A DNA stretch of 64,000 bases from an uncultured Candidatus Rokubacteria bacterium (GTDB taxonomy: Bacteria > Methylomirabilota > Methylomirabilia > Rokubacteriales > CSP1-6): NCBI GenBank assembly GCA_963771355.1, contig CAVYTA010000006.1, positions 2,304,001 to 2,368,000 of the forward strand, in the 5' to 3' direction. Below the pieces are notes generated by a model that saw nothing but the letters and a program-made list of their open reading frames with translations, did no database searches and was not told where the DNA came from. Positions within the stretch are counted from its first letter, which is position 1, and each line of letters begins with the position of its first letter. Below, piece after piece: positions 1 through 64,000 of the stretch. The translations under genes and the position numbers were made by a program.

Positions 1-828
1 CGAGCCGAAGCAGCGCGCCGCGCACGCCGCCCTGCTCGACGCCGCGAAATCGGGTGCCCTTCCCCGCCGCGACTTCGAGCTGGCGGCGAGCCGGCTGGAC
101 CACCTGGCCTCCCGACGGCCGGAGCGCTACGCCGCGCGGCGCCCCGCAGGCGGAGCGCGACGGCGAGCCTCTGGCCCGCGCCATGGCCACGCGCGCGGTG
201 ACGCGCGTGACGCCGCCCGCGCCCGGGCTACGGCCGCGGCTCAACGGCAAGGTGGTGGCGGTGTTTCCGCGCCTGTCGTCCCTCGCCGACCGGATCACGG
301 TGGAGCCCGCGATGCAGCGCGAGGCCGAGTACCTGCGCGGCGCGATGGCGCCGCTCGGGGTGGCCCCCGAGGTACTCGTGGTGGGCGTGGAGCCGGCGGA
401 GGCCGAGATCGCCGCCGCCGCCGAGAAGGCGCGCGGGGCGGACGCGACCGTGCTCTTCCTCTACGACGCCCACCTCTACCCGTCGAACCGCGCGCTCCTG
501 GAGGCGCTGCAGGCCGCGGCGCCCGCCCTCGCGGTGGTCCTGATGCGCGATCCGTACGACGCCGCGCTCCTGGCCCCCGGCGTGCTCGGGCCTCACCGCC
601 TACGGATGGCGCCGCTGCCAGCTCGAGGCCGTGCTCGCGCAGCTGCTGCGCGCGTCGAGGGCGCTGGCACCCGACGCTCGCGTGACTCGGAGGCACGGCG
701 TGCGTCGTATGATCGGCCTGACGCCGGCTTCGCGGCATGGCACGCGTAGGCACGCTCTCTGCACGCCGATCGTCGGGGCAGCTCAGCCGCGCAAGTGGAG
801 CCTGCCGGAAGCGAGATCTACCCTCTAG
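1..828 (+). CDS. Glycoside hydrolase family 3 (beta-N-acetylhexosaminidase-like), C-terminal part; 5'-truncated by window edge, frameshifts near 137 and 590
   Basis: Stitched frames read ...LARAMATRAVT...VVLMRDPYDA...LTAYGWRRCQLEAVLAQL, typical of the C-terminal domain of two-domain NagZ-like enzymes. Amino-sugar genes are nearby. Exact stop uncertain. Confidence 0.55.
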
Positions 829-901
829 AAGCCTGGGTTAAGGTGCCATTGTTTCTGATGTGGTCGTTCGCGCGATCATGACGACGAGGAGGGTTCCGAC
901 G

Positions 902-1345
902 ATGGAGTGCAATGCCGAGTATCCGGAGTGGCGGCGGGGTGAGCTCACGGTGACCACGGATCCCGCGCGGCTCGACCTCGACGCGATCTGCGCCTTCCTC
1001 GCCCGATCCTACTGGGCGCCGAAGCGCAGCCGGGAGGTGATCGCGCGCTCGCTCCAGCACTCCATCGGCTTCGGCGTCTTCGCGGGCGACCGCCAGGTGG
1101 GCATCGCCCGCGTGATCACGGATCGCGCGACCTACGCGTACGTTTCCGACGTCTTCGTGGACGAAGCGCGGCGCGGCACCGGGGTGGGCACGTTCCTGAT
1201 GGAGTGCATCAAGGCGCACCCGGATCTCCAGGGGCTCGAGCGCTGGAGCCTGGCCACGCGCGACGGCCACGCGCTCTATCGGAAGTTCGGCTTCCAGGAC
1301 CTCCTGCACCCCGAGCGCCAGATGGAGATCCCGCGCCGTCCCTAG
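902..1345 (+). CDS. GNAT family N-acetyltransferase
   Basis: Motif A VFVDEARRGTGVG and ALYRKFGF; RBS GAGGAGG upstream of ATG 902. Confidence 0.92.
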   Translation: MECNAEYPEWRRGELTVTTDPARLDLDAICAFLARSYWAPKRSREVIARSLQHSIGFGVFAGDRQVGIARVITDRATYAYVSDVFVDEARRGTGVGTFLMECIKAHPDLQGLERWSLATRDGHALYRKFGFQDLLHPERQMEIPRRP

Positions 1346-1356
1346 AACGGCCGCGG

Positions 1357-2373
1357 CTAGGGGCGCGGCATGTCGGGCCGCACCGCCTCCTCGAGGCTGA
1401 GCGGCGGGCGGTCCCGGAAGGGTTCGCGCCGGACGCCACAGTCGTCGAGATCACACATCGCACAGTAGATGCGGTGGCAGGGATCGGTGTGAAAGACCAG
1501 CTCGCCCTCCACCCCCAGCTCGGCGATCACCCGCGCGGCCAGGTCCTCGGAGAGCTCGTGCGCCTGATCCACCGACCAGAACTCCGGCACCACCAGATGC
1601 GCCTCCACGTGATGGAAGCGGCCGGCGCGGATGGCGCGGAGGTGGTGGACGCGTATCACGCCCTGTCCCAGGCGCGCGTCCAGCGCCGTCAGCAGCCGGG
1701 AGAGCAGGCCCGGGTCCTCCTCGTCGAGGAGGCCGCCGGCGGCATGGCGCACGAGGCGGAAGCCCGTCCACATCAGGTTGAGCGCCACCACCCCCGCCGT
1801 CACCGGGTCGAGCCACCAGATTCCCGTGGCCCGGACGAGGAGCAGACCCACGACGATCCCCACGCTGGTCCAGAAATCGGACAGCACGTGCTTGCCGTCG
1901 GCGACGAGGGTGAGCGACTGGTACGCGCGCCCGACGCGCAACAGGTACAGGCCCAGGGCGAGGTTGGCGAGCCCGGCGAGGACCACGATGGCCAGCCCCG
2001 CGTCGAGCGCGCGGATCTCCACGCCGTACAGGAAGGCCTGGAGCACCTGGTAGATGATGAGCACGGCGGCAAAGGCGATGAGACCGCCCTCGAAGGCCGC
2101 GGAGAAGAACTCGATCTTCCCATGGCCGTACGGATGATTCCGGTCGGCGGGCTGGGCGGCGAAGGCGATGCCGCCGAGCGCGAAGACGGCGGCCACCACA
2201 TTGACGATGGACTCCAGCGCATCGGACAGGATGGCGGTGGACCCCGTCATCCGGTACGCCTGGTACTTGGCCGCGAGGAGGAGGATCGAGACCACGAGGG
2301 AGAGGAGCCCCGCCCGCGTGCGCACCCGCGAGTCGGCGAGCACGGCGTCGGGACCCACGGCGGGCATCACCAT
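1357..2373 (-). CDS. Cation diffusion facilitator (CDF) metal transporter
   Basis: SDALES, ADRNHPYGHGKIE, HVLSD motifs; TM helices plus dimerisation domain with a Cys-rich tail (HTDPCHRIYCAMC). Confidence 0.93.
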   Translation of the reverse strand: MVMPAVGPDAVLADSRVRTRAGLLSLVVSILLLAAKYQAYRMTGSTAILSDALESIVNVVAAVFALGGIAFAAQPADRNHPYGHGKIEFFSAAFEGGLIAFAAVLIIYQVLQAFLYGVEIRALDAGLAIVVLAGLANLALGLYLLRVGRAYQSLTLVADGKHVLSDFWTSVGIVVGLLLVRATGIWWLDPVTAGVVALNLMWTGFRLVRHAAGGLLDEEDPGLLSRLLTALDARLGQGVIRVHHLRAIRAGRFHHVEAHLVVPEFWSVDQAHELSEDLAARVIAELGVEGELVFHTDPCHRIYCAMCDLDDCGVRREPFRDRPPLSLEEAVRPDMPRP

Positions 2374-2406
2374 CTCCCGCATGATAGCGCGCCCGCGGGG
2401 CGCGGG

Positions 2407-3897
2407 CTATCGGGCGCGGTCGAGCACGGGCGCCAGGAGCGCGGCGAGGGCCATGGTCCCGGCGGTGCCGAGGATCACCAGCCACGACCAGCCCAGCGCG
2501 ATCATGCCGCTCTCCGAGAGGATCAGGAGGACCAGGTTCACGAGGGCCATGGTCACCATGGCCACCACGTTGGCGCGATTGGCGCGCAGCCCCGTGAGGA
2601 GCCCGAGGAGGAAGACGCCCAGCAGCGAGCCGAAGGTGACGCCCGCGATCTTGAACGCGAGCCACAGGATCTGGTTGCGGGACGAGAGCCACCACGCGAG
2701 CGCGGCGAGGAGCAGCCCGAAGCCCACCACCGCGAGGCGCGAGACCAGCATGTAGTGGCGCTCGCTCCGCCCCCGCACCAGCAGGGGGCGGTAGATGTCG
2801 GTGACGAAGGAGGCCGACAGCGAGCCCAGCGGCGAGTCGATGGACGCGAGCACGATGGCGGTGAGCATCAGCCCACGGAGGACCTCGGGCATGGCGTTGC
2901 GGATGAAGAAGGGGAAGATCTCGTCGGGCCGCGGCAGGCCGGGGGTGGGGTGCTGCGCGTAGTAGGCGAAGAGCCCCGCGCCGATGCTGAGGTAGATGGC
3001 CAGGGTCACCAGCGTGCCCAGCGGGGTGAGGATGAGGGTCCGCTGGCTCTGCTTCCGCGTCTCCACGGTGAGCAGCCGCTGCATGAGGTCGTGATCGGTG
3101 CCGAAGGCCGCCATCGAGCCCACCAGGCCGTTGAGCACGGCGAGCCAGAAGATGTTGGGATCGGTGAGCACGCGCCGCCAGAAGTCGGGATCGCTCGGCG
3201 CGGGCCCCCAGTTGATCACCCCCAGCCGCCCCGCCTCCGCCGCGATCGCGTACATCCCGGCCAGCCCGCCGTCGACCTGCGAGGCCAGGTAGAGCACGGT
3301 GGCGAGCCCACCCACCAGGAACAGGCTCGCCTGTAGCACATTGGTCCACACCACCGCGCTCACCCCGCCCAGCGCGATATAGATGATGGAAATGACGGTG
3401 AACAGCGCGAGGGTGGCCCCGAGCGGCCAGCCCATGAGGATGGACACCGCCAGTGCCGCCGCCATGAGCCGCACGCCGGAGCCCAGCAGCCGCGTCACGA
3501 AGAAGAAGAGGGAGCCGGTCACCTGGCTGGCGGCGCCGAAGCGGTGCCGCAGGAATTCGTAGATGGTCGTGCAGTTGTGGCGGTAGAAGGCGGGAATGAA
3601 GAGAAAGGCGACCACCAGCTTCGCCAGGCTCGACCCGATGAAGAACTGCGCGTACTGCCAGTTCTCGCTATACGCGGTGGCGGGCACCGAGATGATGGTG
3701 ACCGCGCTGATCTCGGTGGCGAGGAAGGACAGACAGGCCGCCCACCACGGGATATGGCGGCGGGCGAGGAAAAAATCCGCGGTGTCGCGCTGCGAGCGGG
3801 TCAAGGCCCCCCCGATGGCGACCAGCGCGCCGAGGGAGAGGAAGAGGACGGCGTAGTCGGGCCAGGTGAGGCCGGTGCCGGTCACGGAAGGGGCCAT
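2407..3897 (-). CDS. Sodium:solute symporter family transporter
   Basis: DFFLARR, TIYEFLRHRFG, LGGVSAVVWTN, DLMQRLL; about 13 TM segments. Confidence 0.92.
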   Translation of the reverse strand: MAPSVTGTGLTWPDYAVLFLSLGALVAIGGALTRSQRDTADFFLARRHIPWWAACLSFLATEISAVTIISVPATAYSENWQYAQFFIGSSLAKLVVAFLFIPAFYRHNCTTIYEFLRHRFGAASQVTGSLFFFVTRLLGSGVRLMAAALAVSILMGWPLGATLALFTVISIIYIALGGVSAVVWTNVLQASLFLVGGLATVLYLASQVDGGLAGMYAIAAEAGRLGVINWGPAPSDPDFWRRVLTDPNIFWLAVLNGLVGSMAAFGTDHDLMQRLLTVETRKQSQRTLILTPLGTLVTLAIYLSIGAGLFAYYAQHPTPGLPRPDEIFPFFIRNAMPEVLRGLMLTAIVLASIDSPLGSLSASFVTDIYRPLLVRGRSERHYMLVSRLAVVGFGLLLAALAWWLSSRNQILWLAFKIAGVTFGSLLGVFLLGLLTGLRANRANVVAMVTMALVNLVLLILSESGMIALGWSWLVILGTAGTMALAALLAPVLDRAR

Positions 3898-3949
3898 GGC
3901 CTGCCGTCATTATGCGCGTCGGAAACGGCCGGCCGTGCATATTGGGTGC

Positions 3950-4786
3950 ATGCAATCGAGGAAAGCGCGAGCGGTCTGGGCCGTCGGCTGCGACCTGGGC
4001 GGGACCACGCTCCGCGTGCTCGCGCGGGACGCCACCGGGCGCATGTGCCGCCTGCGCGCGCCCGCGGTGCCGCTCGCGGCCCTGCCCGCGCGCCTTCGCG
4101 CCGCGCTGCGCGGGTGGGCTATCCGTCCCGATCAGGTCGGCGTGCTCGTGGTGGCCTCGCGGGGCGTGTGGACGCCGGCCGAGCGGCGCGCGGCGACCGC
4201 GCGGCTGCGCGGCCTGGGGCGGCGGGTGCGCGTCGTCTCCGACGTCGAGGCCGCGCGCGACGGCGCCTTCGGCGATCGCCCCGGCATCCTGCTCCTGGCC
4301 GGCACCGGCTCCATCGCGCTCGGCCGCGACCGCCGCGGCAAGCTCGGTCGCGCGGGGGGGCTGGGACCCCTTCTGGGCGACGAGGGCTCGGCGTTCTGGA
4401 TCGGACGCGCATGGCTGCCCATCGCGCGCCGCGGCGCCGGCACCCTCGCGCTGCGCCGTCTCGCCTTGAGGCCCGACGCGGTGGCCCGCGTGGCCGCGCT
4501 GGCGCCGGCGGCCTTGCGCGCGGCCCGAGGCGGGCACCCCATCGCCCAGGCCATCATCGTGGGCGCTCATGTCGCGCTGGCCGAGCTGGTGGCCGAACTG
4601 GCGGGGCGCCTCCGCTTGCGCCCACCCATTCCCGTGAGCTGGGCCGGCGGCCTCCTCGAGGATCCCCGCTTCCGCGCCGGCGTCTGGCTCGCCGCGCGCA
4701 ATGCCGGCCTGCGCCTCGCGCCGACCCCACCCCGCGGCACCGCGCTGGACGCCGCGCTCAGACTCGCGGAGCGCTTGGGGTCATGA
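3950..4786 (+). CDS. BadF/BadG/BcrA/BcrD family ATPase (GlcNAc/MurNAc kinase-like)
   Basis: GCDLGGT, VVSD, AGTGSIA, GGLGPLLGDEGSAFWIG motifs. Confidence 0.88.
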   Translation: MQSRKARAVWAVGCDLGGTTLRVLARDATGRMCRLRAPAVPLAALPARLRAALRGWAIRPDQVGVLVVASRGVWTPAERRAATARLRGLGRRVRVVSDVEAARDGAFGDRPGILLLAGTGSIALGRDRRGKLGRAGGLGPLLGDEGSAFWIGRAWLPIARRGAGTLALRRLALRPDAVARVAALAPAALRAARGGHPIAQAIIVGAHVALAELVAELAGRLRLRPPIPVSWAGGLLEDPRFRAGVWLAARNAGLRLAPTPPRGTALDAALRLAERLGS

Positions 4787-4806
4787 TCCGGAATGGGCCG
4801 CTTCGA

Positions 4807-5458
4807 TTACTTCCTCGTGGAGCCTCGTTTGGGCCGGCGGACGGTCCTCACCTTGCCGCTACCTCCTCCTCCGCAGAAGAACAGATCGCCGCCATCGGAC
4901 TCCAGCCCCGAAACGTTCACTCCGGGCGGCATCTCCAGCTTCTCCAGAACCTCTCCCGTTCGAGGATCGACTCGCCGCAAATCGCTCTCGTCACCTTCCC
5001 AGGTGCCGTGCCACAGCTCTCCGTCGACCCAGGTGACCCCGGTGACGAAGCGGTTGGACTCGATCGTGCGAAGAATCGCCCCTGTCTGCGGATCGATTTG
5101 ATAGATCTTCCGGTCCCGATACTGCCCCACCCAGAGCGTTCCTTCGGCCCACGTGAGCCCCGAGTCACCGCCGCCGCCGGGCGCCGGGATCGTGGCGAGC
5201 ACGGTGCCGGTCTTCGGGTCGATCTTCTGGATGCGGTCCTCGGCGAGCTGAAACAGGTGCTGGCCGTCGAAGGCTGTTCCGGCATGCGCGGCGACATCGA
5301 TCGAGCGCAGCGTCTTCCCGCTCGCGGGATCGAAAGCGTTCAGCCTGTCTCCAGAAGCAAACCAGACGCTCTGGCCGTCGTACGTGACTCCATGCACGCT
5401 CTCGGCACCCGGAAAGGGTCCATACTCGCGGACGATCTCGGCGCGTTGATCGAGTCAT
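4807..5458 (-). CDS. Glutamine cyclotransferase-like beta-propeller protein (frameshift near 5443)
   Basis: Repeated GVTYDG / GTAFDG / GLTWAEG / GVTWVDG blades. N-terminus MTRST-AEIVREYGPFPG is recovered by one indel. Confidence 0.75.
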
Positions 5459-5467
5459 GCGTCCATC

Positions 5468-6689
5468 TTAGTCGGTCGGCAGAGGCCGGGGGAGTAACAA
5501 GGTCGTCGTGAATCCCGGCACGGGCGGGGTCATCCAGCGACGGGCTCGCCCGCGACCGAACGACTGCACCTTGCCTGCTGCCTCGAGCGGGTCGAGCGCT
5601 CGCTGCACGGTCCGCTGGCTCGTTCCCAGCGCAAGGGCCAGGGCCGAGCTCGACCACGATTCGCCGTCGGCGAGGAAGGCGAGCACCCACGCATGCTCCT
5701 CCTCGACGGGCGGGGCCAGCACGACCACCTCGCGTGCGCGGCGCGGCGCCAGCGCGAAACCTCGCTTCGTCGCGCTCACGTCGGCCAGCGTCCGGAGCAC
5801 CGCGCGAAGCCGCCCGACTTCGACGCGCAACCGCGCGCGATGCGATTCATCGGCGAGCTTCCATCCGAATGCCCGCGCCACGAGCGCGTCCCTCGGCACG
5901 TCTCCCGGCCAAGCTTCCCCCAGCGCGCGTGCGAGCGCGAACAACACCGGACGCTTTGCGAGCGAGACCACCTGGCCGGCACGGCGCACGACACGGCGGC
6001 ACGCGTCCACCACGAATGCTTTCGACGCCAGCAGCGCTTCGACCTCCTCGAGCAGCGAGGAGCCGCTCCCCGCCCCTCGCAATCCGGCGCGCCGCGGGCG
6101 TGCTCAGATCGAGGTGTGCGCTTTCTACCTCCGCCGTCAGCGCCGGGATGCGCGCGTGGTGCGCGGCGCGCCTGGCCCGGCCGAGCGCCGCGCGCGCCGC
6201 CTTCGTCTGGAGGCGTCGAATCGCGATTCCCGCGACCACCAGCTCGTGGACGGTCCTCGACGCGGGAGGAAGGGGCGAGGGGTCCAGCTGGGCGAGCGCG
6301 CGCTCGGCTTCGTCGATGCGCCCGATCAGGAGGAGGCGCCGGACCTCGAGATACCGCGCGTACGCGGCGTTGACCCGGTCGGCATGCGCTTCGAGCGTCG
6401 CCCGCGCCGCGGCGAGCGCCTTCACCGGCCAGCCGAGGTCGCGCGAGACGAGCGCGATCTCGGCCTCGGCGACGACGCACCTCGCCCGGGCCACGGGCTC
6501 TTTCGGACCGAAGGCACGCGCCGCCCGTCGCAGGAGAGCCTTCGCTCGAGCGAGATCGCCGAGCTGCGCCATCGCGATACCCCGAAGCGCCAGAGCAGGC
6601 GGGTCGTCGCGCAGGGCAACCCGCTTCAATGCGCCGAGGGGATCACCCGCCGCCAGTGCGCGGGCCGCGGCCGTGATCAGCGAGTCCAT
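5468..6689 (-). CDS. Helix-turn-helix transcriptional regulator with helical N-terminal region (frameshift near 6075-6110)
   Basis: ORFs 5847..6689 and 5468..6082 join into one protein MDSLITAAARALAAGDPLGAL... with an OmpR-like winged helix and a C-terminal HTH (SSSALALALGTSQRTVQRAL). Confidence 0.8.
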
Positions 6690-6801
6690 CGGAATCCCGT
6701 CACACTTGTAACTCCCACCGTTCGATATCCGGCGCTAATCCTATCCCATCACCAGCAGCGAGCGGTAGGCGGCAGGACACCCACAAAAGGAGACAAGGGC
6801 G

Positions 6802-7563
6802 ATGACCAAGCACAGAACGGGGACACGGCAAGAGTGGCTCACCGCGCGGCTCCAGCTGCTCGAGGCGGAGAAGGAGCTCACGCGGCGCAGCGACGAGCTG
6901 GCGCAGCGGCGGCAGGAGCTGCCGTGGGTGCGCATCGACAAGGAGTACGGATTCGAGACCGACGAGGGGAGGGCCGCGCTGGCCGACCTCTTCCGAGGGC
7001 GCTCGCAGCTCCTCGTCTATCACTTCATGTTCGGGCCCGACTACAAGGCGGGATGCCCCTCCTGCTCGGCGATCGCGGACGGGTTCGACGGCTTCGCTGT
7101 CCACCTGGCCCACCACGACGTCATGCTGTCGGCGGTGTCACGGGCGCCGCTCGCGAAGCTCCAGGCATACAAGCGGCGCATGGGATGGACGTTTCCCTGG
7201 GCATCCTCCGCCGGCAGCGACTTCAACGTCGACTTCAGCGTCGGCTTCACCGAGGAGCAGCAGCACCAGGGAGGCATCGAATACAACTACCGACGCGAGG
7301 CGGCGTGGAGCCCGGAGCCCGGCAGCGAGGGGCCGGTGGCCTTCGCGGCCACGACCGGCACCGACGTGGCTACCTACACGCGCGAGCGGCCGGGCATGAG
7401 CGCGTTCGTGCTCGAGGACGGCATCGTCTACCACGTCTATTCGACCTATTCGCGTGGACTGGACGGCCTCTGGGGCATGTACCAGTGGCTCGACCGCGCC
7501 CCCAAGGGGCGTAACGAGACGGGCCTCTGGTGGCGCCGGAACGACGAGTACGACAAGCGCTGA
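6802..7563 (+). CDS. DUF899 family thioredoxin-like protein
   Basis: LFRGRSQLLVYHFMFGP, GCPSCS (CxxC), LDRAPKGRNE; RBS AGGAG. Confidence 0.9.
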   Translation: MTKHRTGTRQEWLTARLQLLEAEKELTRRSDELAQRRQELPWVRIDKEYGFETDEGRAALADLFRGRSQLLVYHFMFGPDYKAGCPSCSAIADGFDGFAVHLAHHDVMLSAVSRAPLAKLQAYKRRMGWTFPWASSAGSDFNVDFSVGFTEEQQHQGGIEYNYRREAAWSPEPGSEGPVAFAATTGTDVATYTRERPGMSAFVLEDGIVYHVYSTYSRGLDGLWGMYQWLDRAPKGRNETGLWWRRNDEYDKR

Positions 7564-7588
7564 GCCAGGACGGGAGATCTCACGACAC

Positions 7589-8380
7589 ATGGCTTCCGAC
7601 CGAGCGTCCGAGCAAGCCTTCTTCGGCGTCTCCGCGCTACTCTTCGCCGACAGCGCGGCGCTGACGATCGCCTGGTGCGAGTCCATGTCGGCGATGGGCG
7701 AGATGCCGATGCCTGGCGGCTGGACCATGTCGATGGCGTGGATGCGGATGCCCGGACAGACGTGGCCCGGCGCCGCGGCGTCGTTCCTCGGCATGTGGGT
7801 CGTGATGATGGTGGCGATGATGCTGCCGTCCCTGGTCCCCATGCTGTGGCGCTACCGCCAGGCCGTCGGCAGCACCGGTGAGCCCCGCCTGGCTCAGCTG
7901 ACCGCGCTCGTGGGCACGGGGTACTTCTCCGTGTGGACCGTGTTCGGAATGGCCGCGTTTCCGCTGGGAGTCGCGTTGGCGGCGGTCGAGATGCAGCAGC
8001 CGGTGCTGGCGCGCGCCATTCCGATCGCGGTGGGCGCGGTCGTCCTGATCGCCGGCGTGCTCCAGTTCACCGCGTGGAAGGCGCGTCACCTCGCCTGCTG
8101 CCGGACGGCACCCGCGCGCGGCCGTACGCTGCCGGCCGACGCCGGCACGGCCTGGCGACACGGCCTGCGCCTCGGTCTCCACTGCACGTACGCCTGTGGC
8201 GGTCTGATGGCAATTCTCCTGGTCATCGGGGTCATGGACCTTCGCGCGATGGCGGTCGTGACAGCGGCCATCACCGTCGAACGTCTCGCACCGGCTGGTG
8301 AGCGCGTCGCGCGAGCCATCGGAGCCGTCGTCATCGGGGCCGGGTTGTTTCTGATCGCGCGAGCAGCCGGGCTCGGATGA
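7589..8380 (+). CDS. DUF2182 predicted metal-binding integral membrane protein
   Basis: Met-rich MWVVMMVAMMLPS, QFTAWKARHLACC, GVMDLRAM. Confidence 0.9.
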   Translation: MASDRASEQAFFGVSALLFADSAALTIAWCESMSAMGEMPMPGGWTMSMAWMRMPGQTWPGAAASFLGMWVVMMVAMMLPSLVPMLWRYRQAVGSTGEPRLAQLTALVGTGYFSVWTVFGMAAFPLGVALAAVEMQQPVLARAIPIAVGAVVLIAGVLQFTAWKARHLACCRTAPARGRTLPADAGTAWRHGLRLGLHCTYACGGLMAILLVIGVMDLRAMAVVTAAITVERLAPAGERVARAIGAVVIGAGLFLIARAAGLG

Positions 8381-8390
8381 CGCATCCGCA

Positions 8391-9695
8391 TCAGCTCTCC
8401 GCTGACCTCCGCCCGTGGAACGCCAGATACACGAGCGGCCCGGTCAGCGCCGCGATCAGGCCGGCCACCGTGTTGGTCCATCCCGCCGTCGCCATCGCGA
8501 GCACGCTCAGGGCCGCCGGCAATCCCGCCACCAGCCACATCCCCACCGCGCCCCCGCCCACGCGCCAGGGCCGCGGCAACGCCGGCTCACGCAGCCGAAG
8601 CGCCACGAAGGCCGCCAGCTCGAGGATGAGGGCGATCGAGTAGAGCCAGATGTTGAGGACGATCAGCTCTTTGAAGGAGAACACCGCGAAGGCGCTGTAG
8701 CAGAGGCTCGAGAGCACCACCGCCACCCACGGCGCCCCGGTCTGTGCGCTCACGCGCGCGAGGATCGAGGGCAATTGCCCCAGGGTCGCCAGCACGAAGG
8801 GCAGCCGCGAGTTGGTGAGGAGCCCCGAGAGGAAGAGCCCCGCGGTGGCGAGCAGCGCGCCCGCGGTCATGAGATGGCCGAGCGCGGGCCCGCCCACCGC
8901 CTCCGCGAGAATGGGCAGATGGCCGGTTTCCCACTCCCCCCAGTCTTCGGAGACGGACAGCCCCGCCGCCACCGGCAGCAGATAGGCCAGCGCGATGATC
9001 GGCAGGGCCACGAACAGCGCGCGGCGATACGCGGTGGCGGGGGCGCGCGTCTCGCCCAGCATGGTGCTGGGATTGTCCCAGCCCGAGTAATTCCACATCA
9101 TCACCGCGAGCCCGAGGCCCAGGCCGGCGACGAGGCTCCCCTCACCCGGCGCGAACGGGATCCACGGCACATGCTCGGCGCGGACACCCGCCACTACGGT
9201 GAAGATGGCCACCGGCGCGAGCGCGCCCACGCCCAGCGCCACCGCGGTCCAGCCCGTCACGCGCACCCCGGCCACGTTGAGGCCGGTGAGCACCCAGATG
9301 AAGGCGAGCGCGAGCGCCCAGCGCGTCGCCGGCGCCATGCCGGGCCACCAGTACATGGCATAGTCCGCGAAGAGCGCCGGATAGATGGCCACGTCCACGA
9401 AGGAGTTGATCCAGCTCCACCAGCCCACCTGGAAACCCCAGAAGGGACCGAAGGCGCGCCGCACCCACGCGACGTAGCCGCCCTCGTCGGGAATCGCCCC
9501 CGCGAGCTCGGACATGGCGAGGGACACCGGCAGGCTCCAGATCAGCGGCGTGACGATCAGGAGGATCAGCGTGAGGCCGGGGCCGAAGGACGCGACGGCG
9601 TCTTCGATGCCATAGGGGCCACCACTGACGTTGAAGAAGACGACGGCGAGCAGAGCGACCCAGCCGAGCTCCCGGCGGAGCCCGGCGCGACTCAC
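8391..9695 (-). CDS. APC family amino acid/polyamine permease
   Basis: FFNVSGGPYGIE, PDEGGYVAWV, WNYSGWDN; GTG start overlaps the upstream stop. Confidence 0.9.
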   Translation of the reverse strand: MSRAGLRRELGWVALLAVVFFNVSGGPYGIEDAVASFGPGLTLILLIVTPLIWSLPVSLAMSELAGAIPDEGGYVAWVRRAFGPFWGFQVGWWSWINSFVDVAIYPALFADYAMYWWPGMAPATRWALALAFIWVLTGLNVAGVRVTGWTAVALGVGALAPVAIFTVVAGVRAEHVPWIPFAPGEGSLVAGLGLGLAVMMWNYSGWDNPSTMLGETRAPATAYRRALFVALPIIALAYLLPVAAGLSVSEDWGEWETGHLPILAEAVGGPALGHLMTAGALLATAGLFLSGLLTNSRLPFVLATLGQLPSILARVSAQTGAPWVAVVLSSLCYSAFAVFSFKELIVLNIWLYSIALILELAAFVALRLREPALPRPWRVGGGAVGMWLVAGLPAALSVLAMATAGWTNTVAGLIAALTGPLVYLAFHGRRSAES

Positions 9696-9913
9696 GACGC
9701 CTGGGCTTGCTGGATGAGGGCGGGCAACCCCTTGAGCCACTCGTCGATCGGCACCTCCGCGTCGACGATGATCTCGAGCTTGCCCGAGGGCATGCGGCGC
9801 ACACGGCCCTTGCCGGTGCCGAGCGGGATCACCACGTGCTCGCGGTGGACGCCGAGAGCATCGAGCACCGCGAAGATCTTGTTGATCTCGGCCATCCCGA
9901 CCGCGTCGAGCAC
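9692..9913 (-). CDS. Small hypothetical protein (about 73 aa)
   Basis: Coding-like GC3 bias; stop overlaps permease start (GTGA). Start could instead be ATG 9895. Confidence 0.65.
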   Translation of the reverse strand: MLDAVGMAEINKIFAVLDALGVHREHVVIPLGTGKGRVRRMPSGKLEIIVDAEVPIDEWLKGLPALIQQAQAS

Positions 9914-9923
9914 GGGGGCCGCT

Positions 9924-10295
9924 TCAGGGAGCCTGGCGCAGCTCGGCGGGCGGCCGGGTGCCGCCGGGGATGTGCACGGGCCCACCCGGGCCATAGCCGG
10001 TGAGCGGCGGCACCGTGACCTGGGTGTCGGAGAGCCGCCGCTCCTCGTGGCCAGGAATCACGATTTCCTTCCGCGTGCCCGGATCGATGAGCCGCTGCTC
10101 GGGAACATACCGAGTCTCCGGGGGCGGCGCGGCGGGTAGCCGGGGCAGAGGCCTCTGCGCGCCCCTTGCCGACTGGTCGATGGGATTCTGCTGGTACGGG
10201 TAGCGCGGGCCGCCGCCGGCGCCGATCTGGGCCGCCGCCGGCACGCCCGGGGCGAGCACCGCTGCGATCATCATGACGAAAAGCAGGCGCTTCAT
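9924..10295 (-). CDS. Secreted proline-rich hypothetical protein
   Basis: Signal peptide MKRLLFVMMIAAVLAPGVPAAA; C-terminal part of ORF 9924..11051. Confidence 0.7.
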   Translation of the reverse strand: MKRLLFVMMIAAVLAPGVPAAAQIGAGGGPRYPYQQNPIDQSARGAQRPLPRLPAAPPPETRYVPEQRLIDPGTRKEIVIPGHEERRLSDTQVTVPPLTGYGPGGPVHIPGGTRPPAELRQAP

Positions 10296-10367
10296 GCCTC
10301 TAATGGTATGTGACGGATGAGGGCTTCGCAACCAATCGCACCGTGTTAAGGTGACGCCCGAGAACCG

Positions 10368-11207
10368 ATGACGATGCGCGCCCCCGGCCTCCGTCTCTCG
10401 TTCCTGGTCTTTGCGGCCGCATTCCTCGCGCTGAGCGCACCGTCCCGCGCCCAGACGCCCGACCTTCCGATCTTCGACACCCATATCCACTACAGCGCGC
10501 CCGACTGGACGGAATATCCCGAGGAGCGCATCCTGGGCATCCTCCAGCAGGCTGGGGTGAAGCGCGCCCTCGTCTCGAGCACCCCCGACGACGGCACCAT
10601 CAAGCTCTACCAGCGCGATCCCAAGCGCATCGTGCCCATCCTGCGCCCGTATCGCACGCGCGAGGACATCGGCCACTGGTGGCAGGACCCGTCCGTGATT
10701 CCCTACCTCGAGTCGCGCCTCGCGCTCAAGGTGCACAAGGGCATCGGCGAGTTCCACCTCTTCGGCGGTCAGACCGGCACGCCGGTGATCAAGCAGCTGA
10801 TCGAGATCGTCCTCCGCGAGAACATCTTCCTCCACGCCCACTCCGACGAGGTGGCCATCGTGGAGCTCTTCACGATCGAGCCGCGCCTGAAGGTAATCTG
10901 GGCCCATGCCGGGATGTCCTCGGGCCCACAGGCGGTGAGCGCCCTCCTCGACCGCTACCCGAACCTCTCGGTGGACCTCGCCATCCGCAACGGCGATGTG
11001 GCCCCGGGCGGCGTGCTCGACCCGGGCTGGCGCGCGGTGTTCCTGCGCCACCCGGATCGCTTCCTCGCCGGCACCGACACCTGGGTCACCTCGCGGTGGG
11101 AGGCACTGCCGGGCTCGGTGAGCGAGGTGCGGACGTACCTGAATCAGCTGCCGCGCGACGTCGCCGAGAAGATCGCCTACAAGAACGCGGAGCGACTCTT
11201 CCCCTAG
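10368..11207 (+). CDS. Secreted amidohydrolase family protein (amidohydro_2)
   Basis: Signal peptide; DTHIH, GIGEFH, WAHAG, FLAGTD, IAYKNAERLF. Confidence 0.9.
   Translation: MTMRAPGLRLSFLVFAAAFLALSAPSRAQTPDLPIFDTHIHYSAPDWTEYPEERILGILQQAGVKRALVSSTPDDGTIKLYQRDPKRIVPILRPYRTREDIGHWWQDPSVIPYLESRLALKVHKGIGEFHLFGGQTGTPVIKQLIEIVLRENIFLHAHSDEVAIVELFTIEPRLKVIWAHAGMSSGPQAVSALLDRYPNLSVDLAIRNGDVAPGGVLDPGWRAVFLRHPDRFLAGTDTWVTSRWEALPGSVSEVRTYLNQLPRDVAEKIAYKNAERLFP
11148..11207 (+). repeat. 3' end of the amidohydrolase gene; direct repeat of 41314..41373
   Basis: 58 of 60 nt identical on manual alignment, including the TAG stop. Confidence 0.93.
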
Positions 11208-11369
11208 TTCGCCTACACGCTAAACGCGAGCAATCAAGTGATACAGACCGATGTGAGCAACCCCTCGGCTCTGCTTCCCGTGCCGGAGGCGGTCGCCCCG
11301 TTCTTGGTCTCCGTCAACCCGACATAGGGTGCCGGTCTCGGACGCCGGCCACCCCAGGAGCCGACGGCA

Positions 11370-11640
11370 CAGCGATCCCACGATGCCGCGGTGGCGCGAA
11401 GCGGACGGGCGCGTCAAGCTCTCGGCGGCGTGGCTCATCGAACACGCGGGACTGCGCCGCGGAGACGGGCCGGGTCCCGTCGCACTGTCCACGCGCCACC
11501 GCCTCGCCATCGTCTGCCGCGAGGGATCGCGTGCGGCCGACGTCACCGCTTTCGCGCGCGAGATCCGCGCGCGGGTTGAGGCTCGCTTCGGTATCCGCCT
11601 CGTCCCCGAGCCCGTCTTCTGGGGCGCGCCGCCGATGTAG
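11370..11640 (+). pseudogene. murB: C-terminal fragment of UDP-N-acetylmuramate dehydrogenase
   Basis: VKLSAAWLIEHAG...LSTRHRLAIV...VEARFGIRLVPEPVF is the MurB C-terminal domain; no FAD-binding N-terminal part lies upstream. Confidence 0.82.
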
Positions 11641-11649
11641 AATGCCTGG

Positions 11650-12708
11650 ATGAAGCGTCGGTATCGGGCCGTGCTCGTCGGCTGCGGGGCGCGCGGACAG
11701 AGCCATGCGCTTGGCCTTCTCGCGAATCGGGACCGGTTCGAGCTGGTGGCGCTCTGCGATCGGGACGCCGCGCGCCTCGGCGCGCTCGCGCACACGCTTG
11801 GCATCACGCGCGTCTACTCCGACGCCGAGGCCATGCTCGCCGCCGAGCGCCCCGACCTGCTCTGTTTCGCCACCCCGCCGGCGGTGCGGGTCGAGCTCGT
11901 CGAGCTCGGGGTGCGGCATGGCGTTCGTGCGATCGCGCTCGAGAAGCCGCTCGCGCTCTCGCTGGCCGACGCCCGGCGCATTGTCGCGCTCTGCGCGGGC
12001 GGCATACAGGCCGTCGTCTGCCATCAGCTCAAGCACGCCGGCCATTGGCGGCGGATCAAGCAGATCGTGGAGGAGGGCGGCATCGGGGAGATCCGGTCCT
12101 TCCACGCTACTGCCCGTCCGTCGATGCTGCGGGTGGGCACCCATCTCGTCGATGCCATGCTGTGGCTCGGCGGGGGCATGCAAGCGACGTCGGTCCACGG
12201 CCAGGCTCAGGGGCGCCTAGCTTATCTCGAGGACCATCCTTGTCCTGATCACGCGGCGGGCGTCGTCGAATTCGCGAGCGGGGTCCGCGGTTTCCTCGAG
12301 ATCGGCTCTCTGGCGCCTCGTCACCTCGACGAGGGCGACTTTTGGGGCGATGTGGCTGTCACGGTCCGGGGCGCCCGGGGCCATGCACGCGTGGTGCTGG
12401 GTGGCGGGTGGGAGGCGGTCACGCGGTGGTCCGGAGGCCGGGTTGAAACCGGGCCCGCCGATGTCTCGCCGGGCGAGCCCGAGCATATGCGCCTTCTGGC
12501 CGACTGGCTGGACGATCCCCGGCGGGTGCATCCGTCAAATCTCAAGACGAGCTACCACGGCTTCGAGATCCTGATGGGCCTCGCGCTGTCGAGTCTCGAG
12601 CGCCGCCGCGTCGATCTACCCATCGCCGGGACTCCTGAAGCCATCCTGGAGCGACTCAGGGATGCGCTTCCAGAAGACGAGCGTCCGGCCGCCCGGGCTT
12701 CATCGTGA
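11650..12708 (+). CDS. Gfo/Idh/MocA family NAD(P)-dependent oxidoreductase
   Basis: VLVGCGARG Rossmann motif, FATPP, LEKPLA, VGTHLVD. Confidence 0.9.
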   Translation: MKRRYRAVLVGCGARGQSHALGLLANRDRFELVALCDRDAARLGALAHTLGITRVYSDAEAMLAAERPDLLCFATPPAVRVELVELGVRHGVRAIALEKPLALSLADARRIVALCAGGIQAVVCHQLKHAGHWRRIKQIVEEGGIGEIRSFHATARPSMLRVGTHLVDAMLWLGGGMQATSVHGQAQGRLAYLEDHPCPDHAAGVVEFASGVRGFLEIGSLAPRHLDEGDFWGDVAVTVRGARGHARVVLGGGWEAVTRWSGGRVETGPADVSPGEPEHMRLLADWLDDPRRVHPSNLKTSYHGFEILMGLALSSLERRRVDLPIAGTPEAILERLRDALPEDERPAARASS

Positions 12709-13469
12709 TCGCGCTCCGAGCGGTCACCAAGCGCTTTGGTGGTCGCCTCGCGCTCGACGGCGTGTCGATCGAGGTGCGTGCCGGCGCCGTCCATGTGCTG
12801 CTGGGCTCGAGTGGCTCGGGCAAATCGACGGTCCTGCGACTCATCCTCGGTCTCGTGGAGCCGGACGGGGGCGAAGTGCTGGTGGACGGGACGCCCGTGA
12901 CCGAGTCCACGCGGGCCGGGCTGGTGAGACGCATGGGCTACGTGGTGCAAGACGGCGGCCTCTACCCGCATCTGACCGCGTACCAGAACGTGGCGCTTCC
13001 GGCGGAAGCGCACGGCTGGCCGTCGGCGCAGACTCGCGCGCGCGCGGGCGAGCTGGGGGCGATGGTGGGACTCGACGGAGACAGCCTGCGCGCCTACCCC
13101 CGCGAGCTCAGCGGGGGACAGCGCCAGCGTGTCGGACTCATGCGGGCGCTGGTGCTCGACCCGCCCGTGCTTCTCCTCGACGAGCCGCTCGGATCGCTCG
13201 ACCCGATCGTCCGGGCCGAGCTCCAGGGCCAGCTCGGCCGGCTCTTTGCGGCGCTCGGCAAGACCGTCGTGATGGTGACCCACGATATCCGCGAGGCGGC
13301 TCTCCTCGGCAGCACCATCACCCTCATGACCGCCGGCCGCATCGTCCAGCAGGGGGCGTTCGCCGACTTGGTCGAGCGGCCCACCTCGCCGTTCGTGACT
13401 CAGTTCCTGACCGCTCAAACGCTCGCTCCCGGCCAAACACTCGCTCCCGGGGATTCAGGGGCCCGATAA
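12705..13469 (+). CDS. ABC transporter ATP-binding protein, osmoprotectant/quaternary amine (OpuA/EgtV-like)
   Basis: Walker A GSSGSGKS, MGYVVQDGGLYPHLT, LSGGQRQR, LLLDEP. Confidence 0.92.
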   Translation: MIALRAVTKRFGGRLALDGVSIEVRAGAVHVLLGSSGSGKSTVLRLILGLVEPDGGEVLVDGTPVTESTRAGLVRRMGYVVQDGGLYPHLTAYQNVALPAEAHGWPSAQTRARAGELGAMVGLDGDSLRAYPRELSGGQRQRVGLMRALVLDPPVLLLDEPLGSLDPIVRAELQGQLGRLFAALGKTVVMVTHDIREAALLGSTITLMTAGRIVQQGAFADLVERPTSPFVTQFLTAQTLAPGQTLAPGDSGAR

Positions 13470-13472
13470 CAC

Positions 13473-14966
13473 ATGCGGCCGCTCGTGGCGGGTGCCGCGC
13501 TCGTGGCTCTGCTGCTGCACGGATTCGGCGTCAGCGCCGCGCAGGACGGAGTCATCCGTGTCGGGTCGAAGTCCTTCACGGAAAGCTACCTCCTCGCGGA
13601 AATCGCGGCACAGGTTATCGAGCAGGCTGGAGAGGCCCGCGTCGAACGGCGGCTCGGCCTCGGCGGCACCGGTATCACCTACCGGGCCATCGCCTCGGGC
13701 GCGATCGACCTCTATCCCGAATACACGGGCACGCTCACCCGCGTCATCCTGAAGGACCCGGCGCTTCGCATACCCGAGGCGATCCGCGCGCGCCTCCGGC
13801 CATCGGGGCTGACGATGAGCGAGCCCCTCGGCTTCAACAACACGTATGCGCTCGCGGTCCGCGTCGACACCGCCGAGCGTTTGGACCTAAAGAGCATCGG
13901 TGACCTCGTGCGTCACCAAGAGCTCACCGCGGCGTTCAGCTCAGGTTTTCTGGAGCGCGAGGACGGCTGGCCGGGACTCAGGCGCCACTACGGCCTGTCG
14001 CTGGCTCGCGTACGGGTGATGGAGCACGCCCTGACGTACCGGGCGCTCGCCGGCGGCGAGGTGGATGTCATGGACGTCTTCTCGACGGACGGGCAGCTCG
14101 AGCGCCTGCGACTTCGGATTCTCCGGGACGATCGGGGCTTCTTCCCGGACTACTCGGCGGTGCTCCTGGCCCGCCGGGAAATGGCCGAGCGATTCCCGCG
14201 CACGTGGGCGCGGCTCCGTCAAGCCCTCGAGGGATCACTCGACGACCGGCGCATGGCTGAGCTCAACGCGATGGTGGACCTGGACGGCAAGAGCATCCCC
14301 GAAGTGGCCGCCGCCGTCGCGGGCGCGGCACTGCCGGACGCGCAGGCCAGACCGGGCATCGTGACGGAGATCTACGCCCTCACGCTCGACCACCTGGTCC
14401 TCGTCCTGGTCTCCCTGGCCGCCGCCATCGTCCTGGGCGTGCCGTTGGGCATCGCCGCGGCACGGTTCCGGCGGATCGGTCAGGTCGAGCTCGGCGCCAT
14501 CGGCATGCTGCAGACGGTCCCGGCCCTGGCGCTCCTCGTGTTCATGATCCCGCTCTTCGGGATCGGCAAAGGTCCCGCCCTCGTCGCCCTCTCCCTGTAC
14601 GCGCTCCTCCCCATCGTGCGCAGCACCTACGCCGGGATCATCGGGATCGATCGCCATCTCCTGGAGATCGCCTTTGTGCTCGGGCTCGGCCGCCTCGCGC
14701 GCCTGGTCCGCATCGAGCTCCCGCTCGCCTCCATCAGTGTCATGGCGGGGATCAAGACCTCCGCCGTCATGACGGTGGGTACGGCCACGCTCGCCGCGTT
14801 CATCGGCGGCGGCGGCTATGGAGCGCTGATCGTGCGGGGCTTGGCGCTGGATGACACCGCGACGATCCTGGCCGGGGCCGCGCCCGCCGCGGCGATGGCG
14901 GTGGCGTTTCACGTGGTCTTCGAGTTTCTGGACCGTCTCGCGATCCCGCGCGGCCTCCGCCGCTAA
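13473..14966 (+). CDS. Fused substrate-binding/permease subunit of a glycine-betaine-type ABC transporter (EgtU/OpuC-like)
   Basis: GSKSFTESY, YPEYTGT, NNTYAL, FFPDY binding domain followed by a permease with QTVPALAL and an EAA-like loop. Confidence 0.9.
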   Translation: MRPLVAGAALVALLLHGFGVSAAQDGVIRVGSKSFTESYLLAEIAAQVIEQAGEARVERRLGLGGTGITYRAIASGAIDLYPEYTGTLTRVILKDPALRIPEAIRARLRPSGLTMSEPLGFNNTYALAVRVDTAERLDLKSIGDLVRHQELTAAFSSGFLEREDGWPGLRRHYGLSLARVRVMEHALTYRALAGGEVDVMDVFSTDGQLERLRLRILRDDRGFFPDYSAVLLARREMAERFPRTWARLRQALEGSLDDRRMAELNAMVDLDGKSIPEVAAAVAGAALPDAQARPGIVTEIYALTLDHLVLVLVSLAAAIVLGVPLGIAAARFRRIGQVELGAIGMLQTVPALALLVFMIPLFGIGKGPALVALSLYALLPIVRSTYAGIIGIDRHLLEIAFVLGLGRLARLVRIELPLASISVMAGIKTSAVMTVGTATLAAFIGGGGYGALIVRGLALDDTATILAGAAPAAAMAVAFHVVFEFLDRLAIPRGLRR

Positions 14967-15787
14967 CCTCCGGAGTCGAGGAGGGCGTTGAGGCGGCTGC
15001 ACGCCGCGATGACTTCGCGGTCCCTGCCCGGGAACCACGCCCGGATCCATTGCGGGCGCTCAAAGAAGGCCAGCGGAGGCCGTGCGCGGCGCCTGATACC
15101 CACCCGGAGCACGAGGCCGCTGGCATTGATGAAGCTCACGTCCTCCAGCATGCGTCCCACCCCGGCCACGCCGACGGTGACCGGGCAGAGCTTCGCGACG
15201 GCAGCGATCGAATCCGAGACGCCGCGAAGGCAGAAACCGTGGGTCCGGGGCAGGACCACGGGCGGCAGGGCCTCGAGGACGCTTCGCAGGGTGAGACCCG
15301 AGAATACGGTGTCGTCCACCACGGCGAGCGACTCGGAGGCAGGGAAGCCTTTGAGCCCGCCGGCAAGCTGGGCGGCGAGTGTGGCCGGCACGGTACTGAC
15401 GAGATGATAGTCTCCACGCCCGTCCTCCTCTCGAGTAAGCCCGAGGCGGTGAACGCGCGGGAACCAGCCGGTCTTCGCGTGGAGCGCCTGGGCCGCGCGC
15501 TCGCCGGCTCGGCCGATGCCGAGGGCAAGATCGAATGGGGCATGCCGACCCTGGGCGATGACACGCTCGACCTGCTCGGCCAGCGTGAGGACCACGACCC
15601 TCTCGGGGTCTCTTTTCAGGAGGGCGAAGAGGGAGCGGGTGAGGGCGGCGGCGGGGGAGGCGGGACCGAGACGCTCCGCCACTTCGTCGCTCAGATCGTC
15701 GTGGACGTACAGCAGTCGGGGCGTGGGCTGCGCGTAGGCCCCGCGGTCCGGCTCGTCCACGCCGCGGGACGTGTCAGCCGGCGGCAT
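14963..15787 (-). CDS. Type I phosphoribosyltransferase-like protein of unknown substrate
   Basis: PRPP-loop-like AVVDDTVFSGLT and LGIGRAG; start overlaps the end of the upstream selenoprotein gene. Confidence 0.65.
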   Translation of the reverse strand: MPPADTSRGVDEPDRGAYAQPTPRLLYVHDDLSDEVAERLGPASPAAALTRSLFALLKRDPERVVVLTLAEQVERVIAQGRHAPFDLALGIGRAGERAAQALHAKTGWFPRVHRLGLTREEDGRGDYHLVSTVPATLAAQLAGGLKGFPASESLAVVDDTVFSGLTLRSVLEALPPVVLPRTHGFCLRGVSDSIAAVAKLCPVTVGVAGVGRMLEDVSFINASGLVLRVGIRRRARPPLAFFERPQWIRAWFPGRDREVIAACSRLNALLDSGG

Positions 15788-16310
15788 CCGGCTGGGGCCC
15801 ACGATAGACGTAGTCGCCTCGACAGCGCTCCATCATCGCGCGCATGTCCTGGCGCAGCTCCTCGAGCGTCGGCCGTCCGACATACCACCAGCCGTTGTAG
15901 ATCCGATGAATCGTGAGATCAGGCAGGAGCGAGAAGGTGAACGGCAGGGCGAGGAGACCGTGCCGGAATGCCGGCGGCGTCGCCTCGACGATGTCGAGGC
16001 GTGAGATGACGCGCCGCTCGTGATCGCTCAGGAACGTAAAGGTGGCGCCGAGTCCTGCGCGGAACGCCGCCGAGACCTCGGGCGGGTCCGTCGAGACCAC
16101 CGCGAGCTTGCAGTAGTTGACGGCGAGTTCGTCCTGGAGCTCGGTCAGGTGCCGCAACTGGCACCCGCACTTCGGTCACCAGTACCCGCGGTAGAAGCTC
16201 ACGATGAGCGGGAACTCGCCCGCGAGCGCGGAGAGGCGGACCGGCTCGGCTCGATGATCGGGCAGCTCGAGATCCGGGAACTGCTTGCCGACGGCCAGAT
16301 GTGGGTGCAC
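15774..16310 (-). CDS. Selenocysteine-containing redoxin (AhpC/TSA/peroxiredoxin-like), in-frame TGA at 16176-16178
   Basis: RBS AGGAGG plus GTG 16310 gives MHPHLAVGKQFPDLELPDHRAEPVRLSALAGEFPLIVSFYRGYW-TGA-PKCGCQLRHL..., in frame with ORF 15774..16157. The TGA falls at the first Cys position of the CxxC motif. Confidence 0.88.
16148..16165 (-). promoter_or_regulatory. Putative bacterial SECIS hairpin
   Basis: GGTGCC-AGTTGC-GGCACC perfect 6-bp stem beginning 11 nt 3' of the in-frame TGA, with a G/U-containing loop. Confidence 0.65.
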
Positions 16311-16321
16311 GAAATATCCTC

Positions 16322-17296
16322 CTAGCCCGAAGCGGCAACCGCGAGGGCGAAGTAGCTCTCCGAGTCGGTGTGCCAGGTCTCGAGGCGAAGCCCGGCCTCT
16401 TCGAGCATGGCCTGGGCCCCGGCGCGGCTGAACTTGTAGGAACTCTCCGTCCAGATGTTTTCGTCCGGCGAGATTCGAATGGTCAGCTCCAGGCGGCGAA
16501 GATGCACCACCTGCGTCGAGTCGGGGACGAGGTGCATCTCGATGCGGGCCGCAGGCTCGTTGTAGAAGGCGACGTGCCGGAAGGCCGTGGGGCGGAAGTC
16601 GGCGTCCGCGCCGTGGTTGACGACGTTGAGGATGTTCCGGTTGAACTCCCGGGTGACGCCGCTCGCGTCGTTGTATGCGGCTTCGAGCACCGTGACGTCC
16701 TTGACGAGGTCGAGGCCGAGGAGAAAGCGATCCTCCCGGCTACGGAGGAGCGCGCGCACCTGGGAGAGCAGCCGCAGCCTGGCCGGAGGGTCGAGGTTGC
16801 CGATCGTGCTCCCGAGGAAGAGCACGAGGCGGCGGCCGACCGGGGAGGGCACGTGCTCCAGGTGCCGCTCGAAGTCACCCACGAGGGCGCGCACGTCGAG
16901 GAACGGGTAGTCGGAAATGAGGCGGGCCGCGCTGGCTTGCACGGTCAGCTCGTCGACGTCGATCGGAACGTAGCGCAGGCGATCCGGCAGGCCATTCCGG
17001 CCATCGAGGAGCCGGCGGGTCTTCGACGCCGATCCCGGACCGAGCTCTACGATGTCCTGGGGCTGCAGCTCGCGCATGAGCCGTGGCGCGAGCGTGTCGA
17101 GGAGCGCCGCTTCCGTCCGCGTCAGGTAGTACTCGGGAAGCTTGGTGATGTCTTCGAACAGATTGGATCCGATGACATCGTAGAAGTACTTCGAAGGCAG
17201 GGTCTTGGGGCTTGCCGTGAGCCCGCGGCGCACGTCTTCCTCGATCCTTGTGCGCCTGTCGGTTTCGTTCGTATACGCGTACGCGCGATAGCGCAT
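16322..17296 (-). CDS. egtD: L-histidine N-alpha-methyltransferase (hercynine synthase)
   Basis: LPSKYFYD, PEYYLTRTE, ELGPGSASKT, FLGSTIGN, AAYNDASGVT, WTESSYKF. Confidence 0.93.
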   Translation of the reverse strand: MRYRAYAYTNETDRRTRIEEDVRRGLTASPKTLPSKYFYDVIGSNLFEDITKLPEYYLTRTEAALLDTLAPRLMRELQPQDIVELGPGSASKTRRLLDGRNGLPDRLRYVPIDVDELTVQASAARLISDYPFLDVRALVGDFERHLEHVPSPVGRRLVLFLGSTIGNLDPPARLRLLSQVRALLRSREDRFLLGLDLVKDVTVLEAAYNDASGVTREFNRNILNVVNHGADADFRPTAFRHVAFYNEPAARIEMHLVPDSTQVVHLRRLELTIRISPDENIWTESSYKFSRAGAQAMLEEAGLRLETWHTDSESYFALAVAASG

Positions 17297-17488
17297 TATG
17301 GTCGTCGGCCCGAGGCGGGGGGCATGTGGCGACCCCCGCCGCGGACCTTCGAGGGTAGACTGCCTCGGGTCAACTCGCAAGCGTTGCTTGAGATGCGCGA
17401 CTGGGGTCCGGCGCTTTCGGTCGCCGTGGGGCCCATCCCGACGTACACTTCCTGGCAGTGCTCGCTAGGACCATAGGGAGGGTTCTCC

Positions 17489-18820
17489 ATGGCTGAGACG
17501 GTTGGTGAGCGGCTCGCTGGCGTATGGGCGCGCACGGACCGGATCTTCGAGATCCTCGCGCCCGGGGCCTTCCTCGCCCAGCCGATCGCGCTGCGCCACC
17601 CGTTCATCTTCTATGTCGGGCACCTCCCCGCCTTCGCCTGGAACCACGTGTGCGTGGGTGTCCTCGCACGGCCCTCCTTCAACGCCGCGTTCGATGAGCT
17701 CTTCTCCCGCGGCATCGATCCCGATGTGGACGACCCCAGCCACTGCCACGCTCACCCGGAGATCCCGGATCGCTGGCCGACCGTGGCCGAGGTGCTCGCC
17801 TATCGTGATCGCGTCCGGGCCTCGGTGCTCGAATCCGTGGACGCGGTGACGGAGCGGGCCGGGTCGCATCTCATGGCCCGGGATGGGCGCGTCTTCTCGA
17901 TGGTGATCGAGCACGAGCTCATGCACCAGGAGACGCTCCTCTATATGCTCCAGGAGCTCGCTCTCGACCGGAAGGTCCGTCCCGCCTGGCTCCCGCGCGA
18001 TGTGACCGGCCGCGGCCGACCCCCGGCCACGGTGCAGGTGCCCGCGGGGACGGCGACGCTCGGCGCGGCGTTCACCGACCTGGCATTCGGCTGGGACAAT
18101 GAATTCCCCCCGGCTCAGGTCTTCGTGCCGGGTTTCCGCATCGACGAGACGCCGGTGACGAACGGCCAGTTTCTCGCCTTCGTGGACGACGGAGGATACC
18201 GGCGCCGCGAGCTCTGGGCTGCCGATGACTGGGGATGGAACCGTGAGGAGACCCTCGCTCATCCGCGGGTGTGGACGAACCAGGACGGGCGGTGGCTCTA
18301 CCGCGGCCTCTTCGATCTCCTCCCGCTCGAGCGCGTGATGGATTGGCCCGTGTACGTCAGCCTGGCCGAGGCGCGGGCGTATGCGCGCTGGCGTGGTCTG
18401 CGCCTGCCCACGGAGGCGGAGTTCCACCGGGCGGCTTTCGGCGATCCACGGGGACCCGAGCGTGCCTTCCCCTGGGGGGCAGGCGCTCCCGGGGAGCGAC
18501 ACGGCAACTTCGACTTTCGCCACTGGGCGCCGACGCCCGTGGGCACGTACCCCGAGGGCGCGAGCGCGTGGGGTGTCTACGACCTCGTCGGCAATGGGTG
18601 GGAATGGACCGAGACGCCGTTCGCGGGTTTTGCGGGTTTCGAGGCGTGGATCCCCGGATATTCCGGCTACTCAGCCGATTTCTTCGACGGCAAGCACTTT
18701 GTCCTCAAGGGCGGTTCGTGGGCGACCGCCGCGGAGCTTGTACGGCGGAGCTTCCGCAACTGGTTCCAGGCGCACTATTCGTACGTGTTCGCCACGTTTC
18801 GCTGTGTCGAGAGCCCCTGA
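17489..18820 (+). CDS. egtB: Non-heme iron sulfoxide synthase (EgtB/Egt1-like; DinB plus FGE-like domains)
   Basis: FYVGHLPAF, iron-binding HELMHQE (HX3HXE), RLPTEAE, GNGWEWT, YSADFFDG, RRSFRNWFQ. Confidence 0.9.
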   Translation: MAETVGERLAGVWARTDRIFEILAPGAFLAQPIALRHPFIFYVGHLPAFAWNHVCVGVLARPSFNAAFDELFSRGIDPDVDDPSHCHAHPEIPDRWPTVAEVLAYRDRVRASVLESVDAVTERAGSHLMARDGRVFSMVIEHELMHQETLLYMLQELALDRKVRPAWLPRDVTGRGRPPATVQVPAGTATLGAAFTDLAFGWDNEFPPAQVFVPGFRIDETPVTNGQFLAFVDDGGYRRRELWAADDWGWNREETLAHPRVWTNQDGRWLYRGLFDLLPLERVMDWPVYVSLAEARAYARWRGLRLPTEAEFHRAAFGDPRGPERAFPWGAGAPGERHGNFDFRHWAPTPVGTYPEGASAWGVYDLVGNGWEWTETPFAGFAGFEAWIPGYSGYSADFFDGKHFVLKGGSWATAAELVRRSFRNWFQAHYSYVFATFRCVESP

Positions 18821-18991
18821 CGCCGATCGCGCGCGCGAGATCCTGCGTTTCTCTGCGCCCCGGTTCGCTTGGGCTATGACCCCGCAAGGTTGTGCCGGAG
18901 TCCGGGCCCGAATGCAATCGGGCTCGCGCACCTCGGGTGTATCGTGACCGAGGAGGCCGCCGCCGGGGAGCCCGGCACGGCCGGCCACATC

Positions 18992-20653
18992 ATGGCAGAC
19001 CCGTACCTGGGCCGTCGCGACCAGATGTTCCCCCGGCTGACCCCGGCTCAGATCGAACGGATCTCCGCGGTCGGCGAGCGTCGCAGCGTCCGCTCGGGCG
19101 AGGTGCTGTTCGAGCTCGGGGAGCAAAACACCCGCTTCTTCGTGGTCATCGAGGGCGCCGTCGAGATCGTGCGCCCGGTCGACGGTCGTGAACAGCCGAT
19201 CGTGGTGCACGGCCCCGGCGAATTCACGGGCGAGATCAACATGCTATCCGCGCGCCGCGCCATCGTCCTCGGGCGGGCTCTCGGCGACGGGTCGATCGTC
19301 GTCGTCGATCGTGAGCATCTGCGCGCGCTCGTGCAGCGAGACTTCGAGCTCAGCGAGATCCTCATGCGTTCCTTCATTCTGCGGAGGGTGGCGCTCATCG
19401 CCCACGGCGACAGCGGCCTGGTCCTCATCGGCTCTCGGCATTCGGCAAACACGCTACAGATCAGAGAGTTCCTGACTCGAAACGCGCAGCCGTTCACATA
19501 CCAGGACGTGGAGAGCGACCCGGACGTGCAGGCGCTCCTGGATCGGTTCCAGGTCGGGGTCGACGACGTGCCCGTGGTCGTGTGCGAGGGGGGCCAGGTG
19601 CTGAGGAACCCCTCGATCGAGGCACTGGCCTCGGGGCTCGGCCTGAGCCCCGAGTTCGACGCCGGGGTGACGAGGGACGTGGTCATCGTTGGCGCGGGAC
19701 CGGCGGGTCTCGCGGCCGCGGTCTACGCCGCATCGGAGGGGCTCGACGTGCTGGTGCTCGAGACCACCGCGCCCGGCGGCCAGGCCGGCTCGAGCTCACG
19801 CATCGAGAACTATCTCGGATTCCCCACCGGCATCTCCGGCCAGGACCTGGCTGGGCGTGCGCTCATGCAGACCGAGAAGTTCGGCGCGGAGGTGGCCATC
19901 GCCCGGGGGGCCGTCGGTCTCGACTGCACGTCGAAGCCCTACGCGGTCCGCCTGGCGACCGGCGAAGTCGTGCGTACGAGGACCGTCGTCATCGCCAGCG
20001 GCGCCAGGTACCGGAAGCCCGCCCTCTCGGAGCTCTCGCGTTTCGAGGGAGCGGGCATCATGTACAGCGCCACCCACGTCGAAGCGCAGCTCTGCAAGGA
20101 GGAGGAGATCGCCATCGTGGGGGGCGGCAATTCCGCCGGACAGGCGGCCGTCTTTCTCTCGCAGAGCTCGGCCCAGGTGAACGTGCTCGTGCGAGGCCCG
20201 GGGCTCGCGGCGAGCATGTCGCGCTACCTCATCCAGCGAATCGAAGACAGCTCGAACGTGGTGCTGCGTGCGCGCACGCAGATCGACGCGCTCGAGGGAA
20301 CCGACCGCCTCGAGGGGATCCGCTGGCGCCATCTCGACACCGGACAATCGCAGACGCGCCCGATCCGTCACCTGTTCCTGATGACCGGCGCCGACCCGAA
20401 CACCGCCTGGCTCGGCGGATGCGTGGTGCTTGACGACAAGAACTTCGTCAAGACCGGCGCCGAGCTCCACCCCGATGAGCTCGAAGAGGCGGGATGGCCT
20501 CTCGCCCGCCGGCCCGATCTGCTGGAGACGAGCATGCCGGGTGTCTTCGCGGTCGGCGATGCACGGTCGGGCAGCGTCAAGCGTGTGGCGTCGGCGGTGG
20601 GCGAGGGCTCGGTGTGCGTCCAGCTCATCCACCGGGCGCTCCGTGAGCTGTAG
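18992..20653 (+). CDS. Cyclic-nucleotide-binding domain fused to a thioredoxin-reductase-like FAD oxidoreductase
   Basis: N-terminal cNMP domain (GEFTGEINML), GAGPAG, SSRIENYLGFP, GGGNSAGQ, FAVGD, KRVASAVGEG. Confidence 0.9.
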   Translation: MADPYLGRRDQMFPRLTPAQIERISAVGERRSVRSGEVLFELGEQNTRFFVVIEGAVEIVRPVDGREQPIVVHGPGEFTGEINMLSARRAIVLGRALGDGSIVVVDREHLRALVQRDFELSEILMRSFILRRVALIAHGDSGLVLIGSRHSANTLQIREFLTRNAQPFTYQDVESDPDVQALLDRFQVGVDDVPVVVCEGGQVLRNPSIEALASGLGLSPEFDAGVTRDVVIVGAGPAGLAAAVYAASEGLDVLVLETTAPGGQAGSSSRIENYLGFPTGISGQDLAGRALMQTEKFGAEVAIARGAVGLDCTSKPYAVRLATGEVVRTRTVVIASGARYRKPALSELSRFEGAGIMYSATHVEAQLCKEEEIAIVGGGNSAGQAAVFLSQSSAQVNVLVRGPGLAASMSRYLIQRIEDSSNVVLRARTQIDALEGTDRLEGIRWRHLDTGQSQTRPIRHLFLMTGADPNTAWLGGCVVLDDKNFVKTGAELHPDELEEAGWPLARRPDLLETSMPGVFAVGDARSGSVKRVASAVGEGSVCVQLIHRALREL

Positions 20654-20683
20654 CGCGCGCCATTCTCGTTCCGCGCCCCTTCG

Positions 20684-20816
20684 CTAATCACTCATAAGCG
20701 ATGCTGCCGCCACGCGCATGAAGGCCTCCAGGTGCTCGGCGACGACCTGATGGAGCACGGTGTGCTCGGCGTCGCGGGGCCGGTAGACCGCTCGCTGGAG
20801 GGCCATGGCTCCCAAG
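20684..20816 (-). mobile_element. Remnant of the 5' end of an IS91-family transposase gene
   Basis: MALQRAVYRPRDAEHTVLHQVVAEHLEAF resembles the N-terminus that precedes the zinc-binding domain of IS91-like transposases; it truncates after about 35 aa. Confidence 0.65.
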
Positions 20817-21013
20817 CACGCGGCCCGACTCCTTCTTGAACGCGCCGTGACTGAAGAAGGCGTACTCACCGGGCTGGAGCGACGCGCGAGGAGTGAGCGG
20901 TGGAATCGAACATGTTTGCGATGATTCGCTGGGGTCTCCGCGTCCCTGAGGGGGTCCGCGAATTGTGGCTCTACCCATCGCGCGCCGTCAAGTCCAAGGT
21001 GTAGAATCCCGCC

Positions 21014-22414
21014 ATGCCTCGACCGATGAGCGACGATGGCGCGCGTCAGAGCCTCCGCGGCTTCGTATCGGCGCTGGAGCAGGCCCACCCGGGCGAGGTG
21101 GTGCGCATCACGGAGCCCGTGGACCTCGCCTACCAGACGCAAGCGCTAGCACTGGAGCTCGAGCGGCGGCGGCGGTTTCCCTTGCTGATCTTCGAGCAGG
21201 TCCGCGGCCACTCGATCCCCATCGTGTCGAATGTCACGGCGAGCCGGCGAGGGCTCGCGACGGCTCTCGGGGTCGACGAGGCGCAGCTCCCGGAGGAGTA
21301 CGCCAAGCGGCTGAAGGAGCCGATCAAGCCCGTCGTCCTCGACCGCCCGCCCTTCGCGCTCGAGGTCAGGAGTGGTGATGCGGTAGACCTTGGCGCCCTG
21401 CCCATCCCGACGTATTTTCCTGGCGACGGCGGCCCCTACCTGACGGCGGGGCTTCTCACCGCGCGGGACCCTGCCACGGGAGTCTCCACCGCGGGCTTCC
21501 ACCGGTTTCAGGTCAAGGGGCCGGACCGGCTCGGCGTGAGCCTCCACTCGCGCCGGCGCATGTACGAATTCCAGCAGCGGGCGGAGAAGGCCGGACGGAG
21601 CCTCGACTGCGCCATCGTCATCGGGCTCCATCCTGCCGTCGGGATGGGGTCGCTCTCTTATCCAGCGCCGGAGATCTCGAAGTTCGAGGTGGTCGGCGGG
21701 CTGTTCGGAGAGTCCATGCAGCTTCGGCGGGCGGAGACGGTCGACCTCGACGTCCCGGCCTGGGCCGAAATCGTGATTGAAGGCGAGATCCTGCCGGCCG
21801 CGCGCGAGCCCGAGGGCCCCTTCGGGGAGTTCACCGGCTACTTCTCGCGCCGGAGCACCGACAACATCTTCGTGGCGCGCGCCATCGTGCTGCGACAAGG
21901 CGCGTGGTTCCACTCGATCGCTTCCGGCCGGGCGCCCGACCACATCTTGCCGCTGGGTGTCCTGCGGGAGGCCGAGATCCGCAACTCGCTCCGCCGCGTG
22001 ATCCCGGGAGTGCGCGCGGTACACGTGCCGGTGTCGGGCGGCGCGTCGTTCACCGCGTACGTATCGATCAAGCAGACGCGGCCCGGGGAGGCCAAGCACG
22101 CCATCTCCGTCGTCCTCGGGGTGGATCACTACCTCAAGCTCGTAGTCATCGTGGACGACGACATCGACGTGTTCGATGAATCCGACGTCCTGTGGGCGAT
22201 GGCGACCCGGGTGCAGCCCGACCGTGACCTCGTCATCATCAGCGGCAGCCTCGGCGCGATCCTCGATCCTTCGGCGAGCCCCGAGGGGCTGACCGCAAAG
22301 CTCGGCATCGACGCCACGAGGGCCTTCGGCGAGGCCGGAGCGGAGAAGCTCGTCATGTCCGCCGAGGCGATGGCCTGGGCGCGCGCCCTGGTCGACCGGC
22401 TCTCGCGCGGCTAG
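21014..22414 (+). CDS. UbiD family prFMN-dependent decarboxylase
   Basis: DGGPYLT, EIVIEG, EGPFGEFTGY, VDDDID, KLGIDAT. Confidence 0.93.
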   Translation: MPRPMSDDGARQSLRGFVSALEQAHPGEVVRITEPVDLAYQTQALALELERRRRFPLLIFEQVRGHSIPIVSNVTASRRGLATALGVDEAQLPEEYAKRLKEPIKPVVLDRPPFALEVRSGDAVDLGALPIPTYFPGDGGPYLTAGLLTARDPATGVSTAGFHRFQVKGPDRLGVSLHSRRRMYEFQQRAEKAGRSLDCAIVIGLHPAVGMGSLSYPAPEISKFEVVGGLFGESMQLRRAETVDLDVPAWAEIVIEGEILPAAREPEGPFGEFTGYFSRRSTDNIFVARAIVLRQGAWFHSIASGRAPDHILPLGVLREAEIRNSLRRVIPGVRAVHVPVSGGASFTAYVSIKQTRPGEAKHAISVVLGVDHYLKLVVIVDDDIDVFDESDVLWAMATRVQPDRDLVIISGSLGAILDPSASPEGLTAKLGIDATRAFGEAGAEKLVMSAEAMAWARALVDRLSRG

Positions 22415-22419
22415 CGCGC

Positions 22420-23538
22420 CTACGGCTTCAGGATCACGCGGGTGGCCGCCGTGCCCGTGCTCTTTCCCTGCCACTCGGCCATCTCGAAGGCCTTGTTGAT
22501 GTCCTTGAGCGGGAAGCTGTGGGACACCAGCGACGTGAGCAGGTACTTCGCGTTCGTGCGCACCAGGAACTCCAGCGCGGCGGGGATGATCCAGGGATCG
22601 TAGTGGGTGACGCCCAGCCACTTGATCTGGTTGGTGATGACGAGCGTGGCGGGCAGCGTCACCGTCTGCGGCACGATGTTGCCGATGTCCACGTATTTGC
22701 CGTTGATCCTAACCATGTTGAGGCCTTCCAACGTGGCCGCGGCGATCCCGACCACTTCCACCACGATGTCGGCGCCGCGCCCGTCGGTGAGCTCCTTCAC
22801 CCGCGCGATGCGCTTCTCCGGCGTCGGGTACTCGTTCATGTCGATGACATCGGTGGCGCCGCACTTCGTCGCCAGCGCCAGCCGCGGAGCCTGGCCGTCC
22901 ACCGAGATCACGCGCGCGGCGCCTTTCTCGGCCGCCACCGCCGCCGCGTAGATCCCGAGCCCGCCCGCGCCCTGGATGACCACCACGTCGCCGAACTTCA
23001 TCTCCGCCGACTCGAGCCCGTAGAGCACCTGGCAAAGCGCGCAGTTCACGGGCGGAATGGCGTCGTCGGGCAGCTCGTCCGGCACCTTGAACGCGTAATG
23101 ACCGGGCGGGAGGTAGTAGTACTCCGCATAGCCGCCGTCACAGTAGGGGTACTCGTTCAGCGTGAACTGATTGCTCTTCCGCTGGCGATGCGGGCAGGCG
23201 TGGTGCTCGCCGCGCACGCACCAGTAGCAGCGGTTGCACGGATTGAAGAAGGGGAACGCGATGCGGTCGCCCTCCTTCAGCGGGCGGCGGAGGGAGTCGA
23301 ACTGCACGCCCTTGCCCAGCGCCGCCACCACGCCGGTGAACTCGTGCCCGGGCACGCGGCGGATATCGGGGCCGGAATAATTCCCGTCATTCCGCCAGTA
23401 GTGCAAATCCGAGCCACAGATGGCGGCGGCGGTGTTCTTGACGAGGAGCCCGCCGGGCTCGACCTCGGGCGTGGGCAGGGTTTCCAGGGCGAGCGGCTTG
23501 CCCGGCTGGAGCAGAACGGCGGTGAGTCCCTTGGGCAC
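22420..23538 (-). CDS. Zinc-dependent alcohol dehydrogenase (MDR family)
   Basis: ICGSD, GHEFTG, CNRCYWC...C, GAGGLG; RBS AAGGAG before GTG 23538. Confidence 0.93.
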   Translation of the reverse strand: MPKGLTAVLLQPGKPLALETLPTPEVEPGGLLVKNTAAAICGSDLHYWRNDGNYSGPDIRRVPGHEFTGVVAALGKGVQFDSLRRPLKEGDRIAFPFFNPCNRCYWCVRGEHHACPHRQRKSNQFTLNEYPYCDGGYAEYYYLPPGHYAFKVPDELPDDAIPPVNCALCQVLYGLESAEMKFGDVVVIQGAGGLGIYAAAVAAEKGAARVISVDGQAPRLALATKCGATDVIDMNEYPTPEKRIARVKELTDGRGADIVVEVVGIAAATLEGLNMVRINGKYVDIGNIVPQTVTLPATLVITNQIKWLGVTHYDPWIIPAALEFLVRTNAKYLLTSLVSHSFPLKDINKAFEMAEWQGKSTGTAATRVILKP

Positions 23539-23660
23539 GGTGATCTCCTTGTCGAGTGCAGACTCGCGGCTGGTCCGCGGCGGGCCCCACGGTAGCATCG
23601 GACGCGCCCGGCTCGCCAGCCTTCGGCGCGAGTGGAGGCTCCGGCTCCCCCGCCCGCGCC

Positions 23661-23690
23661 TTGACAGGGCGCGCCGGAAACACGTAGCGT
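23661..23690 (+). promoter_or_regulatory. Sigma70-like promoter for the CoA transferase gene (probably leaderless)
   Basis: TTGACA-18 nt-TAGCGT, ending 7 nt before ATG 23698; no Shine-Dalgarno. Confidence 0.5.
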
Positions 23691-23697
23691 CGGGCCC

Positions 23698-24892
23698 ATG
23701 CCCGGGCCTCTGCAGGGCGTCCGTATCGTCGACGCCACCACCGTCGTGCTGGGTCCCCTCGCCACGCAGATGCTGGGCGACCTAGGCGCCGACATCGTCA
23801 AGGTCGAGCCGCCCGAGGGCGACACCACACGCAAGCTCGGCCCCACGCGCAACCCCGACATGGCCGCGTTCTACCTCGCATGCAACCGGAACAAGCGAAG
23901 CATCGTGCTGGACCTCAAGCAGCGCGGCCGGCCACGCGGCGCTGATCCGCCTGATCACGGGCGCGGACGTCTTCGTCCACAACTTCCGGCCCCAGGCGGC
24001 GGCGCGGCTCAAGGTCGAGTACGAGCGGGTGCGCGCGGTCAATCCCGGCATCGTCTACTGCGCGACGTACGGCTTCCGCGCCGCCGGCCCCTACGGCAAC
24101 AAGCCCGTCTACGACGACATCATCCAGGCGGCGTCCGGCCTCGCGTCCCTCCAGGCCCCGCTGGTCGGCGATCCGCGCTACCTCCCTACCATCGTGGCCG
24201 ACAAGACCAGCTCGATGGCGGTGGCCCATGCCCTCCTCGCCGCGCTCTACCACAAGGCGCGCACCGGCGAGGGCCAGGCCATCGAGGTGCCGATGTTCGA
24301 GACGGTGGTCGCGTGGATGATGGTCGAGCATCTCTACGGCGAGACGTTCCGGCCCGCCCTCGACACGCCCGGCTACAAACGCGTGCTCAACCGCTGGCGT
24401 CGCCCCTTCCCCACCAAGGATGGTTACCTCGCCATCATTCCCTACACCGACACGCACTGGCAGGCATTCTTCCGCGGCGCGGGCCGCGAGGACCTCCTCG
24501 CCGACCCGCGTTTCCAAACCCTGGCCTCGCGGCTCACCCACATCGAGCTCCTCTACGAGGAGCTGGGAAAGATCGCCGCCACCCGCACCAACGCGGAGTG
24601 GCTGACGCTGCTCGACGCCGCCAACGTGCCCGCCACCGTCGTCAACACGCTGGACTCGATCCTCACCGATCCGCAGCTCGAGGCCACCGGGTTCTGGAAG
24701 ACCATCGAGCACCCTAGCGAGGGCCTGCTCCGCACCCCGGACATCCCTGCGACGTACAGCCGGACGCCCGGCGAGATCCGCCGCCATCAGCCGCGGCTCG
24801 GCGAGCACAGCGTGGAGATCCTGAAGGAAGCCGGGATGTCCGACGAGGAGATCCGCGCGATGCTCGCCGCCGGGGCGACCGCCCAGCCCTAG
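23698..24892 (+). CDS. CaiB/BaiF family III CoA transferase (frameshift near 23925)
   Basis: LGDLGADIVKVEPPEGD, NRNKRSIVLDLK, then HNFRP, YDDIIQA, PRLGEHS in the next frame. Confidence 0.9.
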
Positions 24893-24908
24893 CCCGGCGC
24901 TGACGCGG

Positions 24909-25521
24909 TCACACGACGCCGAGGCCGTGTGCGGTGAGGCCGGCGCGCACGCCTTCCACTCCGCCCACGCGATACGCCGAGAGCCCGGCCTCACGGGCCC
25001 CGGCGACATACGTCGCGTCGTCGTCGAAATAGAGGATGGCGGCGGGCGTGACCTCCAGTCGTGCGGCCAGCCGGCGGAAGGCCTCCGGCTCAGGTTTGCT
25101 GCGCGCCAAGCTCGGCCGAGAAGATCGCCCGCGGGCCGAAGATCTCCGCGGCCACCGGAAACACCTCTGCGAGGTGGCGCTTCAGGAGCAGCGGATTGTT
25201 GGTGAACATGCCCACCGGCCGAACGGTGGCGAGTTGCCGCGCGAGCGCGAGCATCGCCAGATCGGGCTCGGTTGCCGCTTTCCTGGCCTCGACCCATTCG
25301 GCCGCGCTGAGGGGATACCCGAGCCGCTCGCCGAACCCCTTCAGGTAGTCGTCGGCCGAGACCAGGCCCCGCTCCGCCTCGTCCTCGAACCCGGAACCCC
25401 AGATCGCGGCGTGAATCGCGTCGGGGCTCCGCCCGCTCCACGACGCCAGCAGGGCCAGCCGGCGCTCCCTCCGGTGGTGCGAGAGGACGCCATCCATGTC
25501 GAACACGACAGCCTCGATCAC
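24909..25521 (-). CDS. HAD family phosphatase (frameshift near 25095)
   Basis: VFDMDGV, FTNN, SKPEPEAF, YFDD, GLSA; two ORFs join. Confidence 0.85.
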
Positions 25522-25708
25522 GGATCAGGTTTTGATGGCGACCTCGCAACGGGCCTTGGCCCCGGCGAGGCGGCGCAGGTGCTCGAAGGCATTTTGCTTT
25601 CTACACTCGACACCCGAGAGGTCCACTCTCCACAGTACTCCTTCGGGCCTGCCGGATTTCAGGGAGGCCGGTCGCTAGGCGATTCGTAGCGCCCGTGCGA
25701 GACCGAAG

Positions 25709-26560
25709 TCAAGAGCGCCCCGTCGCCTGCTGCGGATCGAGCCAGTCACGGAGCCCGTCCGCGACCATGTTGAAGCCCAGGACCGCGGCCATGATGGCGA
25801 GACCCGGGAAGATCACCATCCAGGGCGCCTGGACCATGAAGCCGCGCCCGTCGGCGAGCATGAGACCGAGCGACGGCGTGGGCGGCCGCACCCCCACGCC
25901 GAGGAAGGACAGCGAGGCCTCCACCAGGATGGCGATGGCCATGAGCACCGAGGCCTGGACCAGCACCGGAGTCGCCGCATTGGGCAGGATGTGGCGCAGC
26001 ACGAGTCGTGGCACCGGCGCGCCGAGGGCGCGGGCGCCGTCCACGTAGACCTCGACCTTGGCGGCGAGGACGGCGGCACGCACCACGCGCGCCACGATGG
26101 GCGTGTAGACGACGGCCAGCGAGGCGGCGACGAGGACGACGCCGGTGCCGAAGACGCTCATGAGGGCGATGGCGAGGAGGATGGCCGGGAAGGACATGAG
26201 CACGTCGAGCGGCCGCATGATGAGCTGATCCAGCACGCCCTCGGCATAGCCGGCGACCAGGCCGAGCGACACGCCGGCGGCCAGCGCCAGCGCCACCGAG
26301 ACGATGGCCACACCGAGGGAGACGCGGTAGGCGTGGACGACCCGGCTCAGCATGCTCCGCCCGAGGTCGTCCATCCCGAAGGGCTGCCCGAGGGTGGGCG
26401 CGCGAAGGGCGTGGTCCTTGGCGATCTCCGTCGGGCTGCCCGGCACGATCCACGGCGCGAGGGCGGCGGCGAGGGCGAGCGCGCCGATGACGAGGACCCC
26501 GGCGAGGGTGATCCCGCGGTGCCGGGACGGGAACACGCGGCGGAGCGCGCCCGCCGTCAC
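25709..26560 (-). CDS. Peptide/nickel ABC transporter permease (DppC-like)
   Basis: FGMDDLGRS, LRHILPN, EASLSFLG. Confidence 0.93.
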   Translation of the reverse strand: MTAGALRRVFPSRHRGITLAGVLVIGALALAAALAPWIVPGSPTEIAKDHALRAPTLGQPFGMDDLGRSMLSRVVHAYRVSLGVAIVSVALALAAGVSLGLVAGYAEGVLDQLIMRPLDVLMSFPAILLAIALMSVFGTGVVLVAASLAVVYTPIVARVVRAAVLAAKVEVYVDGARALGAPVPRLVLRHILPNAATPVLVQASVLMAIAILVEASLSFLGVGVRPPTPSLGLMLADGRGFMVQAPWMVIFPGLAIMAAVLGFNMVADGLRDWLDPQQATGRS

Positions 26561-27501
26561 CGCCGTCGCACCCGCGGGTCGATGAGGCCGTAGAGGACGT
26601 CGGTGATCAGGTTGACCAGCATGAACATGGCGCCGATGACGAGCACCGTGCTCTGCACCACGGGATAGTTGCGCTCGAGCACGGCGTCGAGCGTCATGCG
26701 CCCGACCCCGGGGAGGGTGAAGATCATCTCGACCACGATGGCGCCGCCCAGCATGTACCCCACTTGCAGGCCGAGCACGGTGACGATGGGGATGGCGGCG
26801 TTCGGCAGGACGTGTCGGAAGAGGATGGCCCGCTCGCCGAGACCCTTGGCGCGGGCGTACTGCACGAAGCCGCGGTGCATGGTGTCGAGCACGGCGGCGC
26901 GGGTGAGCCGCCCGAGCACGGCGGCGCGGCTCACCGCGAGGGTGAGGGCGGGGAGCGCGAGGTGAACGAGATTGTCCGCGGGGCTCTCCGCGAAGGGCAC
27001 CCAGCCGCCCGAGGGCATGAGCCCCGCGCCCAGGGAGAGCCCGAGGATGAGCATGATGCCCAGCCAGAAGTCCGGGATGGAGACGCCCACCAGCCCGACC
27101 GCGAGGGCGGCCCGGTCGGCGGCGCTGCCACGCCGGCCGCCGGCGAGAAGCCCCAGCGGCACGCCGATGAGGGCGGTGCAGGCGGCGGCGAGGAGCGTCA
27201 GCTCGAGCGTGACGGGGAGGCGGTCGAGGATCATCCGTCCGATGGGCTCGTTCTGGCGGAAGTCGAGGCCGAAGTCTCCGCGGGCCACGCCGCCGAGCCA
27301 GCGGAGGTACTGCTGCGCGACGGACTCGTCGAGGTGGAAGGCCTCGCGGAGGGCGCGGATCCCCTCCGGCGTCGCCTTGAAGCCCAGCACCACCACCGCG
27401 GGGTCGCCCGGCACCACCCGCATGAGCGCGAAGACGAGCACGCTCATGCCCAGCAGCAGCGGCACGGCCAGGGCGAGCCGTCGCGCCGCGTAGACGAGCA
27501 T
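26557..27501 (-). CDS. Peptide/nickel ABC transporter permease (DppB-like)
   Basis: PGDP, GDFG, ARAKGL, GAIVVEMIF. Confidence 0.93.
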   Translation of the reverse strand: MLVYAARRLALAVPLLLGMSVLVFALMRVVPGDPAVVVLGFKATPEGIRALREAFHLDESVAQQYLRWLGGVARGDFGLDFRQNEPIGRMILDRLPVTLELTLLAAACTALIGVPLGLLAGGRRGSAADRAALAVGLVGVSIPDFWLGIMLILGLSLGAGLMPSGGWVPFAESPADNLVHLALPALTLAVSRAAVLGRLTRAAVLDTMHRGFVQYARAKGLGERAILFRHVLPNAAIPIVTVLGLQVGYMLGGAIVVEMIFTLPGVGRMTLDAVLERNYPVVQSTVLVIGAMFMLVNLITDVLYGLIDPRVRRR

Positions 27502-27513
27502 GGGCCGTGGTGA

Positions 27514-29074
27514 TCAGCCCAGCCAGGTGTCCTCGAAGCGCAGCTCGAGGGAGGACAGCGGCACGGATCCCTGCACGTTGGGCTTCATCCAGTAGCGCTG
27601 GATTTCATTGCTGAAGATGACGAGCGAGCCCTCCTCCTGGAAGAAGCGCACGAGGTCCGGGATACATCCGCCTGCGCGCGACCTGGTTCGGGGTGGTGCG
27701 GAAGGCGTCGAGGCGCTTGTCCGCCTCCTCGGACTTGAAGCCGGTGAAATTCCAGCCCGAGGAGGAGTGCTGCATCGGGTAGTAGAACATGTCGGGGTCC
27801 ACGGTGACGCTCCACCAGGCGCCGGCGATGTCGTACTTCTTGCCCACCAGCTCCTCGAAGTACTGGCCCGACTCGAGCGGCCGGACCTCCAGCGTGATCC
27901 CGACCTTCTTCAGCTGCTCGCGCAGAATCTCGCCCGTCTTCACCAGCACCGGCACCTGCGACTTCACGAGATAGGTAAGGGTGAGGCCGCCGCCCTTGCC
28001 CGCCTCCGCGAGGAGCTGCTTCGCCTTGGCCAAGTCGGGCCCGCCCTTGTGGACGTTCACGTTGGTCGCCCACGGGCTCGGTTCCGGCGTGGGCTCGGCG
28101 GTGACGGTGTGGGAGTCGTAGTAGACGAGCTTCACGATCTCGGAGCGGTCCAGCACCCAGGCGATGGCCTGGCGCAGCCGCTTGTCGTTCAGCGGGGGGC
28201 GGCTGGCGTTCAGCATGAGGAAGAAGGGGAAGTACGGCCGTCCGGGCGAGGCCTTCATGTCACGGGCCCTTTCCAGCTCGGCGATGCGCTGCGGCGGCAC
28301 AGTCTGTATCCACTGGTAGCGCCCGGTCTGAAGCCCGGTGAGGCGCACGGTGTCGTCGGCGGGCGCGTAGAAGATCACGCGGTCGAGATAGGGCTTGCCG
28401 GGACGGAAGTACTTGTCCCAGCGCTCGAGCGTGATGTGGTCGTCCTTCACCCACTCCACGAACTTGAAGGGCCCGGTGCCCACGGGGAAGAGCTTGGGGT
28501 CCTTCTCGCCGATGGCCTTCTCGTTGACGATCTCGGTGGCCTGGGACAGGACGGCCAGGAAGGGCCCGTACGGACGGCTCAGGTTGAAGCGCACCTGATA
28601 CTGGCCGATCGCCTCCACGCCCTCTACCGGCGAGAAGAACACACGCATGGGCAGCTTGTTCTTGGCGTCGAGGAGGCGGTTGAAGGTGAAGACCACGTCC
28701 TTGGCGGTGAAGGGCTCGCCGTTGTGGAAGGTGGCATTGTCCACCAGATCGAAGGTCCACGCTTTTTCGCCGTCCTGCTTCCAGGACTTCGCGAGCCCGG
28801 GGACGAACTGCCCGGCCTCGTCCACGTAGACCAGCTTGTTGTAGACGTTCTGGTAGACCTGGAGCGAGGAGTAGAGCTGGGCGAAGCCGGGATCCATGTT
28901 CACCGGCTTGTCCACGGTGGCGACGCGCAGGATGCCGCCGCGCTTGGGCTGGCCCTGCGCCCACGCCGCGCGCTGCACGCCGGGGCCGACGAGCGAGCCG
29001 AGTCCGGCGCCGGCGGCCAGCACACCGGTTTGCTTCAGCCACTCCCGCCGCGTGCTACCCGTCGAATCCGTCAT
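27514..29074 (-). CDS. Family 5 ABC substrate-binding protein with Tat signal (frameshift near 27660)
   Basis: TRREWLK Tat motif, FHNGEPFTAKDV, GTGPFKF; C-terminus LRFEDTWLG is in a shifted frame. Confidence 0.9.
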
Positions 29075-30255
29075 GGCGATGTCTCCTTTTGGGCGAAGCC
29101 GTCTTTCATGACGAGGCGGACCCGGCGAAGCGCCTCGATGTCCGCCAGCGGATTGCCCTCGATCGCGATCAGATCGGCCCGCTTGCCCGGGGTGAGCGTC
29201 CCGAGGTCGCCGTCCACCCGGCACGCCTCGGCGCCGCCGCGGGTGCCCGCGATGAGCGCATCATGCGCCGACACGCCGAGCCGCACCAGCGTGGCCATCT
29301 CGAAGGCCATGAGCCCGTGCATGCTGTCCGTGCCCACGGCGATGCGGATGCCGGAGGCCAGATGCCGGGGGAAGTTCTCCGCGACGACACGCCGGGCCCA
29401 CAGCACCTTGTCCATGATGGCGGAGTTCCGGCCGTCGCCCTGCTCGATGCCGGTGGGGTGCATGAATATCGAGAAGGTACAGACCAGCCGGACGTCGCGC
29501 TCCTTCATGAGCGCGATGTCGTCGTCGCTGGCGAGTACGCCATGCTCGATGGTGGATACGCCCTCCTCCACGGAGAGGCGCAGGCCCAGCCCGCCGTGGG
29601 CGTGGGCGGCGGCGTACTTGCCCACGCGGTGGGCCTCCTCCACCGCGGCGCGGATCTCCTCCCGGGAATAGACGCTCGCTTGGAGGGTGGTGTTCGACGA
29701 GCTCACGCCACCGGTGGCGAAGAGCTTCACGTGATCGGCCCCGTGCTGGAAGTTCTCGCGCACGCCGCGGCGGATCTCGTCCACGCCGTCGAAGGCAGTA
29801 TGGGCGCGGCCGTGCCCGTTGCTGGCGGTGATGCCGCGGGTGGCGCAGAGGAGCCGCGGGCCGGGGATGACGCCGGCCTCGATGGCGTCACGCACCTGCA
29901 CGTCGAGGAAGTTCTCCTCCGCCATGACGCGCATGGTGGTGGTGCCGGCGGCGAGGTCGCGGCGGAGGTTGGCGGTGGCGCGGAGCGCCTGGGGCACGGG
30001 GGCCTGGCGGAGCTGGCCGATCTGATCGCCGGCGCCGGGGACGATGGAGATATGGCTGTGGGCGTCCACGAAGCCGGGCATCACGAAGCGGTCGCCGAGC
30101 TCCAGGCGCTCGGCGCCGGCGGGGACGGGCGTCGTCGCGGCGGGCCCCGCGGCGGCGATGCGGCCGTCTTCCACGAGAAGCATCGCGTCGCGCGTCGGCG
30201 CGGCGCCGGTGCCGTCGAAGAGGGTGCCGCAGCGGATGGCGCGCACGGTGCTCAT
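29071..30255 (-). CDS. Metal-dependent amidohydrolase (Xaa-Pro dipeptidase/imidazolonepropionase-like)
   Basis: PGFVDAHSH, VKLFATGG, AHAHG, IEHG, VGTD, GKRADL. Confidence 0.92.
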   Translation of the reverse strand: MSTVRAIRCGTLFDGTGAAPTRDAMLLVEDGRIAAAGPAATTPVPAGAERLELGDRFVMPGFVDAHSHISIVPGAGDQIGQLRQAPVPQALRATANLRRDLAAGTTTMRVMAEENFLDVQVRDAIEAGVIPGPRLLCATRGITASNGHGRAHTAFDGVDEIRRGVRENFQHGADHVKLFATGGVSSSNTTLQASVYSREEIRAAVEEAHRVGKYAAAHAHGGLGLRLSVEEGVSTIEHGVLASDDDIALMKERDVRLVCTFSIFMHPTGIEQGDGRNSAIMDKVLWARRVVAENFPRHLASGIRIAVGTDSMHGLMAFEMATLVRLGVSAHDALIAGTRGGAEACRVDGDLGTLTPGKRADLIAIEGNPLADIEALRRVRLVMKDGFAQKETSP

Positions 30256-30268
30256 GGCGATGGGCGCC

Positions 30269-31960
30269 CTACGCCCCCGCGGCGGAGGCGCCGTAGTCGC
30301 GCCGCGCCGCCTCCGATGAGACGTAGCCCTCGCGTACGTCGCGGCGGACCGCCTCGGGATCGCGCTCGGCGGGCGGGCCGTAGCCGCCGCCCCCGCCCGT
30401 CATGATGCGCACGCGCTCGCCCGCCTCGATGGGATGCTGGGTGGCCTTGCGCACGTGGCGGATGGCGCCGTCGGGCGCGGTGATCTCCACGCCGTTCACG
30501 GCACCCTCGCGCCCCCCGCGGAGACCCCAGGGCGGCGTCACCTTGCGCTCCAGGCTGAAGGTGATGAAGGCGGGGGTGAGAAACTCGTACACGCGCTCGA
30601 TCCCGAGCCCGCCGCGATGGCGGCCGGCGCCGCCCGAGTCGGGACGGAGCGAGTAGCGGAGGATGCGGATGGCGCCGTTGCGCGACTCCACGACCTCGAC
30701 GGGATTGTTGCGGGCGGTGGAGCCCGCGAAGATGATCATCCCCGACTCGCCATCGTAGGTGGGACGGGCGCCGGTGCCGCCGGCGTTGAGGTCGCCCTGG
30801 ATGAAGAGCCGCCCCGTCTCGGGATGCGTGCCGAAGGCGATGGTCGGCATCTGGTCGCCGTAGGAGCCGGCGGGAATCTGCCCGCGCATGCCTTCCGACA
30901 GGGCGCGCAGGCCGAGGTCGATGAGCAGGTTGATGGGGACGTAGTAGCGCGCGGTGGGAGCGGGCTCCTGAGCCGCCAGCACCGAGCCCGGCGGGATCAG
31001 GACGGTGAGCGGGCGGAAGCAGCCCTCGTCCACCGGGGTCAGGGGCGTGGTCAGGCACTTGATGAGGAGCCGGCACGCGCTGATGGTGATGGCGTCGCCG
31101 CAGTTGAAGGGCCCCACCACCTGCGGGCTCGAGCCCGTGAAGTCCACCGTCATGCCGCCCTCGTCCACCGTGATCGCCATCTCGACGCGCACCGGCTGGT
31201 CGAGGCTGATGCCGTCGTTGTCGAAGTGGCCGATCGCCTGATAGCGGCCCCGGGGAATGCGTGCCAGCTCGGCGCGGGTGCGACGCTCCGACTGCTCCAT
31301 GTAGACGCGCGTGGACTCGAGCACGGTATCGCGCCCGTACTTGGCGAGGATTTCGCGGAAGTAGGACTCGCCGGCGCGGCAGACGGCGATCATGGCCTGG
31401 ATGTCCTTGAGGGTGCCGCTCTCCGTGCGGATGTTCCCACGGATCACCCGCATGACCTCGTCGTTGAGGTCCCCACGGCTGAACAGACGCACGGACTGAA
31501 AACGTAGGCCTTCCTGGCGGAACTCGCGCGAGCCCACCTGCATGCTACTGGGCACGGGCCCGCCCACGTCGCTCCAGTGCGCCTTCACCGAGACGAAGCC
31601 GGTGAGCAGGCCCTCCCAGAACACGGGGGCGTACATGGCGACGTCGTTGAGGTGATTGCCGTTCCCCGCGTACGGGTCGTTATGGATGAAGATGTCGCCT
31701 TCGCGGAAGGCCTCGATACCCCGGTCGCGCACCGTCGCCTCGATGGGGAAGCCGAGGTGACCCTGGAAGACGGGCAGGCCGATGCCCTGGGCGATCATCT
31801 GCACGTCGGGGTCGAAGATGGCGCAGCCGAAGTCGAGGCTCTCGCTGATGATGTGGTTGTAGGCGGTCTTGATCATGGTGATGCGCATGCGCTCGGCGGC
31901 GGCATTGAGGGCGGCGCGCACCACCTCCACGGTCACGGCATCGAGTGGCAGATTACCCAT
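30269..31960 (-). CDS. Hydantoinase B/oxoprolinase family protein
   Basis: IISESLDF, NDPYAGNGNHLND, HWSDVGG, EGL, GGGGYGPP. Confidence 0.93.
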   Translation of the reverse strand: MGNLPLDAVTVEVVRAALNAAAERMRITMIKTAYNHIISESLDFGCAIFDPDVQMIAQGIGLPVFQGHLGFPIEATVRDRGIEAFREGDIFIHNDPYAGNGNHLNDVAMYAPVFWEGLLTGFVSVKAHWSDVGGPVPSSMQVGSREFRQEGLRFQSVRLFSRGDLNDEVMRVIRGNIRTESGTLKDIQAMIAVCRAGESYFREILAKYGRDTVLESTRVYMEQSERRTRAELARIPRGRYQAIGHFDNDGISLDQPVRVEMAITVDEGGMTVDFTGSSPQVVGPFNCGDAITISACRLLIKCLTTPLTPVDEGCFRPLTVLIPPGSVLAAQEPAPTARYYVPINLLIDLGLRALSEGMRGQIPAGSYGDQMPTIAFGTHPETGRLFIQGDLNAGGTGARPTYDGESGMIIFAGSTARNNPVEVVESRNGAIRILRYSLRPDSGGAGRHRGGLGIERVYEFLTPAFITFSLERKVTPPWGLRGGREGAVNGVEITAPDGAIRHVRKATQHPIEAGERVRIMTGGGGGYGPPAERDPEAVRRDVREGYVSSEAARRDYGASAAGA

Positions 31961-31961
31961 C

Positions 31962-33983
31962 TCAGGCCCCCTTGGCGACGTCGATGACGAGACAGGCGTT
32001 GGCCTCGACGCGGAGGGCGTCGCCCGGCTCGAGCATGGTGGTGGTGCCGGCCTCCTCGATGGCGGCGGGACCCGCGACGGTGTCGCCGGCCCGGAGCCGC
32101 TCCCGCTCGACCACGCGATACTCGAGGACGTCGCGGGCCAGGGTGGAGTAGATCTTGCGCGTCTCGAAGGCGGGCCCCCGCCCGCCCGACTTCTCGAGCG
32201 TGGGCAGCCGGGGCCGCTCGAGGGGATAGACTACCGCGAGTCGGAGGTTCAGGAGCTGCACCTCCACCTCCGGCGCGGCATAGCCGTAGGCGCGCTGATG
32301 GGCGGCATCGAAGCGGGACCGGAGCGAGGCCCAGTCGGCGAGCGTCTCCACCTCCACGGTGACGGTGTGCTCTTGGCCGAGATAGCGGAGGTCGGCGGCC
32401 CGATGCCGCGTGGCCGCGCCCACCGCGGGCAGGATGGACTCGATCTCGCGCTCCATCTCGCCGTAGCGGACGTCCGCCCAGGCCGCGTCGGTGCGCTCGA
32501 GCGGCTCGAGGACGGTGCGGACGAGGTCGTGGCGGAGGTCGGTGGCGAGCATGCCACAGGCCGAGAAGGTGGAGGGGGAGGGCGGAATGATGACGCGCGG
32601 GATGCCCAGCTCGCGGGCGATGGCCACCGCGTGGAGCGGGCCGCCGCCGCCGTAGGCCACCAAGGTGTAGTCGCGCGGATCGAGGCCACGCTCGGTGGTG
32701 ATGCTGCGCACCGCGAGGGCCATCTTCACGTCGGCGAGCCGCACCACGCCCGCCGCCGCGGTGTCGCGTGCGAGCCCCAGCGGGAGGCCGAGCTTCTCCT
32801 CGATGGCGCGGTTGGCCGCGGCAAGGTCGAGCGGCATGGTGCCGCCGAGGAAGCGGCCGGCGGCGATGCGGCCGAGCACGAGATTGGCGTCCGTCACCGT
32901 GGGCTCGTCGCCCCCGCGCGCGTAGCAGACGGCGCCGGGATCGGCGCCCGCGCTCTGCGGTCCCAGGGTGAGCGCCCCTCCCGCGTCGATCCAGGCGATG
33001 GTGCCGCCGCCCGCGCTCACCTCGGTGATGTCGATGACGGGGATGCGCAACGGGTGCCCGTCCACGTGGTACTCGTCCGTAGTCTGGACGAGGCCCTTCT
33101 CGACGATGGCACACTTCGCGGTGGTGCCGCCCATGTCGAAGGAGATGAGCCGGTCCGCCCCCAGCGCCCGCGCCAGGCTCGCGCAGCCGATGGCGCCGGC
33201 GGCCGGACCCGACTCGATGGTGTGCACCGGTCTGGAGGCGGCCGCCTCCAGCGAGCAGGCGCCGCCGTTCGACTGGGTGATGAGGAGTTGACCCCTGAAG
33301 CCACGTCCGGCAAGACCTTGCTCGAAGGCCCCGAGGTAGCGATCCATGATGGGTTGAACATAGGCGTTCACCACGGTGGTGCTGGTTCGCTCGTACTCGC
33401 GCCACTCCTGGGTGATGCGGTGCGAGACGGAGATGGCGGCGGCGGGCAGGACCTCGGCCACCAGCTCGGCGGCGCGCCGCTCGTGCTCGGGGTTGCGGAA
33501 CGAGAAGAGGAAGCAGACCGCCACCGACTCCACGCCCTCGGCGGCCAGTCGCCGGGCGGCTTCGCGGACGGCCGCCTCGTCGAGAGGAACGAGGACCTCC
33601 CCCCGCGCGGTCAGGCGCTCCGGCACCTCGAGACAGCGGCCGCGAGGCACCAGGGGCGTCGGCCGGCGGTACAGCACGTCGTACATGCGGAGGAAGTTGC
33701 CGCGGCCGATCTCCAGCACATCCCGGAAGCCATCGGTGGTGACCAGCCCGGTCCGGGCGCCCTTGCGCTCGAGGAGGGCGTTGATGCCGATGGTTGTCCC
33801 GTGGATGACGAGCCGGCAGTCGGCCAGGCGGACGCCGGCCTGGTCCACGCAGCGGAGGATGCCCTCGAGGAGGTTCTTGGGGGTGGAGAGCGCCTTGGTA
33901 TCGACCATCGCCCCGGTCGCCTCGTCGAGAGCGACCAGGTCAGTGAAGGTGCCGCCGATGTCGATGCCGATTCGGAGAGCCAC
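31962..33983 (-). CDS. Hydantoinase A/oxoprolinase family protein (ATP-binding subunit)
   Basis: IDIGGTFTD, HGTT, EYERTSTT, SGPAAG, DMGGTT, PTVTDA. Confidence 0.94.
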   Translation of the reverse strand: MALRIGIDIGGTFTDLVALDEATGAMVDTKALSTPKNLLEGILRCVDQAGVRLADCRLVIHGTTIGINALLERKGARTGLVTTDGFRDVLEIGRGNFLRMYDVLYRRPTPLVPRGRCLEVPERLTARGEVLVPLDEAAVREAARRLAAEGVESVAVCFLFSFRNPEHERRAAELVAEVLPAAAISVSHRITQEWREYERTSTTVVNAYVQPIMDRYLGAFEQGLAGRGFRGQLLITQSNGGACSLEAAASRPVHTIESGPAAGAIGCASLARALGADRLISFDMGGTTAKCAIVEKGLVQTTDEYHVDGHPLRIPVIDITEVSAGGGTIAWIDAGGALTLGPQSAGADPGAVCYARGGDEPTVTDANLVLGRIAAGRFLGGTMPLDLAAANRAIEEKLGLPLGLARDTAAAGVVRLADVKMALAVRSITTERGLDPRDYTLVAYGGGGPLHAVAIARELGIPRVIIPPSPSTFSACGMLATDLRHDLVRTVLEPLERTDAAWADVRYGEMEREIESILPAVGAATRHRAADLRYLGQEHTVTVEVETLADWASLRSRFDAAHQRAYGYAAPEVEVQLLNLRLAVVYPLERPRLPTLEKSGGRGPAFETRKIYSTLARDVLEYRVVERERLRAGDTVAGPAAIEEAGTTTMLEPGDALRVEANACLVIDVAKGA

Positions 33984-34106
33984 TTTCCGCGGAGTATAGG
34001 GCGCGCGGGGAGACGCCGCAAGCGCGTCAGGGTGGCGTGGGTGCGCGCGCGATTGTGACGCGGGGGCTCGCGGGGAGCTGATCGGGCGCCGCGCCGGATC
34101 GGGCCT

Positions 34107-34376
34107 TCACGCCGGCCCACGCCCTCTGAGGGGCAACCGCGGCACCGGGATCGGCTCGCCGCGCTCCACGCGCCGGGCGAGCAAGGCCTCGCGCTCTTGC
34201 TCCAGCCGCTCGATGGCCTCCACCGCCGACTCCGCCTCCGCCGCGCAGCCCGGCAACTCGGGGTATGTGGCGCGACGCCACCAGAGGCCCCCCCGCTCGA
34301 CGGTCTCGACCACGAGGAGATAGGGAATTTTCTTGTAGTAGGCGAGGTCGGCGGGACGCGGGTCGGACCCCTCCAT
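34107..34376 (-). CDS. Small HicB-like fold protein
   Basis: ATYPELPGCAAEAESAVEAIERL...GEPIPVP matches the HicB N-terminal domain pattern; no DNA-binding tail. Confidence 0.7.
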   Translation of the reverse strand: MEGSDPRPADLAYYKKIPYLLVVETVERGGLWWRRATYPELPGCAAEAESAVEAIERLEQEREALLARRVERGEPIPVPRLPLRGRGPA

Positions 34377-34415
34377 CAAGCGCCGGCGGCCTCCGTCAAG
34401 CGGCGGCGGCCTCTA

Positions 34416-35720
34416 TCAGACAAACGGCACCCACGCGATCGGGACGCCCGCGTCGGACTGCCGCGCCTTCTCGGTGGCGGCAAGCCAGCTCTCGCCCTCG
34501 GGCAGGATCACGGAGGCTGGCCGCACGCGGTAGAGAGAGGCGTCGTCCACGTTGGCGGGCACGGCGCCGTGGTCGCGGAACGCCTTGGCCGCCTCGAGGA
34601 GAAGGCGCCGCGCGAAGATGACCATGGCGTCGGTGGTGCCGAGATGCTCCTGGGTGCGGTCGTAGATCGGACCCATCGTCTCGGTCATCGCGCGGTCTTG
34701 AAGGTTGCCGAGGAACGGGATGCCGAGGTTGAGCTCGGTGCGCTGCAGCTCGTGGTCCAGCAGGTAGTCGTTGTGGAGGTTCGCCTTGGTGTAGAAGCGC
34801 CGGCGCGGGTCGCTGCCGCTGTCCACATAGCCGCCCCATGTACGGAAGGGATCGCGCATCTGCCGGCGCTCCTCCTCCGTCACCGGTCGGTCGAGGCGGC
34901 CGCGCATCACGAACTGGAGATTCCGCTGGTCGTCCAGCGGCACCCAGGCGCGCGCCGAGACCACGTGGGGATCGCTGGCCGCGATCATCGTGAAGAAGGG
35001 CAGGATGAACTGGGTGATGCGATGCCAGTAGAGTCCGTCGGTGTCGCCGCGCCGGCGCGCCGAGTAGCAGGCCCCGTAGTCCGTGCCAAGCACCTCGAGG
35101 CGAGGCCGCTTGTCCCGGTGGAAGGTGCCGCGCTGCGGGCTATCCGCGCGAAGCTTGCCATGCACCCAGTCGATGTGGGCCGAGTCGATGTCGCCCTCGA
35201 GGGCCTGCATCCAGTTGCATTCTTCCAGCATCATCAGCGGCGGGTAGACCTGCTCGGCGGGCAGCGTGTTGATCTCGAACGTCGGGAACGGGGGCGCCGC
35301 CTGGCGCGGCCCCATGTACGTCCAGATCACGCCGTTGACGTCGAGGCACGGATACGCGCGGGCGCGCACCTTGTCCTTGAAGGTGCTGTCCTCCGGCTCG
35401 CTCGGCATGTCCACGCAGCGCCCGCTCACGTCCCACTTCCACCCGTGGTACGCGCAGCGAAGCCCGCACTCCTCGTTGCGCCCGAAGAAGAGCGAGGCGC
35501 CGCGGTGCGGGCAGTTGGCGGCGAGGAGGCCGACCTCGCCCCGCGTGTCGCGGAAGGCCACGAGGTCCTCGCCCATCAGCCGGACCTTCTTGGGCGGACC
35601 GTCGGGCGCTGGCAGTTCGGTGGCGGGCAGCGCGGGCATCCAGTACTGCCGCAGCAGGTCGCCCATCGGGGTGCCGCGGCCCACCCGGCAGAGGAGGTCG
35701 TTGTCCTCTTTCGAGAGCAT
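34416..35720 (-). CDS. Rieske non-heme iron oxygenase alpha subunit (phthalate 4,5-dioxygenase/LigX-like)
   Basis: CPH...CAYH Rieske ligands, EGDIDSAHIDWVH, QDRAM; start MLSKEDN at 35720. Confidence 0.93.
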   Translation of the reverse strand: MLSKEDNDLLCRVGRGTPMGDLLRQYWMPALPATELPAPDGPPKKVRLMGEDLVAFRDTRGEVGLLAANCPHRGASLFFGRNEECGLRCAYHGWKWDVSGRCVDMPSEPEDSTFKDKVRARAYPCLDVNGVIWTYMGPRQAAPPFPTFEINTLPAEQVYPPLMMLEECNWMQALEGDIDSAHIDWVHGKLRADSPQRGTFHRDKRPRLEVLGTDYGACYSARRRGDTDGLYWHRITQFILPFFTMIAASDPHVVSARAWVPLDDQRNLQFVMRGRLDRPVTEEERRQMRDPFRTWGGYVDSGSDPRRRFYTKANLHNDYLLDHELQRTELNLGIPFLGNLQDRAMTETMGPIYDRTQEHLGTTDAMVIFARRLLLEAAKAFRDHGAVPANVDDASLYRVRPASVILPEGESWLAATEKARQSDAGVPIAWVPFV

Positions 35721-35731
35721 GGTGTCTCCCT

Positions 35732-36694
35732 TCAGTCCCACACGGCGAAGGCCATCCCGCAGCCGGTGCCGGCCTCGGAGCGATAGCACGGCACGTAGTC
35801 CAGCAGGCGCATCGAGAGCCCCTCGAGGGCGCCCGCGGCCGCGATCCAGTTGCGGATCTCGGAGTTGCCGGAGTTCAGCCGGTCCAGGGGCAGGGCGGCC
35901 ACCGCGTCCGCGTCCCGCTTCGCGAGGATGTCGAGCACGTGGCGATCCAGCGCTTCGTCCACAACGAAGTGGCTGAGGCCGCCCGAGCCGAGGACACCCA
36001 CGCGCTGCGCCTCCGGCCAGGCCTCGATGGCCCCGCGCAGGGCGCGGCCAAGCTGATAGCAGCGCCTCGGCGTGGGCTGATTGGGTGGGTAGTAGGTGTT
36101 CAGAAGTACCGGCACGATCGGCACGACCTTGTCGCCCATCAATCGCTGATGCACGAAGCTCCACGCGTGGCCGAAGGGCGCGTGCCTCGGCTGCACCCGG
36201 ATGTGGGCGACGTCGAAGCCATGCTCGCGCGTGAGGGACTCGATGAGGTGACGGCCCAGCGCCGCGCTCACGGGGAAGGCGCGGTTCGCGCCGTCGCCGT
36301 AGTAGCCCCAGTAGCCCAGGCGTAGCGACGGCGCCATGCGCTCCACCGGCGGCGGCAGGCTTTCCACCGAATCGCCCCAGTAGATGCAGAGCGCGGGCTG
36401 GCTGTCGACGCTGAACCACTCGCCCTGGTCGTCGCCGATGATCACCAGCGCATCGAGGGCGGCCTCCGCGAGCACGGCGCTGAGGGCGGCGAGCGCGGCC
36501 TGATTGGCCGCGTGGCGCGCGGCGGTCACGCTGGGCGCGAGCTCGGGGGCGACCCGCACGGCGTTGTCCCGCGCGAGCGCCGCGAAGTCCGGCACCCGCG
36601 CCTGGTCGCGCTCGCGATGCCCCGCGAAGGCTTCGTGGGGCGTGCTGAGCATGGGGCTGTGCGAGGTGCCGATGCCGAGGACGATATCCGCCAT
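35732..36694 (-). CDS. Extradiol ring-cleavage dioxygenase, LigB/LigZ-like
   Basis: MADIVLGIGTSHSPML, GDDQGE, GHAW, GSGGLSH, SGNSEIRNW. Confidence 0.9.
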   Translation of the reverse strand: MADIVLGIGTSHSPMLSTPHEAFAGHRERDQARVPDFAALARDNAVRVAPELAPSVTAARHAANQAALAALSAVLAEAALDALVIIGDDQGEWFSVDSQPALCIYWGDSVESLPPPVERMAPSLRLGYWGYYGDGANRAFPVSAALGRHLIESLTREHGFDVAHIRVQPRHAPFGHAWSFVHQRLMGDKVVPIVPVLLNTYYPPNQPTPRRCYQLGRALRGAIEAWPEAQRVGVLGSGGLSHFVVDEALDRHVLDILAKRDADAVAALPLDRLNSGNSEIRNWIAAAGALEGLSMRLLDYVPCYRSEAGTGCGMAFAVWD

Positions 36695-36797
36695 TGCCGC
36701 CTCCGCCCGTCCGGGTGGCCCGATGCTAGCACATCGGCTGTCGGGCGCGCGGTACCCCCGCCTTGCTCCGCGTGGCCGGTCAGAGTAGAAACGGGGA

Positions 36798-39123
36798 ATG
36801 CATCGCGAGGGATCGTCGCTCCGGCTGGGCGGAGATGGGCCCGATGTGACACTCACGGTGGTGTCGCCGCGCATCGTCCGGGTGAGGCTCGAGACCGATG
36901 GCGCGGCGACGACGCCGTCCTACGTCGCCGCGCGCGAGGGGGCCGACGCACCGTTCGACGTGGTGCCGGGCGAGCCCGCTCGCCTGGTGACGCCGCATAT
37001 GCAGATCGAGATCTCGACGCGGCCGCTCCGGCTCGCCTTGCTCGACGCGCGCGGGGAGTGGGTGCTCCGGGAGCCGCCCGACGGCGGCATGGCCGAGACC
37101 GTGGACGCGAGCGGCCGGCGCCGTGTGCGCGTCAGCTTCACGTTTTCCGGCGAGCAGCATTTCTACGGGCTGGGACAGGGGGGCGGCGAGCTCGACCGCC
37201 TCGGCGTGACCCGCCAGCTCTGGAACAGCCACCTGGGCCACGGGCCCGGCTCGGACATGGGCGTCCCGCTCCTCGTCTCCACGCGCGGCTACGCGCTGTT
37301 CTTCGACAATCCCGGCGACGCGACCCTCGCGGTCGGACGCTCGGACAACGGGGTACGTATCGCGTACACCGCGGAGGCAGGTGCGCTCACCTGGTACGTC
37401 GTCATGGGGGACGACATCCGTGGGGTGATGCGGGAGATCGCGGACTTGCTCGGGCGCCCGACGCTGCCGCCGCGCTGGGCGCTGGGCTTCCTCCAGTCGA
37501 CCCGCCATTTCGACGACACCGCCGAACTGCGCCAGCTTCCTCGGACCATTCGCGAGAAGCGCATCCCGTGCGACGCCCTCATATATCTCTCGAGCTACGG
37601 CGAGGCGCTCGGCTGGAACCGCGGCGTGGGCCACCTCGAGTTCCAGCCCGCGCTCTGGAAGGATCCCGCCGCGCTGCTCGGCGAGGCGCGCGCGCAGCAC
37701 TTCGAGGTCATCACCCACGAGTACCCGGTGCTGCACGAGGAGTCCCCCATCTTCGCCGAGGCGGAATCGCGCGGCTATCTCGTGGACGCGGGCTACGAGC
37801 GCGGCGGCGGGGCCGGCGCCAACTATCGCGAGGGCCAGCGCTACCTCGACTTCTCCGACCCAGCGGTCGGCGCCTGGTGGTGGGCGGCGCATCCGAGCTG
37901 GTCGGGCTCGGCGTGGCGGGCTGGTGGCTGGACGGCGGCGAGGGCCCGCCCGCGGCGGCGACCCTGCGCGCCGGCGACGGCACGCCTCCTCCACAACATC
38001 TACGATCGCTTCCGCCACGAGGCGTTCGCCGCCGGCGAGGCGGCTGACCGGCCGCAGCAGCGGGTCTTCCTGCTCTGCCGCTCGGGCGCCGCCGGCATGC
38101 AGCGCTTCGGCGCGACGATCTGGACCGGTGACGTCAACAACGACTTCCGGACGCTGGAGGCGCAGATCCCCCTGGGGCTCAACACCGGCATGTCCGGGGT
38201 GCCGTACTGGGGCACTGACGTGGGTGGGTTCTTTCACTCCGTGCCTGCGACCGGCGAGCTCTACGCGCGCTGGTTCCAGCTCGGCGCCTTTAGCCCGATC
38301 TTCCGCTCGCACGGCTGGGTGTGGCGCGAGCACGTGCCATGGGCCCACGGCCCGCGCGTCGAGGCATCTGCCGTGCCTATGCGGAGCTGCGATACCGCCT
38401 GCTGCCATACACGTACACGCTGGCGTGGCAGGCCCACGAGGACGGCCTACCCCTCATGCGTCCGCTCGTTCTGAACTACCCGGACGACCCGCGCGTGTGG
38501 ACGCTCGGGCACAGTTCCTCTGGGGCGACGATCTGCTCGTGGCCCCGGTGACCCGTGAAGGCGCGACGACGTGGGCAGTCTATCTCCCGGCCGGCGTCTG
38601 GTACGACTTCTGGACGGGCGCGCGTCACGCGGGCCCCGGCGGCATCACGGTGGAGGCGCCGCTCGAGCGGCTCCCGCTCTTCGTCCGGGCCGGCGCCATC
38701 ATTCCCATGGGGCCCGTGATGCAGCATTCCGGCGAGCGTCCGCTGGACGAGCTGACGCTACGCGATCATCCCGAGGGGACGATCGCGCTTCGACGCTCTA
38801 CGAGGACGACGGCCGCACCCAGGGCTACCGCGAGGGGCGATACGCGCGGATCCGCTTCGAGTGCGTAGCCGCGCCGGACGGCGTAACGGTGCGCATCGGC
38901 GCCGCCACCGGCGACGCGACCGTGGTGCCGGCGCGGCGCCGCTATCACCTGGAGATGGGCGGGCCGGCGCCGCGCGCGGTCATGGTCGACGGCCACGGCG
39001 AGCTGCCGCGGCGCGAGGGGCCGGAGGCGACGGGCGCGGGCTGGTGGGTGGACCCCCGCGGCTTCACCGGCGTCCGCCTCCCCGACCAGCCCGCTCCCCT
39101 GACGGTGACGGCTCAGGACTTGA
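36798..39123 (+). CDS. Glycoside hydrolase family 31 (alpha-glucosidase/xylosidase) with about 5 frameshifts; 3' end approximate
   Basis: LPPRWALG, nucleophile region WWLDGGE (shifted frame), [32 protein letters not shown] spread over several frames. Confidence 0.85.
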
Positions 39124-41193
39124 AGTACCAGGTCTCCGTGTGTGCGACGTGGGGGTTGTCGCTCACCGCGCTGTTCCAGAGCCGCTCGGGGATATTGCCC
39201 ATGTTGGTCTTGATGACGCGCACCCCTTGCGAGGCGGGTGAGTTCGAGACCACCGGAATCATCCACAACTCGTCGAGGGCGATCTTCCACACGTCCTTCG
39301 CCATCTCGACGCGCTCGGCGTCCTTCACGCTGAGGGACTTCCGGTACTTGTCCATCAGCTCCCGCATCCGCGGCGGCGGGGTCTTGCCCTTGGCCCCGGC
39401 CGAGGAGTACCAGACGCCGTAGAGCGGGCCCAGGGGAACCCCCAGCTCGGCGGGAAAGATCGACGGGGCTGTGCCCGTAGATGTTGTCGGCGCCCCACTG
39501 GGTCTCGAAGTAGATCTGATGCTCATTGCTCTGCATCCGCGCCGTCGCCGCCCCGCGCTCCAGCTCCTGGACTTCGCCGCGGATGCCGATGCGCTTCCAG
39601 TGCTCCACCACCATCTCGGCGATCTGACTGAAGGGGAGGAAGCCCACGTAGGTGGTGAGGGACAGGCGTAGCCGGCCCCCGCCGTCCAGACGCAGGCGAT
39701 AGCCTTCGCGCATCTTTCTTGGTGAGCCCGAGCTTGTCGAGCATCTCGTTGGCCTTCTTGACGTCGAGACCGGTGTGCAGGGTCTTCCACTCCGGGCCGG
39801 GGAAGTAGAGCGTCCGCTCGCCGGGCGCTGCCGAGCCGGTCTGGCCGAGCCCCAGGAGGAAGGTCTCGTTGATCTGCGCGCGGTCGATGCCGTGGGACAG
39901 CGCGATCCGGAACTCACGGGTGCTGAGCCACTTGGCGATCTCGGCGTCCCGCTCGTAGGACTGGTTGCAGAAGAGGCCAACGTCGGCGCCCTGGTCGGAG
40001 GGATCGAGATACACGCGGTAGCCGCCCTTCTGCTGGTTCTCCAGCAGGACGGGGAGCTTGCCGATGTCGATATGGCGCGCCTGGGAATCGTACTCGCCGG
40101 CGATGGCGCGCAGGTTGATGACCTCCAGGCTCTCGCCCAGCGTCATGCGGATCCGGTCGATGTACGGGAGCTGGTTCCCGTCGGTGTCCACCCAGACGCT
40201 GTAGGGATTCCGCTCGAGCACCCAGCTGGGGGTGGTGATGGGCGAGGTGGTCTTCCACGGCGTGACCACCGGGAGATCCGCGTTCCGGCAGGCATCGTTG
40301 CGGTTCTTGAACAGCGTGACCCAGCTGTCCACGCTCACCTCGGTCGCCTTCTTGTTGAGCTCGTCCTGGGACGTGTACTTCGGGAGGAACTGCTTGAGGT
40401 AGTGGGCCGGGGCGAAGCCGCCCAGCGCCGAGCGCCCGAAGCGGGCGTGGTGTCCGATGCCCCAAACGGAGGCGAGCACGATGGGCAGCGCGTAGTACGG
40501 CTCGGCCGAGACGAAGCGGACGGTGCTCGAGTCCGCTTTTTCCATCACCAGGGGCTTACCCTCCACCATCATCACGGACAAGGGCGTGGGCACCAGATCC
40601 TTGTTCAGGTACACGTCCTGGTACCAGAAGATGAAGTCGTCCGCGGTGAAGGGCTGGCCGTCGCTCCACCGCATGCCCCGGCGCAGGAGCAAGGTGGTGA
40701 CTTTGCCGTCCGGGCTCACCTCCCAGCCGCGCGCGATGTTGGGGACAAGCTTGGTGCCGGTGTAGTCGTAGTAGAGGAGCTTGTCGTTCTGGGCCACGCG
40801 GTGGCCGTTGGAGGTGTCGAAGGGGCCGGTGAAGCCCCGGCGCCAGGTGCCCCCGTACTTGCCGATTTCGCGCAGCGGCTTGACCACGAGCGGATCCTGC
40901 CCGATGCGCTGCTGCACGGGCGGCAGCTTGCCCGCCTTGACCAGCTCGGCGAGCTGCGGGGCTTCCTTGAAGGTCTTCGGAAAGCGCGCGGGGTCGGTGA
41001 TGACCTCGGGTCCCTCGAGCTTGCCGATGAGGTTGGCGCCCAACTTCATCGGCGTCTGCGCCTCGCCCGGGGAGCCGAAGGCGAGAGTGCCCTGCGCCGC
41101 CGCCGTGAGGAGACCGAGCCGCAGCAGATCCCGCCGCGTCAGGCTCAGGGCCTCGTCCTCGGGCGCTCGCTCCACTTCGTCATGGTCGCTCAT
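39113..41193 (-). CDS. Family 5 ABC substrate-binding protein with Tat signal (frameshifts near 39715 and 39470)
   Basis: TRRDLL Tat motif, GKLPPVQQRI, WSDGQPFTADD, GNQLPYID; RBS GAGGAGG before ATG 41193. Confidence 0.87.
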
Positions 41194-41222
41194 GACTGAC
41201 CTCCTCGTCGGGGTTGGAGTAT

Positions 41223-41373
41223 CCCGCGGTGAGCCTAGGTTCCGGAACGCAAGCCTCCCTACTCGATCAACCCTACCCGACCCCGACCTCCGCGGCCAGC
41301 GTCTCGGACGTATCTGCCGCGCGACGTCGCCGAGAGGATCGCCTACAAGAACGCGGAGCGGCTCTTCCCCTAG
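41223..41373 (+). repeat. Chimeric junction: copy of the Ldh-family gene 3' end and downstream DNA (53502..53605) fused to a copy of the amidohydrolase 3' end (11148..11207)
   Basis: 41223-41306 aligns to 53502-53605 with a 23-nt deletion and several substitutions; 41314-41373 matches 11148-11207 at 58/60. Confidence 0.9.
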
Positions 41374-41532
41374 ATTCCGCCGCACGCGGGCCCAGTGACT
41401 CGCCACGCGCCTCGCCCCTGTGTATCCTGTTCGAAGACCATCCCGCCGAAAGGGATACGATACGTGAACCGGGGCGCGGCCCTGCAATCCGAGAGTCACG
41501 CGGGACCCCGCCAGCTACCTTAGGAGAGCGCC

Positions 41533-41909
41533 ATGGGATTCTTCAGCGATATCTTGAGCAAACTGGGCATCGGCAGCGCGTCCGCGGCGGCCGGCGCACA
41601 ACCGACCCGCCTCCAGCCACTTGCGGCGCCGGCGCCGTGCGTCCGACGGACCGATGTCGTCGCGCAATTCGGAGCGCGCGCCGATCCACAGAAGTTCACT
41701 GAACGGACGTCCATCGTCGACCATGCTGGAGCTCCTCGAGATCGAGAGCAGCTCCGCGGCGCGCAAGGCACAGCGCTACCGAGCTGGCCTGCCACGGGCG
41801 GAGCTGATGAACATTCGGCGACTGGATGAACATGTGGCTGCACAAGACCGTCCTGGCGACGCAAAGCGCCGCCAATGGCGGCAATGTTCCCCGGGAGCTG
41901 CTCGACTAG
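41533..41909 (+). pseudogene. DUF3597 family protein, multiply frameshifted
   Basis: MGFFSDILSKLG...TDVVAQ...RTSIVD.MLELLEIESS..ARK..ATEL...MNMWLHKTVL...ANGGNVPRELLD across frames; RBS AGGAG. Confidence 0.78.
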
Positions 41910-41924
41910 CCGCCGCCTCGCCGT

Positions 41925-41996
41925 CCTATCCCACCCCGACCTCCGCGGCCAGCGTCAAGAGCTGCCGCCGGGTCCACGTCGGGGAAGCCGCCGCCC
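41925..41996 (+). repeat. Third, degenerate copy of the Ldh-family gene 3' end
   Basis: Aligns to 53571-53648; shares the 24-mer ACCCCGACCTCCGCGGCCAGCGTC with the copy at 41280. Confidence 0.8.
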
Positions 41997-42230
41997 CAGC
42001 TCCTGTCTGACGAGCTGGACGGCGTTCGTCGAGCTTTCCGGCGCGCAGTGAGATGTGAAGCAGCGGCATCGGGGATCCTTTCCGTTCTGGCCTGGCCAAA
42101 CATTAATGCCGCTAGACTATTCTGGCAAGCTATGGAAAATTCGGGGCGTCCCCTCTCGGAGCCGCCCCGCCCTTGCGAACGGAGTGTCCACAAACTAAGC
42201 TGAGACAGCGCTCTGTTGAGGAGGCCGGCG

Positions 42231-45200
42231 ATGGACTGCCCGCGCTGTCGGACCGCGAATAGCGAGGGATCCCGATTCTGTGGGAACTGCGGCAGCTCAC
42301 TCACCGCGGTCTGCCCCTCCTGCGGCTCGTCGACCCTTCGCGGCGCCCGCTTCTGCGGAGAATGCGGAAAGCCGGCCCCCCCGGCGCACATTGCCGCCGG
42401 CCCGCCGCCGCACTTGGCCGCTCTGCTCCCACACTGGCGGACCTCCCTTGAGGGCGAGCGGAAGCTCGTCACGGTCATGTTCGCCGATATCAAGGGCTCG
42501 CTCGAGATGTTGAGCGCGCGCGACCCCGAGGAGGCGGTGGCGCTCCTCGATCCCGTCATCGGGCACATGAAGGCCGCCGTGCACCGCTACGAGGGAACGG
42601 TCAATCAAATCATGGGAGACGGCATCATGGCGCTGTTTGGCGCCCCCGCCGCCCACGAAGACCATGCGGCACGCGCCTGCTACGCCGCCCTGGCCATGCA
42701 GGAGAGTATCCGCGCCCTCGCCCGCGATCTTCAGCGCAACCGGGGCCCCTCAGTCGAGATCCGCGTCGGGCTGAACTCGGGAGTGGTGGTGATTCGCGCG
42801 ATCGACAACGATCTCCACATGGATCTCTCCGCGATCGGAGAGACGACCCACCTGGCCGCCCGGATGGAGGAGATGGCGCCTCCAGGCTCCATCTGGCTCA
42901 CGCGCGCCACCCTCACGCTGGCCGAGCCCCTGGTGGAGACGAAGCTTCTCGGGGCGCGGGCCGTGCGCGGGCGCCCCGCCCCGGTCGAGGTGTTCGAACT
43001 CGTCGGCGCCCGCGCCATGCGGCGCATCGAGGTGGCGGCGCTGCGCGGCCTCACTCGATTCGTGGGACGCGAGAGGGAGATGAACGAGCTCTCGCGCATC
43101 CACCAGCGGATGCTCGCAGGGCAGGGCCGCGTCACCGCCGTGGTCGGTGAACTCGGCATCGGCAAATCACGGCTGTTGCTCGAGTTCGTCCACGCCCCGA
43201 CGATATCCGGATGCCTCGTGTTCGAAACCGGCACTGTCTCCTACGGCCAGAGCACTCCGTACTTTTCCGTGCTGAAGCTGCTCCGGCAGCATCTCGTGCT
43301 GAAGGACGGTGAGCCGGTGGAAGCGGTCCGGGAAAAGATCACGAGCACCCTGTCCCACCTCGGCCTCGACCAGGCGGCGGCACCGCTCCAGGCTCTTCTC
43401 GGCGTTCTCCCCGAAGACAACGCCTTCGCCACGTACGATCCGCTGCGGAGGCGAGAGCTGACCCTGGAGGCCCTGCGATCCCTGGTGCTGCGACTGTGCG
43501 CGGTCGAGCCCGTGCTGCTCGTCGTCGAGGATCTTCAGTGGATCGACGCGGAGACCCAGGAGCTGCTCGACCGCCTCGTGCAGAGCATCCCCTCGTCCCG
43601 GCTCCATCTGCTCGTCAACTATCGGGGGGAGTATCACCACGACTGGGGTGGCATGAGCTGCTACAACCAGGTGCGGCTCGACCCGCTCTCACCCGAGGCC
43701 GTGGACACGCTGCTCGGCGTGATGCTCGGGGACGCTCCCGAGGTCGAGCCCGTCAAGCGTTTGCTCATCGAACGGACGGACGGCAACCCCTTCTTCCTCG
43801 AGGAGAGTGTCCGCGCCCTCGTCGACAGCGGCTCGCTGGTCGGCGAGCCGGGCCACTATCGGACCACCGGCGTGGTGGAGCCGCACGTTCCCGCCACGGT
43901 CGAGGGCGTCATCGCCTCCCGCCTCGACAAGCTCCCGCGGGCCCAAAAGCACCTACTGCAGTGCGCGTCGGTGATCGGGCGCGAGGTGCCGCTCGACCTC
44001 CTCGAGACACTGGCGAGACTGACGAAGACCGACCTTTCGACTGCCCTGCACCACCTCCAGGAAGCCGAGTTCCTGTTCGAGCGTGTCACCGCGCGGAGCC
44101 CGGAGTTCTCGTTCAAGCACTCGCTGACGCACGAGGTCGCGTACCGGTCCCTCCTGCACGAGCAGGCAAAGGTGCTGCACGGGGCGACGCTGGCGGCGAT
44201 CGAGCGGCTACACGCCGACGCCCTGCCCCTTCACCTGGATGCGCTCGTGCATCACGCGCTGGGCGGGGAGGTCTGGCCCAAGGCCATCGACTATCTGCGC
44301 CAGGCCGGCGCCGCGGCATTCGCGCGTGGCTCCGTCGCCGAGAGCCTGGCCCGCTACGAGCAGGCGTTGACGCTCCTGGAGCACCTCGACTCGAGCCGGG
44401 AGAACATCGGGCGCGCGATCGACGTCCGCCTGGACCTGCACGTCCCCCTGGTCGTCCTCGGACAAGTCGCCCGTCTCATCAATCTCCACGAGGAATCGGA
44501 GCGCCTGGCCCGCGATCTGGGCGATTCGCCGCGGCTGGCCCGGCTGCTCTACCGTATGAGCCAGTACGCCTGGATCCAGGGCCGCTTCAAGGACGGCCTC
44601 GAGCGCGCCGGGCAGGCGCTGGAGATCGCCACGAGCATCGACGACGCGGAAGTCCGGGTGCTCGCAACCTACGCGCTCGGGCTGAACCAGTGCCTGCTGG
44701 GCGCCCACCGAGAGGCCATCGCGCTTTTCGGGCGCGTGCTCGACGGTCCCGACACCCAGATCGCGCGCCGCGCGCTCGCGGTCACCGTGCCTGCGTACAT
44801 CGGGGCGGCGTGCTGGCTCGGCTACTCGCTGACGCTCGTGGGCGAGATCGATCGCGCCCTGGACAGCACCGATCGGGCGGCGCAGGCGGCCGACGAGAGC
44901 GACCATCCGCAGGCCCAGGCGATCGCGTACACCATGCGCGCGATCCCGATGCTCTACCAGGGGCGGACGGACACCGCGGTCGCGCTATGCGAGCGGGCGC
45001 TGGCGCTCTGCGAGTCGAAGGCGCTGCTCATCTGGCTGCCGGCGGCGGCGGGCACCCTCGGCTGGGCCCTCGCGCTGACCGGGCGCGGCGAGGAGGGCGC
45101 GGCGCACCTGGAGCGCGCGGTCTCGTCGATGGAGGCCACGGGCGTCAAGGGAAACCTCTCCCACATGTACATCTGGTGGGCGGACGCGCTCCTGAGCGCG

Positions 45201-45566
45201 GGACGCCTCGACGAGGCCGCGCGCGCCGCGGGGCAGGGTTTCGACCTGGCGCTACGCCAGGGGGAGCGAGCCCAGGAAGCCGATGCGCTCCACACGCAGG
45301 CCTGCATCTCCGCCGCGCGCGACGGGGGAGGCGTGCGCGCGGTCGAGTACTACCAGCGTGCCCTCGAGGTGGCCTCGCACCTCGACATGCTGCCGCTGGC
45401 CGGCCGTTGCCATCTGGGTCTCGGGCGTGTCTACGCGGCGGCCGGAGAGAAATCGCTGGCGCGGACGCACTTCGACCAAGCTACCGACTACTTCAGCCGC
45501 CTGGGCCTTCACTTCTGGCTGGCGGAAGCAGCGGCCGCTTCCGGCGGCCTGGACCTCGGGACGTAG
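42231..45566 (+). CDS. Class III adenylate/guanylate cyclase with double zinc ribbon, AAA ATPase and TPR domains
   Basis: CxxC zinc ribbons, FADIKGS, MGDGIMALFG, GELGIGKSRL, VVEDLQW, GNPFFLEE, helical repeats. Confidence 0.93.
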   Translation: MDCPRCRTANSEGSRFCGNCGSSLTAVCPSCGSSTLRGARFCGECGKPAPPAHIAAGPPPHLAALLPHWRTSLEGERKLVTVMFADIKGSLEMLSARDPEEAVALLDPVIGHMKAAVHRYEGTVNQIMGDGIMALFGAPAAHEDHAARACYAALAMQESIRALARDLQRNRGPSVEIRVGLNSGVVVIRAIDNDLHMDLSAIGETTHLAARMEEMAPPGSIWLTRATLTLAEPLVETKLLGARAVRGRPAPVEVFELVGARAMRRIEVAALRGLTRFVGREREMNELSRIHQRMLAGQGRVTAVVGELGIGKSRLLLEFVHAPTISGCLVFETGTVSYGQSTPYFSVLKLLRQHLVLKDGEPVEAVREKITSTLSHLGLDQAAAPLQALLGVLPEDNAFATYDPLRRRELTLEALRSLVLRLCAVEPVLLVVEDLQWIDAETQELLDRLVQSIPSSRLHLLVNYRGEYHHDWGGMSCYNQVRLDPLSPEAVDTLLGVMLGDAPEVEPVKRLLIERTDGNPFFLEESVRALVDSGSLVGEPGHYRTTGVVEPHVPATVEGVIASRLDKLPRAQKHLLQCASVIGREVPLDLLETLARLTKTDLSTALHHLQEAEFLFERVTARSPEFSFKHSLTHEVAYRSLLHEQAKVLHGATLAAIERLHADALPLHLDALVHHALGGEVWPKAIDYLRQAGAAAFARGSVAESLARYEQALTLLEHLDSSRENIGRAIDVRLDLHVPLVVLGQVARLINLHEESERLARDLGDSPRLARLLYRMSQYAWIQGRFKDGLERAGQALEIATSIDDAEVRVLATYALGLNQCLLGAHREAIALFGRVLDGPDTQIARRALAVTVPAYIGAACWLGYSLTLVGEIDRALDSTDRAAQAADESDHPQAQAIAYTMRAIPMLYQGRTDTAVALCERALALCESKALLIWLPAAAGTLGWALALTGRGEEGAAHLERAVSSMEATGVKGNLSHMYIWWADALLSAGRLDEAARAAGQGFDLALRQGERAQEADALHTQACISAARDGGGVRAVEYYQRALEVASHLDMLPLAGRCHLGLGRVYAAAGEKSLARTHFDQATDYFSRLGLHFWLAEAAAASGGLDLGT

Positions 45567-46021
45567 TCCGAGTCGCCCGTCACGCGATGCACGCGAATCA
45601 GCCGCTGCTCCTTCTGCTCCTTCACGCGGTAGTACTTGTACGGCGTCGGCCAGACGAAGACGAGGAACAGGACCGCGCCCACCACCACCATGCCGAGGGC
45701 CCAGCCCACGCCGCGGGGATTGGAGAGCGTCAAGGCGACACCGACGAGCCCCAGCGCAATGCCGCCGCCCACGCTCAGATAGACGAGACCCAGAAGAATC
45801 CGCTGGTTGATGAAGGGGCTGGGGCACGGCGAGTCGACCGAACAGGGCGTCACCAGCCGCAGGTAACCCTGGGCCGCGATCCCGCCGAAGAAGAGAAGGA
45901 AGATGCCGATTCCCCCCCAGATGAGGAGCGCGCGCAGCCACTTGATGTCGAGCCAGCCCTTGGGCTTGGCCTTGCCCCCGTCCTTGCCCTCGTCTTTGCA
46001 GTCTTGCTCGGGCTCCGCCAT
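45509..46021 (-). CDS. Hypothetical membrane protein (3 TM segments)
   Basis: Three hydrophobic stretches; RBS GGAGG before ATG 46021; coding-like codon bias. Confidence 0.7.
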   Translation of the reverse strand: MAEPEQDCKDEGKDGGKAKPKGWLDIKWLRALLIWGGIGIFLLFFGGIAAQGYLRLVTPCSVDSPCPSPFINQRILLGLVYLSVGGGIALGLVGVALTLSNPRGVGWALGMVVVGAVLFLVFVWPTPYKYYRVKEQKEQRLIRVHRVTGDSDYVPRSRPPEAAAASASQK

Positions 46022-46096
46022 CTTGCCCTCCTTGGCTCCAAGCAACCACGGTCGGTCAGGGCACGTGGAGTCTAGGTCCGCCCTTCGGCACTGTCA

Positions 46097-47746
46097 ATGA
46101 GCGACGACATCCCCCTGAGCGAGCTGCCGAAGCGAAAGATGGTGGGCTGGTTCGACCCCAGCCTGTTCCTCTCGACCGGCGTCGAGGTGCTGATCTCGCG
46201 CGCCCTGGGCCAGCGCTTCGACTATCGGATGATGGAGGACGTCGGCCTTCCGCAGGAGGTCTTTGACTATTCCCAGCCCCCCCTCAACGACACCCCGACG
46301 GAGCTCTGGTTCGACTACATGGCCGACACGGGCGACGGCTGGGAATCCTCTTATGCCATGGCGTGTCTGGTGGCCCAGCCGTGGGTGGATCTGGGCACCC
46401 GCCGGCTCCCGCACGGCGCCTTCCTCCTGCTCGGCGGTGATGAGGTGTATCCGTCCGCCAGCAAGCAGGAGTATCGCGACCGGCTCGTCGGCCCGCTCGC
46501 GGCCGCCTTGCCCGCGGGGAGCGTGCCCTGGCGCAATGTCTACGCGATTCCGGGCAACCACGACTGGTACGACGGGCTCATCAGCTTCTCGCGCCTGTTC
46601 ACCCAGGGCCGCACGCTCGGCGCCTGGCAAACCCAGCAGACGCGCAGCTACTTCGCGCTCCAGCTGCCCCACCACTGGTGGCTCTGGGCCGTCGACGTGC
46701 AGCTCGAGTCCGACATCGACGTCGGCCAGCTCAACTACTTCGACTGGGTCGCGAAAGACTACGTCAAGGAAGGCGACGGGATCATCCTCGCCAGCGCGGA
46801 GCCGGACTGGCTCTACCACGACATCAAGAACCCGACACTCGAGAGTAACCTGGCGCGCCTCAAGGAAAAGATCATCGACCCGAAGGGCGCGGACGTGTTC
46901 GTCTGGCTGTCCGGCGATCTTCACAACTATCGTCGGCACGAAAACGCGCGGGATTCGCGGTATCAGCGGATCACGAGCGGCGGCGGCGGCGGCTACCTCT
47001 CGGCCACCCACGAGCCGGCCACGGGCGGGCCCGCGAGCGAGCTCAAGCGCGTGGTGCGCGTAGGCGGGGAGACGTTCCATCAGCAGTTCATGTACCCGAG
47101 CCCGGCGACCTCCCTGCGCCTGAGCTTTCTCAATCTGCTCTTCCTCCTGAAGAACTGGCGCTTCGGCATGCTGACCGGGCTGGCCTACATGACCCTGACC
47201 TGGGGCCAGCTCGAGGGCACGGTGTTCCAGGCGGCGCAGCTGGCCGTGCAGCGCTATCCCGCGCGCCTCGTGTGGCTGCTCCTCGTGCTGGCCGCGTTCA
47301 TCTTCTATGCCGACCGCCGCGTGCCCACGTTTCGCTGGCTGGGCGGCGGCACTCACGGTGTCGTGCACATTCTTTGCGCCTTTGCGATCGCCGGCGAGGC
47401 CGCCAAGGCGCTCGGCGGCCCCGGGGTGGCGCTCGCGCTCGCGCGGCTCGGCGTGAACTTCATCGGGGGTGCGGTGGTCGGCTCCATCGTGATGGGGATC
47501 TATCTCCTGCTCGCGGCCAATCTCTTCGCCGCGCACACCGACCACGCCTTCGCGGCACTGCGTATCAAGCACTTCAAGCACTTCCTCCGCTTTCACATCC
47601 GGGCCGACGGGGTCCTCGAGATCTTCCCGATCGGGGTGCCCACCATCCCCCGAGAGGACGAGGCCGCCTCGCAGTACTTCCTCATCGAAGGGCCGGTCAC
47701 CGTCGACCGCGCCGCCGCGGGCCCGCCTCCAGCTCCTCGAGGATGA
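46097..47746 (+). CDS. Calcineurin-like metallophosphoesterase with inserted membrane domain
   Basis: ADTGDG, GGDEVY, PGNHDW, SGDLHNY motifs, then about 4 TM helices. Confidence 0.88.
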   Translation: MSDDIPLSELPKRKMVGWFDPSLFLSTGVEVLISRALGQRFDYRMMEDVGLPQEVFDYSQPPLNDTPTELWFDYMADTGDGWESSYAMACLVAQPWVDLGTRRLPHGAFLLLGGDEVYPSASKQEYRDRLVGPLAAALPAGSVPWRNVYAIPGNHDWYDGLISFSRLFTQGRTLGAWQTQQTRSYFALQLPHHWWLWAVDVQLESDIDVGQLNYFDWVAKDYVKEGDGIILASAEPDWLYHDIKNPTLESNLARLKEKIIDPKGADVFVWLSGDLHNYRRHENARDSRYQRITSGGGGGYLSATHEPATGGPASELKRVVRVGGETFHQQFMYPSPATSLRLSFLNLLFLLKNWRFGMLTGLAYMTLTWGQLEGTVFQAAQLAVQRYPARLVWLLLVLAAFIFYADRRVPTFRWLGGGTHGVVHILCAFAIAGEAAKALGGPGVALALARLGVNFIGGAVVGSIVMGIYLLLAANLFAAHTDHAFAALRIKHFKHFLRFHIRADGVLEIFPIGVPTIPREDEAASQYFLIEGPVTVDRAAAGPPPAPRG

Positions 47747-50700
47747 TCGGGAAGACGTCGATGGCGGCCCGCTTGCCGATGAAGCAGTCCATGTGGCCGT
47801 AGCTCTCGATCGGGCGCCAGCTGTACCACTCCTCCCCATTCTTGTCGCAGAGCAGCTTGTACGTCTTGCGCGTGGCCCGGGGGAGAAATTCGCGATTCGC
47901 CCGTCCATGGATGAAGGAGATCGGGAGGGCGAGCCGCTCGAGATGGGGCATGTACGCGTTCACGCCGTCCTTGTCGACGACGTGCTTGCTGCGCAGGATC
48001 AGCGCCAGGTGCGCGAGCGCGGGGACGCTCGTCGTGCCGAACCACTCGTGCATCGCGTCGTGCGTGGCGGTGTTGAGCTTGGAGTGCCGGAACGACTCGC
48101 CGAATAGGAGGAGGATGCGGCGGCAGGTCGGGTTGTTGCACCGCTCGCGGACGGGATAGAGGGTGAGCAGCTGGTTCCAGAGCCGGTGTGACAGCGAATA
48201 CGGGTCGTACTGCGCGGTGATGCTCTTGACCCGGAATCGGCGAAGGACGGAGGCGACGTACACCGCCGCCTTGAACTCTGCGAACTTCGGCGCGATCGGA
48301 TGCAGGCCGAGCTGCGAACAGACGACCGAGCGCAGCTGCTCGTGCAGCTTGCCGGCAAGCAGGGACATGAGCAGCGCCATCGAGCCCACGCAGTGCGCAA
48401 CGATCTGGATCTTCGGGCTCGGTGATCTATCCAGGATGGCTTGGACGGCGGCCGGATAGTCGCGCACGGCGATGTCGTCGATGCTGAAATCGGTCCCGGC
48501 GGCGGCGAATCCGGAGCTCGCGCGGTAGTCGAGGAGCCAGACGTCGTACTCGGCGCGGACGAGGTGCTCGACCAGATTCTCGTCCACGGTGTCCGCGGCG
48601 AACGAGCTCGCGCGCACGCTGAAGCCCGGGGAGAGGAGCACGGGCCCGCGGTTTCCCCCCTGATAGCGGGTGAGGTGGATCACCGTCCCGTCACTCGTCG
48701 TCACCGGAATCACGGACGGGCTCGGCTGGATGTGCCGCCGCGGCCGCGGCGGCGCGTCGAGCGTGGACACCACCGACCTCGAGAGCCGCCGGCCGTAGAG
48801 GACGCGGAGCATGCCCATGAAGAACCCCAGAAAGCGGACGTGGACGTCGAGCCGCTCGCCCAGCCCCTGGGCATGGCGCGCGCGCATCGTCCGGAGCTGC
48901 CGGAGCAAGTCACTCATGGACAGGCGCAGCACGCCCCGGCCGTGGCGCGAGCCGTCCGCCGAGGCGACCGTGACGTACAGCGTCGACAGCTCAGGCCACA
49001 GTCTGCCGCGTCGCCGGTTCTGCGCGATCTTGTCCCCCTCGATGAAGTACGTCGCTCGCCCTCCGGCGGCGTCGGGCGCGGTCTCCACGCGCATCCGATA
49101 GCGCAGCAGGCGCGTCTCCACGCGCTCGGGCTCCAGGAGGAACAGATGGAATACACCGTCGCGCACCTGCAGCGGCTGGTCCGAGAGCACGGGCGCGTAG
49201 ATGGTGCCCACGATCCGCCCCGCGTGCTCGCGGTCTGAGACCATCGCCTCGACGTCCTCGGTCGCGATCATGAGATCCATCGTGAGCTTGTGTCTCTTGG
49301 CGGGCTTGCGCAGAGCGGCCCGCCATGGCCCCGAGCCGTCCACCGGCCGGGCGGGGGGCCACGTGGGACCCTCCTTCACCCAGGCGAAGGCACCGCACAT
49401 GCGCTCGGCGAACTCGAGGCCCGGCTTCGCCCGCTCGTAGAACATGGGCTTGAATGTGGGAACGGCCTGCGCCTCCAGCGCGGGCCCCGGCGTCTCGACG
49501 TACTCCTGGCCGAGGATGCGCTCGCAGGTGCGCTCGGCGAGCGCCGAGATCGTCAGGAGCGGGTTCGCGCCGAGCGGCCGCGGGATGATGGAGCCGTCGC
49601 ACACGAAGAGGTTGGGGTGGAATCCCCCGCCGGGGGCGCCATCGAACACCCGGCCCTCATGGTTCACCACGCCGGTCGCCGCGCTGTCCCCCATGCAGCA
49701 GCCCCCGAGCGGGTGCACGGTGATGGGCCGGAAGGGGTTGTTGATGTGCGTGGCCTGCAGCCCGTGGCTCACCTGCGCCAGCTTCTTGTGAATGCGGTCG
49801 AGAGCCGCTTGCGACGCCTCGGACTCGAGGCTCGGCCATTCCACGCGCAGGCGATCGTCGACCAGGCACAGCCGGCCGCCGGCGTCGTCGTGCGCCATGG
49901 CCAGCAAGGTCTGCGTCCGGCGCACTGCCCCGTGGTACGCGCCCGCGAGATAGCGCGACCAGCGCGTCACCTGCTGGAAGACGGTGCGGCCCTCCGGAGC
50001 GGCCGCGGGCCGACCCCACAGCATGCTGGCCGCGCCGAGGAGGACCGGGAGCACCCCGCTGATCGCCCCGGGGATCGACCCCTCCTCGAGGATGATCTGC
50101 TCCTCGAGCGGGCCATCGCGAAGGTCGATCAGACCGGTGATGCACGGCCCGACCTGGTGATGGAGATCCGGCCGGCGGTAGCCGGAGCCCACGCCGTCGA
50201 TCGGCTCGGTGCCGTTGTAGGACAGCGCGAAGACGTCGCCGTTGCCGGTGAATCGTTGCCCGAGACGGTCCGAGAACCGCAGCGTCTTGCTCTGCGAGCG
50301 AAGCAGGATCTCGGTAGAGCCCAGGGTGCCCGCGGCCAGCACGACGGCCCCCGCGCGCACGGACAGCGGCGGCGCGCCGAACGCCTGACGGCCCGAGCCG
50401 GTGAGGTCGAACAGCACGACCCACTCCGGGCCCTCGCGCTTCACCGACCGGACGCTCACCTCGGTGAACATCTCCGCGCCGTGGCGCTTGGCTTCGGGGA
50501 GATAGTTCATCAGCACGGTGTTCTTCGCGCCGTAGTTGCACCCCGAGACACAATCGCCGCAGAGCTGGCACGCGCGCTGGTGGACGCCGAACTTGTTGAC
50601 GCCCTCCTTGAACGACACGTTGATCTTGGGCCGATTGAAGCCGCGCTTCCCGCCCAGCGCCGCGGTGGCCCGCTCCAGCGCCAGCTGCTTGGCCAGCGAA

Positions 50701-51167
50701 GGAAAGCCCGGGGGCGGATACTCGGTCGAGCCCAGCATCCCGCGGGCCCGCTCGAAGTACCGCGCGAGATCGTTATTCGCCAACGCCTCATGAATCTCCG
50801 GGGGCCACTCCTTCGCCTCGAACACCGCCTTCTCCGGCTCCAGCGCCACGTTGGCATTGATCAGCGAGGTGCCGCCGAGCCCGCAGCCCACGAGGACGTT
50901 CATCTCGCGGTTCAGGCGGAAGTCGAACAGCGCGGTCGGCGAGAAGTAGTGGCGGCCGGGCAGGTCAACCTGGATCTCGGTCGCGGCCTTGGCGGCGGTG
51001 TCCGGATACTCACCCGGCCGGATCTCACGCCCCCGCTCGAGGACACAGACGCGCCACCCCGCCTCGGCAAGTCGGCAGGCCGCTATTGCGCCGCCGTAGC
51101 CGGAGCCCACGACGACCACGTCGTAGCGGTTCTTCATGTCCGCCACGCTGGACGAAAGGCGCGCCAT
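47697..51167 (-). CDS. GMC oxidoreductase (cholesterol-oxidase-like) fused to an alpha/beta hydrolase
   Basis: GSGYGG, GLGGTSLINAN, CQLCGDCVSGC, HPLGGC, GANPLLTI; C-terminal AHCVGS and YGHMD. Confidence 0.9.
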   Translation of the reverse strand: MARLSSSVADMKNRYDVVVVGSGYGGAIAACRLAEAGWRVCVLERGREIRPGEYPDTAAKAATEIQVDLPGRHYFSPTALFDFRLNREMNVLVGCGLGGTSLINANVALEPEKAVFEAKEWPPEIHEALANNDLARYFERARGMLGSTEYPPPGFPSLAKQLALERATAALGGKRGFNRPKINVSFKEGVNKFGVHQRACQLCGDCVSGCNYGAKNTVLMNYLPEAKRHGAEMFTEVSVRSVKREGPEWVVLFDLTGSGRQAFGAPPLSVRAGAVVLAAGTLGSTEILLRSQSKTLRFSDRLGQRFTGNGDVFALSYNGTEPIDGVGSGYRRPDLHHQVGPCITGLIDLRDGPLEEQIILEEGSIPGAISGVLPVLLGAASMLWGRPAAAPEGRTVFQQVTRWSRYLAGAYHGAVRRTQTLLAMAHDDAGGRLCLVDDRLRVEWPSLESEASQAALDRIHKKLAQVSHGLQATHINNPFRPITVHPLGGCCMGDSAATGVVNHEGRVFDGAPGGGFHPNLFVCDGSIIPRPLGANPLLTISALAERTCERILGQEYVETPGPALEAQAVPTFKPMFYERAKPGLEFAERMCGAFAWVKEGPTWPPARPVDGSGPWRAALRKPAKRHKLTMDLMIATEDVEAMVSDREHAGRIVGTIYAPVLSDQPLQVRDGVFHLFLLEPERVETRLLRYRMRVETAPDAAGGRATYFIEGDKIAQNRRRGRLWPELSTLYVTVASADGSRHGRGVLRLSMSDLLRQLRTMRARHAQGLGERLDVHVRFLGFFMGMLRVLYGRRLSRSVVSTLDAPPRPRRHIQPSPSVIPVTTSDGTVIHLTRYQGGNRGPVLLSPGFSVRASSFAADTVDENLVEHLVRAEYDVWLLDYRASSGFAAAGTDFSIDDIAVRDYPAAVQAILDRSPSPKIQIVAHCVGSMALLMSLLAGKLHEQLRSVVCSQLGLHPIAPKFAEFKAAVYVASVLRRFRVKSITAQYDPYSLSHRLWNQLLTLYPVRERCNNPTCRRILLLFGESFRHSKLNTATHDAMHEWFGTTSVPALAHLALILRSKHVVDKDGVNAYMPHLERLALPISFIHGRANREFLPRATRKTYKLLCDKNGEEWYSWRPIESYGHMDCFIGKRAAIDVFPIILEELEAGPRRRGRR

Positions 51168-51435
51168 GTGTGCGGGACCGTTCTCGAATTCGCGGATTCA
51201 GCTGCGCCAGAAGTCTAGGCGCACCCTCCGCGCCAGTCAATGGCTCGTCGACCTTGGGTTGACGGCGGCGGTGTGTCTCGCATAGCATTGCCCCTCACCC
51301 GGGGCGGCTCTTCCGACCCGAGAGGAGGCCGTCATGAGCGCTGTGCCATCGGGCTTCTGGGGCGGCTGGCGACGCTCCGAGTCGATTCAACCTCGTCTCC
51401 TACGGCGACCGCTTCCTGAGCAAGCCCCGGCGATC

Positions 51436-51885
51436 ATGGGACCGACTCGCAATCGTGAAGCATCTGGCGGTCCGGGCACAGTCGCTCGGGCCGCCGTGGT
51501 ACTCCTCGCCGCGGTGCTCCTCGGGGCCTGCGCTTCCTCGCCACCGCCGGCTCCGGCCACACCGGTGCCGATTACCGACTACAAGATGGTGGCCGGCAAG
51601 TGGGCGGGCCACGTCAAGGGGCTCGCCGGACCACGCGACGACGGAGACTGGATCGAGATGACCATCGGCGACAAGGGGGCGTACGAGTTCGGGATCGCCC
51701 GCACCATCGGAGTGCTCGCCGGGAAAGGGAACTTCACGCTCGCGGACGGGAAGCTCACCATGAAGGGAGAGCGAGGGCAGGCTACCTTCGCGCTCTTTCA
51801 GCGCGAGGGCGTCCGGTTCCTCCGCGGCACCGGCATGCTGCACACCGGCACCGCGCTGTCCGGAGATCTGACGTCAGTCCGCTAA
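51436..51885 (+). CDS. Hypothetical lipoprotein
   Basis: Hydrophobic stretch ending in lipobox LGAC, followed by a beta-rich domain; start uncertain. Confidence 0.7.
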   Translation: MGPTRNREASGGPGTVARAAVVLLAAVLLGACASSPPPAPATPVPITDYKMVAGKWAGHVKGLAGPRDDGDWIEMTIGDKGAYEFGIARTIGVLAGKGNFTLADGKLTMKGERGQATFALFQREGVRFLRGTGMLHTGTALSGDLTSVR

Positions 51886-52149
51886 GCGCCCAAAGACCCG
51901 AGGTGAAGAACGGTTTTCGGGGGCCCGCCGTGTCGGGGAGTACACCCTCACCCTCGACCGCTTCGTCCCCGTGGCGGACCTGAAGGTACGCGGTCTCGCC
52001 ATGCGGTATCGTCGCGCCGGGCTCGGCGCGCCCCTGGCCGCGTCGGTGAAGCCGCCGGAGCAGTCGCCTCGGGTCTCCAAGGTGACCGCCACCGGAGAGG
52101 TCTTCAACCTCAAGACCTATCGGGTTTCTCGGGCAACGAAGACCGCTGG

Positions 52150-52425
52150 TCCTCGCGGGGCGATGCCGACCCCGGTATCGCTGACCGAAACCGCGCCCGA
52201 CCCGTCTGTCTGCATCGCCTGAACGTCGGACCGGCCGCCGGCCGGCTCTACTGGTTTGATCTTTCGTTTGTCCCCTCGAATCCCGTGTACTCGCTCGGCC
52301 ACGTCGGCATTGAGGACGACCCCTGCGGTCCACCCCGCTCGCGCATCAGGGTGACCCCGTCATCTATCGCCTGCGCCAGGTCGAAGGTCGTCACCTCCAG
52401 CTCCATGCGGCCCGCCTCGATCTCG
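52150..52425 (-). pseudogene. Degraded fragment of a sensor histidine kinase (HATPase region)
   Basis: IEAGRMELEVTTFDL, IRGDKRKIK and VSVSDTGVGIAP in different frames, with deletions. Confidence 0.75.
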
Positions 52426-52470
52426 CGGCGGCCAAGCTCGCGCGCCATCAGTGGTTACTCCGACACGCTC

Positions 52471-53010
52471 TCAGTGGTCGTCGTGTCCGCGGTCGAGCTG
52501 TCCGCGTATCTCGCCACCCGTGAACCCGACGGTGTGCACGTTCACGTAGGCGGCGCCGGCGCGGATCGCGCGCAGGACCTCGGCCAATTCGCCAGGGGCG
52601 ATGCCCTGCGCCCCTGCCGTACCCACGGACACGACGTCGGCGGCCGTAAACGTTCCCGTGATCGTGGCCGGCGCGGCCGGGCAGAGTTGCGCGCCCACTG
52701 GGGCGTTGCCGAGATTCGTGCAAAGGAAGACCACAATACCGCCCGAGATGGCCGGCGCGCCGAAGTGGATGTGCGCTTGCGTCACCGCCGACAGGGTATC
52801 CCGATAGCTCAGCTCCCAGCTCACGAGCGTCCCGTCGTTTTCGATCTTGGCCTTGAAATCACCGGTCGCCGGCGTCGAGATCGTCAGTGGTGTCTCCTCG
52901 TATCCTGTCAGGTCGGTGTGAACCCTCTCCCCGATCGCCGCCGCTGGAGCGAGGAGCAACACCAGCACCGTCAAGAGTACGGTCAGCCCTGTCATCATTC
53001 TCCGCTTCAT
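52471..53010 (-). CDS. Secreted CHRD domain protein
   Basis: Signal peptide; LTGYEETP, QAHIHFG, YVNVHT, GEIRGQL. Confidence 0.92.
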   Translation of the reverse strand: MKRRMMTGLTVLLTVLVLLLAPAAAIGERVHTDLTGYEETPLTISTPATGDFKAKIENDGTLVSWELSYRDTLSAVTQAHIHFGAPAISGGIVVFLCTNLGNAPVGAQLCPAAPATITGTFTAADVVSVGTAGAQGIAPGELAEVLRAIRAGAAYVNVHTVGFTGGEIRGQLDRGHDDH

Positions 53011-53380
53011 CTCGCGCCTCCTTCAGGTTGTGGCCGGGATCCGTGGGCAAGGTCGCGGGGCAGTCCGCGACTCCGTGCCTTTGCGCGCTCGAACAAGGTC
53101 CACCTCCCTTCGTTCGGGCAGTAAGAGTGCGCTACAAACTTGCGGCGTGGCCCGGTGGTTCCAGAAATCCCGGTCCCTGGGGTGAGGGCTGAGGCAGCAG
53201 CGCCATTCCCCACTGGCCCGACCGGAATTGGGGGCAACATCGCGGCCGCTAGAACTGAGGGGGACGGGCGGCCGGTCGCTCGGCCCGGCCCGGCCTCCCA
53301 CCCCCACCAATGCTCGTGACCTTGCCGTCCGACCGAGGATGAGGATGGGCACCTTATGTCACGGTGACGGGGCCCACGGA

Positions 53381-53420
53381 CGGGGCCGTAGACCGCGCGC
53401 TGAGGGGCCATGGCTCTCAG
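53381..53420 (-). mobile_element. Second, shorter remnant of the IS91-like transposase start
   Basis: About 40 nt closely matching 20775-20816 (MAPQRAVY vs MALQRAVY). Confidence 0.55.
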
Positions 53421-53527
53421 GTGGGGTCGGGGCGCCGAACGGGACAATGCTGAGAGATTGATACACCGAACATAGTGGGGACGACGGCGGCCGGACCGCT
53501 GCCCGCGGTCTAGGTTCCGGAACGCTG

Positions 53528-53557
53528 GGGGAGGCGATCTCGGTAGGCAAGCCTCCC
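53528..53557. terminator. Inverted repeat downstream of the Ldh-family gene (terminator or REP-like)
   Basis: GGGAGGC...GCCTCCC 7-bp stem about 15 nt past the stop; no clear U-tract. Confidence 0.4.
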
Positions 53558-53571
53558 TACTCAATCGACCC

Positions 53572-54600
53572 CTACCCCGCCCCGAGCTCGGCGGCCAGCG
53601 TCTCGATCTGCCGCCAGGTCTCGTCCTCGATGGGGATGCCGTCGCGCCGGCGCTCGGCCTCGAGCCGCGCCTCCGGCTCGCCGGGAATGAGGATCTCGCC
53701 GCCGCCGGGCACGTGTGGCGCCGTCTTCACCCAGGCGAAGAAGGTGGCCACCTGCTCCCGGAATTCGGGGAGCGGGATGAAGCGCTCCACGTCGAGGCAG
53801 ATCATCAGGGTGCCGTTGGCGAACACGCCCGTGCCGGGGCTCGCCGCGCCGGTGCCCGAGAGAATGCCGCCGAGGAGCTCCACCGCGAGGGACAGGCCGT
53901 AGCCCTTGTGCTCGCCGGCGGTGAGGAGCGAGCCGGGCGGTGTCCCGTAGAAGACCTCGGGGTCGGTGCCGGGCCGGCCCTGGGCGTCGATGAACCAGCC
54001 GGGCGGCGCCTGCTGCTTCCGGTTCTTCTTCACGCGCATCTTGCCCTCGGCCACCACGCTGGTCGCGAAGTCGAGCACCATGGCGGGCCCGCCGTCGCCG
54101 GGGACGGCGATCGCGTGGGGATTGGTGCCGAGCCGCCGCGCCGCCCCGCCCCAGGGCGCCACGTTCAAGCCGAACACCGCGTTGACCCAGAGCATGCCGA
54201 CCAGACCTTCCGCGGCCGCCATCTCCGCGTAGTCGGCAAGCCGGCCCACATGCGTCGTATTGGCCAGCGTCACCGCCGAGAGCCCGTTCGCCTTGGCCTT
54301 CGCGATGGCCATCTCCATGCCGCGCCGGGCCACCACCTGGCCGAACCCGCGGCCGCCGTCGAGCCGCGCGATCACCGGCGTCTCCGCGATCACGGTGATG
54401 GGGCTCTTCGGGTTCACGTGGCCGGTGCGGATGGCACCCGCGTACTGCGGGATGCGGATGGCCCCATGCGAGTCGTGGCCGCGCAGGTTGGCGCGCACGA
54501 GCAAGGTGGCGACGCCGCGCGCGTCCGCCTCGGGCGTGCCCAGCGCGGTGAAGATACGGGTGGCGAGGGTCTCGAGCTTGTCGGATTGGATATTCGGCAT
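53572..54600 (-). CDS. Ldh_2 family oxidoreductase (type 2 malate/L-lactate dehydrogenase)
   Basis: GHDSHG, HVGRLADY, LGTNP, DFATS, HKGYGL, IPGEPE. Confidence 0.93.
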   Translation of the reverse strand: MPNIQSDKLETLATRIFTALGTPEADARGVATLLVRANLRGHDSHGAIRIPQYAGAIRTGHVNPKSPITVIAETPVIARLDGGRGFGQVVARRGMEMAIAKAKANGLSAVTLANTTHVGRLADYAEMAAAEGLVGMLWVNAVFGLNVAPWGGAARRLGTNPHAIAVPGDGGPAMVLDFATSVVAEGKMRVKKNRKQQAPPGWFIDAQGRPGTDPEVFYGTPPGSLLTAGEHKGYGLSLAVELLGGILSGTGAASPGTGVFANGTLMICLDVERFIPLPEFREQVATFFAWVKTAPHVPGGGEILIPGEPEARLEAERRRDGIPIEDETWRQIETLAAELGAG

Positions 54601-54604
54601 GGCG

Positions 54605-55603
54605 TCAGGATACCGGAAGCCGGAGGAACTTCGCCGCGGTTTCCCCTTCGATGAGTCCGCGCGTGACCGGGTCCAGCCCGGCGGCGCCGAGCGATGCCAG
54701 CGGATCCGTATCTCCCATGTCGAAGGGGTAGTCGCTGCCGATCATCACGCGATCGGCGCCCAGCTCATCGATGATGAAGCGCAGGTTGCGCGGGGACAGC
54801 GTGAGCGAGTCCACGAAGATCTTCCGCGCGTACTCGCGCGGCTCCTTGGGGATGGCCGCCGGCCCCTCCGGCCGGACGTGCCAGCCGTGGTTGAGGCGGG
54901 CGAGCGTGAAGGGAAAGGCGCCGCCCCCATGCGCGAAAGCGATGCGAAGCTCCGGCAGCCGCTCGAGCACGCCGCCGAAGATCAGCTTGGACACGGCGAG
55001 CGCCGTCTCGAGCGGATTGCCGACGATGAGCGGGAAGTAGTACTTCGTGAGCCGCTCCTGCCCCGCGAGCGGAGTGGCGGGGTGGACGAACACCGCCATC
55101 CCGAGGTCGCGGCACGCGGCGAAGAACGGAAACAGCGCGGGGTCGTCGAAGTCGCGTCCGCCCGGGCAGGTGCCGATCTCGACCGCGCCGAGCCGGAGGC
55201 TCTCGCGGCAGTAGCGCAGCTCTTCGATGGCGAGCGCGGGGTCCTGGAGCGGCACCGCCGCCATCCCGCTGAAGCGCTTCGGATGCCGCGCGACGAGCGT
55301 GGCCACGTTCTCGTTCTGCATCCGGGCGAAGGCCTGGGCGGCCTTGGGCTCGGCCCAGTAGCAGAACATCACCGGCGGCGGCGAGAGCGCCTGGTGGTCG
55401 ATCCCGAGACGGTCCATGTCCTCGATCCGCCGCTCGGGGCTCCAGGACCGGTCGTCGATGTCGCGGAAGAACTGGTCGCCCGTCATGATGGTGGCGCGAC
55501 AGGCATCGCGGGGATCGAGCCGCGGCCACTTGCCGCCGCCGTAGCGCGCGGCAAAATCCTCCCAGCGCGCCGGGACGAGGTGGGTGTGGAGGTCGATGCG
55601 CAC
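54605..55603 (-). CDS. Amidohydrolase_2, ACMS decarboxylase-like
   Basis: DLHTH, FVHP, AHGGGAFP, GSDYPFDMG. Confidence 0.9.
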   Translation of the reverse strand: MRIDLHTHLVPARWEDFAARYGGGKWPRLDPRDACRATIMTGDQFFRDIDDRSWSPERRIEDMDRLGIDHQALSPPPVMFCYWAEPKAAQAFARMQNENVATLVARHPKRFSGMAAVPLQDPALAIEELRYCRESLRLGAVEIGTCPGGRDFDDPALFPFFAACRDLGMAVFVHPATPLAGQERLTKYYFPLIVGNPLETALAVSKLIFGGVLERLPELRIAFAHGGGAFPFTLARLNHGWHVRPEGPAAIPKEPREYARKIFVDSLTLSPRNLRFIIDELGADRVMIGSDYPFDMGDTDPLASLGAAGLDPVTRGLIEGETAAKFLRLPVS

Positions 55604-56571
55604 TACTTGGCCTCGGTCTTGCCGATGAACTGGATGGTGGCGGCGATGCGCTGGGCGTCACGATCCCAGAAGGCCTTGAACTCGTCGGCGTCCTGATATG
55701 AGACGGGCGTCTTGGCCTTGTCCATGGAGGACTTGAACTCGGGATCCTCCACCGCCTTCCGGGTAGCATCGCGGAGCGTCTGGATCACATTGGCCGGCAC
55801 GCCCCTCGGCGCGAAGAGCCCGGTCCAGATGTAGTACTCGACGTCGTAGCCCAGCTCCTTGAGCGTCGGCACGTCCGGGAACGCGGCCAGCCGCGTCGCG
55901 CCCCACGTGGCGAGCGCCCGCATCTTGCCCGCCTCGATGTGCGGCGCGGCGAGCGCGGGCGGCGAGGCCCAGAGCTGGGCGTGGCCGCCGAGCACCGCGG
56001 TGGTCGCCGGCGCGCCGCCGGTGGTGGGCAGGTGGCGCATCTTGAGGCCCGCCGCCTGGAGGAACATCTCCAGCGGCAGGTGCGAGGCGCCGTAGGGCCC
56101 CGACGACGCGAAGGTGATCTCGCCGGGGCGCTTCTTCGCGTCGTCCACCAGCTCCTTGAGGGTCTTCCACGGTCCGTTCACGGCCAGGACGGGCGGATCG
56201 GCGTTGAGGCGGGCGATGCCCACGAACTGGTCGCGCGTGTACGTGGCGGGCCGGCCGAACAGCTTGTCCACCTCCGGCGTGGAGGAGATGCTGACCAGCG
56301 CGATGAGCAGGGTGTAGCCGTCCGGCTTGGCCACGGACGCGAACTGCGCCCCCACCGCGCCCGCCGCGCCCGCCTTGTTGACGACGACCACCGGCTGCTT
56401 GAGCAGGCGCTCGAAGGACGCCGCCAGCGGGCGGGCGGTGAGGTCGGCGATGCCGCCGGGCGGGAACGGGTTCACGATCGAGATGGGTCGGCTCGGGTAC
56501 GGCTCCTGGGCGGAGGCGCCCGTGACCAGCGCGGTAAGCGTGAAGACGATGATCGCCGCGATGCGCATCAT
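55603..56571 (-). CDS. Tripartite tricarboxylate transporter substrate-binding protein (Bug/TctC)
   Basis: YPSRPI, PFPPGG.AD, NKAGAAG, KPDGYTL, PDVPTLKELG. Confidence 0.93.
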   Translation of the reverse strand: MMRIAAIIVFTLTALVTGASAQEPYPSRPISIVNPFPPGGIADLTARPLAASFERLLKQPVVVVNKAGAAGAVGAQFASVAKPDGYTLLIALVSISSTPEVDKLFGRPATYTRDQFVGIARLNADPPVLAVNGPWKTLKELVDDAKKRPGEITFASSGPYGASHLPLEMFLQAAGLKMRHLPTTGGAPATTAVLGGHAQLWASPPALAAPHIEAGKMRALATWGATRLAAFPDVPTLKELGYDVEYYIWTGLFAPRGVPANVIQTLRDATRKAVEDPEFKSSMDKAKTPVSYQDADEFKAFWDRDAQRIAATIQFIGKTEAK

Positions 56572-56626
56572 GGTGGCCTCCTGTGGGTGAAGGGCTCGCG
56601 CAAAGGTACGCTAGAATGACGGAGAA

Positions 56627-56959
56627 ATGAAGCAGGAGCGCGAGTTCTTCGATCCGTCGTCCGTCCCCTGGCGCCCCGCCGCCGGCTACCCGGCCGGCGT
56701 CTGGGAGCAGGTGCTCGCGGGCGGCGAGGACGAGGGCGTGACCACGCGCTTCCTCCGCTTCGAGCCCGGCGCGGGCAATGACGCGGTCGTCACGCACGAC
56801 TTCTGGGAGGAGATCTACATCATCTCGGGCGCCTGCGAGGTCGGCGGCACGACGTATCGGGCGGGGATGGTGGCGGTACGCCCGCCCGGCATGCCGCACG
56901 GCCCCTTCCGCTCCGCCGGCGGCTGCGTGAACTTCGAGGTGCGCTACCGCGCGCGCTGA
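56627..56959 (+). CDS. Cupin domain protein (ChrR-like)
   Basis: HDFWEEIYIISG and RPPGMPHGPF cupin motifs. Confidence 0.88.
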   Translation: MKQEREFFDPSSVPWRPAAGYPAGVWEQVLAGGEDEGVTTRFLRFEPGAGNDAVVTHDFWEEIYIISGACEVGGTTYRAGMVAVRPPGMPHGPFRSAGGCVNFEVRYRAR

Positions 56960-57058
56960 CGCGAAGGCATATCGCGGACCAGATCTATCTTCACCCGCAC
57001 CCCCGGGAGCTGATGCTCCGCAACCACACCTAGCGCCCGGGGGGGCCTTCGGCGCACA

Positions 57059-60000
57059 ATGGACCGGATGGTCAGCGTCCTCGGCGACAAGCGCGTCGGC
57101 CGGCCCCGCAGGGACGTGGTGCCCTGGATCTACCTCGTCGCCTTCCTCGTCGGCACCGCCCTCGTGGTGGGCTTCATGTGGTACCACATCGGCAACGAGC
57201 GCCGCGTCGCCCTCGACCACTGGCGCGCGCGGCTGTCCACCTTCGCCGACGACCGCGCGCGCCTGGTGTCGAGCTGGCTGGAGGCGCGGCGGGCGGACGC
57301 GGAAGTGCTCGCGGGCTCCCCCGGCGTTCGCGCGGCGCTGTCGGGCGAGGGCGACGGCGGCGTGGCCGGGCAGCTCGAGCGCGTGGCGGCCGCGTATGGC
57401 TATCTCGCCATCGCCGTTGTCAACCCCGCCGGCCAGGTGGTCGCGTCGTCCCGCGCGAGCGAGGTGCCGGCGCTGGCGGCCGAGGCGGCGGCGGCGGCGA
57501 TACGCGCGGACGGGTTCCACGCCGACATCTCCGGCGGCGGCGCGGGGCCGCACCGGCTCATCTTCGCGGTGCCGGTGCGCCGGGACGCTACCCGCGACGG
57601 CAAGCCCCTCGGCGCGCTGGTGCTCACCATGGCCCCGGAGCGCAGCTTCTATGCGCTGCTCACCGACGAGACGGTGCCGACCCGCACCGGCGAGGTGCTC
57701 CTCTTCCGGATGGACGGCAAGGAGCTCAGCTATCTCTCGCCCTTCCGCGGCGCTCCCGCGGGCTGGTCGGCGCAGGCCCGCTCGCTGGACGAGCTGGCGG
57801 CCAAGATCCCGGTCGCGGTGGAGCGCAAGGATACCTTTGCCGAGCTCACCGACTACCGTGCAGCGCGGGTCTTCGCGGCGACGCGGTGGCTCCCCGGCCC
57901 CCGCTGGGGACTGGTGCTCAAGATCGACCGGGACGAGGTGCTCGAGGAGTTCCACCAGGCCGGCCGCCTCGCCGGGCTCGCCGCCACCCTCCTCATCGTG
58001 GCGGGCGGTCTCCTCCTCGCGGGGCTCTGGTACCAGCGCCGCGGCTCGCGGCTCCTGCGCGACCAGATCCGCCAGGAGCGCGCGATCTTCAACCTGAAGA
58101 GCTACGCGGAGAAGATCGTGGCCAGCGTGCCCTCGGGGCTCCTGGTGCTGGCGTCCGATCTCCGCATCCTGTCCGCGAACCGGTCCTTCCTCGAGTCGTT
58201 CTCCCTGCAGAACACCGAGGTGCTGGGGCGCCGGTTCGACGAGGTCATCCAGGCCGACGGCCTGCTCCTCCGCATCCGCGAGGTGCTCCAGTCCGGCGTC
58301 GCGCAGCACGACGTCCTCTTCGACCTGCACGTGACCTCGCGGCGCGAGTCGCGCCCGGCGCGCATCACCGTCACCAGCATCCGCATCGCGGAGGAGGAGG
58401 AGGCGCGGCTCCTCCTCACCATCCAGGACCTCTCCGAGGAGGAGCGGCTGCACGCCGCCCGGCGCGCCTCCGAGCAGCGCTTCCGCGACCTCGTCCAGGG
58501 GCTGGACGCCATCGTGTGGGAGGCGGACGCCCACACCCTCCGCTTCACCTTCGTCAGCCAGCGGGCGGAAGGCCTGCTGGGGTATCCGCCCGAGCACTGG
58601 CTCCGCGCGCCCGACTTCTTCGCGCAGCGCCTCCATGGCGAGGACCGCGAGCGCGCGCTGGAGGTCTGCCGCGCGGCGGTGGCGGCGGGAGCCGACCACG
58701 AGTTCGAGTACCGCTCGGTGGCCGCGGACGGCCGCGTGGTGTGGCTCCGCGACCTCGTCCACGTGCTGCTCGACAGCCAGGGGCGGCCGCGCCAGCTCCG
58801 CGGGCTCACCGTGGACCTCACCGAGCGCAAGCGCGCGGAGGCGGCGCTCCGCGCCAGCGAGGACCAGCTCCGCCAGGCGCAGAAAATGGAGGCGGTGGGC
58901 CAGCTCGCGGGCGGCATCGCGCACGATTTCAACAACCTGCTCATGGTCATCCAGGGCGACAGCGACCTGATCTGCCGCAAGATCCCCGAGGGGCATCCGA
59001 TCCGCCGCAACGTGGACGGGATCCGCGAGGCCGCTCATCAGGCGGCGACGCTCACGCGCCAGCTGCTCGCCTTCAGCCGCAAGCAGGTGATGGAGCCCAA
59101 GGTCATCGACCTCAACAACGTGGTGGCCGGGATGCAGGCCATGCTCCAGCGCCTGCTCACCGAGACCGTCCAGCTCGTCTTCGTGCCCACGCGCGACGTG
59201 GGCTCGGTCAAGGCGGACCCCGGCCAGCTCGAGCAGGTGGTCATGAACCTGGTGGTGAACGCGCGCGACGCCATGCCGGAGGGCGGCCGGGTCACCATGG
59301 AGACGAGCCGGGTGGAGCTGGACGAGACCGCGGTGCGCGGGCACGGTGAGGCGACGCCCGGGTCGTACGTCGCCCTCTCCGTCAGCGACACCGGCCACGG
59401 GATGGACGAGGCCACCCGCGCGCGCCTCTTCGAGCCCTTCTTCACCACCAAGGAGCCCGGCAAGGGCACCGGGCTGGGGCTCAGCACCGCGTACGGCATC
59501 GTCCGCCAGAGCGGGGGCCACATCTGGGTCTCCTCCGAGCCGGGCCAGGGCACCTCCTTCAAGATCTGCCTGCCCCTCGTCACCGAGAAGCCCGAGGGCG
59601 AGACGGCGGCGCCGGAGCCGGCGGGAGACACCGTTCGCGGCGCGGAGACCGTCCTCCTGGTGGAGGACGCGACGCGCGTCCGCGAAGTGGTGCGCGAGAT
59701 CCTGGAGATGAACGGGTACGCGGTGCTGGAGGCCCGGCACGGCGCCGAGGCGCTCGAGATCAGCGCCCGTCACGGGAGCCGCATCCACCTCATGGTGACC
59801 GACGTGGTCATGCCGCAGATGAGCGGGCGCGAGCTGGCGCAGCACCTGGCGGGCACGCGGCCGGACATGCGCGTGCTCTTCATGTCGGGCTACACGGACA
59901 ATGCGATCGTGCGCCACGGCGTGCTGGAGGCGGGCACCGCCTTCCTCTCCAAGCCCTTCACCCCCGATGCCCTCGCGGCGAAGGTGCGCGAGGTGCTGGA

Positions 60001-60094
60001 TGCGCCCCGTCCCGGCGGAGGCAGCCCGGGCGCGCCGGTGGGACGAGCCACCACTCATCTCGGCGCGGCCCGCTCCACGCCCCTCCGCCATTGA
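57059..60094 (+). CDS. Hybrid sensor histidine kinase/response regulator with Cache-like and two PAS domains
   Basis: Two TMs, PAS domains, GIAHDFNN H-box, [14 protein letters not shown], receiver TDVVMP. Confidence 0.94.
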
Positions 60095-60095
60095 C

Positions 60096-60500
60096 ATGAC
60101 GCCCATCCGCGTCCTCATCGCCAAGGTCGGCCTCGACGGCCACGACCGCGGGGCCAAGGTGGTGGCGCGCGCGCTGCGGGACGCGGGCATGGACGTGATC
60201 TACACCGGCCTGCACCGGACGCCGGAAGAAGTGGTGGCCGCCGCCGTCCAGGAGGACGTGGACGTGCTGGGGATCAGCATCCTCTCCGGCGCGCACATGA
60301 CGCTCTTCCCGCGCGTGCGGGACCTGATGCGAACCGCCGGCGCGGACGACATCATCCTCGTGGGCGGCGGCGTCATCCCCGACGAGGACGTGGCCGCGCT
60401 CAAGGAGCTCGGCGTGGCCGAGGTCATCCTGCAGGACACGCCGCCCGACAGCATCGTCGAGCGGCTCCGCCAGCTCGTCGCCGAGCGCATCCCCCGCTAG
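60096..60500 (+). CDS. hcmB: Cobalamin-binding small subunit of acyl-CoA mutase
   Basis: [19 protein letters not shown]; in an operon with hcmA. Confidence 0.85.
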
Positions 60501-60502
60501 CC

Positions 60503-61930
60503 GTGAGTCTCCCGCCGCTCCCCGCCTGGCCGCCGCGCTACGATGCCTCCTATCGGCCGCCCGTGGCCGCGGAGTACTGGCGGCCGGAGCTGGAGCGCGC
60601 CGAGCCCGCGGAGCGCGACCGGCACATCCTGGACAAGCTGCGCCATCAGCTGCGCTGGGCCTGGGAGCGGAGCCCCTTCTACCGCCGCAAGTGGGAGGCG
60701 GCGGGGGTGTCCCCGGAGACCCTGCGTACCTTGGCCGACCTGTCGCGCTTCCCGGTGGTGCAGAAGGCCGAGCTCCGCGAGGCGCAGGCCGCGCATCCGC
60801 CCTTCGGCGACTACCTCTGCATCGAGCCGGAGGCAGTGGCCCGCATTCACGGCACGAGCGGCACCACCGGCCGGCCCACCGTGTTCGGCATCGGCGCCGA
60901 CGACTGGGCGCGCATCGGCGAGGCGCATGCGCGGGTGCTGTGGGGCGCGGGCCTCCGGCCCGCCGACTCGGTGCTCGTCTGCTCCTTCTTCAGCCTGTAT
61001 CTCGGCTCCTGGGGCGCGCTGGTGGGCGCGGAGCGGCTGGGCGCCACCGTCTTCCCCTTCGGCGCCGGCGCCGCCGGCCAGACCCTGGCCGCCGTGCAGT
61101 GGGCGCGGGACTTGCGGCCGAGCGCGTTCTACGGCACCCCGTCCTACGCGCTCCACTTCGCGGAGACCGCGCGGCGCGAGGGCATCGACCCGCGGGCGCT
61201 CGGCATCCGCCTCCTCCTCTTCTCGGGCGAGCCGGGCGCGGGCATTCCCGCCACCAAGGCGCTCATCGAGTCCACCTTCGGCGGGCTCTGCGTGGACATG
61301 GGGAGCATGGCGGAGATGACGCCCTGGATGACGAATGGCGAGTGCCGCCACCGCACCGGCATGCACCTCTGGCAGGACCTCGTCTACACGCAGGTGTGCG
61401 ACCCGGAGACCTACGCGCCGCTCCCCTACGGGGCGGAGGGCACGCCCGTCTACACCCATCTGGAGCGGACGTCGCAGCCGATGATCCGCCTCGTGTCGGG
61501 CGACCGCGCGCGCTGGACGGACGAGCCCTGCCCGTGCGGGCGCACGTATCCGCGGCTGCCCGCCGGGCTCTACGGCCGCTTCGACGACATGATCGTGGTG
61601 CGCGGCGAGAACATCTACCCGAGCGCGGTGGAAGACACGCTGCGCGCGGTGCCGGGCTTCGGCGGCGAGTTCCGCATCATCGTCTCCCGCCGCGAGGCCA
61701 TGGACGAGCTGCTGGTGCGCGTGGAGTACGCGGCCAGCCATGCCGGCGCCGAGCGGCTCGACGCCCTCCGGGGCGAGCTGCGCCGCCGCCTTCGCACGCG
61801 GCTGGGCGTGCACCCGGTGGTGGAGCTGGTCCCGGAGGGCACGCTGGCCCGCACCGAGTTCAAGGCCCGCCGCGTGGTGGACGACCGCGATCTCTACCGG
61901 GAGACGGTCAACAAGGCGCCCGCTCGATGA
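60503..61930 (+). CDS. hcl: Phenylacetate-CoA ligase family enzyme, probable 2-hydroxyisobutyrate-CoA ligase
   Basis: HGTSGTTGRPT, GTPSY, SGEPG, RGENIYP; lies within the hcm operon. Confidence 0.78.
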   Translation: MSLPPLPAWPPRYDASYRPPVAAEYWRPELERAEPAERDRHILDKLRHQLRWAWERSPFYRRKWEAAGVSPETLRTLADLSRFPVVQKAELREAQAAHPPFGDYLCIEPEAVARIHGTSGTTGRPTVFGIGADDWARIGEAHARVLWGAGLRPADSVLVCSFFSLYLGSWGALVGAERLGATVFPFGAGAAGQTLAAVQWARDLRPSAFYGTPSYALHFAETARREGIDPRALGIRLLLFSGEPGAGIPATKALIESTFGGLCVDMGSMAEMTPWMTNGECRHRTGMHLWQDLVYTQVCDPETYAPLPYGAEGTPVYTHLERTSQPMIRLVSGDRARWTDEPCPCGRTYPRLPAGLYGRFDDMIVVRGENIYPSAVEDTLRAVPGFGGEFRIIVSRREAMDELLVRVEYAASHAGAERLDALRGELRRRLRTRLGVHPVVELVPEGTLARTEFKARRVVDDRDLYRETVNKAPAR

Positions 61931-62892
61931 GCGGCGTGCCTGATCCCGGCGTGCTCGCCGCGGAGCTGGCCGGCGGCTCGGTGCGCGCGCTCGCCCGCGG
62001 CCTCACCTGGATCGAGGAGGGTGGACCCCGCGCCGAGGCCTTGATCGAGCGCATCTATCCGCAGACCGGGCGCGCTCACGTGGTCGGCATCACCGGCTCG
62101 CCCGGCAGCGGCAAGAGCACGCTCGTGCGCGCGCTGGCCCGCGCCGCGCGCGCCCGGGGCAAGACGGTCGGCATCATCGCCGTGGATCCGACGTCTCCGT
62201 TCTCGGGAGGTGCTATCCTCGGCGACCGCATCCGCATGAACGATCTCGCGCTGGACCCCGGCGTGTTCATCCGGAGCATGGCCACCCGCGGCGCGCTGGG
62301 CGGACTCTCCCGCGCCGCCGCCGACGCCATCGACCTCATGGATGCCGCCGGGCGCGATCCCATCTTCGTGGAGACGGTGGGGGTGGGGCAGGACGAGGTG
62401 GAGATCGCCAGCGCCGCGCATTCCGTGGTGGTGGTGAGCGTGCCCGGACTGGGTGACGACGTGCAGGCCATCAAGGCCGGCGTGCTGGAGATCGCGGATG
62501 TGCACGTGGTGAACAAGGCCGACCGGGAGGGCGCGGACCGCATCCTCGCCGACCTCCGCAACATGCTCATGCTCGCCCCCATGCGGGACGGCGCGCCGAT
62601 GCCGCCGGTGCTGGCCTGCGTGGCCGCCCGGGAAGAAGGCATCGACGCGATCTGGGACGCGCTGTCCGCCCACCTCGACGCGCTCAAGGCCACCGGCGAG
62701 CTGGAGCGGCGTCGCGCGCGCATCGCGCACAAGCGCGTGCTGGGCATCGCGCACGAGGTCCTCGCCCGCGCGGTGGCGGACCCGGCCCGCGGGGACACCG
62801 GGCCGCTCCTCGCCCGCGTCGCCCGCCGCGAGCTGTCGCCGCATGCCGCCGCGCGCGCGCTGCTCGCCACCCTGCCCGCCGCCACCCGATAG
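61927..62892 (+). CDS. meaB: MeaB/MeaH family mutase-associated GTPase
   Basis: [39 protein letters not shown]. Confidence 0.93.
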
Positions 62893-62903
62893 GAGACGCC
62901 GCC

Positions 62904-64000
62904 ATGTTCGATCGTGACGCCATCGAGCGAGCCCGCCGGCTCACCGCCGCCTGGGAGGCCAACGAGCTGCGCCGCTTCGTCGAGCGCCAGCCGGAGACGC
63001 GGGCCCGCTACGAGACCTTGTCCGGACTGCCCGTCAACCGGGTCTACACGCCGGCCGACATCGCCGAGACGTCCTTCGACGAGATCGGGCTACCCGGGCA
63101 GTACCCCTACACGCGCGGGCCCTATCCCACCATGTACCGGGGGCGGCTGTGGACCATGCGGCAGATCGCGGGCTTCGGCTCCGGCGAGGACACCAACGGG
63201 CGCTTCCGCTATCTCATCGAGCAGGGCCAGACCGGGCTCAGCGTGGACTTCGACATGCCGACCCTGATGGGCTACGACTCGGACGACCCCAAGTCGCTCG
63301 GCGAGGTCGGACGCGAGGGCGTGGCGGTGGACACCCTCGACGACGCGGAGGCGCTCTTTCACGGCATCGATCTCGAGCGCATCTCGGTGTCCATGACCAT
63401 CAATCCCTCGGCGTGGATCCTGCTGGCCATGTACGTGGCGCTGGCGCAGAGCCGCGGCCTCGACCTCAACCGCCTCTCCGGCACCGTGCAGGCGGACATC
63501 CTCAAGGAGTACATCGCCCAGAAGGAGTGGATCTTCCCCATCCGTCCCTCCATGCGGATCATGCGCGACATGATCGTCTACTGCGCGCGCAACATGGCGC
63601 GCTACAACCCCATCAACATCAGCGGGTATCACATCTCGGAAGCAGGCGCGACCTCGGTGCAGGAGGTCGCCTTCACCATGGCCAACGGGGTGGCCTACGT
63701 GGAGGAGGTGACGCGGGCGGGGGTGCCGGTGGACGAGTTCGCGCCGCGGCTCGCCTTCTACTTCGTGGCCCAGGCCGACTTCTTCGAGGAGGTGGCGAAG
63801 TATCGCGCCGCCCGGCGCGTCTGGGCCAAGCTCATGAAGCAGCGCTTCGGCGCCACCCGGGCCGAGTCCATGCGGCTCCGCTTCCACTGCCAGACCGCGG
63901 CGGCCACCCTGACCAAGGCCCAGCCCATGAACAACGTGGTGCGCACCGCGCTGCAGGCCCTGTCCGCGGTGCTGGGCGGCGCCCAGTCCCTGCACACCAA
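62904..64000 (+). CDS. hcmA: 2-hydroxyisobutyryl-CoA mutase large subunit (3'-truncated by window edge; absent from the ORF track)
   Basis: Manual translation from ATG 62904: [12 protein letters not shown]...WTMRQIAGF...[13 protein letters not shown]...QADILKEY...[10 protein letters not shown]. Confidence 0.88.

Follow-up and report, generated by a model that had tools for sequence, protein, structure and literature searches.

A predicted phosphoribosyltransferase-fold protein accompanies EgtD at probable ergothioneine loci of a Rokubacteria family

Introduction

Among described systems, the closest to the locus studied here is the two-gene aerobic ergothioneine pathway, in which EgtD is paired with a sulfoxide synthase of the EgtB-IV type (8vih, 8vig; PMC11030361). 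The window, that is, the whole analysed stretch of 64,000 nucleotides from an uncultured Candidatus Rokubacteria bacterium, shares with this pathway an EgtD above the family cut-off and the composite motif of the synthase; its genome likewise yielded no egtA or egtC, and the lyase is unlinked. It differs in adding a conserved gene for a protein of predicted phosphoribosyltransferase (PRTase) fold, a convergent betaine importer and an optional selenocysteine (Sec) redoxin, and in its relatives the synthase position can be taken by EgtB-II or SenA-branch enzymes. With the selenoneine sen cluster the window has in common the synthase superfamily, the EgtD partner, a sugar-transferring neighbour and a selD gene in the genome, and some of its relatives carry a SenA-scoring synthase; however, its own enzyme lacks the SenA motif and score, the locus is devoid of senB and senC, and the neighbour has a PRTase fold whereas SenB has a GT-B fold. 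As to the mycobacterial egtABCDE system, the window's genome holds no egtA, egtC or egtE above cut-off.

Clusters pairing NHISS with ATP-grasp enzymes (actinothioneine, thioglutine; PMC13674229) resemble the window in combining a synthase with a tailoring enzyme while the lyase comes from elsewhere, but here the candidate tailoring gene is PRTase-like and EgtD is kept in the cluster. Beyond the canonical pathways, only a 5-thiohistidine acetylase was known to modify such scaffolds before the ATP-grasp enzymes of that 2026 study, and PRTases are absent from its co-occurrence table (PMC13674229). A sequence-only reading of the window knew of no pathway described for such a combination of genes; in agreement, our search of mainly open-access literature, with the supplement of PMC13674229, found no egt-PRTase pairing described.

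Results

Layout of the locus and its conserved unit

ORF and domain scans of the window confirmed all annotated genes at the following positions.

16322..17296, minus strand: EgtD, histidine N-alpha-trimethyltransferase (324 aa from the ATG at 17296; matches TIGR03438 and EgtD structures in the PDB)
15774..16310, minus strand: Prx-like (AhpC/TSA) selenoprotein, optional member (W-U45-P-K-C; PF00578, 73 bits)
16149..16164, minus strand: likely upper stem-loop of a bacterial-type SECIS (11 nt after the UGA; fixed synonymous positions)
14963..15787, minus strand: uncharacterised protein of predicted type I PRTase fold, 274 aa, core companion of egtD (by predicted structure, motifs and co-occurrence)
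17489..18820, plus strand: non-heme iron sulfoxide synthase, EgtB-IV type (OvoA branch; closest structure 8vih; composite motif)
12705..13469, plus strand: ABC ATPase of a betaine-type importer (PF00005; conserved with the cluster)
13473..14966, plus strand: fused OpuAC binding domain and permease (PF04069 and PF00528)
11650..12708, plus strand: Gfo/Idh/MocA oxidoreductase, passenger (PF01408; 4/40 loci)
11372..11640, plus strand: 3' part of a murB of foreign origin, marking the left end of a horizontally acquired block (11372-18809)
18944..20653, plus strand: cNMP-binding and TrxB-like flavoprotein, outside the conserved unit (PF00027 and PF07992; 2/40 loci)

The gene content and tight egtD-redoxin-PRTase spacing reported earlier were reproduced: the egtD stop stands in the context TAGGAGG with the redoxin GTG (16310) starting 7 nt on, the redoxin stop (15774-15776) and the PRTase ATG (15787) overlap by 14 nt, and the convergent PRTase and permease genes overlap by 4 nt at their stops; a 192-bp region separates the divergent egtD and synthase genes. 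Profile searches of the window also agreed that it contains no match to egtA, egtC, egtE, senB or selD. The nine-kb stretch as a whole, by contrast with the earlier view of it as one cluster, is not one unit, because the oxidoreductase and the cNMP-flavoprotein recur at so few loci; both were rejected as pathway members. RNA contigs from three metatranscriptomes span parts of the locus and are uninformative on strand, level and co-transcription.

In the window, the copy of the cluster seems to have arrived recently by horizontal replacement. Over 7482 bp, the block 11372-18809 is 93% identical in DNA to genome G031, and the murB fragment shares 92% amino acid identity with the murB of G031 as against 68% with the genome's own intact murB; the left edge is bridged by one contig of run X2, by only 35 letters. 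PRTase would have been carried along with egtD in this transfer. The cNMP-flavoprotein lies outside the block common to G031, scores 196 bits against the TrxB model TIGR01292 (cut-off 343), and reads YSATHVEAQLC where the CxxC of TrxB would fall; since it lacks the CxxC and the shared block does not include it, it was rejected as the redoxin's reductase.

An ergothioneine core with a predicted cysteine-using synthase

EgtD scores 340.1 bits against TIGR03438 (curated cut-off 290.9) and aligns over its full length to EgtD structures in the PDB (E 1e-76). The nearest structure to the synthase is EgtB-IV 8vih (E 2e-63), and its residues R36, Y42, H45, D, H142, H146, Y391 and N-W-F reproduce the EgtB-IV composite motif RxYH--DxHxHYxNWFx (PMC11030361), with positions mapped from our own alignment, separate from that of the authors. 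Against the SenA model NF041186 it reaches 242 bits (cut-off 420), and the SenA motif xNEH--HRHxHYYN(F/Y)(F/Y)R is absent. The synthase is therefore classed by its sequence as a cysteine-using EgtB-IV type, predicted to couple cysteine to C2 of hercynine, and the selenium-metabolite pathway once suggested for the locus is not borne out. The core of the locus very probably carries out ordinary ergothioneine synthesis through EgtD and this cysteine-using enzyme.

Elsewhere in the genome, PF04107 (egtA) found no match, the best egtC score was 21 bits, below cut-off, and the search for egtE gave nothing above cut-off (best 158.6 against 400 bits). A PatB/MalY lyase above its cut-off, a candidate C-S lyase, is encoded at C5:384858. 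As egtE adjoins only 6.2% of such synthases (PMC13674229), an unclustered lyase is normal. The best senB (TIGR04348) match, 105.5 against 300 bits, lies on another part of contig C6, and selD is on contig C4, apart from the synthase.

A predicted type I PRTase fold with PRPP-site motifs

The label PRTase-like, given to the 274-aa protein from its sequence, is not backed by Pfam or NCBIfam, where it had no family match (no family model at E 0.001), but is upheld by profile comparison and predicted structure. Of the 36 family members, 17 match PF00156 at E<=0.05, and the family profile matches HPRT (E 3e-4). An AlphaFold2 model (pLDDT 92.6) gave 50 Foldseek matches at E<=0.001, which among the matches listed were all PRTase-family or hypothetical proteins. 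Purine PRTase structures matched this predicted model with a best Foldseek E of 8e-6 and a VIA Z of 13.9 (rmsd 3.7), a partial match with TM 0.3-0.38 and 166/274 residues aligned; PyrR proteins occur among both profile and structure matches. The ESM Atlas returned only hypothetical clusters of the same phylum, followed by PRTase-domain clusters at 0.82-0.90.

The conserved motifs are G92-R-A-G95, R119-E-E121 and D158-D-T-V-F-S-G-L-T166; D158, D159, T160, G164 and T166 are kept in 28-29 of 29 distant rows, and the PRPP-site motifs persist down to 20-25% identity. Position 162 of the PRPP loop is Phe or Tyr, as in PyrR, where purine PRTases have a catalytic Asp. With the core fold and the PRPP-binding loop (acidic pair, small-residue phosphate loop) both present in the model, we predict a type I phosphoribosyltransferase fold with intact PRPP-site motifs. 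The protein shares core fold and PRPP-binding loops with the type I PRTases (HGXPRT 5bqp, 1vdm, UPRTase, PyrR) but is only 9-20% identical to them, and it is set apart by some 90 additional residues, which include the conserved cluster W247/W251/F252, and by the loop DDT-x-[FY]-S-G-L-T. A fusion of its N-terminal half to an AAA/TPR regulator (P0273, one among 7993 longer candidates) was discarded as a likely frame or assembly artefact.

PRTase is linked to egtD across the family

Among 129 genomes of the host's family, 51 carry both egtD and PRTase, 6 egtD only, 2 PRTase only and 70 neither. Coordinate comparison placed PRTase just downstream of egtD on the same contig in 50 of the 51 (40 directly adjacent, 10 with the redoxin between), so that, as the earlier proposal required, this gene is conserved beside egtD. 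The linkage spans 24 genera and persists through inversions and synthase swaps. A branch with SH-aLRT 98 has the PRTase-linked EgtDs on one side (43 rows against 6), and distances in the EgtD tree correlate with those in the PRTase tree (Spearman 0.76, 39 loci). Since the linkage arose once, the 50 genomes are not independent.

The partner synthases in 35 rows are of the EgtB-IV type (14), the EgtB-II type (13) or the SenA/OvsA branch (8), with three changes of subtype on the EgtD tree. What stays constant is thus the histidine-betaine and not the sulfur donor, which favours an action of PRTase on the shared histidine-betaine. Across 40 loci, the cluster has no recurrent phosphatase or other tailoring gene. 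Two genomes keep PRTase where no egtD or full-length synthase was found: G170 (92% complete), together with the importer, and G012, where no importer was found either.

Distant homologs were found at three loci in genome contigs and two in metagenome contigs; three adjoin GT4 glycosyltransferases and one of these also a HAD phosphatase. In G210, where they stand beside glycosyltransferases, no egtD was found in the genome, and thus the family does not need a histidine-betaine. On a Dehalococcoidia contig the homolog faces an OpuA-type importer; no egtD was found in that genome. Searches of 300 further genomes of G209's phylum and 300 genomes of G210's class gave no distant homologs, and none of the PRTase-like protein were found in plasmids or in 73 genomes from other families of the window's phylum; a match in G081 (E 6e-4) was dropped after the fetched locus showed no homolog. 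The pairing of a PRPP-dependent ribofuranosyltransferase with a HAD phosphatase has been described for CriT/CrpP of Bcs3, where a PRTase-like fold serves a non-nucleobase acceptor (PMC10299916). This resembles the HAD and GT4 neighbourhood of the distant homologs; unlike CriT/CrpP, however, the egt-linked loci have no phosphatase, and CriT is not among the matches listed for the window's protein by sequence or structure.

The importer and the optional selenoprotein

The OpuAC-permease gene is present in 44/53 PRTase genomes. The known determinants of high-affinity ergothioneine binding are missing from it. For SpEgtU these are G244, the F293/Y337 switch and E375 (PMC9732360); in our alignments to SpEgtUC variants, from which the numbering was mapped, the window's OpuAC domain has F, Y/F and G at these places, and so does its clade. 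In a comparison aimed at lower-affinity ergothioneine importers of the H. pylori type, the domain scores alike against EgtUC, ProX and 8dp6 (136-143 bits), and the best NCBIfam match of the ABC ATPase is proV, below cut-off. Related binders without the SpEgtU residues can still import ergothioneine (PMC9732360), and judging by sequence the substrate is likely a quaternary amine, for example ergothioneine or hercynine.

The redoxin's in-frame TGA (codon 45, context W-U-P-K-C) is not a chance stop, because GC3 is 0.86 and 0.85 on its two sides, the read-through product matches PF00578 across residues 7-131, and TGA stands at the matching site in 30/30 fetched orthologs. The hairpin downstream has an unremarkable folding energy (z -0.93), and its synonymous sites are fixed: a third-base G in 30/30 orthologs, and an Arg codon that is AGG in 16/30 as against 4/385 other Arg codons. 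The genome encodes selA, selB, selD and tRNA-Sec (selC), selA with an apparent frameshift close to its start. With a UGA at the redox site, a likely SECIS downstream and the Sec machinery in place, the hidden UxxC redoxin is a true selenoprotein and belongs to a known family, the Prx-like thiol:disulfide oxidoreductases (PMC13188914), whose domain, UxxC motif and downstream hairpin it shares without essential difference; an ergothioneine link is not described in the passages of that source consulted. Its expected conservation beside egt genes failed: 11/30 orthologs adjoin PRTase and 19/30 lie in unrelated places, and no redoxin was found in 26/57 egtD genomes. It looks like an optional extra of the egtD-PRTase unit.

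Discussion

In the sequence of steps that we propose, EgtD would trimethylate histidine to hercynine and the EgtB-IV-type enzyme would couple cysteine to its C2, assignments suggested by family membership and by the motif match, and a C-S lyase encoded elsewhere, for which candidate genes exist, would release ergothioneine sulfenic acid. Where present, the Sec redoxin might reduce this acid or oxidised ergothioneine. PRTase would then use PRPP to place ribose-5-phosphate on an imidazole nitrogen or the thione sulfur of ergothioneine or hercynine, the substrate being a guess. The product would be a congener resembling a nucleotide, or the imported betaine in trapped form; the ABC importer may bring in or recapture the betaine. 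That PRTase, as modelled, phosphoribosylates ergothioneine or hercynine with PRPP as donor is our preferred, tentative reading. Slightly more speculative is its extension, by which a large share of genomes in this family would encode the first PRTase acting on a thio-/seleno-imidazole, yielding an ergothioneine or hercynine ribotide and, in SenA-branch relatives, the selenium analogue. A search of mainly open-access literature found no ribosylated ergothioneine.

Alternatively, the protein could make no new metabolite and instead adjust ergothioneine synthesis to the supply of histidine and PRPP, either as a PyrR-like sensor of PRPP or nucleotides or by binding to EgtD. PRTase does track EgtD rather than the synthase, PyrR is among its profile and structure matches, and the aromatic residue at position 162 of the loop agrees with PyrR; but the gene lies downstream of egtD and not in a leader, distant homologs have HAD and glycosyltransferase genes as neighbours, as expected of enzymes, and PRTase is kept without egtD in G170 and G012. 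We consider this reading unlikely.

We give a similarly low probability to PRTase acting on an acceptor with no relation to the pathway (a glycan, an osmolyte or a nucleobase), with the egtD linkage due to history or shared stress regulation and only ordinary ergothioneine made. The single origin of the linkage, the orphan copy in G012 and the distant PRTase-(HAD)-GT4 modules that lack egt genes all fit this, as does a low-GC GT4 gene upstream of egtD in G029, 45% identical to the module GT4. Yet PRTase is gained and lost with egtD almost perfectly (only 2/53 without it), was apparently co-transferred with it horizontally, and across 24 genera has remained linked to it despite inversions and exchanges of the synthase.

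Highly improbable is the earlier suggestion of a SenB analogue. By this suggestion PRTase would supply thio- or seleno-ribose, the synthase would join this donor to hercynine without need of a lyase, and the selenenic or sulfenic product would be reduced by the Sec redoxin. In its favour, neither a lyase nor senB recurs among the 40 loci, selD is present and a SenA/OvsA-branch synthase accompanies PRTase in 10/56 loci (one above the SenA cut-off, 467 against 420 bits). On the other side, PRTase follows EgtD while the synthase swaps among three subtypes, which argues against a donor role; the window's synthase has the EgtB-IV cysteine motif and falls below that cut-off; and cysteine-using types make up 27/35 of the partner synthases. 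In addition, SenA-branch synthases are found in genomes that lack PRTase (G083, G062, G092), a SenB-related glycosyltransferase is found elsewhere in 112/129 genomes, and with SenA there was no spontaneous elimination from a thiosugar sulfoxide (10.1101/2022.04.13.486033).

As a single soluble protein of 274 aa tied to egtD in about 40% of the family, PRTase would allow one to look, at little cost, for an ergothioneine derivative or a regulator of ergothioneine synthesis not known before; if it proves unrelated, the locus is one of ordinary ergothioneine synthesis. The three interchangeable synthase subtypes in one slot provide a natural experiment in which sulfur and selenium donors can be compared. 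One of these subtypes is an uncharacterised SenA/OvsA-branch variant. The host family is found in soil and rhizosphere data.

A gene with a predicted PRTase fold is linked to egtD

ORF lists, sequence and family scans confirm all genes named in the sequence-only reading, and the gene junctions agree with its description. The genes are:

11650-12708, Gfo/Idh/MocA oxidoreductase (gfo)
12705-13469, ABC ATPase of the importer
13473-14966, fused OpuAC-permease of the importer
14963-15787, minus strand, PRTase gene, 274 aa, no family assignment
15774-16310, minus strand, redoxin
16322-17296, minus strand, egtD
17489-18820, sulfoxide synthase
18944-20653, cNMP-TrxB-like gene

Family scans assigned the PRTase to no family; however, when 36 homologs are combined into a profile, it matches HPRT and PyrR across the PRPP loop. 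Its AlphaFold2 model (pLDDT 92.6) resembles type I phosphoribosyltransferases in part (TM 0.3-0.38; the highest Z, 13.9, covers 166 residues), and residues G92, G95, R119, D158, D159, T160, G164, T166, W247, W251 and F252 are conserved in 27-29 of 29 distant rows. As the window's own genome (G000) contains 11 other PF00156 matches, the protein is an additional PRTase and not the sole one. The two taxon-named close homologs are labelled Candidatus Rokubacteria and Candidatus Methylomirabilis, and matching Atlas clusters are mostly from Methylomirabilota.

Co-occurrence with egtD, proposed earlier as a check, was counted in a single sample of 129 family genomes. egtD is found in 57 and the PRTase gene in 53 (both in 51, egtD alone in 6, PRTase alone in 2, neither in 70). 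By coordinate comparison the PRTase gene lies immediately downstream of egtD in 50 of the 51 genomes with both, the redoxin gene intervening in 10; in the sole exception, G116, the two are split apart. Since the sampled genomes are related and incomplete, this represents one conserved linkage, not many independent cases. The six egtD genomes without the PRTase carry another EgtD clade (39-50% identity, SH-aLRT 98 for the separation), and the two PRTase genomes without a match to egtD or a full-length synthase are G170, which kept the importer, and G012, with the PRTase alone. The novel element is a dedicated companion of EgtD with a predicted PRTase fold. We found no description of this pairing in the papers searched, among them excerpts of PMC13547098, PMC10903977, 10.1101/2025.07.28.667264 and 10.1101/2022.04.13.486033.

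The locus very probably makes ordinary ergothioneine

The window EgtD scores above its family cut-off. The synthase falls under all three NCBIfam cut-offs (scoring 281 for OvoA, 263 for EgtB and 242 for SenA); its nearest structures are EgtB-IV, and it fits the composite motif of this subtype, which joins cysteine to hercynine (PMC11030361, excerpt; positions mapped by alignment). Searches of G000 gave no match to egtA or egtC, which fits a cysteine-using enzyme. In the suggested search for egtE elsewhere in the genome, a PatB/MalY lyase scores above cut-off (C5:384858) and an EgtE-like gene at C4:231857 reaches 159 of 400. According to an excerpt of PMC13674229, egtE adjoins only 6.2% of such synthases, lyases being recruited from elsewhere. 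We consider ordinary ergothioneine the very probable product.

With its TGA read as Sec, the redoxin is a PF00578 protein carrying W-U-P-K-C, and TGA occupies this site in all 30 fetched orthologs (the best 30 of 38 matches). A hairpin begins 11 nt past the UGA; its stability is not unusual, synonymous sites are fixed, and it pairs in one register in 19 of 30 orthologs and in a shifted register in 11. The sel genes sought elsewhere in the genome were found (selA, selB, selD and tRNA-Sec). Because G000 has two further W-UGA-P-x-C redoxin paralogs (C6:327815, C7:781465), selA occurs in 110/129 family genomes and PMC13188914 (excerpt) lists Prx-like UxxC selenoproteins as a family, Sec is routine in the lineage and uninformative on any selenium metabolite. 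The hidden selenoprotein is real. Its orthologs occur in 35/129 genomes, 31 of them with egtD, and are missing from 26 of 57 egtD genomes; the gene adjoins the PRTase gene in 11 of the 30 fetched cases and lies amid unrelated, varying genes in 19. C-S lyase yields sulfenic acid (PMC4493562, excerpt), which the redoxin would plausibly reduce.

In G000, selA (C7:112931-114392) shows an apparent frameshift near its 5' end, the profile matching from position 67 and the N-terminal part lying in another frame; this is possibly an assembly error and bears on whether the strain can make selenoproteins. selD (C4:224135-226309) carries a fused N-terminal domain resembling an FAD oxidoreductase; the best EgtE-like PLP enzyme (C4:231812-233014) is encoded roughly 6 kb away.

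The PRTase follows EgtD through changes of synthase

We compared 40 loci (39 relatives and the window) using our own gene calls, with gene clusters named by sequence and part of them scanned. Most of them have egtD (37 loci), a synthase (34) and the importer (29), few the redoxin (7), gfo (4) or the cNMP-reductase (2), so that the cluster once proposed as a unit, gfo and cNMP-flavoreductase included, does not hold together; none of the recurring gene clusters is a lyase, senB, senC or phosphatase. The 35 synthase rows comprise 14 of EgtB-IV type, 13 of EgtB-II type and 8 of a third type (one a fragment), and in the tree the 33 long rows split into three groups, each with full support. The third type is nearest to OvsA, its single scanned member exceeds the SenA cut-off, and it has Glu in place of SenA Asn63 (PMC11237966, excerpt). 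Synthase type switches three times over the EgtD tree (39 rows), and PRTase and EgtD distances correlate at 0.76. A donor-making enzyme would be expected to track the synthase; the PRTase tracks EgtD instead, and SenA-branch synthases exist without it, which makes the proposed SenB analogue improbable.

We tentatively favour phosphoribosylation of ergothioneine or hercynine by the PRTase. A regulatory role seems unlikely, and so does an acceptor unrelated to ergothioneine, to which the distant homologs lend some support. A search of representative sequences gave 151 matches (lowest identities 20-25%), with gene contexts on five contigs. Two belong to one Dehalococcoidia genome, on one of which the homolog faces an OpuA-type importer; on the other three it lies upstream of GT4 glycosyltransferases, with a HAD phosphatase between in one. 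Neither of two genomes bearing distant homologs gave a match to egtD or a synthase. The pairing resembles capsule synthesis, where a PRPP-dependent ribofuranosyltransferase acts with a HAD phosphatase (PMC10299916, excerpt); this speaks for an enzyme whose acceptor is not a nucleobase, but also for the rival in which that acceptor has nothing to do with ergothioneine. PRTase-(HAD)-GT4 is possibly a ribofuranose-adding module.

The PRTase-(HAD)-GT4-(GT4) arrangement (L073:6980-10699, L074, L075) lies on contigs with a GC content of 35-49%; one of these contigs comes from a 1.8 Mb genome in a class that includes very small genomes. In a single case, G029 (L032:9456-11490), low-GC (about 55%) GT4 and GT2-like genes precede egtD-redoxin-PRTase, the GT4 being 45% identical to that adjoining the homolog in L073. 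SenA/OvsA-branch synthases (EPPIWEMGH; L051:9745-11064 in G030, also L052, L053, L057, L059, L062, L063, L121, L122) are encoded in one operon together with egtD and the PRTase gene, with no senB close by in the L051 group. SenA-type synthases with NPLxWEIGH (L116 in G083, scoring 516 against a cut-off of 420; L118 in G062) adjoin the other EgtD clade without PRTase or senB. G000 also encodes a SenB-related GT4 (L077, C6:1264724-1265758; TIGR04348 106 of 300 bits, NF038229 339 of 400; best PDB match SenB), found in 112/129 family genomes and followed by methyltransferase and ROK kinase genes.

The importer clade occurs in 49/129 family genomes, 44 of which carry the PRTase. Its binding domain scores about equally against EgtUC and ProX structures and has ProX-like residues without the SpEgtU determinants (PMC9732360, excerpt). 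The cargo is likely a quaternary amine and possibly ergothioneine.

The window's copy was probably acquired horizontally

Window positions 11372-18809 are 93% identical to G031, a genome of a different genus, over 7482 bp. The left end falls inside murB, the fragment being 92% identical to murB of G031 and 68% to G000's own. In two genomes of the same genus as G000 the left flank matches at 81%, yet the cluster at this site is 67-71% identical and its synthase is of EgtB-II type. In-place replacement through horizontal transfer explains this most simply; it would have co-carried gfo and left the cNMP-reductase outside the block. Less probably, the block is an assembly chimera; one DNA contig spans its left edge, by 35 letters.

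G000 is 99.8% complete. Identical tblastn matches on separate contigs (C5:2000-2353 and C7:811654-812007; C1:12487-13278 and C7:665430-666221) suggest that the assembly contains duplicated contig segments, and a CoA-transferase-like gene (23698-24892) and a HAD-like gene (24909-25521) in the window each seem broken across two frames, which fits indels. Most of the window is found in soil and rhizosphere sequencing runs.

Follow-up and report, generated by a model that had tools for sequence, protein, structure and literature searches.

The question raised by this locus is whether a TGA triplet lying in frame within a thioredoxin-fold gene is a stop codon or is decoded as selenocysteine (Sec), and what the resulting protein might do. 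The gene lies in a 64,000-nucleotide stretch of DNA (the window) from an uncultured Candidatus Rokubacteria bacterium. The plain open reading frame call begins at TTG 16157 and gives a product of 127 amino acids, a truncation that had been pointed out in a preliminary description of the locus. The longer gene proposed there was recovered by direct reading of the sequence: an AGGAGG motif is followed, after a spacer of 7 nt, by the start codon GTG 16310, and the frame that opens at this position encodes 178 amino acids, contains TGA codon 45 as its sole internal stop and is closed by a terminal TGA at 15776-15774. The features of the predicted gene are:

15774..16310, minus strand: selenoprotein gene, 178 amino acids; Prx-like/AhpC-TSA thioredoxin fold; U45-P-K-C48; invariant P123
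16318..16323, minus strand: Shine-Dalgarno AGGAGG, overlapping the egtD stop codon TAG (16324-16322)
16176..16178, minus strand: in-frame TGA, codon 45 (FYRGYW-U-PKC), read as selenocysteine
16146..16167, minus strand: bacterial SECIS; 8-pair stem, loop AGUUGC from 16 nt past the UGA, G at loop position 2

The overlap of AGGAGG with the egtD stop codon suggests translational coupling between egtD and the selenoprotein gene. The read-through protein matched PF00578 with 73.1 bits (cut-off 26) over residues 7-131, a region spanning the TGA, and no NCBIfam curated model reached its cut-off against it.

The conservation of the internal TGA was explored in relatives. Among 61 genomes searched, 24 contained an orthologue, the own genome included, and in all 24 loci column 45 is TGA and an ATG or GTG start codon lies precisely 44 codons 5' of it; two of these loci are frameshifted further downstream and one is ended by a contig end. 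From a pattern-limited GTDB scan, the best 80 of 362 confirmed stretches were kept, a set that overlaps with the 24 kin orthologues, and 79 of them span column 45. Across these 79 loci (best 80 of 362), which come from several phyla and are conserved in both halves, the column holds TGA in 67 and Cys in 12. The close loci of this set (at least 57% identity; among the best 80 of 362) have TGA in 55 of 55 cases, 54 of them as U-P-K-C and one as U-P-K-U, while the 24 more distant sister loci (among the same best 80 of 362) are divided into 12 with TGA and 12 with Cys, and position 48 is D or E. A separate search added 13 loci, 12 with TGA and one with Cys. The pattern by which selenoproteins are recognised, an in-frame UGA at a column where homologues carry Cys with conservation on either side, was therefore found here, and the homologues with Cys or TGA that the preliminary description had suggested looking for both exist.

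Protein databases gave a matching picture. The best 120 of 2255 matches were all 105-140 amino acids long, with 58-71% query coverage, as expected when gene prediction truncates the family at the TGA; with all of these best 120 of 2255 entries being fragments, an annotation correction applies to the whole subfamily. The full-length matches in the 50% library are Cys forms; in the 45 of 150 that were listed, the motif is usually C-P-K/R/M-D/E, and some bear a C-terminal cold-shock domain. Assembled contigs, rather than raw reads, from four DNA runs, two of which are possibly source data of the assembly, covered the codon and displayed no difference, so that TGC or TGG, raised earlier as the outcome that would count against Sec, was not seen in the contigs of other runs. 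Contigs from RNA libraries covered the codon in three of four runs with no listed difference, and are uninformative on strand, level and shared transcript.

The TGA is followed by the hairpin that had been singled out as SECIS-like. The 5' arm GGTGCC begins at +11 after the TGA and is separated by the loop AGTTGC from the 3' arm GGCACC, and the stem extends to 8 pairs at -13.9 kcal/mol. The published bSECIS model asks for a loop of 3-9 nt, a stem of 4-16 bp, a G in the first two loop positions, a distance of 16-37 nt from the UGA and a minimum free energy of -7.5 or lower (PMC13188914, Fig. 2 legend). Applied by a purpose-written script rather than by bSECISearch, these rules accommodate the hairpin (6-nt loop, 8 pairs, spacing 16, -13.9 kcal/mol). 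An argument for the SECIS from folding energy was rejected, since the energy did not differ significantly from that of shuffled sequences (z = -0.85; 41 of 200 shuffles folded equally well). Its position, in contrast, makes the hairpin rare: genome-wide, 719 (0.6%) of 118,271 TGA triplets fit, at -6 kcal/mol or lower, a family-tuned hairpin rule that was defined after the family had been seen, and 43 fit it at -13.9 or lower; as a scan for additional selenoproteins, the genome-wide search returned mostly noise. Another redoxin gene of this genome that contains a UGA carries, at the identical offset, a hairpin whose loop reads AGUUG.

Selection on the hairpin was evident from comparison of the related sequences. 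Among the best 80 of 362 loci, G is found at +18 in 55 of 55 close loci, and a hairpin that fits the model and has its loop at +17 is present in 52 of 55 close loci, in 12 of 12 sister Sec genes and in 2 of 12 sister Cys genes. The hairpin stems of the sister Sec genes differ in sequence. The Arg53 codon is xGG in 55 of 55 cases, compared with 244 of the 741 other Arg codons of these genes, and the Leu52 codon is TTR in 37 of 37, compared with 125 of 1098 elsewhere in them, the hairpin imposing codons that are otherwise uncommon. At one stem pair, 25 of 41 sequences have U-A and 11 have C-G, a result reached by no shuffle. For covariation, the named stem scores 0.153, below the 0.165 of a control slid by -3, and the unpaired cells are largely register-shifted stems. 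Residues 50 and 54 vary jointly (C/H in 33, V/H in 6, L/R in 9 and R/R in 7 of 55); as Cys50 covaries with residue 54 in the way the stem demands, it is not a conserved catalytic residue, and at these two positions a SECIS stem has clearly reshaped the protein. Three lines of evidence, namely covariation, constrained codons and the loss of the hairpin from Cys forms, support the hairpin as it was originally described.

The genome (99.8% complete) encodes selA, selB and selD over cut-off, together with tRNA-Sec (selC), and all four selABCD genes, which had been named as a check, are present. The selA, selB and tRNA-Sec genes lie together on contig C7 and selD on contig C4; the SelD of this genome is a Cys form. 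In the relatives, selA and selB were detected in 26 of 28 TGA-bearing genomes, the remaining two, which are MAGs of unstated completeness, having neither gene. The presence of selA and selB was discarded as a discriminator between TGA and Cys, since 9 of 12 Cys-bearing genomes have them too.

One interpretation of the TGA is that it is a true stop, in a pseudogene or split gene, or a sequencing error, and likely frameshifts elsewhere in the window's assembly, along with the two of 24 kin orthologues that are frameshifted further downstream, lend this some colour. It is contradicted, however, by a TGA common to 67 of 79 GTDB loci (best 80 of 362) from several phyla with both halves conserved, and error in particular by the same TGA in the contigs of other runs. 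The presence of the hairpin tracks that of the TGA, which leaves a stop or error reading effectively refuted and very improbable. Less probable still is an alternative genetic code in which UGA is read as tryptophan or glycine: no evidence in its favour was found, the TGA that terminates this gene and many of its neighbours is a normal stop here, which already refutes it, the only TCA-anticodon tRNA in the genome is tRNA-Sec, and homologues hold Cys at the codon 45 column. Judged from sequence, the gene almost certainly encodes a selenoprotein; the unannotated selenoprotein of the preliminary description is borne out by the Sec machinery, by the TGA and Cys homologues, by the TGA in other runs' contigs and by the SECIS evidence.

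The genes on either side of the selenoprotein gene, on which the preliminary description was silent, include genes of ergothioneine synthesis:

16322..17380 (ORF limits; likely start ATG 17296), minus strand: egtD, histidine N-alpha-trimethylase; TIGR03438 339.6 bits (cut-off 290.9); directly upstream of the selenoprotein gene
17489..18820, plus strand: divergent non-haem-iron sulfoxide synthase; closest solved relatives EgtB-IV (E 2e-63); under the EgtB, OvoA and SenA cut-offs
14963..15802 (start uncertain), minus strand: uncharacterised PRTase-like gene, directly downstream of the selenoprotein gene; homologues give weak PF00156 matches
12705..14966, plus strand: ABC transporter, ATPase plus fused betaine-type binding domain/permease; converges on the operon and travels with the cluster

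In relatives, the PRTase-like gene belongs to the core of the egtB-egtD cluster, and the cargo of the ABC transporter may be ergothioneine. The arrangement resembles EgtB-IV-type egtB-egtD clusters in having egtD over cut-off beside an EgtB-IV-closest sulfoxide synthase and an ABC transporter, and differs in that no EgtC or EgtE was found over cut-off in the genome and in the addition of the PRTase-like gene and an optional Sec redoxin. Non-specific C-S lyases can act as substitutes (PMC13674229). A selenoneine cluster in this genome was rejected, SenA (241.9, cut-off 420) and the best SenB (105.5, cut-off 300) both being under cut-off. A scan for promoters and terminators found nothing exceeding chance.

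Among the best 80 of 362 GTDB loci, egtD lies within 5 kb of 23 of the 54 close U-P-K-C loci, directly upstream in 22, and near none of the 24 sister loci; in the same best 80, an egtB-like gene is near 23 loci and a PRTase-like gene near 16. A redoxin tree built by a quick method placed 23 of 24 egtD-linked rows, the window's included, in one 27-row branch (support 84), and the cluster link is confined to this one branch. The EgtDs of the linked loci fall into two separate clades, with 38-41% and 59-74% identity to the own EgtD, and forcing them into one clade, a group that was named after the tree had been seen, was rejected (p-AU 0.00045). The synthase beside the redoxin and egtD also varies, being EgtB-IV-like in the own genome and canonical EgtB in loci L063 and L079 (576 and 571 bits, cut-off 360), while locus L086 has SenA (519.6, cut-off 420) and SenB (421.5, cut-off 300). 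Two EgtD clades and three kinds of synthase imply that, as partner genes were exchanged, the linkage either survived or was established anew.

The reverse comparison was made with 12 further egtD loci picked as unlinked, of which nine are egtB-egtD-PRTase clusters without a redoxin. These loci indicate that the core is egtB-egtD-PRTase-like, often with the transporter, and that the redoxin is optional; as an obligatory cluster member it was rejected. For seven of these nine loci, a search of the whole genome (79-97% complete) yielded no orthologue. In family f4, the redoxin is present in 16 of 21 genomes, and egtD is represented by one partial match with none over cut-off. In family f1, by comparison, an egtD match occurs in seven of seven genomes with the redoxin and in 10 of 29 without it. 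In the class of genome G088, egtD was detected in 13 of 14 redoxin genomes and 59 of 87 redoxin-less ones, a weak co-occurrence, and is adjacent in 1 of 14. An egtD match was found in 36 of the 48 carriers without an adjacent egtD, most of these lineages lacking a background control. The unlinked copies have no common neighbour family among 80 flanking ORFs (80 of 93 picked), with a glutaredoxin encountered three times.

The predicted structure has a mean pLDDT of 78, falling below 50 at residues 43-47, where the active site is weakly modelled, and resembles BCP/PrxQ folds (Foldseek E ~1e-12, TM ~0.7). When the protein is aligned to 2cx3, Sec45 coincides with the Prx-motif Ser and Arg41 with the Prx Pro, while Cys48 takes the place of the peroxidatic Cys and the invariant Pro123 that of the conserved Prx Arg, which is needed for peroxidase activity. 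The Pro of the Pro123 column is presumably the thioredoxin cis-proline. The PxxxT/SxxC/U motif and conserved Arg by which Sec-peroxiredoxins and BCP are recognised are absent, R41, U45, C48 and P123 being found there, and a UxxC motif is present in place of TxxU. The catalytic CxxC invoked in the preliminary description holds for the own clade, as U45 and C48, and does not extend to the sister branch, where position 48 is D or E. Since relatives have D or E at position 48, Sec or Cys at position 45 is the only redox site conserved family-wide, which points to a thioredoxin-type attacking selenolate. Domain and motif place the protein as a Prx-like (PF00578, UxxC) thiol-disulfide oxidoreductase and not a true peroxiredoxin.

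Two questions of function bear on this placement. That BCP/PrxQ proteins come closest in sequence and among solved folds, and that JGI calls the fragments 'peroxiredoxin', would suit a peroxide-reducing selenium peroxiredoxin of the BCP/PrxQ type. Such an enzyme is unlikely, however, in view of the missing PxxxT/SxxU motif, with Sec in the Thr/Ser column, a peroxidatic column that varies among C, D, E and U, and Pro123 in the Prx Arg column; the protein is probably an oxidoreductase rather than a peroxidase, and peroxide reduction can be a side activity of a selenium enzyme. The second question is whether this oxidoreductase is dedicated to ergothioneine or selenoneine, reducing the sulfenic or selenenic acid left after C-S or C-Se cleavage or recycling ergothioneine disulfide, in place of the bulk thiol that does so in vitro. 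The ergothioneine C-S lyase step, catalysed by EgtE, yields a sulfenic acid requiring a reductant, proposed in vivo to be natural thiols (PMC4493562); the SenA product is proposed to go via a selenenic acid (bioRxiv 10.1101/2022.04.13.486033); and reduction of ergothioneine disulfide by mammalian TrxR is selenium dependent (PMC8868364). A Sec redoxin in an egtD operon could, speculatively, fit this reductant gap. Linkage to egtD of two lineages, neighbouring synthases of three kinds (EgtB, EgtB-IV-like and SenA with SenB) and the family f1 distribution (egtD match in 7/7 with the redoxin, 10/29 without) speak for a dedicated role. Against it stand the nine cluster loci without the redoxin, seven of them with no orthologue found anywhere in the genome, the retention of the redoxin without egtD in family f4, the class of G088 (egtD in 59/87 redoxin-less genomes, adjacent in only 1/14 carriers), the 0/24 sister loci near egtD and the non-independence of kin genomes. 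The patchy distribution is explained at least equally well by a general antioxidant gene that happens to reside in a co-regulated operon, and the dedicated role is plausible but less likely than not. If true, it would assign an enzyme to the step at which bacteria need a reductant when they make or recycle ergothioneine. With the same likelihood, the subfamily might be the first bacterial reductase dedicated to the ergothioneine/selenoneine system, recruited next to egtD genes of two separate lineages and to sulfoxide/selenoxide synthases of three kinds for a step hitherto credited to bulk thiols.

The reading preferred here, with a probability of roughly 0.85, is a full-length selenoprotein in which UGA45 is decoded as Sec, predicted to be a thiol-disulfide oxidoreductase and an optional, co-expressed accessory of the ergothioneine cluster; sequence comparison established not only the gene with its conserved UGA but also the selection on the hairpin, the presence of the machinery and the gene neighbourhood. 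By analogy with E. coli-type insertion, SelB carrying Sec-tRNA would bind the hairpin, whose loop begins 16 nt past the UGA, and insert Sec, and the selenoprotein gene would be co-transcribed with egtD. From fold and motif, the attacking group would be the selenolate of Sec45, placed first in the thioredoxin motif, and its target a disulfide, mixed disulfide or sulfenic acid. In the own clade the adduct is then probably resolved by Cys48 through a selenenyl-sulfide; in relatives with D or E at position 48, an outside thiol would do so. A thioredoxin-reductase-like enzyme encoded at 18869-20653 is a candidate electron donor, as are thiols. The most likely substrate class, speculatively, is oxidised low-molecular-weight thiols or thiones and mixed disulfides, including oxidised ergothioneine in the own branch.

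The kind of selenoprotein is already known. Prx-like thiol:disulfide oxidoreductases (PF00578; UxxC/UxxU) are a listed family in Table 1 of PMC13188914, and a 'Prx-like protein' selenoprotein is described in PMC1088965. The present protein shares PF00578, UxxC, a downstream bSECIS and Cys homologues with that family, and relative L108 carries UxxU. It differs in staying under all NCBIfam cut-offs and in that its subfamily falls within a wider group of single-Cys C-P-K/R-D/E redoxins; this subfamily includes U-P-K-D forms, a motif absent from Table 1 of PMC13188914, and is egtD-linked in one branch. Sec-peroxiredoxin (PxxxTxxU) and BCP/PrxQ have the same fold (E ~1e-12, TM ~0.7) and PF00578, but here Sec is at the first motif position and is not peroxidatic, with Arg41 and Pro123 in the Prx Pro and Arg columns. 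The SelL-related redox protein (NF040769) and the ResA-like WAxxUGC protein (NF041054), both thioredoxin-fold, gave weak profile matches (37.9 bits, cut-off 120, and 22, cut-off 300, respectively).

A literature search, in which subscription journals were thinly covered, found no publication linking egtD to a selenoprotein redoxin, none on a UxxD selenoprotein and none on Rokubacteria selenocysteine evidently concerning this gene. The co-occurrence table of a 2026 survey of genes near sulfoxide synthases (PMC13674229) contains no redoxin and no PRTase, which split annotation or low frequency could hide. PMC13188914 cites a Methylomirabilota MAG that has 63 selenoprotein genes, and the study behind it may have listed the present subfamily before. 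What the egtD link adds is a testable functional lead, namely a candidate substrate for a selenoprotein class with a function that is only predicted. Compared with senABC selenoneine clusters, no SenB is over cut-off in the own genome, whereas in relative L086 egtD and the redoxin are neighboured by senA-senB.

In this lineage, egtB-egtD is accompanied more steadily by a PRTase-like gene than by the redoxin gene. Two genes of the window are considered here:

14963-15802, minus strand: PRTase-like gene
18869-20653, plus strand: thioredoxin-reductase-like FAD oxidoreductase with a fused cNMP-binding domain, downstream of the sulfoxide synthase gene

Twelve egtD loci were fetched from relatives on the basis that they were unlinked to the redoxin, and in nine of these (L174-L176, L178-L181, L184 and L185) the PRTase-like gene was found immediately after egtD. 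The gene of the window had no match in Pfam, while its homologues gave weak matches to PF00156, and it may be a marker of an undescribed tailoring step. The PRTase-like gene was also present in an Entotheonella locus (L086:1470-6080), alongside a group in which egtD, the redoxin gene and a mycothiol-transferase-like gene run divergently from senB-senA. A second redoxin copy, broken and convergent on egtD, was observed in genome G094 (L182:4002-4284), a layout the same as that of locus L064.

The cNMP-binding fusion is a possible candidate for the electron donor; it was found near the redoxin in just 1 of 80 other loci. Two further genes of the window (23698-24892 and 5468-6689) are split by apparent frameshifts, one being CoA-transferase-like and one regulator-like by the names read off the ORF list.

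The other branch in which redoxin and egtD are linked (L063-L088) was found to have added a GT4 glycosyltransferase gene to the cluster in 15 loci and a HAD phosphatase gene in 14, and examples of these additions (GT4/HAD) are:

L082:6698-8029, minus strand
L075:1405-2112, plus strand

The solved structures nearest to the GT4 protein were 8ixp and 8il0 (E 8e-16). A search of the window's genome found neither of the two genes.

That genome encodes two UGA redoxins besides the one under study, both on contig C6:

327698-328012, plus strand: FYRGYW-U-PFC redoxin
1824098, minus strand: TlpA-like redoxin, FFWATW-U-TTC

Three genomes of kin family f4 (loci L034, L036 and L045) carry a second UxxC selenoprotein, LRHYG-U-IFCREH of the AhpC-TSA_2 type, ~1.5 kb or less from the redoxin orthologue. 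Sister selenoproteins with U-P-K-D were identified at 12 loci (L111, L116, L118, L121-L123, L125, L126 and L128-L131), all 12 with a SECIS, and a U-P-K-U form at one (L108). UxxD is missing from the 2026 selenoprotein table (PMC13188914, Table 1), and a literature search on that term as a selenoprotein motif returned no paper. Among Cys forms of the wider family, a C-terminal cold-shock domain is fused to P0122, P0127, P0131, P0138 and P0139.
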